Virus record (IMG/VR): IMGVR_UViG_2667527582_000001
Origin: a virus
Lineage: Duplodnaviria > Heunggongvirae > Uroviricota > Caudoviricetes
Strand: one strand, 5' to 3'
DNA: 16,984 nucleotides
Shown here: in pieces, positions 1 to 16,984 of the stretch
How the letters are laid out: every line of letters begins with the position of its first letter
Position numbering within the stretch: position 1 is the stretch's first letter
Position numbers and translations under genes: made by a program
The notes under the pieces: generated by a model
Told to the model about the DNA's origin: nothing
What the model saw: the letters and a program-made list of their open reading frames with translations, nothing else
Databases searched by the model: none

Positions 1-160
1 ATGGAACTTAAAAAACTGATGGAACATATTTCTATTATCCCCGATTACAGACAAGCCTGGAAAGTAGAACATAAATTGTCAGATATTCTACTGTTGACTA
101 TTTGTGCCGTTATTTCTGGTGCAGAGGGTTGGGAAGATATAGAGGATTTTGGGGAAACAC
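1..160 (+). mobile_element. N-terminal fragment (~53 codons) of an ISAs1-family / H-repeat-associated transposase, cut off by the N-run
   Basis: Translation [53 protein letters not shown] matches my recollection of the N-terminus of E. coli H-repeat-associated proteins (YhhI/YdcC type). The reading frame runs straight into the ambiguous bases. Confidence 0.6.
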
Positions 161-170
161 NNNNNNNNNN
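161..170. other. Run of 10 ambiguous bases (assembly or scaffold gap)
   Basis: Ten consecutive n characters in the sequence. Confidence 0.95.
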
Positions 171-221
171 TGCGGGTGCTGTGTAATGGAAATAAAAAGG
201 CCACCTGACGTGGACACCAGA

Positions 222-1274
222 TTATTTCCCCACCAGCTCGTTTATCTCTTTCACTGTCTGGTTAAACCGCTCTGACTCAAGCTCAACACCTAAGGCCCGA
301 CGCCCCAGCGCCATTGCTGCTTTTATTGTGGAACCGGATCCCATAAAAAAATCAGCAACCAGATCACCAGGTCGACTACTGGCATTGATTATTTGCCTGA
401 GCATATCCGCCGGTTTCTCACACGGATGTTTACCCGGGTAGAACTGAACGGGTTTATGCATCCAGACATCGGTATAAGGCACGGAGACTGATACGGAGAA
501 ATAGCGCCGGAGAGATTTAAACTCATCCAGCAATTCAGAATATTTGCGATTCAGTGAATCATAAGATGCCACCAGCTGGTGGTGTGGTTGTTCCAGTTGT
601 TGTTCCTGAAACTTCTCTGCCGCTATACGGGAAAACAGTGCCTGTAACTTCCGATAGTCAGCCTCATTCGGCAACTGCCACTGACTGGCACCAAACCAGT
701 GGGAAACCATATTTTTCTTACCTGTGGCTTCGGCAATTTGTTTTGCCGTTATACCCAGTTCGGCACGAGCATCCCTGAAATACGATATCAGCGGTGCCAT
801 TATGTGCTGTTTGAGTTCCCTTTCTTTTGCCGCATAGCCGTCACTTTTGCCGCGATATGGCCCCTGGTAATGTTCAGCAAACAGAACGCGCTCTGTGGCA
901 GGAAAATATGCGCGCAGACTTTCTTTATTACACCCATTCCAACGTCCGGACGGCTTCGCCCAGATGATATGGTTAAGCACGTTGAAACGTTCACGCATCA
1001 TGATCTCAATATCAGATGCCAGGCGATGCCCACAGAACAGGTAAAGGCTTCCGGCAGGTTTTAACACCCGCCAGAACTGGGCCAGACAGTGGTCCAGCCA
1101 CTTAAGGTAATCTTCGTCCCCTTTCCACTGATTGTCCCAGCCGTTGGGTTTCACCTTGAAGTACGGCGGATCGGTAACAATCAGGTCAATGGAATCATCA
1201 GGCAGGGACTGAATAAAATGCAGGCAATCAGCGTTGATTAAATCAGCACTGTTTATTTTTACAGTATTTTTCAT
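222..1274 (-). CDS. DNA methyltransferase, beta-class amino-MTase (N6-adenine or N4-cytosine), 350 aa
   Basis: N-proximal SIDLIVTDPPYF (motif IV, DPPY) and C-terminal LVADFFMGSGST (motif I, FxGxG). The IV-then-I order is typical of beta-class DNA amino-methyltransferases. ATG at 1274; no strong SD upstream. Confidence 0.75.
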   Translation of the reverse strand: MKNTVKINSADLINADCLHFIQSLPDDSIDLIVTDPPYFKVKPNGWDNQWKGDEDYLKWLDHCLAQFWRVLKPAGSLYLFCGHRLASDIEIMMRERFNVLNHIIWAKPSGRWNGCNKESLRAYFPATERVLFAEHYQGPYRGKSDGYAAKERELKQHIMAPLISYFRDARAELGITAKQIAEATGKKNMVSHWFGASQWQLPNEADYRKLQALFSRIAAEKFQEQQLEQPHHQLVASYDSLNRKYSELLDEFKSLRRYFSVSVSVPYTDVWMHKPVQFYPGKHPCEKPADMLRQIINASSRPGDLVADFFMGSGSTIKAAMALGRRALGVELESERFNQTVKEINELVGK

Positions 1275-1424
1275 GGATCAGTAAGCGTAACTCTGGTAGG
1301 CTCACTCTGCTTTTGCGCTAAAGCAGTGGGCCGTGGTTCGCTTGTGACCAGTAAGCATGAGCGAATGGCTGGCAGGTGCTACCAACACCCACCAGCCGCC
1401 CATTTTCACAGCAGGAAACCGCCA

Positions 1425-1652
1425 TTACTGGCAGCGTCTGAATTTATTCCCGTACCCGCCGTTATCCTTCGCCAGACCCGCCAGAACTAACTGAGTCAGT
1501 ATTAACTGGCACCGGGCTTCGCTTACTCCGGTAGTTCTCGTCATCATGCGTGGCGTTACCCACTTGTCAGCAGGTAAGAAATGAAGGACTGCGGCGGCGG
1601 TTTCTGTCATATCTTGCTGTTTTAGCATGTCTTTTTCCCTTCTGGTTAACAT
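1425..1652 (-). CDS. Hypothetical small protein (67-75 aa), possible winged-helix DNA-binding protein
   Basis: ORF with three candidate ATG starts (MLTRRE, MLKQQ, MTETAA); only the second has a weak AGGG SD-like element. No family recognised; start and reality uncertain. Confidence 0.35.
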   Translation of the reverse strand: MLTRREKDMLKQQDMTETAAAVLHFLPADKWVTPRMMTRTTGVSEARCQLILTQLVLAGLAKDNGGYGNKFRRCQ

Positions 1653-1753
1653 GACATACCAATAACTCTTGTCTAAAAATCCAGCAAGATAAAAAGTCAG
1701 TATTCACGACCACCAGCGTGTTTACTGTACTGCACCAAGTTTACAGGTACAAA

Positions 1754-1776
1754 AAACCCGCTCAGTGGCGGGTTTA
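1754..1776 (-). terminator. Rho-independent terminator, strong for minus-strand transcripts (end of the post-Q moron)
   Basis: aaacccgc / gcgggttt stem with 6-nt loop; on the minus strand it is followed by TTTTTTGT. Only a weak T-tract on the plus strand. Confidence 0.65.
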
Positions 1777-1904
1777 AGTTGTGTGGCGAAGTAACCACTC
1801 TTAACACACTAATAGCATTTTTGTTATAACACAAGTAGCTCATTCAGTATTTTTAGAATCTTGACTTTCTTAAGCACGGCGAACTCTGAATACCAAACAT
1901 AAAA

Positions 1905-2522
1905 TCAATTATCTTCCAGGCCGGATGCTATCAACGAAAGCCTCTCAAAAAACGCTGTAGCAGCCTTGTCCAAAGTTGAATAAGTACTGTATTCTCCGTG
2001 TTCGGGACCAACCACTACCCATGGTCGTCTTTTTGGGATTCGGGACTTCTCAGAAATCACTGTTCCAGATATACCAATATCAATTGTTACACCTGTTATT
2101 ATTTTCTCTTCATCTCTTTCCCTGAACTCAATTGCCATAAATGCCGTTTTTTTTCGTTTCCCGTTTTTAAAAAAATCAAATAAAGCAAAGCGATGCTCAT
2201 TAAAATCAACACCCCATCGTCCTTCAGGATAAAGGGCATGAAAGTTGTCATTTACGCTCTGCATCGTCTCATAAGCTTTAACTTCTAAATCTCCATAGTG
2301 CATAGATACCGCGCAGGAGTCACTGGGTAACTGTATTTTCCCAAGATTGAAAACCTTTACTGCTCCAGAACTATGGCATCTTGCCCGCAATTTATCCCCA
2401 TTTATACTAATCGGAGAAATATTCCTTAATGTTCCGGGCTGGCTCCCTCCTAAGTAAACGACTGTTAAAGATTGCTTATTTTCAATTGCATCAACTAATA
2501 CATGCTCTACATTTTTATCCAT
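1905..2522 (-). CDS. Hypothetical protein, 205 aa; AT-rich moron immediately downstream of Q, unknown function
   Basis: Long ORF in a visibly AT-rich segment. ATG at 2522 (MDKNVEHV...) is preceded by GGGAGG at about 6-nt spacing; the upstream in-frame ATG at 2549 has no SD. Residues ~18-60 (LTVVYLGGSQPGTLRNISPISINGDKLRARCHSSGAVKVFNLGKI) loosely resemble a WYL/SH3-like beta-barrel pattern, by eye only. Confidence 0.6.
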   Translation of the reverse strand: MDKNVEHVLVDAIENKQSLTVVYLGGSQPGTLRNISPISINGDKLRARCHSSGAVKVFNLGKIQLPSDSCAVSMHYGDLEVKAYETMQSVNDNFHALYPEGRWGVDFNEHRFALFDFFKNGKRKKTAFMAIEFRERDEEKIITGVTIDIGISGTVISEKSRIPKRRPWVVVGPEHGEYSTYSTLDKAATAFFERLSLIASGLEDN

Positions 2523-2524
2523 AA

Positions 2525-2559
2525 TAACCTCCCGATGAACAGGTATCATCAGGAGGTTA
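2525..2559 (-). promoter_or_regulatory. Hairpin sequestering the ribosome-binding site of the 205-aa moron gene (candidate translational control element)
   Basis: Perfect 8-9-bp inverted repeat taacctcc (2525-2532) / ggaggtta (2552-2559). On the mRNA the 3' arm GGGAGGUUAU is the SD of the ATG at 2522 and pairs with AUAACCUCC about 19 nt upstream. Confidence 0.5.
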
Positions 2560-2597
2560 TAATAAAATATGATTATTTACTTTGATTGAATTTATTA

Positions 2598-2969
2598 CTA
2601 TATGTAACAATCAATTTCTAAAGATACCCCCAACATTGCCAGACAACCGTCAATAAACCCTTCAGCTTTCTGCAGTCTGATAACAACCTGATTAAGTGAT
2701 ATCCCCAGTTTTACCCCCAACGCCCGTAATGTAACCCCATACACATAATACATTTCCAGTAATTCGTATTGATACGGTTCCTTTTTCTTAAGAACTGTCA
2801 TTGCAGAGCTAATGATCAGGCCATCGTCATCGCTACATTGCGGGCGGGATTTTACTTTCGAAGGAATTAATCCCTTAAAACCTGCAGCAACAGATGACCA
2901 TTCCACATCCTCGTGATTATTTGCCACCCATGCCCCCCAACGTTCAAGAACCATTTGAATATCACGCAT
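2598..2969 (-). CDS. Late-gene antiterminator Q (QuuD / phage-82-type Q family), ~123 aa
   Basis: MRDIQMVLERWGAWVANNHEDVEWSSVAAGFKGLIP... matches my recollection of E. coli QuuD; C-terminal HTH-like segment LLEMYYVYGVTLRALGVKLGISLNQVVIRLQ. ATG at 2969 preceded by GGAG at 7 nt; the ORF-track start at 2984 is an upstream TTG. Confidence 0.75.
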   Translation of the reverse strand: MRDIQMVLERWGAWVANNHEDVEWSSVAAGFKGLIPSKVKSRPQCSDDDGLIISSAMTVLKKKEPYQYELLEMYYVYGVTLRALGVKLGISLNQVVIRLQKAEGFIDGCLAMLGVSLEIDCYI

Positions 2970-2986
2970 CAACTTTCTCCACAAAA

Positions 2987-3982
2987 TCAGGCCAGCACGC
3001 CTATTGCCAGCGCACGATCGATAAAACGAAATATCAGCTCCAGCTGGGAGCCATACTTCTCTTCAAATGCCACGGTATCCGCATGCAGCTCGTCGTGATG
3101 CTTTCTGCACAAAGGCAACACAAAGAGGTCATGCGCTTTTGTACCCATTCCACCCTGACCGTGGCCTATCAGGTGGTGGGGATCATCAGCAGGCTTTCCA
3201 CAACATGCACACGGCTGTGTCTTAACCCAGCGCGTGTACTTTTCATTAACCCAGCGGCGGCGTTTTGGGCGTAACATAAAAGACTCCGGCGACTCCGGAT
3301 CCACTTTCAGCGCCAGCACCTTTTTCGCTTTATCCTGGATGATGCTGGTGGCAGGAACCGAAGGCACAAGGTCACTCTCCCGGGTGACAGACGGCACAAC
3401 AGGTTTCGGTAATCTCAGCGCCTTACGGGCTGCGCTTTCAGGTAAGGCATCCGCCAGGTCATTACGAATCAGCCACCAGCACAGTTCCGGCATTGTCACG
3501 GCATGGTTATCATCAAAACCGAGATCCCGACGGACTACAGACAACACCCAGCGGGCACAGTTATCCGTTGCCATTGATTCCAGCCGTTCCGTGAACTGAT
3601 CGCGCAGCTGGTTATCGCAGTGCCAGCACAGACGGATTGCGCCCGGAGCGTGTCGCATTGTGGTCATGTTCTCGCTGTGCCAGTCGGAATGAGGCCACTG
3701 GCAGCCTTTTTCACGAAGTAACCAGCTTTCAAGACATTCCACGCCACCAGCACGACGGATCACTGCCTCATTGCGGAACACGGCCCGAACGGCAGGATCA
3801 TCCGCCAGCGGTTGTGATACCGCCGGAACGGCACCACTGGCGAAAGATGAATAACGTTCCGGCTCAGGCTCCAGCAGGACACGCCCCTGCATAAACAGGG
3901 GCATCAGCTCTGAACCTGGCCTGAACAATACGATCCCCATACGCGGGGCAATTTCAGGGGTCAGTAGTGCTCTCACGGTCAC
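2987..3982 (-). CDS. DUF968-like protein with C-terminal HNH-like Cys/His motif (YdfU-like nin-region protein), 331 aa
   Basis: C-terminus CACCGKPADDPHHLIGHGQGGMGTKAHDLFVLPLCRKHHDELH is the Cys/His pattern of DUF968/HNH-like proteins found before Q in lambdoid prophages. Apparent GTG start at 3982 overlapping the KilA-N stop. Confidence 0.6.
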   Translation of the reverse strand: MTVRALLTPEIAPRMGIVLFRPGSELMPLFMQGRVLLEPEPERYSSFASGAVPAVSQPLADDPAVRAVFRNEAVIRRAGGVECLESWLLREKGCQWPHSDWHSENMTTMRHAPGAIRLCWHCDNQLRDQFTERLESMATDNCARWVLSVVRRDLGFDDNHAVTMPELCWWLIRNDLADALPESAARKALRLPKPVVPSVTRESDLVPSVPATSIIQDKAKKVLALKVDPESPESFMLRPKRRRWVNEKYTRWVKTQPCACCGKPADDPHHLIGHGQGGMGTKAHDLFVLPLCRKHHDELHADTVAFEEKYGSQLELIFRFIDRALAIGVLA

Positions 3983-3983
3983 C

Positions 3984-4793
3984 TCAATGAACGGTATCGA
4001 GCAGCTTTAACAGCTCAGGGAATCGGGATTCGAAGAAATGCGGCTGCGTCTCACGCGGATTTGCGGGACTGGTGATGTTCTTGCCGAACATGCAGCCTTT
4101 CGCCGTCAGCGACCAGAATTTTTTGATGTTGTTAATCCCGGTACGGCTGTATCGTTCGCGCTGCTCGACGATCCCCAGCTTCACCATCTGGTGATATGCC
4201 TGATTAGCCGTCAGGCGGATACCATACTGCTTCAGCAGTGCACTCAGCGACAGCGTCGGGCGGCTTGAGCCATCAGGCGCGTCAGCAGGTGCATCAATGG
4301 CATAGCGCGGTGCCAGATTCGGTAAGCCAACAGCCTCCTGGAGTTTCTGACAGGCACCAAGCACTGAAGAGTTAGACAGATTTAACTCCCGGCGCATAAA
4401 GTCCAGCAGGATCACGCCAGCCTGCATCTTGTCAGCAGCCTGTCCGGATAACTTTTCCGGCGCGCTGGTTACCATATCGAAAGTACGGATCACCTTCAGA
4501 TGGAATGACGGGCTGATCCACATTGCATAGGCATACACCAGTTCCTTACAGACATACGTTCCCCGTTCATTTCCCCCATGAATCACACTCACCGGGTCAA
4601 CACCCAAATTCTGGGTGTTGGTTAATTCATGAACAAGCTCAACAGTTTGTTGGCTGGAAAGAAACTTTCCTGGCTCCTTGGTTCTGGCATTTGCACCAGA
4701 TGCTACTGCTGCGCGATGCAGATCGTTCAGGCTGTAACGCCCATAAGCATCACGACGAACTTCAATACCATCAATGACCATCAGATTATTCAT
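3984..4793 (-). CDS. KilA-N domain protein (putative antirepressor-like DNA-binding protein), 269 aa
   Basis: N-terminus MNNLMVIDGIEVRRDAYGRYSLNDLHRAA... is a typical KilA-N start. AGGAG SD upstream of the ATG at 4793. Confidence 0.65.
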   Translation of the reverse strand: MNNLMVIDGIEVRRDAYGRYSLNDLHRAAVASGANARTKEPGKFLSSQQTVELVHELTNTQNLGVDPVSVIHGGNERGTYVCKELVYAYAMWISPSFHLKVIRTFDMVTSAPEKLSGQAADKMQAGVILLDFMRRELNLSNSSVLGACQKLQEAVGLPNLAPRYAIDAPADAPDGSSRPTLSLSALLKQYGIRLTANQAYHQMVKLGIVEQRERYSRTGINNIKKFWSLTAKGCMFGKNITSPANPRETQPHFFESRFPELLKLLDTVH

Positions 4794-4812
4794 ACTTCGT
4801 TTCTCCTCTTAA

Positions 4813-5202
4813 TCAGGCAGCTGCACCCGCCGTTTTCTCGTACTTACTGATAGTGATCTCGACCTTCCCTTCCGGGATAACCGGTCCCCACTCCACCAGC
4901 ATTCTTTTCACCTGACTGTCGTCTTCCCACACCCCCGCGTGGGTCAGGGCGTCAAACAGCGCCTTGTTATAGTTGTCCAGATCGCGGATCCTGTTATCCG
5001 GAGGAAACAACACGATCTCCACTGAAGCAGGTGCCGACGTTGGTTTCGGCAGACGACGTAACTGCTCAACTATTGCTGCACACGCCGCGCTCTGGAATTT
5101 GCGCCCCGCCGCGCTTATCAGGCTCTTACCTGCAAACGCCACTTTGTTGGGGTGTCGCCAGTACGTGTTCACGCTGGGCGGAAAAGGCAGTATTAGCTTC
5201 AT
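4813..5202 (-). CDS. rusA: RusA-family Holliday-junction resolvase, 129 aa
   Basis: MKLILPFPPSVNTYWRH...RDLDNYNKALFDALTHAGVWEDDSQV... matches RusA motifs (PWPPS-like N-terminus, catalytic RDLDN...FDAL...DD). ATG overlaps the upstream stop as ATGA. Confidence 0.85.
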   Translation of the reverse strand: MKLILPFPPSVNTYWRHPNKVAFAGKSLISAAGRKFQSAACAAIVEQLRRLPKPTSAPASVEIVLFPPDNRIRDLDNYNKALFDALTHAGVWEDDSQVKRMLVEWGPVIPEGKVEITISKYEKTAGAAA

Positions 5203-5525
5203 ACTTTCAGGCCCCTCTCATGTAACCAGTGGGCTGCACGCAACCTGGCGTTCTCCTCACCGGCAAGCAGTGCGCGGATGATACCGACCGCCTCGCTGTC
5301 GTCGTCCTTCACCGCGGTATGAAGCGTGATGCCCCGGGCCACGCCACGCTTTATCGTGATGACGCCTTTTTTCTCCAGTGCGCGAAGATGCTCCACCGCT
5401 GCATTCACTGAACGGTATCCCAGCATGGTTGCCACCTCCTGATTGGTTGGCGGGAAGCCACGTTCTTTCTGATAAGAAATCAGCATATCCAGCACCTGCT
5501 GCTGGCATTGAGTTAACGTCGTCAT
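5199..5525 (-). CDS. LexA N-terminal DNA-binding-domain homologue with no S24 peptidase domain, 108 aa
   Basis: MTTLTQCQQQVLDMLISYQKERGFPPTNQEVATMLGYRSVNAAVEHLRALEKKGVITIKRGVARGITL parallels the LexA winged-helix N-terminus (LTARQQEV...[36 protein letters not shown]). The ORF stops after ~108 aa; no Ser/Lys protease domain. ATGA overlaps at both ends. Confidence 0.7.
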   Translation of the reverse strand: MTTLTQCQQQVLDMLISYQKERGFPPTNQEVATMLGYRSVNAAVEHLRALEKKGVITIKRGVARGITLHTAVKDDDSEAVGIIRALLAGEENARLRAAHWLHERGLKV

Positions 5526-6175
5526 GCCGCCATCTCCCTGACCAGTTTTTCTGCCTGCTGGCGAACCTGCGCCAGAAAGGCCTCACCACATGCCTCAAGT
5601 TCATCGCGCCCGATGTAGCTGATTGCCGGTCCCTTCCAGGTCTTGTCGAAAACAGCAATAGCACCAGCGAAGAAAGCGCCTGTCGGCACCTGCTTCTCAT
5701 CCTTCGGGATAAACCAGGCAGGCAGTTCAAAACCAATACGCCCGCGAATAAAAGCAATATGATCTGCATCTTCCGGCCACCACACTTCGCTGGTGGCAGC
5801 TTTGATCAGGAAAACATAGCGCCCGCCTTTATCACGCATGGCACTGGCATGCTTCATGATGTAACGCATGCCGGTGATGTATTGCCCCTCATGCTGACTG
5901 GCGCGGCTGTATGGGGGATTACCAAAGGCAGCACCTTTAAGCTCCGCAAGGCGTTCTGACCAGTCATGCGCCAGCGCGTTGTCTTCCGCCGTGTAATACG
6001 CAGCACATTTGGCGTTATCACCGTCAGTGAACAGATCCAGAACAAACGGGCCAAACAGGGTGTTAATTCCCCAGAAAATGTTGTCCGGCGTGCGCCACTG
6101 ATCGCCCACTTCCTTCAGTTCATGGGCTGGTTTGTTCCGCAGTTCCGCCAGCGCCTGGCAATATTTATTACTCAT
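5522..6175 (-). CDS. Phage N6-adenine DNA methyltransferase (phage Dam family), ~217 aa
   Basis: FGNPPYS motif (NPPY amino-MTase catalytic motif) in the N-terminal half; family typical of lambdoid nin regions. ATG at 6175 (MSNKYCQ...) overlaps the upstream TAA as TAATG; the in-frame ATG at 6208 is a possible alternative. Confidence 0.75.
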   Translation of the reverse strand: MSNKYCQALAELRNKPAHELKEVGDQWRTPDNIFWGINTLFGPFVLDLFTDGDNAKCAAYYTAEDNALAHDWSERLAELKGAAFGNPPYSRASQHEGQYITGMRYIMKHASAMRDKGGRYVFLIKAATSEVWWPEDADHIAFIRGRIGFELPAWFIPKDEKQVPTGAFFAGAIAVFDKTWKGPAISYIGRDELEACGEAFLAQVRQQAEKLVREMAA

Positions 6176-6663
6176 TAAGCCCCCACGTAATTCCCTGAGA
6201 GATACCACTCTTCACCTGATGCAGCCCGCTTACTGCTTTTCCGTAAACACCGTTCACGACGCGCCAGAAAATTGTTTCGTTCTGGCTGGGAGTGGCTTTC
6301 ACGGAATGCCGCCATCCACACCGTTGCAGCACGACGGTATAAGCCCCTCGACTCCAGTTCTTCAGCCTGGCGGGTCAGGCACAAAATCACCCGGGGGTCG
6401 TTAGTGCCGACATAGAACTTGCGCACAGGTCTGGTTTCACGAACTGGTTGTGGTTCCGGCTCCTGCGCTCTCTCAGTCAGGCGCGAGAAATGTCTGCGTG
6501 TATCTCCTTCACAACGGTGAGCCACACGCCCACTCTGACGTAACTTGCTTGCTGACTGCAGAACGCGCTGCCGTGAGTAACCTGCAAAAGCATCCGCAAT
6601 GTCTCCGGAAGTACAGCCCGGATGGGCTTCAATGAATTTCTGAACTTCATTCAAAATACTCAT
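6175..6663 (-). CDS. YfdN-like protein: N-terminal winged-helix-like region plus C-terminal PerC-like segment, ~162 aa
   Basis: C-terminal LESRGLYRRAATVWMAAFRESHSQPERNNFLARRERCL resembles the PerC-family signature as I recall it. ATG at 6663 preceded by AGGGGGTGA, 2 nt after the O-like stop; track start 6669 is GTG. Length matches my recollection of YfdN (164 aa). Confidence 0.5.
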   Translation of the reverse strand: MSILNEVQKFIEAHPGCTSGDIADAFAGYSRQRVLQSASKLRQSGRVAHRCEGDTRRHFSRLTERAQEPEPQPVRETRPVRKFYVGTNDPRVILCLTRQAEELESRGLYRRAATVWMAAFRESHSQPERNNFLARRERCLRKSSKRAASGEEWYLSGNYVGA

Positions 6664-6665
6664 GC

Positions 6666-7658
6666 TCACCCCCTGAATCCTGCCGGGATCTGGCTGTAGT
6701 CCACGTTGTCGTAACTGGATTTGAAATATGGGTCTTCGCGTTTTTCTGTGTATGTGCTGACGGACGGCGATAAGCGCAGGGAAAGCTCATCCCATTTTTC
6801 CCGCAGCTTCGACGGGCTGAGCACGTTACGGCACCAGAACGGATCGCGGCTGACGCGGCTGTACATCTCGCAGATTTGTTTGTGAGTACGACCATCCTGC
6901 ACACACATCAGGCGAATTTCGTTTGCCCAGGCTGTCCAGTTCGGTTCTTTGGGACGAACCACCTCGCCGTCACATTCGGCGGCCTGCTCGTACAGGGCGA
7001 TGATTTTTTTCCAGAGCCACTGTGCGCAGGTCAAATCATCCTGCGTTCCCCACTGGCGCTTTTTAGGGCTGAATACAACCGCATCAGGATGGCGAGTTAA
7101 AAACTCCTGTTCAGCCGTTTGCGTGTCCGGTTGCGAAGCGTCCGGACGAGAAGAGGTTTTATTCTCTGTAGTAATCTCTGTTGTATTCTCTGTAAGATCA
7201 TTGGGCCATTTTGACCCGATGACAGCGTGTCGTTTTGAACCAATGGATCGTGTCATTTTGCGCCCATCCATCAGGTCACTTTGACCCGATGGAGAAGTGC
7301 ATTTTGACCTGATGGATTCGTTCACTTTGACCTCTTCTAAAAGCTCACTTTCATAGTTGATCGTGTAGAAGTTGGTCATGTCACGCTTCGATTTATTGAG
7401 TTGCTCGCGACGCAAAACCCCAAGTGATTTCAGGCTTGCAAATGTGCGTTTCAGAGTGGACTCTGACCAGAACGGAAACTGCTCCAGCCACTGTTCTGTC
7501 GTGTTATAAACCCAGCGAATTCCGCCATGCTCAGTGCCTGAATTCGTTTCATTCAGCCAGTAATGAAGCTGCTGCAACACAATTGCCTCATTCAGACCAA
7601 TACGGCATGCAAGATCACGATTTATCACAATGGGCTGGGATGTCATTAACAGGCTCAT
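6666..7658 (-). CDS. Replication initiator (lambda O-like / replisome organiser), 330 aa, with the origin iterons inside its coding sequence
   Basis: Sits where lambda O sits (after cro/cII). N-terminus MSLLMTSQPIVINRDLACRIGLNEAIVLQQLHYWLNE...; iteron array falls in a low-complexity linker (residues ~108-150). GGAGGT SD; ATGA overlap with the upstream small ORF. Confidence 0.7.
   Translation of the reverse strand: MSLLMTSQPIVINRDLACRIGLNEAIVLQQLHYWLNETNSGTEHGGIRWVYNTTEQWLEQFPFWSESTLKRTFASLKSLGVLRREQLNKSKRDMTNFYTINYESELLEEVKVNESIRSKCTSPSGQSDLMDGRKMTRSIGSKRHAVIGSKWPNDLTENTTEITTENKTSSRPDASQPDTQTAEQEFLTRHPDAVVFSPKKRQWGTQDDLTCAQWLWKKIIALYEQAAECDGEVVRPKEPNWTAWANEIRLMCVQDGRTHKQICEMYSRVSRDPFWCRNVLSPSKLREKWDELSLRLSPSVSTYTEKREDPYFKSSYDNVDYSQIPAGFRG
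7158..7196. repeat. AT-rich segment with three TCTCTGT direct repeats next to the iterons (candidate DNA-unwinding region)
   Basis: attctctgta / atctctgttg / attctctgtaag in succession; lies on the downstream side of the iterons in the coding orientation, as the AT-rich region does in ori-lambda. Confidence 0.45.
7207..7338. repeat. Iteron array: six direct repeats (consensus about cAyTTTGACCyGATGG) at 23-24-bp spacing, putative phage replication origin
   Basis: cattttgacccgatg at 7207, cgttttgaaccaatgg at 7231, cattttg (degenerate) at 7254, cactttgacccgatgg at 7277, cattttgacctgatgg at 7300, cactttgacctc at 7323. Confidence 0.8.
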
Positions 7659-7879
7659 GCCGCACCTCCGAGATGCTTCATGTTTTTTCCGGAGCGAAAG
7701 GCTATAAGCGGCATACTGACGCGGTAATTACGGCCCAGCGGTTCACAAATCACCTTCTGACATTCACGGTCAACCAGGCTAACACGTAGAACATGCCCTG
7801 CAGGCGTGGTGTACCACTGACCGGGGCGAGGACAACGGAAAGTCTGATTGGTAAATCGTTTGAAAATATTCCGGATCAT
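7655..7879 (-). CDS. Hypothetical small protein, 74 aa, translationally coupled between the Rha-like and O-like genes
   Basis: ATG overlaps the Rha stop (ATGA) and its stop overlaps the O-like ATG (ATGA). No recognisable motif. Confidence 0.45.
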   Translation of the reverse strand: MIRNIFKRFTNQTFRCPRPGQWYTTPAGHVLRVSLVDRECQKVICEPLGRNYRVSMPLIAFRSGKNMKHLGGAA

Positions 7880-8421
7880 TTGCGCCCCCTTACCTCTGAA
7901 GAGTTCAGCGACGAATGAATAAGACGGGCAAGAAATGCCGCATCGTTAATTCGGTCATACAGACTTACAGCCAGAGGTGATTCAGCTTTTTCCAGCATGG
8001 GATAAAGCTGCTGCAACCAGACCTGATGAATTGATGAAATGTAGGAATAGAGAACGCTGGCGTTATGTGCAACGTCGCTCGGTACAGCGGGCTTTGAAAG
8101 CTGTTTCTCCATCTGGTTAAAGGCATTGATGTATGCCTCTTTGAACTGGGCAGCACGTTTACCCGTGAAACCCATAGCAAGAAACGCAAAGCCGTCGCGG
8201 GTTATTTGATAGCAAGGTAGTTTGCGGCCTGTGCAATCGGTGTAATCACTCACCGAAAAATTGCGGGCAGTGAATGATGCGGAACATTCAAGCGTGCGGA
8301 TCTTTTTCAGTACATCGTCATGACGTTTGGAGAAGAAGTTGGCAACAGCCAGGGATGAAGTAACAGCCTGACCATCAACGATGGCAATTTCAGGTTGAGT
8401 GAGGGTTGGGATCGTAGCCAT
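7876..8421 (-). CDS. Rha-family phage regulatory protein, 181 aa if started at the internal ATG
   Basis: MATIPTLTQPEIAIVDGQAVTSSLAVANFFSKRHDDVLKKIRTL...YQITRDGFAFLAMGFTGKRAAQFKEAYINAFNQME matches the Rha signature. ATG at 8421 has GGAG 9 nt upstream. The stop-to-stop ORF continues in frame to 9024, but that extension is low in charged residues and TTA-rich. Confidence 0.6.
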   Translation of the reverse strand: MATIPTLTQPEIAIVDGQAVTSSLAVANFFSKRHDDVLKKIRTLECSASFTARNFSVSDYTDCTGRKLPCYQITRDGFAFLAMGFTGKRAAQFKEAYINAFNQMEKQLSKPAVPSDVAHNASVLYSYISSIHQVWLQQLYPMLEKAESPLAVSLYDRINDAAFLARLIHSSLNSSEVRGRK

Positions 8422-9020
8422 GATGGCAGTCTCCGATAACAGTGAATTACCTTCACCACCGGAAACGCCAATTTCGCTGGTGGTGAACTGAACGGGGTTG
8501 GCGTAACCGGCGTTATCGGAAACCGGCGCACCTTTCGGTGCCCCCGTCCAGCCCACCATAATTTGGGTGTGCACAGACGCAGACGATAAAAAAGACGCTG
8601 GCGCGTCATATATCGCCGATAACATTTCCAGGACGCCAATCCCGACACCCGCTTTATAAGGTGCCTGAACAGTGTAACGTCCCGGAATGGCAGAATCAAT
8701 GTGCTGGTGGTCCTTCACACTCAACAAAATCACGCCTGAATTTCCACAAAGGACTAAAGCACTCATGCGGGTAGTCTTTGCGAAGATAGATAACGCGCTG
8801 TGTTTCTGGCTCCCAACGAATAACATGGACATAAAGCCCTCTTCCGTCACGAAACCAGCGGTTAAGTTCCTGCACAACTCGCCCCCCACAGTCAGGTAAA
8901 GTTCTCTGTGGTTACTTACAGCCAGGTGATTTGGTAATCTGCATTCATGCCGTAACAACAGGTGTTCAGCGACGCTGACCACCAGCTGTTGCGACAAACG
9001 GTTATTTGCCGTTAAACTGT

Positions 9021-9584
9021 TCATGCGTTAGTTTCTCCACAGACACAAAACGCCACGACGCCCGGAGCTGCACACTCGCGGGCGTCACTCTTTTCTGGAG
9101 CGCAAAAGATTTTGTAGACCAGTGCTGCATGCTCCTGGAGCTTCGAAATTGACAGATACAACTCATCATTAATTGCTGTCTGCTCGTGTGGCTCCACTAC
9201 CCCATCTTCGATTGCCGAACGAATCTGCTTTGAGTAACTCCCGATCTGTTCGATGACTTCCAGCAGGCGCTGGTTTATATCGGCGTTCTCTACTTCCTCA
9301 AGTTCAGGAAGCGATACAAACACCCCACCAGCAGACTGTGCGACAGCATCCGCAATGTAGTGAGTGCCAGCCGCGCGCTGTAAAATCATTGCCCATCCCA
9401 GCGGGAAAATCTGATCGCCATCTGCACGAAGGCGGTTGAATAAAGCGTTCTCTGTTACATCCAGCCACTCAGCAGCTTCAGCGTAACCTCCCGGCAACGC
9501 CGCGATAGTTTTTCTGACAGCTTTCACGTACCACTCAGGCTGTTTTTCTACTTTCCAGTGATGCTTACCCACGGTTAGCCTCAT
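9021..9584 (-). CDS. CII-like early regulatory protein (assigned by position and size only), 187 aa
   Basis: Follows cro in the cII position; stop overlaps the next ORF's ATG. Family assignment not verifiable by eye; weak SD. Confidence 0.4.
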   Translation of the reverse strand: MRLTVGKHHWKVEKQPEWYVKAVRKTIAALPGGYAEAAEWLDVTENALFNRLRADGDQIFPLGWAMILQRAAGTHYIADAVAQSAGGVFVSLPELEEVENADINQRLLEVIEQIGSYSKQIRSAIEDGVVEPHEQTAINDELYLSISKLQEHAALVYKIFCAPEKSDARECAAPGVVAFCVCGETNA

Positions 9585-9615
9585 CGTTCTGTGGTTAAAA
9601 ATTGAAGGTGTTCTG

Positions 9616-9816
9616 TTAATCTTTCGGATAGATATCCGGTCTTAAGTCAGATTTCGTAATTGCACCTGACGTGCATTGCTCAAGTTTTTTAGCCAGCACA
9701 AAACTGGCTTTTTTATAACCATTGAAAACCAGCCGTAAGTAGCCTGGTGTTGAGCCAACTTTTCCGGCCAACTCGCCCTGCTGTTCTTTGGTTAAAGAGT
9801 CCCAATACGCTTTCAT
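9616..9816 (-). CDS. Cro-like HTH regulator, 66 aa
   Basis: MKAYWDSLTKEQQGELAGKVGSTPGYLRLVFNGYKKASFVLAKKLEQCTSGAITKSDLRPDIY has a Cro/YdaS-like HTH pattern. ATG at 9816 preceded by GGAGGT; divergent from the repressor gene across an operator-bearing intergenic region. The longer track ORF (to 10119) is an artefactual extension. Confidence 0.7.
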   Translation of the reverse strand: MKAYWDSLTKEQQGELAGKVGSTPGYLRLVFNGYKKASFVLAKKLEQCTSGAITKSDLRPDIYPKD

Positions 9817-9821
9817 ACAAT

Positions 9822-9840
9822 ATGTACCTCCGATATACAT
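9822..9840. promoter_or_regulatory. Operator-like 19-bp site 1 (ATGTACC-N5-ATATACAT), overlapping the cro SD and the putative PR -10
   Basis: atgtacctccgatatacat; shares the ATGTACC ... TACAT dyad with the sites at 9872 and 10626. Confidence 0.55.
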
Positions 9841-9866
9841 ATTACATGATTGAGATGAACCTTCAA
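9839..9866 (-). promoter_or_regulatory. Putative PR-like promoter for cro
   Basis: On the minus strand: TTGAAG (-35), 16-nt spacer, TAATAT (-10), about 20 nt before the cro SD. Assigned by eye. Confidence 0.4.
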
Positions 9867-9871
9867 GATAC

Positions 9872-9890
9872 TTGTACCCTATCGGTACAA
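9872..9890. promoter_or_regulatory. Operator-like 19-bp site 2, perfect dyad TTGTACC-CTATC-GGTACAA
   Basis: Perfect 7-bp inverted repeat around a 5-bp spacer, between the divergent cro and cI starts. Confidence 0.6.
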
Positions 9891-9900
9891 AGGTTTTAAT
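9872..9900 (+). promoter_or_regulatory. Putative PRM-like promoter for the repressor gene, predicting a leaderless mRNA
   Basis: TTGTAC (-35, inside operator site 2), 17-nt spacer, TTTAAT (-10) ending 6 nt before the repressor ATG at 9907. This puts the transcript start at or next to the ATG, as for lambda PRM. Confidence 0.35.
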
Positions 9901-9906
9901 TTCGTT

Positions 9907-10581
9907 ATGAAAACAGTCCATGACATCCGGCGGTCTAACGCCAGAAAACTGAGAGATGGTGTTGGCGGGAATTCTTCCTTTGCCACCATGATTGATCGCG
10001 AGCCAACCCAGACCAGCAGGTTTATGGGAGATGGTGCTACTAAAAATATCGGTGACAGCATGGCACGGCACATCGAAAAATGTTTCGACCTGCCTGTCGG
10101 ATGGCTTGATCAAGAACACCAGACAACAAACATCACAAAAAAACCTGATGTTTCAATTACTAACAAACAAATAACGTTAGTCCCTGTCATATCATGGGTA
10201 CAGGCCGGAGCATGGAAAGAAGTTGGCTATTCTGAGGTTGATTTGAGCACAGCAGAAACTTATCCCTGCCCTGTACCCTGTGGCGAAATGACTTATATCT
10301 TGCGGGTGATTGGTGATTCAATGATTGATGAGTACCGCCCGGGAGACATGATTTTTGTTGATCCTGAAGTCCCTGCCTGCCACGGTGACGACGTTATTGC
10401 ATTGATGCACGATACAGGCGAAACCACCTTCAAGCGGTTGATAGAAGATGGAACACAGCGTTACCTCAAAGCATTAAACCCAAACTGGCCTGAACCTTAC
10501 ATTAAGATCAACGGTAATTGCTCTATAATTGGTACAGTGATTTTCTCAGGAAAACCAAGAAGATACAAAATAAAGGCCTAA
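9907..10581 (+). CDS. CI-like prophage repressor: N-terminal HTH plus C-terminal S24 (LexA-like) autopeptidase domain, 224 aa
   Basis: C-terminal LRVIGDSMIDEYRPGDMIFVDPEV... is the S24 peptidase pattern (catalytic Ser in GDSM, a Lys further downstream). N-terminal region is HTH-like. Divergent from cro. Confidence 0.8.
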   Translation: MKTVHDIRRSNARKLRDGVGGNSSFATMIDREPTQTSRFMGDGATKNIGDSMARHIEKCFDLPVGWLDQEHQTTNITKKPDVSITNKQITLVPVISWVQAGAWKEVGYSEVDLSTAETYPCPVPCGEMTYILRVIGDSMIDEYRPGDMIFVDPEVPACHGDDVIALMHDTGETTFKRLIEDGTQRYLKALNPNWPEPYIKINGNCSIIGTVIFSGKPRRYKIKA

Positions 10582-10593
10582 TCAATATTTATA

Positions 10594-10616
10594 ACCTGCT
10601 TCGGCAGGTTTTTTTA
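10594..10616 (+). terminator. Rho-independent terminator after the repressor gene
   Basis: acctgc-ttcg-gcaggt hairpin followed by TTTTTTT. Confidence 0.75.
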
Positions 10617-10619
10617 TAC

Positions 10620-10647
10620 TTGACAATGTACCCTTGAGATACATAAT
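10620..10647 (+). promoter_or_regulatory. Strong sigma70 PL-like promoter reading rightward into the early-left (yfdP-side) operon
   Basis: TTGACA (10620-10625, 6/6), 16-nt spacer, CATAAT (10642-10647, 5/6). Overlapped by operator site 3. Confidence 0.65.
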
Positions 10648-10652
10648 GTATC
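10626..10652. promoter_or_regulatory. Operator-like site 3 (ATGTACC-N5-GATACAT) overlapping a 15-bp perfect palindrome GATACAT-A-ATGTATC across the -10
   Basis: atgtacccttgagatacat (10626-10644) shares the operator consensus; gatacataatgtatc (10638-10652) is a perfect palindrome. Confidence 0.5.
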
Positions 10653-10654
10653 TA

Positions 10655-11084
10655 AAAGAAACATAACACAGGCAAGATTAAACTAAATTTGGTTGTAACA
10701 CGGCGTATGGCACATGCGTCGTTAGCGGTCTGGGGACGTTAAAGGGGACAATCCACTCCTTGCTCGAGCAAACAAACCAGGTAGCCGGAATGTGCAAGTC
10801 AATGATGATGCTGATAAGACGCCTAACCAGCGTGGCGATTCGGTTTGACGCCTGGGAAGAGACCAGGGTGCAACGATGAGGGCATTTATGGAACCGCGAC
10901 AAAGTGTGGTGCCGTAACTGGCTAAGTGCTCTCAGCGTTGTGGTGAATGCGCAGGCTGATGCGCGAAAGACATTGCAGCTATTGCGGAAAAGAGCTGTTC
11001 GGCGGGGCAATTAAACGCCCGTGAGAGTCTGAAATAACCGCAAGCCGGAGATCAGCACCGGTCACCACAACAGCCACTGCTTTG
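10655..11084 (+). ncRNA. Long untranslated leader / candidate non-coding RNA transcribed from the PL-like promoter
   Basis: About 430 nt from the predicted start to a strong intrinsic terminator, relatively GC-rich, with no ORF of 60 aa or more on the plus strand and only short SD-less ORFs (11-29 aa). No N-like gene where lambda has N. Confidence 0.3.
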
Positions 11085-11130
11085 GCGGTACCAGTTTGTA
11101 CACTTGCTTCCGGCTGGTACCGCTCTTTTT
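11085..11130 (+). terminator. Intrinsic terminator inside the early-left leader
   Basis: Perfect 10-bp stem gcggtaccag (11085-11094) / ctggtaccgc (11114-11123), 19-nt loop, then TCTTTTT. Confidence 0.6.
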
Positions 11131-11131
11131 A

Positions 11132-11218
11132 CAAAACAGAGAAGAGCATCACCGGACGACGGGCTCATAACCCAATCCATCCGGGCGGCTGCCACCGCAG
11201 GTGTTCTTCTCTGTTTTG
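11132..11218 (+). promoter_or_regulatory. Long-range 14-bp perfect stem enclosing ~59 nt of GC-rich sequence, just upstream of the yfdP-like SD
   Basis: caaaacagagaaga (11132-11145) pairs perfectly with tcttctctgttttg (11205-11218). Confidence 0.45.
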
Positions 11219-11267
11219 TGGAGAAACTAACCGACCTTGCAGGGTCGATATGATGAGGAGCAGCAAA

Positions 11268-11630
11268 ATGGCTAGCGAACGCAGTACTGATGTGCAGGCA
11301 TTTATCGGGGAGCTGGACGGCGGCGTATTTGAAACCAAAATCGGCGCAGTTCTCAGTGAAGTCGCTTCCGGTGTGATGAACACGAAAACCAAAGGTAAGG
11401 TCTCGCTCAACCTGGAAATCGAACCATTTGATGAGAACCGTGTGAAAATCAAACACAAACTCTCATATGTTCGCCCGACTAACCGCGGGAAAATTTCCGA
11501 AGAAGACACCACCGAAACACCGATGTATGTCAATCGCGGTGGTCGCCTGACTATTCTGCAGGAAGACCAGGGACAATTACTGACTCTTGCCGGTGAACCT
11601 GACGGAAAACTACGCGCAGCAGGTCATTAA
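11268..11630 (+). CDS. YfdP-like hypothetical protein, 120 aa
   Basis: ATG at 11268 preceded by GAGGAG at 7 nt; the track ORF start at 11082 is an upstream TTG running through the terminator. Length matches my recollection of YfdP. Confidence 0.6.
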   Translation: MASERSTDVQAFIGELDGGVFETKIGAVLSEVASGVMNTKTKGKVSLNLEIEPFDENRVKIKHKLSYVRPTNRGKISEEDTTETPMYVNRGGRLTILQEDQGQLLTLAGEPDGKLRAAGH

Positions 11631-11695
11631 TATCGTTCTTAATTAACTGATTATTTATCTCATCACTGAATATCTTTATATAGTGAGGACTGATT

Positions 11696-12520
11696 ATGTC
11701 TCATAACTTAGACGCAACCGCAATTAATCAAATCCATGCCCTTATTTCTGCTCAGGGTGTTAATGAAATCATCAGTAAGATTGGTGCCGATGCTGTGGCA
11801 TTGCCTGAGAATTTCCGCATTCATGATCTGGAAAAATTTAATTTAAATCGTTTCCGTTTCCGTGGTGCGCTTTCCACTGCCAGCATCGATGACTTTACCC
11901 GTTATTCTAAAGATCTTGCAGATGAAGGCACCCGCTGCTTTATCGATGCCGATAATATGCGTGCCGTCAGTGTGCTTAACCTGGGTACTATTGATGAGCC
12001 AGGTCACGCAGATAACACTGCCACTCTCAAACTGAAAAAGACAGCACCGTTCTCTGCTCTGTTGTCTGTTAATGGCGAGCGTAACTCCCAGAAGTCACTG
12101 GCAGAATGGATTGAAGACTGGGCCGACTACCTTGTGGGCTTTGATGCTAATGGTGACACCATTCAGGCAACCAAAGCGGCTGCGGCGATCCGTAAAATCA
12201 CAATTGAAGCGAACCAGACCGCTGATTTTGAAGATAATGACTTCAGCGGCAAACGCTCCCTGATGGAGTCTGTCGAAGCGAAGACCAAAGACATTATGCC
12301 AGTGGCATTTGAATTTAAATGCGTTCCGTTTGAAGGCCTGAAAGAACGTCCATTTAAATTACGCCTCAGCATTATCACTGGCGATCGTCCTGTACTGGTT
12401 CTGCGCATTATTCAGCTGGAAGCGGTGCAGGAAGAAATGGCTAACGAATTTCGTGATCTGCTTGTTGAGAAATTCAAAGACAGCAAAGTAGAAACCTTTA
12501 TTGGTACTTTCACCGCCTGA
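11696..12520 (+). CDS. YfdQ-like protein (DUF2303-type), 274 aa
   Basis: Clean ORF with GAGGA SD; length and N-terminus [12 protein letters not shown]... match my recollection of E. coli YfdQ (not checked). Confidence 0.65.
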
Positions 12521-12533
12521 TTTCATTACTGCA

Positions 12534-12555
12534 AATGCCCCTGCGGGGGCATTTA
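12534..12555 (+). other. Intercistronic hairpin (weak terminator or RNA-stability element)
   Basis: aaatgcccc-tgcg-ggggcattt, 9-bp stem with tetraloop, short T-run only. Confidence 0.4.
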
Positions 12556-12647
12556 TGGAAACGTAATTAACTCAATAATCACCGAATGGTGAGGGCTTCC
12601 TTTTACCAGAATTCAGCGCGGTGCAGTGCATATACGTGGAGAACAAA

Positions 12648-13184
12648 ATGTCATTTATTAAAACTTTTTCCGGGAAGCATTTTTATTATGACAAGATAAA
12701 TAAAGACGACATCGTTATTAACGATATCGCGGTTTCCCTTTCAAATATCTGTCGCTTTGCAGGACATCTTTCACACTTCTACAGCGTCGCCCAACATGCG
12801 GTGCTTTGCAGCCAGCTGGTACCGCAGGAATTTGCTTTTGAAGCGTTAATGCATGATGCAACAGAAGCATATTGTCAGGACATCCCCGCACCACTGAAAC
12901 GCCTTCTTCCTGACTATAAACGGATGGAAGAAAAAATAGACGCCGTAATCCGTGAGAAATACGGGTTACCTCCTGTTATGAGCACGCCAGTGAAATATGC
13001 CGATCTCATTATGCTGGCAACCGAACGCCGCGATCTCGGGCTTGATGATGGTTCTTTCTGGCCTGTACTGGAAGGTATCCCGGCGACAGAGATGTTCAAA
13101 GTTATTCCACTGTCACCAGGCCATGCCTACGGGATGTTTATGGAACGTTTTAACGAGTTATCGGGGTTACGCAAATGCGCATGA
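12648..13184 (+). CDS. HD-domain phosphohydrolase (YfdR-like), 178 aa
   Basis: HD-type metal-binding pattern (CRFAGH ... AQHA ... MHDATEAY). ATG at 12648 preceded by GGAG; track start 12621 is GTG. Confidence 0.7.
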   Translation: MSFIKTFSGKHFYYDKINKDDIVINDIAVSLSNICRFAGHLSHFYSVAQHAVLCSQLVPQEFAFEALMHDATEAYCQDIPAPLKRLLPDYKRMEEKIDAVIREKYGLPPVMSTPVKYADLIMLATERRDLGLDDGSFWPVLEGIPATEMFKVIPLSPGHAYGMFMERFNELSGLRKCA

Positions 13185-13762
13185 ATGTTTTCGAAATGGA
13201 AGGGTTTCTTCGCGGGAAATGTGTACCGCGAGATCTGAAAGTGAACGAAACAAACGCTGAGTACCTGGTGCGTAAATTTGCTGAAGCTGAGGCCAAGTGC
13301 GCGGCGCTGGCTGAACGTATCGAAGAGTTACAGACAAAACCTACGCCAGATTCGTTTGGCATCATCGGTGAAAACATTCGAACACAGGATAATCGAATAA
13401 CGTCAGACCCTATGTTTTGTGTGTATCAAAAGCGCGAAATTGTTGTTGATGCTGATTATGACTATGACCGGATTGTCTGGGTTGATGAAGATAGCAATGA
13501 AGCCAATAAACTCCAAAGTCGTCGTCTCGAACTACTTCATGAAAACTTTCGGGAACCACCAGAAAAATGGCGGCGCGTTGCTGTGAAAGATATTGATGAA
13601 TTCGTTACCTGCTGTTTCACCGAACAGGGTTGTAAAGACTACCTGGCAGCCAATGGTCACAATCTTCGCTTGCCATTTATATATGTAAAAAGCGGTTTCA
13701 GGAACGCTGAATATATCGGCATAAGAAACTGGCTTGCTGGCATTCGCATCAAAGGAGAGTGA
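13181..13762 (+). CDS. Hypothetical protein (~193 aa) with an N-terminal coiled-coil-like segment, possibly Ead/Ea22-like
   Basis: ATG at 13181 overlaps the HD-gene stop (ATGA); ATG at 13175 is an alternative. N-terminal KFAEAEAKCAALAERIEELQ is coiled-coil-like; family guess is weak. Confidence 0.5.
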   Translation: MNVFEMEGFLRGKCVPRDLKVNETNAEYLVRKFAEAEAKCAALAERIEELQTKPTPDSFGIIGENIRTQDNRITSDPMFCVYQKREIVVDADYDYDRIVWVDEDSNEANKLQSRRLELLHENFREPPEKWRRVAVKDIDEFVTCCFTEQGCKDYLAANGHNLRLPFIYVKSGFRNAEYIGIRNWLAGIRIKGE

Positions 13763-13763
13763 G

Positions 13764-13955
13764 ATGATCGGACAAATATCAATTGTTCGACCGGGAGCAT
13801 GTGACGATCGCGAGATACGAATGATTATTCGTCTGGCAATAGGGAAAACAATAACTGCTCTCATTACTCCTGAAAATCTCGCATTAGCGTTAACAGGAAA
13901 GTCAGACCTGCCAGTAGAGCTAAAGCTGCGAAATATTGAGATTAAAGTGAAATAG
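13764..13955 (+). CDS. Hypothetical small protein, 63 aa
   Basis: ATG at 13764 preceded by AGGAG, 1 nt after the upstream stop; the track ORF starts further upstream in the same frame. Confidence 0.5.
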   Translation: MIGQISIVRPGACDDREIRMIIRLAIGKTITALITPENLALALTGKSDLPVELKLRNIEIKVK

Positions 13956-13957
13956 TT

Positions 13958-14845
13958 ATGAATACTCTTACCAAAGAATGGTTACAGAACACGATTACCG
14001 GAATTGAGTCGATAATAGACGATAAATCGTTTGTATGTAGTGAAATAGCATTCGAAATAGGTGTGGTTAACAACATACTTACCGCATTTAAAATTGCACT
14101 GGCATCGCTGGAAGCAGATCCAGTTGCTTATATTTTCAAACATCCGGCCGGGAAATTATTCTGGGCTTTAACTGATGAAAGCAATAAAGAGCAAGCTGAC
14201 GTTATTCCTGTTTATGCTGCCGCGCCTGCGTCGGTTGTGCCGGATAATGCATCAGAGCCTCTTGCTTATGCTTACAAAGAGCTTACGCCTGAGATTATGC
14301 GCAACCATTTAGCTGTATTCGAGCGATATGGAATAGCCCCAAACGATAGCTCTACCACAATTCAGGCACTGCGAATCGCGCTGGATGGCATAGAGCGGAG
14401 CGGCGCCATGCTTCATGGTGCCGAACCTGTAAGCCAAACTTACAAGTTGCCTCCCCTGTCATCCAACGAAGTAAACGACGCGGCATGGAAATTACGCAAC
14501 ATGCTTACTGAACACGGTCCTCTTAATGGGCGTCAGTTCAACAATCTGAAAGGTTGCTTCTATGAGGCATTAAAGGTCGCAATGCGCAACTATCCGGTAA
14601 CTCCGGATAGTTGGATAAGCTGTAGTGATCGAATGCCAGAAATGGGAGAGCGACAATGCTATGCGTTAGCGGCTGACTTTAAAAACAACTACCCGCCACA
14701 CATCCCCAACACTCAGGTCGGCGTATATGGCGACTGGTTTAATGATGGCGATCCCACTTGGGTTGACGGTGATGGCGAAGACCTGTATCTCAAAGAGGTA
14801 ACCCACTGGATTCCGCTACCAGAACCGCCGCAGGAGGTGAAGTGA
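13958..14845 (+). CDS. Hypothetical phage protein with a C-terminal DUF551-like segment, 295 aa
   Basis: C-terminal WISCSDRMPEMGERQCYALA...THWIPLPEPPQ resembles the DUF551 pattern as I recall it. Tight spacing to neighbours. Confidence 0.55.
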   Translation: MNTLTKEWLQNTITGIESIIDDKSFVCSEIAFEIGVVNNILTAFKIALASLEADPVAYIFKHPAGKLFWALTDESNKEQADVIPVYAAAPASVVPDNASEPLAYAYKELTPEIMRNHLAVFERYGIAPNDSSTTIQALRIALDGIERSGAMLHGAEPVSQTYKLPPLSSNEVNDAAWKLRNMLTEHGPLNGRQFNNLKGCFYEALKVAMRNYPVTPDSWISCSDRMPEMGERQCYALAADFKNNYPPHIPNTQVGVYGDWFNDGDPTWVDGDGEDLYLKEVTHWIPLPEPPQEVK

Positions 14846-15417
14846 TGAACAACTTAATGATCGACCTTGAGACGATGGGGAAAAATAAGGATGCACCGAT
14901 CGTTTCCATTGGCGCGGTGTTCTTCACTCCAGAAACCGGAGACATCGGACAAGAATTCTATACGGTTGTTAGCCTGGAAAGTGCTATGGGGCAAGGAGCT
15001 ACACCTGACGGCGATACCATCCTGTGGTGGTTGAAACAAAGCCCTGAAGCACGAGCTGCAATCTGTATTGATGATACTTTGTCGATCAGCGATGCTCTCT
15101 CAGAACTAAATCATTTCATTAACCGGCACGCAGACAATACGAAATATTTAAAAGTCTGGGGTAACGGAGCCACCTTCGACAACGTAATTTTACGTGGAGC
15201 TTATGAGCGAGCAGGACAAATCTGTCCGTGGGCATACTGGAATGACCACGATGTACGCACGATCGTTACGCTTGGGCGTTCCATCGGATTCGACCCCAAA
15301 ATGGACATGCCTTTCGATGGCGAACGGCACAACGCCATGGCTGATGCCCGTCATCAGGCAAAATATGTTTCCGCTATCTGGCAGAAATTAATTCCTGCCA
15401 CCAGCACAGAATTATGA
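14845..15417 (+). CDS. DEDD-family 3'-5' exonuclease (DnaQ-like fold), 190 aa
   Basis: MIDLETMG (Exo I, D-x-E), FDNVIL (Exo II-like) and HNAMADARHQA (Exo III, DEDDh-type His). ATG at 14845 overlaps the upstream TGA, with GGAGG 7 nt upstream. Confidence 0.7.
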   Translation: MNNLMIDLETMGKNKDAPIVSIGAVFFTPETGDIGQEFYTVVSLESAMGQGATPDGDTILWWLKQSPEARAAICIDDTLSISDALSELNHFINRHADNTKYLKVWGNGATFDNVILRGAYERAGQICPWAYWNDHDVRTIVTLGRSIGFDPKMDMPFDGERHNAMADARHQAKYVSAIWQKLIPATSTEL

Positions 15418-15453
15418 TTTTCCCGGGTGCAGCCGGTTTTGATGGAGAAAATT

Positions 15454-15735
15454 ATGAACACCTTGTTTTTACTGATGGCTGAATTCAATACCCCTAACAT
15501 TGAACTCTCAGCAGTTAGCCAAAAGTACTTTGGCATGAGTCCAGCCACGGCAGAAGCAAAAGCAAACGCTTGTAAGTTGCCCGTTCCAACATATCGCATC
15601 GGCACATCACAAAAAGCAAAACGTTGCATCAATATTCAGGATCTTGCGGAATACATAGACAAAAGACGAGAAGAAGGACGTATCGAGTGGGAACAGGTCA
15701 GAACAAGCAAACAGAAGGGCAAAGAACATCACTAA
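15454..15735 (+). CDS. Excisionase-like / PrtN-like small DNA-binding protein, ~93 aa
   Basis: Last gene of the early-left operon, where lambda has xis. ATG at 15454 preceded by GGAG at 6 nt; alternative starts at 15427 (GTG) and 15442. Family resemblance is from recollection. Confidence 0.5.
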   Translation: MNTLFLLMAEFNTPNIELSAVSQKYFGMSPATAEAKANACKLPVPTYRIGTSQKAKRCINIQDLAEYIDKRREEGRIEWEQVRTSKQKGKEHH

Positions 15736-15740
15736 ATAAA

Positions 15741-15771
15741 AAACCCGCCTAAAGGCGGGTTTTCAAAAAGC
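15741..15771. terminator. Bidirectional intrinsic terminator between the convergent early-left operon and the right-edge cassette
   Basis: aaacccgcc-taaa-ggcgggttt hairpin; TTTTTATTT follows on the minus strand (strong), TTTTC on the plus strand (moderate). Confidence 0.7.
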
Positions 15772-15782
15772 ACCAGCTATGA

Positions 15783-15956
15783 TCATGCTGCTTTGCGACG
15801 ACGAAGCTTACCCTGCTGCTCTTTACCAGAGACAGTAGCGTGAGTGAACGCATTAGGAGCAGCCTTCATCAGAACTTCAACAGCAGCACCCATACCTGCG
15901 AATGCTTTCATTGTGTCGAACTTAACCTGTGGCTTGGTTGCTTTTTGATCTTCCAT
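15783..15956 (-). CDS. Hypothetical small protein, 57 aa (below the ORF-track cutoff)
   Basis: ATG at 15956 preceded by AGGAG at 7 nt. Translation MEDQKATKPQVKFDTMKAFAGMGAAVEVLMKAAPNAFTHATVSGKEQQGKLRRRKAA is protein-like and ends just before the bidirectional terminator. Confidence 0.45.
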   Translation of the reverse strand: MEDQKATKPQVKFDTMKAFAGMGAAVEVLMKAAPNAFTHATVSGKEQQGKLRRRKAA

Positions 15957-15995
15957 AGAAAACTCCTGAAGTTATACCGAAACAATTCCTGTTGT

Positions 15996-16415
15996 TTACT
16001 CATCATCAATAGATGATACGCAATATTTATTTTTAAATTTAAGGTTCTTTGGCGTAACTTCATCAGAGATATCAAAACCGTCCAGAATTCTATTGAATGT
16101 AGCTTCTGGCATATCATCATGAACAGAAATCTCACCCGATCGCTGCTTTCTAACCATGTTATCCACTCGCCAAATTATAGCTTCAGCGTAAACAACATAA
16201 CTTGGATGCTTGATAAAGCGATGATCACCAGAATTCAAGACGCAAGACGGATCGTGGGGGACACCATCCTTGATACTAGAAATATTAACAACTAAAACAC
16301 AATAACAATCGTTAACGGGGTAATAAACAGGATCATTACAAATCACATGAAGATGATTGCATGGCCCAGTTGGGGCAAGCACAGTTCCTTTCCTGTATGG
16401 CTGATAATCCGTCAT
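15996..16415 (-). CDS. Uncharacterised 139-aa protein, translationally coupled downstream of the Panacea-domain gene (candidate toxin/effector)
   Basis: ATG at 16415 overlaps the upstream stop (ATGA). AT-rich; no family recognised. Confidence 0.55.
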   Translation of the reverse strand: MTDYQPYRKGTVLAPTGPCNHLHVICNDPVYYPVNDCYCVLVVNISSIKDGVPHDPSCVLNSGDHRFIKHPSYVVYAEAIIWRVDNMVRKQRSGEISVHDDMPEATFNRILDGFDISDEVTPKNLKFKNKYCVSSIDDE

Positions 16416-16984
16416 GATAATTGCAAAGAAAATTCCTTAAGTTTCTGAGATTCTTCCATTTTGCCAATTATGCGATTAGCCTCATCCTCGCTTTTACCCT
16501 CACTGATCAGCATTTCTTTCAGGTCTATAGGCTTACGAGAATTGCCAGGATCGTGCCACTCTGGACAAACGCTTTCTAGATGCGTCATATTTGCGAGATC
16601 AAATCGGTTCATATGCCCATACCGAGAATAGATTTCATCTAAAATCCGGATATCTGCACGACTCAATTCATCAAAGACCTCGTCTGCATCCATTTCCCTC
16701 GGATCTGAACGCAACGATACATTATGCCCGTTCGTCTCTATCAAGTTGTACCAGTAGTCACCAATGCCTTCAGCCTTACCGCGAATCAAGTTCAGCGTAT
16801 TCGACATGACTGGTCCAAATTTCATAGAGTAAAGGCTATCTTCGCCGATCATCCTGCCATGCTTCAAAATCGACTGGCGGTTAGACAGATAGAGCAACTT
16901 CATCAATTTCAGATATGCCATGCGCCCACCTCGCTTAAGAAGTAGGTATGCAGCCATTTGAGCTACTTTTTCTTCGCAAAACAT
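16412..16984 (-). CDS. Panacea-domain (DUF4065, GepA/SocA-like) antitoxin-like protein, 190 aa; its ATG is the last codon of the window
   Basis: N-terminal MFCEEKVAQMAAYLLLKRGGRMAYLKLMKLLYLSNRQ...MKFGPVMSNTLNLI fits my recollection of the Panacea core (LKLxKLLY ... W/FxGPV). AT-rich. Upstream control region is outside the window. Confidence 0.6.
   Translation of the reverse strand: MFCEEKVAQMAAYLLLKRGGRMAYLKLMKLLYLSNRQSILKHGRMIGEDSLYSMKFGPVMSNTLNLIRGKAEGIGDYWYNLIETNGHNVSLRSDPREMDADEVFDELSRADIRILDEIYSRYGHMNRFDLANMTHLESVCPEWHDPGNSRKPIDLKEMLISEGKSEDEANRIIGKMEESQKLKEFSLQLS

Follow-up and report, generated by a model that had tools for sequence, protein, structure and literature searches.

Three minus-strand layers, a YmfM-type segment, a nested DUF4222 gene and an IsrK/C4 RNA cassette, in a probable bridging frame upstream of rha in a lambdoid prophage

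The window analysed here is the whole 16,984-nucleotide stretch of the Caudoviricetes record IMGVR_UViG_2667527582_000001. Between its ymfL and rha genes, positions 8422-9024 carry three layers on the minus strand, namely a YmfM-type N-terminal segment, a DUF4222 gene nested out of frame in the continuation of the YmfM frame and an RNA cassette. We consider it probable that the region is a densely layered part of the early-right operon in a lambdoid prophage of the e14/SfV/cdtI type, as opposed to a single protein or a dead gene, and that the 382-codon frame crossing it serves mostly as a bridge for translation instead of encoding a genuine protein domain. The parts themselves belong to known kinds; what is new is their widespread misannotation and the overlap between ymfM and DUF4222.

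A sequence-only reading of the same DNA had described this stretch as lacking any convincing reading frame, with an upstream extension of the Rha gene as the only long ORF. All the coordinates it gave were recovered: the 382-aa ORF at 7876..9024(-), the 59-codon GTG ORF at 8696..8875(-), the quoted translation of which matches, and a 70-aa plus-strand ORF at 8687..8899. The Rha gene does have its own start at ATG 8421, with the Shine-Dalgarno sequence GGAG 9 nt upstream. The odd composition of residues 1-201 of the long ORF was borne out by counting, charged residues amounting to 13% in this part and to 20-27% in Rha, ymfL and the replication gene, and TTA/AGA/AGG/GGG codons to 8.5% as against 1.1-3.7% in the same three genes. 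The stretch is thus odd as claimed, yet about a quarter of it, 9024-8876, is coding-like in the long-ORF frame among relatives. Nor is the long ORF the only one, as the region is partly overlain, in a different frame, by a 130-aa TTG ORF at 8307..8699(-), for which no family match was found. An assembly error, which had been left open, is excluded because the 603 bases recur in hundreds of genomes: 207 complete E. coli genome records have them at 99% identity or more, and 678 genomes at 80% coverage or more.

The upstream neighbour, ymfL, encodes a CII-like (CP76) regulator (9021..9584, minus strand; Pfam PF06892, E 5e-15; NCBIfam YmfL equivalog, 168 bits). The gene ends in a TGA (9021-9023) that forms an ATGA overlap with the ATG at 9024, and the GCATGA junction spanning 9021-9026 is kept in 184 of 188 related loci. 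Diversity at the 3' end of ymfL was dropped as a reference, as indels spoilt the ungapped comparison. From the ATG at 9024 a YmfM-type N-terminal coding segment of about 50 codons runs in the frame of the long ORF (8876..9024, minus strand). It is the counterpart of the e14 ymfM N-domain and aligns with K-12 ymfM and with other groups. Among 40 distinct relatives, pN/pS over this segment was 0.37 in the ymfM frame compared with 0.97 and 1.53 in the other two frames, which also contained about 2.6 stops. Hafnia phage yong2 encodes a stand-alone 59-aa homologue of the segment without DUF4222. The 50-codon N-domain by itself gave no PHROG or NCBIfam match, and a match of the YmfM-type frame to phrog_1170 (E 7e-9) was restricted to aa 48-98.

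The segment resembles e14 ymfM (SfiC) of K-12 in its position after ymfL, in the ATGA overlap, in its homologous first residues (MNSLT..) and in the presence of a nested DUF4222 ORF in the -1 frame, the N-domain of the window being a shorter variant of 50 codons. The two differ downstream. In the e14-type geometry, kept in 70 of 70 loci, ymfM stops at +157 of DUF4222, 9 nt short of the next gene, the ATG of which lies at +169, whereas this stop is absent in the window and in loci L013, L004, L001 and L002, where the frame continues for about 1000 nt; in the window it runs into the RNA cassette and rha.

Of the explanations offered earlier for the region, that of a missed small gene proved right for the 59-codon frame, which is a DUF4222 gene (8696..8875, minus strand; 59 aa, GTG start, TGA stop at 8696-8698). 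Its product matches Pfam PF13973 over aa 3-52 of 59 with 51.1 bits (cutoff 27) and phrog_1343 with an E value of 1e-36. It was intact in all of 88 variants, which came from 8 genera or more, with a pN/pS of 0.23 and codon-position diversity of 0.21/0.15/0.48. Its start codon lies at a fixed position, being ATG in 57, GTG in 28 and TTG in 3 of the 88, and a Shine-Dalgarno-like motif precedes it in 96 of 99 loci, represented in the window by the run GGGGGG. An AF2 model of the product (pLDDT 84.8) gave a small beta-barrel, and this confident model predicts a small barrel of the SH3/Tudor-like type. In-frame selection, start signals and a foldable product thus all mark DUF4222 as a protein-coding gene. 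PGAP annotates it in some genomes and omits it in others, and a search of the literature for DUF4222 function and for ribosome profiling of ymfM/DUF4222 returned nothing usable.

The overlap is a new point for ymfM, since published experiments on this gene did not separate the two reading frames. FtsZ-ring inhibition and filamentation have been reported only for a clone of the K-12 ymfM ORF, which also carries DUF4222 codons 1-53, and the published ymfM constructs and deletions all take in these codons or the whole ORF.

Downstream of DUF4222, positions 8699-8422(-) hold a cassette of the P1 immI / P4 immunity / Gifsy-1 isrK type, consisting of a promoter, an IsrK-like RNA with its terminator, a C4 antisense RNA and the C4 targets. 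The candidate promoter (8671..8699, minus strand) has a -35 element TTGATT (8699-8694), a 17-nt spacer and a -10 element TACACT (8676-8671); it would place the transcription start at about 8664 and ends 7 nt before the 5' end of the Rfam IsrK match. Its hexamers match the consensus at 8 of 12 positions only, and a sigma-70 consensus scanner made no call there. Across 58 distinct cassettes, TTGA of the -35 element is nearly invariant and A2 and T6 of the -10 element are invariant, and the candidate is based on this conservation and on the precedent of the homologous Gifsy-1 PisrK, used experimentally (PMC4825925). The IsrK-like RNA, the equivalent of P4 seqA and P1 a1/b1, occupies 8588..8664 on the minus strand and matches Rfam RF01394 over its full length with 61.5 bits (GA 50). 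It contains b1 TTGGCGT (8639-8633) and a1 GTTATCGG (8623-8616), and a scan placed an intrinsic terminator at its end, with a hairpin at 8607-8594 and a T-run at 8593-8588. The C4-type antisense RNA follows at 8476..8563 on the same strand, matching Rfam RF01695 over model positions 1-87 of 87 with 82.8 bits (GA 45). Its predicted fold agrees with the family structure and presents a' TCCGATAAC (8520-8512) in a loop and b' ACGCCAA (8504-8498) as single-stranded. The same tandem of IsrK and C4 was found in 12 related loci and in P4, and in VT2-Sakai the cassette is intergenic. This cassette is the main content of the region and had been missed by the sequence-only reading.

The C4 target region lies at 8431..8471 on the minus strand, with complementary stretches at the same positions in all cassettes. 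It comprises b2 TTGGCGT (8471-8465), an invariant box GGTGGTGAA (8460-8452) and a2 GTTATCGGA (8440-8432), the last overlapping the Shine-Dalgarno sequence GGAG (8434-8431) of the ORF that starts at ATG 8421. In every cassette a' and b' are exact complements, 7-11 nt long and at fixed distances, of a1/b1 and a2/b2, while the sequences themselves vary. Among the 58 variants, the pairs with a1/b1 were 93.2% paired, compared with 59.2% in shuffles, with 277 double-sided changes versus 80; for the a'-a2 and b'-b2 pairs 82.8% of cells were paired, compared with 58.0% when shuffled, with 229 double-sided changes versus 78. None of 500 shuffles attained the values of either pair set, and slid controls gave 30-49%. 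In the MFE fold the targets are predicted to pair in cis, with the Shine-Dalgarno sequence closed.

The gene behind this ribosome-binding site encodes a 181-aa Rha-family regulator, a putative antirepressor (7876..8421, minus strand; Pfam PF09669, E 5e-31, 107.6 bits; TIGR02681, 103 bits), with a pN/pS of 0.46; its stop overlaps the ATG of the next ORF at 7879. The Shine-Dalgarno and ATG of Rha are kept in the 58 cassettes, including those in which all upstream frames are closed. A leader ORF of 46 codons (8422..8559, minus strand), the equivalent of Gifsy-1 orf45, begins at an AUG (8559) inside the 5' end of C4. As no stop separates this AUG from ATG 8421, the leader ORF continues in frame into rha and does not end as orf45 does, in an AUGA that overlaps the antirepressor gene. 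Its pN/pS lies between 0.81 and 1.15 in all frames. The long ORF gave no match to the Icd family, no separate icd ORF of the P1 type lies between C4 and the antirepressor gene, and the other frames of 8350-8700 in which an Icd-like ORF was sought contain stops.

An unusual N-terminal domain had also been offered as an explanation of the region, and the long ORF matches the Pfam family Ash (PF10554, aa 117-212, E 3.6e-17, 63.2 bits, cutoff 26). This match was first taken as support for a protein extension of Rha. A scan of P4, however, assigned PF10554 to the obsolete cI ORF that overlies the CI RNA, and PF25738 to the real epsilon, although a paper on P4 satellites had equated Ash with the epsilon antirepressor. 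All the conserved 'Ash' residues fall on RNA or promoter elements. Neither frame-specific selection nor an ORF that is always present was found, pN/pS in the three frames of the cassette being 0.85, 0.89 and 0.95 as compared with 0.46 for Rha. The 'Ash' match thus appears to be the translation of an RNA locus, and residues 104-201, with pN/pS of about 0.9 in all three frames, correspond to a promoter, two RNA genes and target sites, so that the reading as a protein domain is wrong for them. GTG 8718 (V103), positionally equivalent to Ash ORF starts elsewhere, was considered as the true start of an Ash-Rha protein, a question made moot by the promoter and RNA in this stretch.

The long frame nevertheless stays open where it shows no conservation as protein. 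Over DUF4222 its tail (8700..8874, minus strand, frame +1) has a pN/pS of 1.43, yet it is stop-free in 88 of 88 distinct sequences, whereas the +2 frame is closed in all 88. The chance of an open tail is about 0.04 per sequence, and codons at risk of becoming stops carry T or C in 349 of 349 cases, compared with 46% purines elsewhere. Through the cassette the frame is open in 59 of 85 distinct variants versus 18 and 3 for the other frames, and in the class with 'MATIPT' Rha it is open across the whole cassette in about 95% of variants; in loci L011a and L113 it stays open through compensating indels that are not multiples of three. The full 382-aa frame is intact in cdtI, mEp460, phiSTEC1575, ST64B (76% nt identity) and Citrobacter braakii. 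Homologues with a conserved fusion had been proposed as proof that the long ORF is real. Such homologues exist, but this rule misleads, since the middle 150 codons of the fusion are without protein-level selection.

These observations bear most directly on the reading of the 382-aa ORF as one real YmfM-N/'Ash'/Rha fusion, the odd composition of which would reflect an unusual N-terminal domain. It is annotated in this way in cdtI, mEp460, ST64B and many RefSeq genomes, and the intact frames, the compensating indels, the avoidance of stops over DUF4222 and the Ash match all speak in its favour, as does the translation of the Gifsy-1 leader ORF across C4 (PMC4825925). We nonetheless judge it unlikely. 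Its pN/pS is 1.43 over DUF4222 and, over the cassette, 0.85, as in the other frames there; two RNA genes lie within the ORF, along with a conserved promoter and an intrinsic terminator, and the Ash model itself derives from the P4 cI ORF. In addition, in about half of an unbiased sample of cassettes the frame is closed by stops 9-33 nt ahead of the regulated ATG, loci L111, L112 and L114 have cassette stops in all frames, and in e14-type loci the frame ends at +157. Read-through transcripts may still yield a Rha isoform with an N-terminal extension, or even the whole 382-aa product, because the 'MATIPT'-class frame is so often open, with compensating indels. A frameshifted or decaying gene, with the DUF4222-like frame as its broken piece, would fit a long frame so poor in its codon usage and composition, as well as the inconsistent PGAP annotation. 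We give it an almost negligible probability, as all layers are conserved and under selection: DUF4222 is intact under strong constraint, the RNA cassette shows compensatory covariation, and near-identical sequence occurs in hundreds of genomes, functional phages included.

Two further readings concern the relation of ymfM to DUF4222. Programmed -1 ribosomal frameshifting would join the YmfM N-domain to DUF4222 in a protein of about 110 aa, in keeping with the -1 register of DUF4222, with purifying selection on both halves and with the G-run just ahead of the DUF4222 start in the window. This is extremely unlikely, since no slippery heptamer X XXY YYZ occurs within 30 nt on either side of that start in any of 99 loci, the G-run is not kept in other groups, DUF4222 has its own start at a fixed position with its own Shine-Dalgarno motif, and the openness of the ymfM frame for 157 nt past the junction would be left unexplained. 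It is also very unlikely that DUF4222 is the sole gene in 9024-8696, with the ymfM frame a chance ORF and the published phenotype entirely that of DUF4222. The ymfM tail is not conserved as protein and the published constructs and deletions include DUF4222 in each case, both of which would fit, but the 48 upstream YmfM codons are constrained in the ymfM frame alone, a homologue stands by itself in Hafnia yong2, the ATGA overlap with ymfL is nearly universal and stops are avoided in 88 of 88 sequences.

Under the layered arrangement that we favour, translation would enter from ymfL via the ATGA overlap into the YmfM-type small-protein frame, the first 50 or so codons of which are a real conserved N-domain. 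DUF4222 is a separate 59-aa gene, with its own Shine-Dalgarno sequence and start, out of frame inside the continuation of the YmfM frame. Directly after its stop lies the RNA cassette, which would act as a self-contained switch in which the promoter would start an IsrK-like RNA carrying the decoy sites a1/b1 and ending at a leaky terminator. Read-through past the terminator would yield the C4 antisense RNA, probably by processing, and its a' and b' would pair with a2 and b2 of the leader; with a2 covering the ribosome-binding site of rha, Rha translation would be off in the lysogen. The IsrK-type RNA would compete for C4 or for the leader. The 382-codon frame would be kept open by selection for an unbroken, translationally coupled chain (ymfL-ATGA-long ORF-ATGA-orf74-ATGA-replication gene) and not for its 150 middle residues as protein, a coupling or anti-polarity role suggested by the geometry.

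The cassette shares with immI of P1 and P7 a C4-family RNA with a'/b' complementary to a1/b1 upstream and a2/b2 downstream within one transcript, a downstream target that covers the ribosome-binding site ahead of an antirepressor-type gene, and the presence of different matched specificities in different phages. It differs in that a separate icd is absent, the masked ribosome-binding site being that of the Rha gene itself with the leader ORF from inside C4 in frame, in that the regulated protein is of the Rha family and not P1 Ant, and in being embedded in the early-right operon of a lambdoid prophage. Processing by RNase P and termination dependent on Rho are known from P1. The P4 immunity region (seqA - CI RNA - seqC) has IsrK (60.8 bits) and C4 (74.9 bits) in the same order as the window, and PF10554 has a match in each, at aa 117-212 of the long ORF in the window and at the 'cI gene product' ORF in P4. 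P4 lacks a downstream Rha gene, and the main effect of its CI RNA is to end transcription of the replication operon prematurely (PMC4825925). In the window, by contrast, a2 sits on the Shine-Dalgarno sequence, and therefore the sequence points to translational control at the Rha start.

The order of elements also agrees with that of isrK-orf45-anrP in Gifsy-1, where a promoter and a 77-nt IsrK with a leaky terminator are followed by a leader ORF over an RNA of about 80 nt and by the antirepressor gene, with a read-through transcript that is translationally closed. The promoter, leaky terminator and processed RNA of about 80 nt have been found experimentally at that locus, where orf45 begins at nt 107 of the isrK transcript, undergoes translation coupled to anrP and is conserved in its nucleotides but not in its amino acids (PMC4825925). 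In the published model, translation is activated by IsrK by way of orf45 instead of being blocked by C4 at the antirepressor ribosome-binding site (PMC4825925). The two loci differ in that orf45 ends in an AUGA overlap with anrP, whereas the 46-codon ORF of the window is stopless and lies in a frame that is likewise open farther upstream, across DUF4222, the promoter and IsrK. Their settings differ too, next to antQ in the late region for Gifsy-1 and behind ymfL and DUF4222 in the early region for the window.

The segment is carried by hundreds of E. coli, Shigella and Salmonella prophages under three incompatible annotations, as a 382-aa 'Rha family' protein, as an 'ash family protein', or as DUF4222 with a truncated Rha, and the two RNA genes are annotated in almost none of them. 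At least one satellite survey has used the Ash model as a marker for P4 epsilon, which is a different protein. As for ymfM, named as the long-sought division inhibitor SfiC, it holds a second, better-conserved gene in another frame, and the published constructs are unable to tell YmfM from DUF4222 as the division blocker. One may tentatively propose, though we regard it as doubtful, that the e14-family ymfM locus is a genuine pair of overlapping genes, that the conserved, folded DUF4222 protein, unannotated in K-12 (L009:3502-3681), causes the SfiC-type, SulA-independent division block in place of YmfM or together with it, that the 3' half of ymfM is open only as a ribosome bridge from ymfL to the next gene, and that the bridge in the window spans the C4 cassette, so that transcription of the early operon would allow Rha to be made independently of C4. 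The switch would govern an antirepressor-type gene in the immunity region and thus bears on prophage induction, and the many matched a/b specificity alleles, together with tandem modules within one prophage, suggest RNA immunity types that decide the cross-induction of co-resident prophages.

Between about 10100 and 6600, the minus strand carries the early-right operon of an e14/SfV/cdtI/mEp460-type lambdoid prophage, faced by a LexA/CI-type repressor gene on the plus strand (9907-10581). Its order is a cro-like gene, ymfL (CII/CP76 family, 9021-9584), a 382-codon ORF (7876-9024), a 74-codon ORF and a replication gene, the names ymfK, ymfT and ymfL being those that RefSeq uses for near-identical E. 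coli prophages and for K-12 e14. A mechanically listed 167-codon GTG ORF (9616-10119, minus strand) is an over-extended cro-like gene; the ymfT-type gene is only 201 nt as annotated in near-identical RefSeq prophages, and the upstream part of the listed ORF lies over the operator region and the divergent repressor gene.

The ORFs described between ymfL and the putative antirepressor gene rha in the sequence-only reading, including a GTG-started 59-codon frame and its plus-strand shadow ORF, together with the SD-ATG of Rha at 8421, were all found to be present. The odd composition reported for residues 1-201 of the long ORF, upstream of that ATG, was also borne out, in that charged residues account for 13% (neighbours 20-27%) and TTA/AGA/AGG/GGG for 8.5% of codons (neighbours 1-4%). 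An assembly error was ruled out, as 207 complete genome records of E. coli carry the sequence at 99% identity or more. Of the three explanations offered, that of a missed small gene held, while those of a frameshifted or decayed gene and of an unusual N-terminal domain did not; the largest piece of the region is a known kind of RNA switch, which lies beyond the reach of sequence reading alone.

Pfam assigns the 59-codon frame to DUF4222 (51 bits, cutoff 27), and the frame also matches PHROG 1343 over its full length. RefSeq annotates it inconsistently, including it in some genomes and leaving it out in others with the same DNA. A sample of 188 instances from Escherichia, Salmonella, Citrobacter, Enterobacter, Kluyvera, Buttiauxella, Kosakonia, Atlantibacter, Phytobacter and viral contigs gave 88 distinct coding sequences, in which substitutions track the DUF4222 frame (diversity 0.21, 0.15 and 0.48 at codon positions 1, 2 and 3) and its pN/pS of 0.23 denotes protein-level selection. 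The position of the start codon is fixed (ATG in 57, GTG in 28 and TTG in 3 of the 88), and an SD-like motif precedes it in 96 of 99 loci. A confident AlphaFold model built from 18 homologues (pLDDT 84.8) predicts a small five-stranded SH3/Tudor/KOW-like barrel with one helix.

An Rfam scan of the minus strand placed two full-length RNA genes inside the part of the long ORF that matches Pfam Ash (PF10554): C4 antisense RNA at 8476-8563 (82.8 bits, cutoff 45) and IsrK at 8588-8664 (61.5 bits, cutoff 50), with a sub-threshold match to the c4-a1b1 target motif. The IsrK match is closed by an intrinsic terminator, called independently by a terminator scanner. All related "Ash" loci examined carry the same tandem, one E. 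coli prophage having two copies, and it is also present in VT2-Sakai, PA2, and Hafnia and Yersinia phages. A candidate promoter, TTGATT-17-TACACT, ends 7 nt before the IsrK 5' end; its TTGA and the A2 and T6 of the -10 box are (nearly) invariant in 58 variants, and the window copy matches at only 8 of 12 positions and was missed by the scanner. This putative promoter is the stretch that had been considered as a conserved Ash N-terminal peptide, IDSAIPGRYTVQ, a candidate that was rejected. In Yersinia phage vB_YpM_44 (L114), a full-length ryfA RNA match (651-949, 134.6 bits) lies about 1 kb upstream of the IsrK-C4 cassette on the opposite strand.

In each cassette, an exact complement of the C4 loop a' ends about 10 nt before a conserved SD-ATG (site a2) and a second lies 60 nt upstream of C4 (a1), while complements of the single-stranded element b' lie 44-45 nt before the ATG (b2) and 76 nt upstream of C4 (b1). 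The element sequences vary by phage, a' being TCCGATAAC in the window, TCTTTGGTGA in mEp460 and TCTATGTTGA in ST64B. Covariation was assessed on an alignment of 58 distinct cassette variants, using 500 shuffles and slid controls. For b1-b' and a1-a', 93.2% of cells were paired against 59.2% in shuffles, with 277 double-sided changes against 80; for a'-a2 and b'-b2, the values were 82.8% against 58.0%, and 229 against 78. None of the 500 shuffles reached the observed values, and the slid controls were 30-49% paired. The window a2 (8440-8432) overlaps the GGAG (8434-8431) serving ATG 8421, and the read-through RNA is predicted to fold at -114 kcal/mol (z = -5.5), with a'/b' paired to a2/b2 in cis. 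A near-invariant box, GGTGGTGAA (8452-8460), lies between b2 and a2; as GGTGGTGA after b2, it is complementary to the C4 3' end (8487-8479, the 3' strand of the closing stem). Covariation is uninformative on this pairing because both sides are invariant, and the box may either open C4 in cis through an alternative pairing or serve as a determinant of processing.

Database matches to 9024-8422 break at query positions of about 384 and 325, giving mosaic boundaries at 8641, inside IsrK, and at 8700, the DUF4222 stop, where C4 specificity alleles and entire cassettes are apparently exchanged by recombination. Tandem IsrK-C4-Rha modules occur in L011 (402-589 and 1247-1435), with two C4 matches each in L138 and L139, and three in L159 (9712-9792, 10368-10448 and 11024-11104). 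Such modules, two or three per prophage, differ in a/b specificities and look like arrayed antirepressor genes under orthogonal RNA control.

Could Ash nevertheless be a protein? Across 8706-8422, pN/pS was 0.85, 0.89 and 0.95 in the three frames against 0.46 for the Rha coding sequence, and in about half of the C4 cassettes of an unbiased sample in-frame stops fall 9-33 nt before the regulated ATG; the VT2-Sakai cassette is plainly intergenic. In P4 (NC_001609, 8168-8584 and 7888-8175), PF10554 matches residues 22-85 of an obsolete "cI gene product" ORF that overlies a C4-family match, the CI RNA, and the seqA region scores as IsrK. What the Ash model captures is thus conservation at the level of RNA. 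PF10554 serves as the epsilon marker in a survey of P4-like satellites (bioRxiv 10.1101/2021.03.30.437493); since the true epsilon antirepressor is PF25738 and PF10554 matches the P4 cI ORF, the matches of that survey may track the RNA immunity locus rather than epsilon. A second open frame of 130 codons (8307-8699, minus strand, TTG start) crosses the cassette in the +1 frame; having no family match and being open in only 18 of 85 variants, it is probably a chance product of GC-rich structured sequence.

The homologous Gifsy-1 isrK-orf45-anrP locus agrees experimentally with conservation at the RNA level: a promoter and leaky terminator were found, the leader ORF, conserved in nucleotides and variable in amino acids, is translated and coupled to the antirepressor, and a processed RNA of ~80 nt was likened by the authors to P4 CI (PMC4825925). 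The orf45-equivalent of the window begins at AUG 8559 inside the C4 5' end and runs 46 codons, in frame and without a stop, into rha. About 95% of variants of the "MATIPT" Rha class have an open frame across the whole cassette, maintained in two cases by compensating non-3n indels. Early-promoter read-through transcripts may thus yield N-terminally extended Rha of up to 382 aa and bypass C4 control.

In K-12 e14 (L009), ymfL is followed by ymfM (b1148), currently labelled "cell division inhibitor YmfM", a 112-codon ORF whose start (MNSLT...) resembles that of the long ORF. An intact DUF4222 ORF lies within it in the -1 frame (L009 3502-3681; NC_000913.3 about 1,204,001-1,204,180), with AAGGAG 8 nt upstream of a TTG start; it is absent from the MG1655 reference record, although members of the family are called by PGAP in other E. 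coli genomes. The upstream ~48 codons really are coding, as pN/pS is 0.37 in the ymfM frame against 0.97 and 1.53 in the other two, which hold about 2.6 stops each. Over DUF4222, the ymfM frame has a pN/pS of 1.43 and protein-level constraint is absent. The YmfM N-part is an independent small protein, as confirmed by a stand-alone 59-aa homologue in Hafnia phage yong2 (L113, 820-999), a locus without DUF4222, where the short ymfM shares bases with the CII stop (GTGA) as well as with the start of the following gene; this suggests an ancestral short ymfM to which DUF4222 was added or on which it was overprinted.

The ymfM tail over DUF4222 is nonetheless open in 88 of 88 distinct sequences, each of which carries 1-7 stops in the +2 frame. 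With the DUF4222 protein sequence and the local codon usage taken as fixed, the +1 frame would be open by chance with a probability of about 0.04 per sequence. Four-fold codons in which a third-position purine would make a +1 stop end in T or C in 349 of 349 cases, and the other four-fold codons of the gene have a purine in 46%. Although these counts are phylogenetically non-independent, usage at DUF4222 codons 16 and 51 changes with whether the next codon makes them risky, a within-column contrast that is hard to explain otherwise despite the kinship of the sequences. The ymfM ATG overlaps the ymfL stop in 184 of 188 loci, and in 70 of 70 non-fused loci ymfM stops at +157, with the next gene's ATG at +169 in the same frame. 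Successive early-right genes of the window are chained by ATGA stop/start overlaps (9021-9024, 7876-7879 and 7655-7658), and reading of the long frame would leave no untranslated gap between ymfL and the replication gene. We infer that what is selected is the continuity of a series of translationally coupled ORFs, for coupling or polarity protection, and not the tail peptide; one locus in which an Ash-type ORF begins exactly at the canonical "next gene" ATG past the ymfM stop fits this idea.

The published ymfM constructs were a ymfL'-ymfM-ymfN' library clone, the ORF in pBAD24 and a whole-gene deletion, and this work cannot tell whether YmfM or DUF4222 blocks division. While C4, IsrK, DUF4222, YmfM and Rha are members of known families, what is new is that a widely propagated protein annotation is shown to be a translated RNA locus, that there is evidence for a selected open frame without selection on its peptide, and that the identity of SfiC is now open to a directly testable doubt.

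Follow-up and report, generated by a model that had tools for sequence, protein, structure and literature searches.

In the window analysed here, a 16,984-nt stretch of DNA from a virus of the class Caudoviricetes (IMG/VR record IMGVR_UViG_2667527582_000001) to which all coordinates refer, a 224-aa LexA/S24-type cI-like repressor (Pfam Peptidase_S24) is encoded at 9907-10581. An intrinsic terminator for the repressor gene (AACCTGC-TTCG-GCAGGTT, + strand, about 10593-10610, or to 10620 with its T-run) was found by terminator scan and sets the upstream limit of the leader unit. Directly beyond it lies a PL-like sigma-70 promoter (10620-10647, + strand) consisting of TTGACA (10620-10625), a 16-nt spacer and CATAAT (10642-10647), which matches 11 of 12 consensus positions and carries a promoter annotation in phage Ayreon. 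The initial annotation had placed a promoter with an overlapping operator here; the promoter is present at that position and is controlled by the repressor through two palindromic operators, 10626-10644 (ATGTACCCTTGAGATACAT) and 10646-10664 (ATGTATCTAAAAGAAACAT), that together cover the inferred start of transcription as well as the -10 hexamer and the spacer of the promoter. The operator consensus, ATGTAYC-N5-RRTACAT, also describes three further sites between the divergent cI-like and cro-side genes (9822-9890). Ten strand matches to the palindrome were observed against 0.45 expected, and none of 200 shuffles gave as many.

The downstream limit of the leader is yfdP (11254-11630 with its Shine-Dalgarno sequence, + strand), the first gene of the early-left operon, with GAGGAG at 11254-11259 and an ATG at 11268, one base before the start originally given (11269), encoding a 120-aa protein of phrog_204. 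The early-left genes encode YfdP, YfdQ/DUF2303, a YfbR-like protein, DUF551, an Rv2179c-like exoribonuclease and a PrtN-like protein. An N homologue had been reported missing, and the gene families agree: neither N nor any arginine-rich N-like ORF is found among the early-left genes of the window. Phages of this type have been described as lacking N and as ones that ‘may have’ put-like antitermination (PMC12315714).

Between promoter and yfdP, over the roughly 620 nt of 10650-11267, no plausible gene was found by ORF and family searches, as the initial annotation had claimed. The + strand of the leader interval holds no ORF of at least 40 aa before 11082, and a - strand ORF at 10678-11010 matches no protein family. 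A second - strand ORF (11052-11456), which overlaps yfdP in antisense, matches only phrog_3651 (E = 5e-85, function unknown) and has no Pfam match; this PHROG is probably a shadow-ORF family. The match, together with 39-aa and 64-aa ORFs annotated here in Ayreon, is what speaks for an unannotated small protein, either N-like with a non-canonical start or the product of the phrog_3651 ORF. Such a protein had been offered as one explanation of the interval and is now effectively excluded, since the ORF overlaps a covarying hairpin as well as yfdP, conservation tracks RNA helices in which compensatory changes and + strand G.U pairs occur, a block-wise mosaic cuts through every ORF, and no arginine-rich N-like frame is present. 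A conserved ORF or N-like protein was looked for throughout the interval and none was found. Separately, 10925-11000 was considered as a decayed HNH-endonuclease gene (MRRLMRERHCSYCGKEL...) and the candidate was dropped, the region being a covarying RNA hairpin and a variable arm.

The 600-base gene-free stretch is the non-coding leader RNA of the first early operon of the prophage and is built of conserved modules. These are, in order, a 5’ domain (dom5, 10697-10868), a long hairpin (P0), a compact motif termed the core (10932-11075), an intrinsic terminator, a second P0-type hairpin and the yfdP ribosome-binding site. The leader had been called structured; folding energy is uninformative on this point (z = -1.15 for the + strand and -1.33 for the - strand of 10655-11135), and the support comes from covariation in the core, its kissing loops and its hairpin H1, in dom5 and in the P0-type hairpin. 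G.U pairs within the covarying helices fix the strand of the RNA as +. BLAST matches to unrelated phages fall block by block, giving a mosaic whose modules are common to P1, phiV10-like, T1-like, Vi01-like and many other phages and often adjoin tRNA genes, and parts of the leader are found in 3024 of 5426 complete E. coli genomes. The leader is a composite of horizontally shuffled phage RNA modules, neither one novel sRNA nor a hidden gene.

Two analyses proposed in the initial annotation, an Rfam covariance scan and a comparative alignment, were carried out; the second yielded the covariation in the core, dom5 and the P0-type hairpin. The scan with Rfam 15, covering the whole window, matched no family at gathering thresholds within the interval and none above noise (E ≤ 10) in 10500-11400, with ROOL, GOLLD and the known ribozymes and riboswitches among the models, and its sole matches in the window were C4 and isrK at 8476-8664. 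ARAGORN found no tRNA or tmRNA gene in the window. In 12 related loci, Rfam matched only tRNAs and, weakly, tmRNA upstream of the core. A literature search returned no description of the core motif.

The dom5 region (+ strand) was delimited by covariation and phage homologues as a domain of four helices: a hairpin at 10701-10709/10713-10721, a helix joining 10726-10733 to 10777-10780 and 10784-10787, a helix of 10798-10800/10834-10836 extended by 10819-10822/10830-10833, and a hairpin at 10851-10855/10863-10867 with the loop GAAGAGA. An invariant segment, GGUAGCCGGAAUGUGCAAG, occupies approximately 10780-10798, and among 10 phage copies compensatory changes affect 9 of the 29 predicted pairs. 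P1 (between tRNA-Ile and ban), phiV10-like phages (ahead of tRNA-Arg), SPN1S, Tyrion and mEp390 carry homologues; in the P1 and phiV10-like settings no operon leader is obvious. Across 239 copies of the core, the upstream module was boxA in 21, put in 4 and dom5 in 12, these three being mutually exclusive, and recognised upstream modules were absent in 169. Because dom5 takes the position of nut or put, an RNA-based antitermination module is a reasonable reading, and on its position and these 12 copies dom5 is a candidate for that role.

The initial annotation had noted the absence of nutL and suggested cis-acting antitermination of the HK022 put type. The first claim stands, given that no match to boxA (CGCUCUUA or UGCUCUUUAACAA) with up to three mismatches was found in 10600-11270, the nearest boxA-like string (UGCUCUCA) lying inside the paired P0 strand. 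The second is plausible in kind; put acts in cis as an RNA immediately behind PL in lambdoid phages without N, and this is the role proposed for dom5. With put, terminators are read through without any phage protein and by way of the zinc-binding domain of the beta’ subunit of RNA polymerase. However, the leader, tested for membership of the HK022-type put family, lacks the family’s features. A covariance model, R2, built from seven HK022/HK639-type put sequences and scoring 98.9 bits on the put copy of locus L017, gave no match in the leader at E ≤ 5, and neither R2 nor the core model (R1) matched the PR side of the window, so no second put-like copy exists there. BLAST with put matched only L017 and L160 among the loci. 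Stem I of put (positions 10-14 and 26-34) does have CGGCG...CAUG-CGUCG in common with the dom5 hairpin at 10701-10721, and GCCGGAAUGUGC resembles the CGGCAAUGCUGC of put, both being short local resemblances only. Whereas put is about 70 nt, with two stem-loops carrying CGAACGGC..CG and GG..AGG..GA..G.CAAU and a triplex, dom5 is about 170 nt with four helices, and the true put elements in other phages co-occur with the core, upstream of it.

The P0 hairpin (+ strand) pairs 10871-10887 (CAACGAUGAGGGCAUUU) with 10924-10940 (AAGUGCUCUCAGCGUUG) and is recovered by the minimum free energy fold. It is the window’s version of a widespread hairpin, ACAACAGGUAAGAGCAYUG...CAGUGCUCUUUCCGUUGUGG, of which covarying variants are AAGGACACUGG/CCAGUGUUCUU and AAUGACACUUG/CGAGUGUCAUU, and its final 4 nt are common to the closing helix of the core. 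The terminator at about 11084-11130 (+ strand), first noticed in the initial annotation, is real and conserved. Its 10-11 bp GC-rich stem is formed by GGCGGTACCAG (11084-11094) and CTGGTACCGC (11114-11123) around a 19-nt loop and is followed by UCUUUUU (TCTTTTT, 11124-11130); the hairpin folds at about -21.2 kcal/mol, a value taken from near-identical viral loci, and stem and T-run are kept in a diverged relative, locus L028. A simple scanner missed it because the loop is longer than 8 nt. Beyond it, the perfect 14-bp long-range stem of the initial annotation is present, and is really the base of a hairpin of about 18 bp, an orphan P0-type hairpin (+ strand; 11131-11148, ACAAAACAGAGAAGAGCA, with 11202-11219, UGUUCUUCUCUGUUUUGU; -46.2 kcal/mol) directly upstream of the yfdP ribosome-binding site. 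In L028, where the first gene is different, two of its pairs show compensatory changes, and its interior carries GACGGGCUCAUAACCCAAUCC, a sub-motif common to the P0 hairpins of P1 and other phages.

The core (10932-11075, 140 nt, + strand) was recognised by R1 with 84.6 bits (E = 7e-22), the model being built from 40 sequences that include the window’s own copy, and is the sole copy in the window. Its closing helix, GUUGUGGUG (10937-10945) with CACCACAAC (11063-11071), is followed by the junction AAU (10946-10948), hairpin H1 (GCGCA-GGCUGA-UGCGC, 10949-10964), a variable arm (10965-11043) and hairpin H2 (GCCGG-AGAUCAGCA-CCGGU, 11044-11062), which abuts the 3’ strand of the closing helix; the window’s copy thus has every feature of the family, including an H2 that ends in CCGGY. 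H1 and H2 are near-invariant and their loops are complementary (GCUGAU with AUCAGC), with a compensatory kissing-loop variant, GGUGAU with AUCACC, and H1 stem variants GCACA/UGUGC and GCGUA/UACGC. Both sides change in seven of the nine closing-helix pairs and in two of the five H2 pairs, a level reached by none of 500 shuffles. The result is a self-contained four-way junction with the connectivity of a tRNA cloverleaf, in which the closing helix adjoins one 5-bp hairpin without a linker and is joined to the other by 3 nt, the variable arm takes the place of the anticodon arm, and the two hairpin loops pair where the elbow of a tRNA would be. The closing helix is 9-12 bp, whereas that of tRNA is 7 bp, and the elbow would be formed by Watson-Crick kissing rather than by a T-loop/D-loop contact. 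A 3’ CCA is not consistently present after the closing helix.

An exact 21-mer of the core occurs at no fewer than 120 loci in IMG/VR viral contigs and at no fewer than 120 loci in bacterial species genomes, spanning Gamma-, Beta- and Alphaproteobacteria. The core is predicted to be tRNA-shaped, occurs in hundreds of Proteobacteria phages and has no Rfam match. P1 and RCS47 carry two to three copies in the ban operon, and the CPS-53 prophage of E. coli K-12, which has yfdP, carries none. Near-invariance of 21 nt across bacterial classes exceeds what an RNase site or a structural spacer would need and suggests either catalysis or a conserved partner specific to the core. Twister, pistol and hatchet ribozymes are phage-associated and distributed independently of context. 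The core is distributed likewise, it combines a compact junction of several helices and nearly invariant nucleotides with a tertiary contact between loops, and it lies at the position of a known processing site in lambda, so that a small self-cleaving ribozyme of a new class, cutting the leader or tRNA/ncRNA arrays at a fixed point, can be envisaged. That it is one appears improbable, as no Rfam ribozyme matches, most invariant nucleotides belong to the stems and loops of hairpins and not to the strands of the junction, and a nameable cleavage-site signature is absent.

An intrinsic terminator lies within about 110 nt of the core in 34 of 109 non-redundant copies, against 9 of 109 in a control region. 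An aptamer-like conserved fold directly upstream of a terminator is also the arrangement of a riboswitch, in which the core would sense a ligand and the terminator at 11084-11130 would be the expression platform. We consider this very unlikely: by eye, the terminator shows no alternative pairing with the 3’ strand of the closing helix; its distance from the core is not constant, L028 having 25 extra nt; what comes after the core in most copies is not a terminator but tRNAs, other modules or a ribosome-binding site; and P1 carries copies in tandem.

The surroundings of the core in other phages support its place in an operon leader. In 19 of 80 genome loci the strand of the core also encodes a cI-like repressor upstream, and YfdP/YfdQ-like ORFs recur downstream. 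In lambdoid phages the order is PL, nutL or put, a small hairpin, the core and the ribosome-binding site of the first gene, often N; nine loci have nutL (boxA with a P22- or lambda-type boxB), the core, a Shine-Dalgarno sequence and an arginine-rich N-like ORF. The core lies 31 nt downstream of put in L017 and L160, phage S9-5 has put followed by a mini-core, and an excess of boxA lies at -59 to -190 relative to the core (15 matches against about 0.1 expected). Since the core stands downstream of bona fide nut and put sites, it is unlikely to be the antiterminator itself. A core that binds the transcribing polymerase in cis as a functional analogue of HK022 put, being a processive antiterminator or anti-Rho element, would carry it past the terminator 10 nt downstream and shield long untranslated RNA arrays from Rho. 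Consistent with that proposal are the position directly upstream of a strong terminator in an N-less phage, the presence in long untranslated tRNA/ncRNA arrays that Rho would be able to attack, a conservation extreme enough to suit a conserved polymerase, and the rrn-type boxA associated with a subset of copies. Nevertheless the proposal has a low probability, given that it would be redundant with a complete nutL in N-encoding phages and with bona fide put, that the PR-side operon of the window has no copy, and that a four-way junction of 100-240 nt with kissing loops is unlike put RNA, which has two stem-loops (PMC9378689).

The closest counterpart in position is the N leader of lambda, which has in the same slot a small hairpin (CAAAG..CUUUG), a domain of about 100-150 nt closed by GGGGUGUG/CACACCACC, and then a Shine-Dalgarno sequence. 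Locus L030 connects the two, having flanks and a closing helix homologous to those of lambda around an interior that is the core motif; the flanks and the closing helix are common to both leaders and the interiors are different. The core of the window occupies the same place relative to the promoter, and a domain closed by a long-range helix thus lies between the candidate antitermination site and the ribosome-binding site, with the terminator and second hairpin interposed. The likeness ends there: the core interior is unrelated to that of lambda, its four-way junction with kissing loops occurs well outside the lambdoid phages, including in tRNA arrays, and the window lacks both nutL and N. 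For the lambda N leader, cleavage by RNase III and autoregulation of translation were reportedly established by the Court laboratory.

The other recurrent neighbours of the core are tRNA genes: 21 of 124 copies have one no farther than 500 nt away, without exception on the strand of the core and in some cases inside the variable arm. Many P0 hairpins carry a T-arm-like GGUUCGAnUCC and GGUGACGG, resembling the tRNA-like domain (TLD) of tmRNA, and relatives have tag frames that align to the Rfam tmRNA_permuted model, at 26.5 bits, below the threshold of 47. Such tmRNA-like pieces do not derive recently from the host gene, as BLAST of E. coli ssrA against the leader and related loci gave a single 11-nt match. 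Among other phage RNAs, T4 species 1 and 2 are abundant, structured, partly tRNA-like and co-transcribed with phage tRNAs. The T5 RNAs (RNAI, RNAIII, RNA1, RNA2, RNAX) are likewise abundant, structured, partly tRNA-like and co-transcribed with phage tRNAs, and no similarity between the T5 stable RNAs and the core was found by model or BLAST. ROOL and GOLLD RNAs also lie in phages and prophages near tRNA genes, sometimes with tRNAs nested within them, and have modular variable regions; the core differs in being far smaller, in matching no Rfam model and in occurring in Proteobacteria, whereas those families are mainly from Firmicutes.

A discrete RNA ending at the terminator was among the alternatives in the initial annotation, and such observations bear on the possibility that the interval mainly yields a stable, trans-acting RNA of this kind (approximately 10655-11130). 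Its tRNA-shaped core and TLD-like P0 would engage a defence factor or conserved host machinery, for example proteins that handle tRNA or tmRNA (SmpB among them) or nucleases directed at tRNA. This is unlikely, though worth serious consideration, and it is similarly doubtful that the RNA, as the first product after derepression, would serve as a decoy or modulator, with yfdP expressed by secondary read-through. The frequency of a terminator after the core and the lack of a strong orientation bias of downstream genes would fit, as would the presence of the core in tRNA clusters of virulent phages, its tandem repetition and the tRNAs that its variable arm can contain. Relatives carry tmRNA-like tags 200-250 nt upstream (for example ANDDVVLMAA* and ANEEMYLAVA*), the 21-nt invariance across proteobacterial classes suits a universally conserved partner, and the tRNA region of T5 has eight annotated stable RNAs whose function is unknown. 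A TLD-only molecule of mycobacteriophage DS6A has been proposed to titrate SmpB (PMC4131195). On the other hand, the precise placement between nut or put and the first-gene ribosome-binding site in lambdoid phages and the replacement of the lambda N-leader domain argue for a role in cis. The window has no tag module, and P0 lacks CCA and G3.U70 (position 3:70 being G-C or U-A in the P0 and core helices examined, those of swi2 and the consensus). The next ORF downstream of the core is on its strand in only 43 of 75 genome loci, a count from mechanical ORFs that are too noisy for orientation statistics to separate cis and trans roles; this count and the terminators found directly after a third of copies fit an independent RNA gene as well as they fit a leader.

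Taken together, our tentatively preferred reading is that the interval acts in cis as an early-operon leader, with dom5 as a candidate antitermination module and the core as a putative processing or insulating module. Under this model, dom5 would replace nut or put and let RNA polymerase read past the leader terminator into the rest of the operon. The core would be an independently folding, compact domain that separates the antitermination RNA held by the polymerase from the message downstream, and could serve as a processing or insulating point, possibly as a substrate of a host RNase (RNase P or RNase III) by analogy with the lambda N leader. Transcripts halted at 11130 would yield a structured RNA about 475 nt long. 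Against the leader model, dom5 is not a detectable put homologue and has no boxA, its assignment being made on position and 12 copies, and in P1 and phiV10-like phages it stands where a leader is not obvious; 169 of the 239 core copies have no recognised module upstream, the near-invariance of 21 nt is more than an RNase site requires, and the core has no 3’ CCA at the position expected for a tRNA and a closing helix longer than that of tRNA.

More broadly, the core may represent an undescribed, Proteobacteria-wide class of tRNA-shaped kissing-loop RNA that has a conserved host partner or catalytic activity and belongs to a wider modular system (dom5, P0, core and tmRNA-like tags, in more than 600 sequenced phages) used on host RNA processing, translation or ribosome rescue, a proposal that we regard as possible but on balance doubtful. 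If true, it would account for the functionally unexplained stable RNAs long noted in the tRNA clusters of phages and would correct several ORFs that are probably mis-annotated. Few phage RNA sequences traced here are conserved as widely and as strictly as the core, which is missing from Rfam and from the annotations of P1, T1-like, Vi01-like and lambdoid phages. N-less lambdoid phages of the yfdP/yfdQ type are common, and dom5 is a candidate for the element that takes them past their early terminators. The early leader follows a conserved grammar of modules (antitermination site, hairpin, core and first gene), of which the lambda N leader is one variant, and should the core have a specific partner, it would constitute a new point of interaction between phage and host.

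The window prophage is lambdoid, with phages Ayreon, cdtI and mEp460, and also Stx2c phages, as close relatives. A LexA/S24-type repressor gene (9907–10581) and its terminator (10593–10610) lie upstream of the leader, the gene-free stretch between a PL-like promoter (10620–10647) and yfdP. The promoter (TTGACA, 16 nt, CATAAT) agrees with the consensus at 11 of 12 positions, and a 19-bp palindrome, ATGTAYC-N5-RRTACAT, overlaps the promoter and start region twice (10626–10644 and 10646–10664), in line with the near-consensus promoter and overlapping operator of the initial annotation. Three further copies are present in the divergent promoter region (9822–9890), and the palindrome gives 10 strand matches, compared with a chance expectation of 0.45. 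Given these palindromes, the promoter is an OL/PL-type unit under repressor control.

No credible gene was found from the promoter to the yfdP start at 11268. Upstream of 11082 the plus strand lacks ORFs of at least 40 aa, a minus-strand ORF at 10678–11010 has no match, and the sole match of a second minus-strand ORF (11052–11456) is phrog_3651, of unknown function. The latter ORF is antisense to yfdP and to a covarying hairpin (11131–11219), and phrog_3651 probably groups shadow ORFs arising from repeated annotation of highly conserved non-coding DNA. The leader therefore lacks plausible coding capacity, as had been proposed, and the suggested unannotated small protein is not supported. The absence of an N homologue also holds among the downstream early genes, which encode YfdP, YfdQ/DUF2303, YfbR-like, DUF551, Rv2179c-like exoribonuclease and PrtN-like proteins. 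The Rv2179c-like 3'-5' exoribonuclease gene (14842–15417, plus strand; Pfam E = 1.4e-74) lies in the early-left operon, placing an RNA-trimming enzyme in co-transcription with a tRNA-shaped leader RNA, and a functional link could exist. On the minus strand, Rfam identified adjoining C4 antisense (82.8 bits) and isrK (61.5 bits) RNAs at 8476–8664, a pair that resembles an immI antirepressor control module of the P1/P7 type, here carried by a lambdoid prophage. Both lie inside a mechanical ORF (7876–9024) matching Pfam Phage_ASH and Phage_pRha; the Phage_ASH match (aa 117–212) covers the two RNAs, and the Ash 'protein family' match may partly reflect translated RNA genes.

Within the leader, the segment 10932–11075 forms a core motif found far beyond this prophage. 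The exact 21-mer TGAATGCGCAGGCTGATGCGC occurs at no fewer than 120 loci in IMG/VR and at least 120 in bacterial contigs sampled at one genome per species, the species of the latter including Enterobacterales, Pseudomonas, Halomonas, Xanthomonadales, Burkholderiales, Rhizobiales and a few MAGs of other phyla. The MAG loci L150, L153, L176 and L197 (labelled Flavobacterium, Coriobacteriia, Phycisphaerales and Acidobacteriota) are non-proteobacterial, and could represent true breadth or mis-binned phage contigs. A second conserved hairpin, GCCGG-AGAUCAGCA-CCGGC, follows 27–180 nt downstream in 116 of 125 copies. In single-sequence folds of core copies one architecture recurs: a closing helix encloses hairpin H1 (GCGCA-GGCUGA-UGCGC), a variable arm and hairpin H2, with an AAU junction ahead of H1 and with H2 directly against the helix's 3' strand. 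Both-sided changes were observed at seven of nine closing-helix pairs and two of five H2 pairs in a 40-sequence alignment. The structure is 94.9% paired, compared with 24–53% when partners are slid, and none of 500 shuffles reached the observed covariation. G·U pairs in the covarying helices place the RNA on the plus strand. The H1 loop is complementary to that of H2 (GCUGAU with AUCAGC), and a diverged core, L063, carries a compensatory C-G to G-C loop change (GGUGAU with AUCACC); compensatory H1 stems are present in the diverged cores of P1 (GCACA/UGUGC) and L059 (GCGUA/UACGC).

R1, a covariance model of the core family, found one window copy (84.6 bits, E = 7e-22) and unannotated cores in P1, RCS47 and Tyrion. 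Those of P1 (locus L002, AF234172) lie at 1303–1413 and 1564–1696 on the sense strand of the ban operon leader, and those of the P1-like phage RCS47 (L004) at 2509–2652, 2938–3048 and 3199–3332. The two to three cores of this leader in P1 and RCS47 lie in antisense to the ORFs annotated as plp and upl; these ORFs may have been wrongly called in a region of RNA genes. An Rfam scan of the leader matched no known family, and the core, a very large family, has no Rfam 15 representation in scans of the window and related loci; no description of the motif was found in the literature.

The connectivity of the core appears to be that of a tRNA cloverleaf, with the closing helix running into the 5-bp H2 without a linker, a 3-nt linker leading to H1, the variable arm between H1 and H2, and the loop-loop contact located where the tRNA elbow would be. 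ARAGORN and Rfam called no tRNA in the leader, and no conserved CCA was found after the core. In some copies the variable arm accommodates a D-arm/T-arm mimic (L111) or an entire tRNA (L094), and a tRNA gene lies within 500 nt of the core in 21 of 124 copies, on the same strand every time. BLAST against phage genomes splits the leader into blocks with different relatives. Block 10687–10943 matches P1 directly 3' of tRNA-Ile and 5' of ban, phiV10-like phages directly 5' of tRNA-Arg, and also SPN1S, Tyrion and mEp390. Block 10924–11072 matches RCS47 just 3' of tRNA-Asn and tRNA-Thr, its 40-nt centre sharing ~92% identity with T1-like, Vi01-like and many other phages, and block 11083–11270 matches SfV and SfIV.

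Upstream of the core, a 5' domain (dom5, 10697–10868) is conserved in an alignment of 13 phage copies, with a consensus fold of four helices and compensatory change in 9 of 29 pairs. It is directly followed by a long hairpin, P0 (10871–10887/10924–10940), a version of the widespread hairpin ACAACAGGUAAGAGCAYUG...CAGUGCUCUUUCCGUUGUGG that lies 5' of the core in ~40 of 239 non-redundant copies and whose interior often holds a T-arm-like hairpin. The P0 3' end and the 5' strand of the core closing helix share GUUG(UG), a stretch of a few nucleotides for which the two helices compete. At module junctions in L033 (~900–960) and RCS47 (~2640–2670 of L004), GUUGUG is flanked on either side by CACAAC, and the next P0 begins with the 3' strand of the preceding unit. 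The modules thus form head-to-tail arrays with competing helices, an arrangement that could act as a folding switch or could record how the modules spread. The terminator (11084–11130) and long-range stem noted initially are both present, the stem being a second, orphan P0-type hairpin (11131–11219) containing a GACGGGNNCAUAWCCCAAUC sub-motif also found in P1. L028, a diverged relative, retains both terminator and stem ahead of a different first gene. The folding energy of the leader is not distinctive (z = -1.15); comparative evidence carries the case for structure, and covariation in the core, dom5 and the orphan P0-type hairpin upholds the structured leader first proposed.

Neighbour-ORF clustering of 80 bacterial loci placed a cI-like repressor 5' of the core on the same strand in 19, with YfdP- and YfdQ-like ORFs among recurrent 3' neighbours. 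Individually read N-encoding lambdoid/P22-like prophages repeat the order PL operators, boxA (UGCUCUUUAACAA), boxB hairpin (e.g. P22-type GCGCUGACAAAGCGC), a small CCAAAG..CUUUGG hairpin, core, 10–20 nt spacer, GGAGG, and the start codon (ATG) of an N-like protein rich in arginine. Matches to consensus boxA are strongly enriched 59–190 nt 5' of the core (15 against ~0.1 expected). In L017 and L160, an HK022/HK639-type put antiterminator RNA ends 31 nt 5' of the core, and Salmonella phage S9-5 (L256, ~680–760) carries put followed by a diverged, reduced core, GUGCGGUGAAAUGC...CCGGG-AAGAUAAGCAA-CCCGG-CACCGCAC. A similar degenerate copy occurs in P1 (L002, 1066–1125), and the two suggest a minimal form of the motif. 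Among the 239 non-redundant copies, boxA (21), put (4) and dom5 (12) never occur together 5' of the core. Alignment of the lambda N leader with L030 showed homologous flanks (boxA, boxB, CAAAG..CUUUGGGGUGUG, ..CACACCACCAAAGCUAACU..GGAGAAUCC..AUG) but different interiors, that of lambda being the RNase III-sensitive N-leader domain. The core therefore fills a defined slot in early-left leaders, which by sequence position is 3' of the antitermination site and 5' of the first ribosome-binding site, with dom5 in the slot of the antitermination site itself.

The put-type antitermination suggested initially is plausible in kind: dom5 sits in the antitermination slot, but the put covariance model finds no match in the window, and membership of the put family is therefore not supported. 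A dom5 hairpin and put stem I have CGGCG..CAUG-CGUCG in common, and GCCGGAAUGUGC resembles put CGGCAAUGCUGC, the region that contacts polymerase in a cryo-EM structure (PMC9378689). Dom5 may give read-through of the leader terminator in this N-less phage, and the core would be a processing or insulating domain like the lambda N-leader structure. The tRNA-like shape of the core and its tRNA contexts point to RNase P, alongside RNase III, as a candidate nuclease.

As the main alternative, the leader RNA may be a stable, tRNA/tmRNA-related molecule working in trans. A terminator lies immediately 3' of the core in a third of copies, the core shows a weak orientation bias with respect to the next ORF, and a stretch of 21 nt that stays invariant from one bacterial class to another suggests a conserved partner. 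Core relatives also carry tmRNA-like tag modules, 200–250 nt 5' of the core in swi2, Magnus and several viral contigs. The swi2 module (L005, 1250–1425; also L006, L033, L052, L096 and L100) consists of a pseudoknot-like leader, AUAAAU-GCA-AAC-GAx... and a 10-codon tag with its stop codon in a hairpin loop. Tags follow a conserved ...ACAAAGAUAAAU sequence and encode ANEEMYLAVA*, ANDDVVLMAA*, ANDDLMLMAA* or ANDEQFLAVA*, length and character being kept while nucleotides vary. By BLAST the module is present in 684 phage records, among them Felixounavirus, Ackermannviridae, T1-like and some T5-like phages, with no tmRNA or other RNA annotation under it among the 40 matches listed; in a 2014 census (PMC4131195), mycobacteriophages and Bacillus phage G were the only phages listed with tmRNAs. 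The Rfam permuted-tmRNA model aligns with 26.5 bits where its threshold is 47, neither an alanine-type acceptor (G3·U70, CCA) nor a canonical alanine-accepting tRNA-like domain nearby was found for these RNAs, and the window has no tag module. The tRNA region of T5 (L261, NC_005859, 30284–41566) has eight annotated 'stable RNAs with unknown functions', among them the 719-nt RNAX adjoining tRNA-Arg; none matches the core model or window modules, and they may be an analogous, unexplained class.

The leader is thus non-coding, repressor-controlled and built from conserved structured RNA modules, a real feature of more interest than a local oddity. The core family is the part most likely to be new, and it reaches well beyond the coordinates and interpretation of the initial annotation.

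Follow-up and report, generated by a model that had tools for sequence, protein, structure and literature searches.

At one end of a 16,984-nucleotide stretch of Caudoviricetes DNA (IMG/VR record IMGVR_UViG_2667527582_000001; this whole stretch is called the window below), three minus-strand open reading frames of 190, 139 and 57 aa lie within positions 15783–16984 and are followed by a terminator. The original prediction had read them as a three-gene cassette in an accessory slot at a prophage edge, in which a Panacea-domain antitoxin is coupled to a novel toxin. The questions raised by the locus are whether these genes form a toxin–antitoxin (TA) module, which of the three belong to it, and what kind of protein the 139-aa product is.

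Organization of the locus

Table 1. Features of the locus and of its immediate surroundings in the window.
Feature	Position	Strand	Description and evidence
panA	16412–16984	−	190-aa standalone Panacea (DUF4065) antitoxin; PF13274
panT	15996–16415	−	soluble 139-aa toxin candidate with predicted MazF/Kid fold; PanT cluster T6
ATGA overlap, panA stop/panT start	16412–16415	−	translational coupling; read from the sequence
Cargo cassette, in-window part	15970–16984	−	homology breakpoint against sister prophages with other cargo
57-aa ORF	15783–15956	−	phage backbone; phrog_2741, E 8e-36; SD AGGAG at 15963–15967
Intrinsic terminator	15739–15764	−	hairpin with 11-bp stem, 6 GC pairs, T-run
xis	15427–15735	+	PrtN-family excisionase, convergent with the cassette; PF11112, E 4e-23; phrog_1300 'excisionase', E 8e-40

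The antitoxin gene comes first, its stop codon overlaps the start codon of panT, and the neighbouring gene carries the excisionase signature, all as originally proposed (Table 1). The terminator, read from 15764 to 15739, closes the minus-strand unit and is common to the convergent xis gene. It had been described as bidirectional, which holds in part: on the minus strand the hairpin is followed by a T-run, whereas a run of only four T residues comes after the stem on the plus strand. Likewise, the atypical AT-rich composition attributed to the whole cassette is confined to two genes, with a GC content of 0.386 for panT and 0.433 for panA, whereas the 57-aa ORF (0.483) has that of the remaining window (0.484). 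An Rfam scan of the cassette gave no RNA family, and an RNA antitoxin was dropped on this ground.

PanA is a standalone Panacea protein

The Panacea signature proposed for the 190-aa protein was borne out by the HMM search, in which PF13274 (SocA_Panacea) matches residues 27–137 with an E-value of 2.2e-19 and a score of 70.9 bits (cutoff 25.7). There is no extra N-terminal domain, and residues 138–190 form a C-terminal extension past the Panacea domain. The panA ATG lies at the exact end of the window. In an identical E. coli locus (L001), 26 in-frame codons separate this ATG from a TAA on its 5' side, and none of them is a start codon; the 190 residues are therefore the complete protein. RefSeq names it 'Panacea domain-containing protein' (WP_000458584.1). 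It shares 49% identity with the PanA of Pseudomonas phage Sirocco, and a single-sequence AF2 model of it (pLDDT 42) was unusable. Furthermore, its N-terminus, MFCEEKVAQ, matches the MIFSEQKVAQ given for the validated PanA of P. moraviensis (PMC8832971), and Sirocco PanA starts with the latter sequence.

The 139-aa protein belongs to PanT cluster T6

The 139-aa protein, which had been called unplaceable, gave no significant match to Pfam, NCBIfam or PADLOC, and the PADLOC 2.0 defence models matched none of the 190-aa, 139-aa and 57-aa proteins at E-values up to 1. Homologues of approximately 130–150 aa are widespread in Enterobacterales, Vibrio and Shewanella and share a conserved N-terminus, MTxYxPYRKGT. 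The start given by PGAP/RefSeq is a GTG at 16380–16382, yielding 128 aa; because of the conserved N-terminus, the ATG at 16415 is taken as the start instead. The 128-aa form would lack part of strand beta-1 and is predicted to be inactive. An exhaustive profile search returned 2,703 representatives at 50% identity with E-values up to 1e-3, and 929 such representatives at E-values up to 1e-10; all matches are single-domain proteins of similar size. The family thus recovered, approximately 2,700 clusters at 50% identity, has no Pfam model and no solved structure.

Two of the matches place the protein. WP_101821906.1 (profile E-value 1e-58, 57% identity to the 139-aa protein; P0104 in our set) and WP_025672779.1 (3e-46, 49%; P0151) are both among the T6 toxins listed in Dataset S1 of the study that defined the PanAT systems and their 88 toxin clusters (Kurata et al. 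2022, PNAS, PMC8832971). Since these two close homologues carry accessions listed under T6, the 139-aa protein is assigned to the T6 PanTs. Judged by this homology, it is an ordinary new member of the PanT family described in 2022 and not a new toxin; the claim of novelty is withdrawn, and the claim that the protein could not be placed stands for the domain databases but not for the published toxin clusters. A membrane toxin like the PanT of E. coli STEC O31 (cluster T3) was also considered and dropped, the 139-aa protein having no hydrophobic segment.

The window PanT is 48% identical to the PanT of Sirocco, which serves as a stand-in for the validated P. moraviensis toxin. In the widest set of homologues, the conserved residues are H21, D55, C58, H65, S72, Y76, G113 and S117. 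H23 and C26 are conserved among the closer relatives only and are lost in the divergent set, C26 being Met in Sirocco. A candidate zinc site of H21, H23, C26, C58 and H65 is accordingly weakened, as H23 and C26 are not conserved in the distant relatives or in Sirocco.

Predicted fold of PanT

An AF2 model of PanT built from 54 homologues reached a pLDDT of 90.1 and a pTM of 0.84. In a Foldseek comparison of this model with the PDB, the best 50 matches are all MazF, and against viral models the matches are PemK-like proteins and endoribonucleases. Every MazF/Kid structure also scores above CcdB. The predicted fold is thus a MazF-type SH3-like barrel.

At the sequence level, a link of PanT to PemK/MazF is absent in all profile comparisons made. 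PF02452 (PemK_toxin) has no match in the window PanT at E-values up to 1 and a single match, at an E-value of 0.11, among 72 PanT relatives. PDB profile searches with two PanT alignments returned nothing, and an hhalign comparison with E. coli MazF gave a probability of 0.3%, which is no signal. The canonical catalytic residues of MazF are an Arg/Thr pair, from which the conserved polar residues of PanT (H21, D55, C58 and H65) appear to differ; PanT may have a His/Asp/His(/Cys) active site unlike that of canonical MazF.

Conservation of the panA–panT pair

A genome scan covered 32 loci from different genera, two of which lie on contigs too short to judge. A PanA homologue is encoded directly upstream of panT, on the same strand, in 30 of the 32, that is, in all 30 informative loci, which span Enterobacterales to Alphaproteobacteria. 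Such retention of the same gene pair in every informative genome is far beyond chance. The upstream genes checked, from Pantoea, Aureimonas, Yersinia phage YeP1 and Pseudomonas phage Sirocco, are all positive for PF13274. With the Panacea domain and the T6 homologues, this pairing upholds the reading of the locus as a PanAT-like module.

The junction between the two genes was tabulated for 31 loci, including two E. coli copies (L001 and L002). The ATGA overlap occurs in 20 of them and TAATG in two, with small gaps in the others; the spacing of 30 loci lies between −4 and +62 nt, and the remaining value, −142 nt (L026), is an artefact of start codon choice. Overlaps of −4 and −1, as entered in the T6 part of Dataset S1, were recovered for the loci of Pantoea septica LMG 5345 and Chimaeribacter 2016-Iso4. 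The identities of PanA and PanT fall in parallel, from 86/87% in Pluralibacter to approximately 31/31% in a Burkholderiales MAG. Furthermore, dN against the Kosakonia and Pluralibacter orthologues is 0.09–0.12 with dS saturated, a codon-level comparison in which both genes are shown to be under purifying selection.

Temperate Escherichia, Yersinia and Pseudomonas phages carry the pair as well, panA preceding panT in those checked, and PanT homologues also occur in Vibrio and Klebsiella phage records. In the P2-like Pseudomonas phage Sirocco, the panAT pair adjoins the portal gene, a position known as a P2 defence hotspot.

A swappable cargo slot in a dusA-integrating prophage

Escherichia phage SKA5 and many E. 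coli chromosomes match the region with 99.9% identity. Approximately 250 bp past the panA start, the chromosomes have a truncated piece of dusA and then host genes (DUF2713, zur, yjbJ, dinF and lexA), whereas in the phage genome an integrase takes the place of the dusA fragment and the host genes. The cassette is therefore flanked by xis on one side and by the attachment site on the other, in a lambdoid prophage that integrates at dusA, in agreement with the accessory slot at the prophage edge that had been proposed.

The whole cassette is present in 205 of 5,426 complete E. coli genomes (approximately 4%), and the xis end with the 57-aa ORF in 565 genomes. In O157:H7, O111 and other cassette-free genomes, as well as in phage mEp460, the slot is filled by one 177-aa gene (phrog_4350), whose product has no match in Pfam, NCBIfam or PADLOC. 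The alternate cargo with this gene measures 0.8 kb and the PanAT cargo 1.2 kb. Homology between the two versions breaks at L001 8270/8271, equal to window 15969/15970 and 2 nt upstream of the Shine–Dalgarno sequence of the 57-aa ORF; it resumes at L001 9479, so that the cassette runs approximately 193 nt past the window end. From these alignment breakpoints in both cargo versions, panA, panT and their upstream region form a discrete, replaceable 1.2-kb block. Beyond the window, a promoter-like TTGACC-17-TAAACT at L001 9440–9412 is the putative panAT promoter.

The 57-aa ORF begins 39 nt after panT and has the good Shine–Dalgarno sequence noted originally, 6 nt ahead of its ATG. It is probably co-transcribed with the cassette. 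However, it accompanies other upstream cargo in approximately 360 E. coli genomes, including O157/O111 prophages, and in phage mEp460, and it is absent from all 28 PanAT loci outside E. coli. Judged by this distribution, the 57-aa ORF is conserved phage backbone and not a component of the TA module. Of the three-gene cassette as originally drawn, the three minus-strand ORFs convergent with xis remain, whereas the third is found without PanAT.

Comparison with known systems

In Dataset S1 of Kurata et al., the entries for T6 describe 'EndoA/PemK/MazF-family RNases' by HHpred, encoded after the antitoxin with overlaps mostly of −4 or −1, and a PanA marked 'noNTD' (PMC8832971). The T6 members entered there include those of Proteus, Pluralibacter, Pantoea septica LMG 5345, 'Yersiniaceae 2016Iso4' and Salinivibrio socompensis. 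The validated pair of the cluster consists of PanA WP_083354365.1 and PanT WP_083201923.1 of P. moraviensis, the latter marked 'TA' in the same entries. This PanT is toxic, is neutralised by PanA and was pulled down with PanA, and it selectively inhibits 35S-Met incorporation, that is, protein synthesis (PMC8832971). Among the Dataset S1 entries considered, two are from E. coli, one in T1 (not toxic) and one in T3 (a membrane toxin); as far as these entries go, the E. coli T6 pair apparently was not sampled by Kurata et al. (PMC8832971).

The window pair resembles the T6 PanATs in a standalone 'noNTD' Panacea antitoxin encoded first, in a toxin of approximately 130–140 aa with an overlap of −4 or −1, in a toxin that lacks a CDD or Pfam match but has a MazF/PemK-like predicted structure, and in the matching N-termini of the window and P. 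moraviensis PanAs. There are also differences. The window pair is carried by a prophage, whereas the Dataset S1 entry of the validated P. moraviensis pair bears the flag 'NotPhage' (PMC8832971), and the likeness of the window PanT to the validated toxin is gauged by proxy, through the approximately 48% identity to the Pseudomonas phage homologue.

Like MazF and Kid (PemK), the window PanT is a small, soluble protein whose gene comes second in a bicistron, coupled to that of the antitoxin, and a homologue of it inhibits translation. However, its sequence identity to MazF/Kid is 7–16%, without a PF02452 match, and it is longer by approximately 25 residues, with a helical extension at the C-terminus. 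A conserved His/Asp/Cys set appears to take the place of the canonical catalytic residues, and the antitoxin is a Panacea protein instead of MazE/Kis (AbrB/SpoVT-type).

With SocAB of Caulobacter (type VI), the pair shares an antitoxin of the same Pfam domain, SocA_Panacea; the SocAB toxin, in contrast, is the T10 protein SocB, which inhibits the sliding clamp, SocA functions as an adaptor of ClpXP, and the window PanA scores far below the NCBIfam SocA equivalog cutoff. CapRel(SJ46) is likewise prophage-borne with a toxin that blocks translation, and its antitoxin part is structurally related to PAD1, a companion of Panacea in some PanAs (PMC10440598). CapRel differs in being a single polypeptide with a toxSAS toxin and a proven capsid trigger, whereas the pair described here consists of two proteins, the toxin being of predicted MazF fold.

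Proposed mechanism and alternative explanations

Taken together, the locus is very probably a type II PanAT TA cassette, composed of PanA and a translationally coupled T6 PanT of MazF/Kid fold, carried as swappable cargo near the att site of a dusA-integrating lambdoid prophage. In such a cassette, PanA would bind PanT directly and hold it inactive; once PanA is lost, degraded or triggered, PanT would be freed and would halt translation, most probably as a sequence-specific endoribonuclease, and cell growth would stop after the translation shutdown. The benefit to the phage may lie in an abortive-infection-type exclusion of competing phages or in stabilisation of the prophage. By homology to the P. 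moraviensis pair, we infer that the E. coli PanT would be toxic and neutralised by its PanA; likewise, RNase chemistry of PanT would be expected.

A more specific explanation holds that the two genes are dedicated to abortive infection against phages: as in CapRel, Panacea would sense a component of an infecting phage and set the MazF-fold toxin free. Three observations fit such an anti-phage role without proving it: the pair recurs in temperate phages, it alternates with another uncharacterised gene in a variable slot at the prophage end, and in Sirocco it lies next to the portal gene, at a known P2 defence hotspot. A standalone Panacea can neutralise a toxin directly, and the domain has been proposed as a sensor (Ernits et al. 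2023, PMC10440598). However, the PADLOC defence models gave no match, a cargo-slot position fits an addiction or stabilisation module equally, and the literature searched contained neither published phage-challenge data for T6 PanAT nor a published study of the E. coli pair. The explanation is quite possible, though we lean against it. A bolder form, in which the T6 PanTs form a branch of the MazF fold with a mechanism of its own, His21/Asp55/Cys58/His65 serving a different chemistry or target, and the pair is a Panacea-triggered abortive-infection defence in this prophage, seems unlikely.

Another explanation keeps the barrel and changes the activity: the 139-aa protein may be a CcdB-like gyrase poison or some other non-RNase effector. 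The missing sequence match to PemK/MazF and the His/Asp/Cys set unlike the MazF catalytic residues speak for it. The ranking of CcdB below all MazF/Kid structures for the PanT model opposes it, as does the selective block of protein synthesis, not DNA synthesis, by the validated T6 member (PMC8832971), and we consider it improbable. It could also be argued that the two genes are non-toxic phage genes with another function and a misleading TA-like layout, as some phage genes next to panA proved not toxic, among them a phage-borne E. coli PanA neighbour of cluster T1 (Kurata et al., PMC8832971). There is little chance of this, given the validated toxic member of T6, a predicted fold that is a toxin fold, and the strict pairing from Enterobacterales to Alphaproteobacteria.

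In a SocAB-like type VI system, the Panacea protein, as an adaptor of ClpXP, would bring about destruction of the toxin and not its sequestration. PF13274 owes its name to SocA, and the NCBIfam SocA_antitoxin model (NF047745) matches PanA weakly (E-value 0.022); the score of 14.4 bits against a cutoff of 190 places PanA outside the SocA equivalogs, SocB belongs to T10 and not T6, and for the T6 member a pull-down recovered PanA and PanT as stable complexes, indicating type II (PMC8832971), so that this mode of action is very unlikely here. Finally, a system of three components, with the 57-aa product contributing to function, for example as a regulator or as a small effector in the membrane, is scarcely credible and was dropped on the distribution of this ORF and its backbone GC content, even though it shares the strand and the terminator of the pair and only approximately 13 nt of shared backbone lie 5' of its ATG, so that its transcription must come from the upstream cargo.

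Significance

As a PanAT TA cassette, the pair opens no new class of system and matters modestly. It belongs to a large toxin family without a Pfam entry, and RefSeq mis-starts panT, giving 128 aa in place of 139 aa. The pair is a common, putative TA cargo of prophages in a model organism where assays are trivial, and it is carried by inducible phages such as SKA5 and Lys8385Vzw. The two-allele slot by the dusA att site provides a natural comparison for telling whether PanAT gives phage exclusion or prophage stabilisation.

The start codon of PanT and the panA upstream region

In PanT, the candidate MazF-fold toxin encoded beside the Panacea antitoxin PanA, the RefSeq/PGAP annotation places the start at a GTG at codon 12 (region window 16380-16415), yielding a protein of 128 aa (WP_014640052.1). 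The 11 residues dropped in this way are conserved family-wide, with P6, K9, G10, and T11 nearly invariant, and in the predicted model they extend into the first residues of strand β1 (residues 10–16). Because of this conservation and the entry into β1, the 139-aa ATG start is the better call. A single 90%-identity cluster of the protein collection holds both the 190-aa PanA and the 139-aa PanT of the window, together with a 232-aa entry labelled DUF4065 (P0079); this grouping seems to be an artefact, either of clustering or of gene calling, where the two genes overlap.

In the identical E. coli chromosomal locus (L001), positions 9427-9440, which lie beyond the window on the upstream side of panA, carry a short palindromic sequence, TTGACCATGGTTAA, that overlaps the putative −35 element of the candidate panAT promoter. 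This palindrome, a single weak match, could be an operator.

The PanAT pair in phage Sirocco

The PanAT pair of the P2-like Pseudomonas phage Sirocco adjoins the portal and terminase genes. Its PanT homologue, an ORF of 132 aa (L040 1486-1884), is without annotation in the GenBank record, which instead places a 44-aa minus-strand ORF over it.

Alternative cargo and the surrounding prophage genes

In sister dusA prophages (O157:H7, O111, and others) and in phage mEp460, PanAT is replaced by a 177-aa protein (WP_000956557.1). Upstream of the ATG of the downstream 57-aa ORF, the backbone common to both cargo versions comprises only ~13 nt; therefore, its transcription must be read-through from the preceding cargo cassette, whichever is present. 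The product of this ORF has a pI of 10.2 and a basic C-terminus (RRRK).

Elsewhere in the prophage, the C4 antisense RNA and isrK matches lie adjacent to each other within the regulatory region. The stop of the DUF551 gene overlaps the Rv2179c-like exoribonuclease-domain gene (GTGA), and both are typical lambdoid early-region accessory genes.

Positions of the features in the window, in a sister-prophage locus (L036), and in the Sirocco locus (L040)
Feature	Position	Strand	Evidence or remark
DUF551 gene	window 13958-14845	+	
Rv2179c-like 3'-5' exoribonuclease-domain gene	window 14842-15417	+	PF16473, E 1e-74
C4 antisense RNA (RF01695)	window 8476-8563	-	Rfam gathering-level match, 82.8 bits
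isrK Hfq-binding RNA (RF01394)	window 8588-8664	-	Rfam gathering-level match, 61.5 bits
57-aa ORF	window 15783-15956	-	phrog_2741 match
177-aa protein gene	L036 3954-4487	-	slot equivalent to window 15970-end
PanAT region of Pseudomonas phage Sirocco	L040 929-1884		

The 177-aa protein matches phrog_4350 (E 2e-103) and has no match in Pfam, NCBIfam, or PADLOC; it could be an exclusion or defence gene in its own right.
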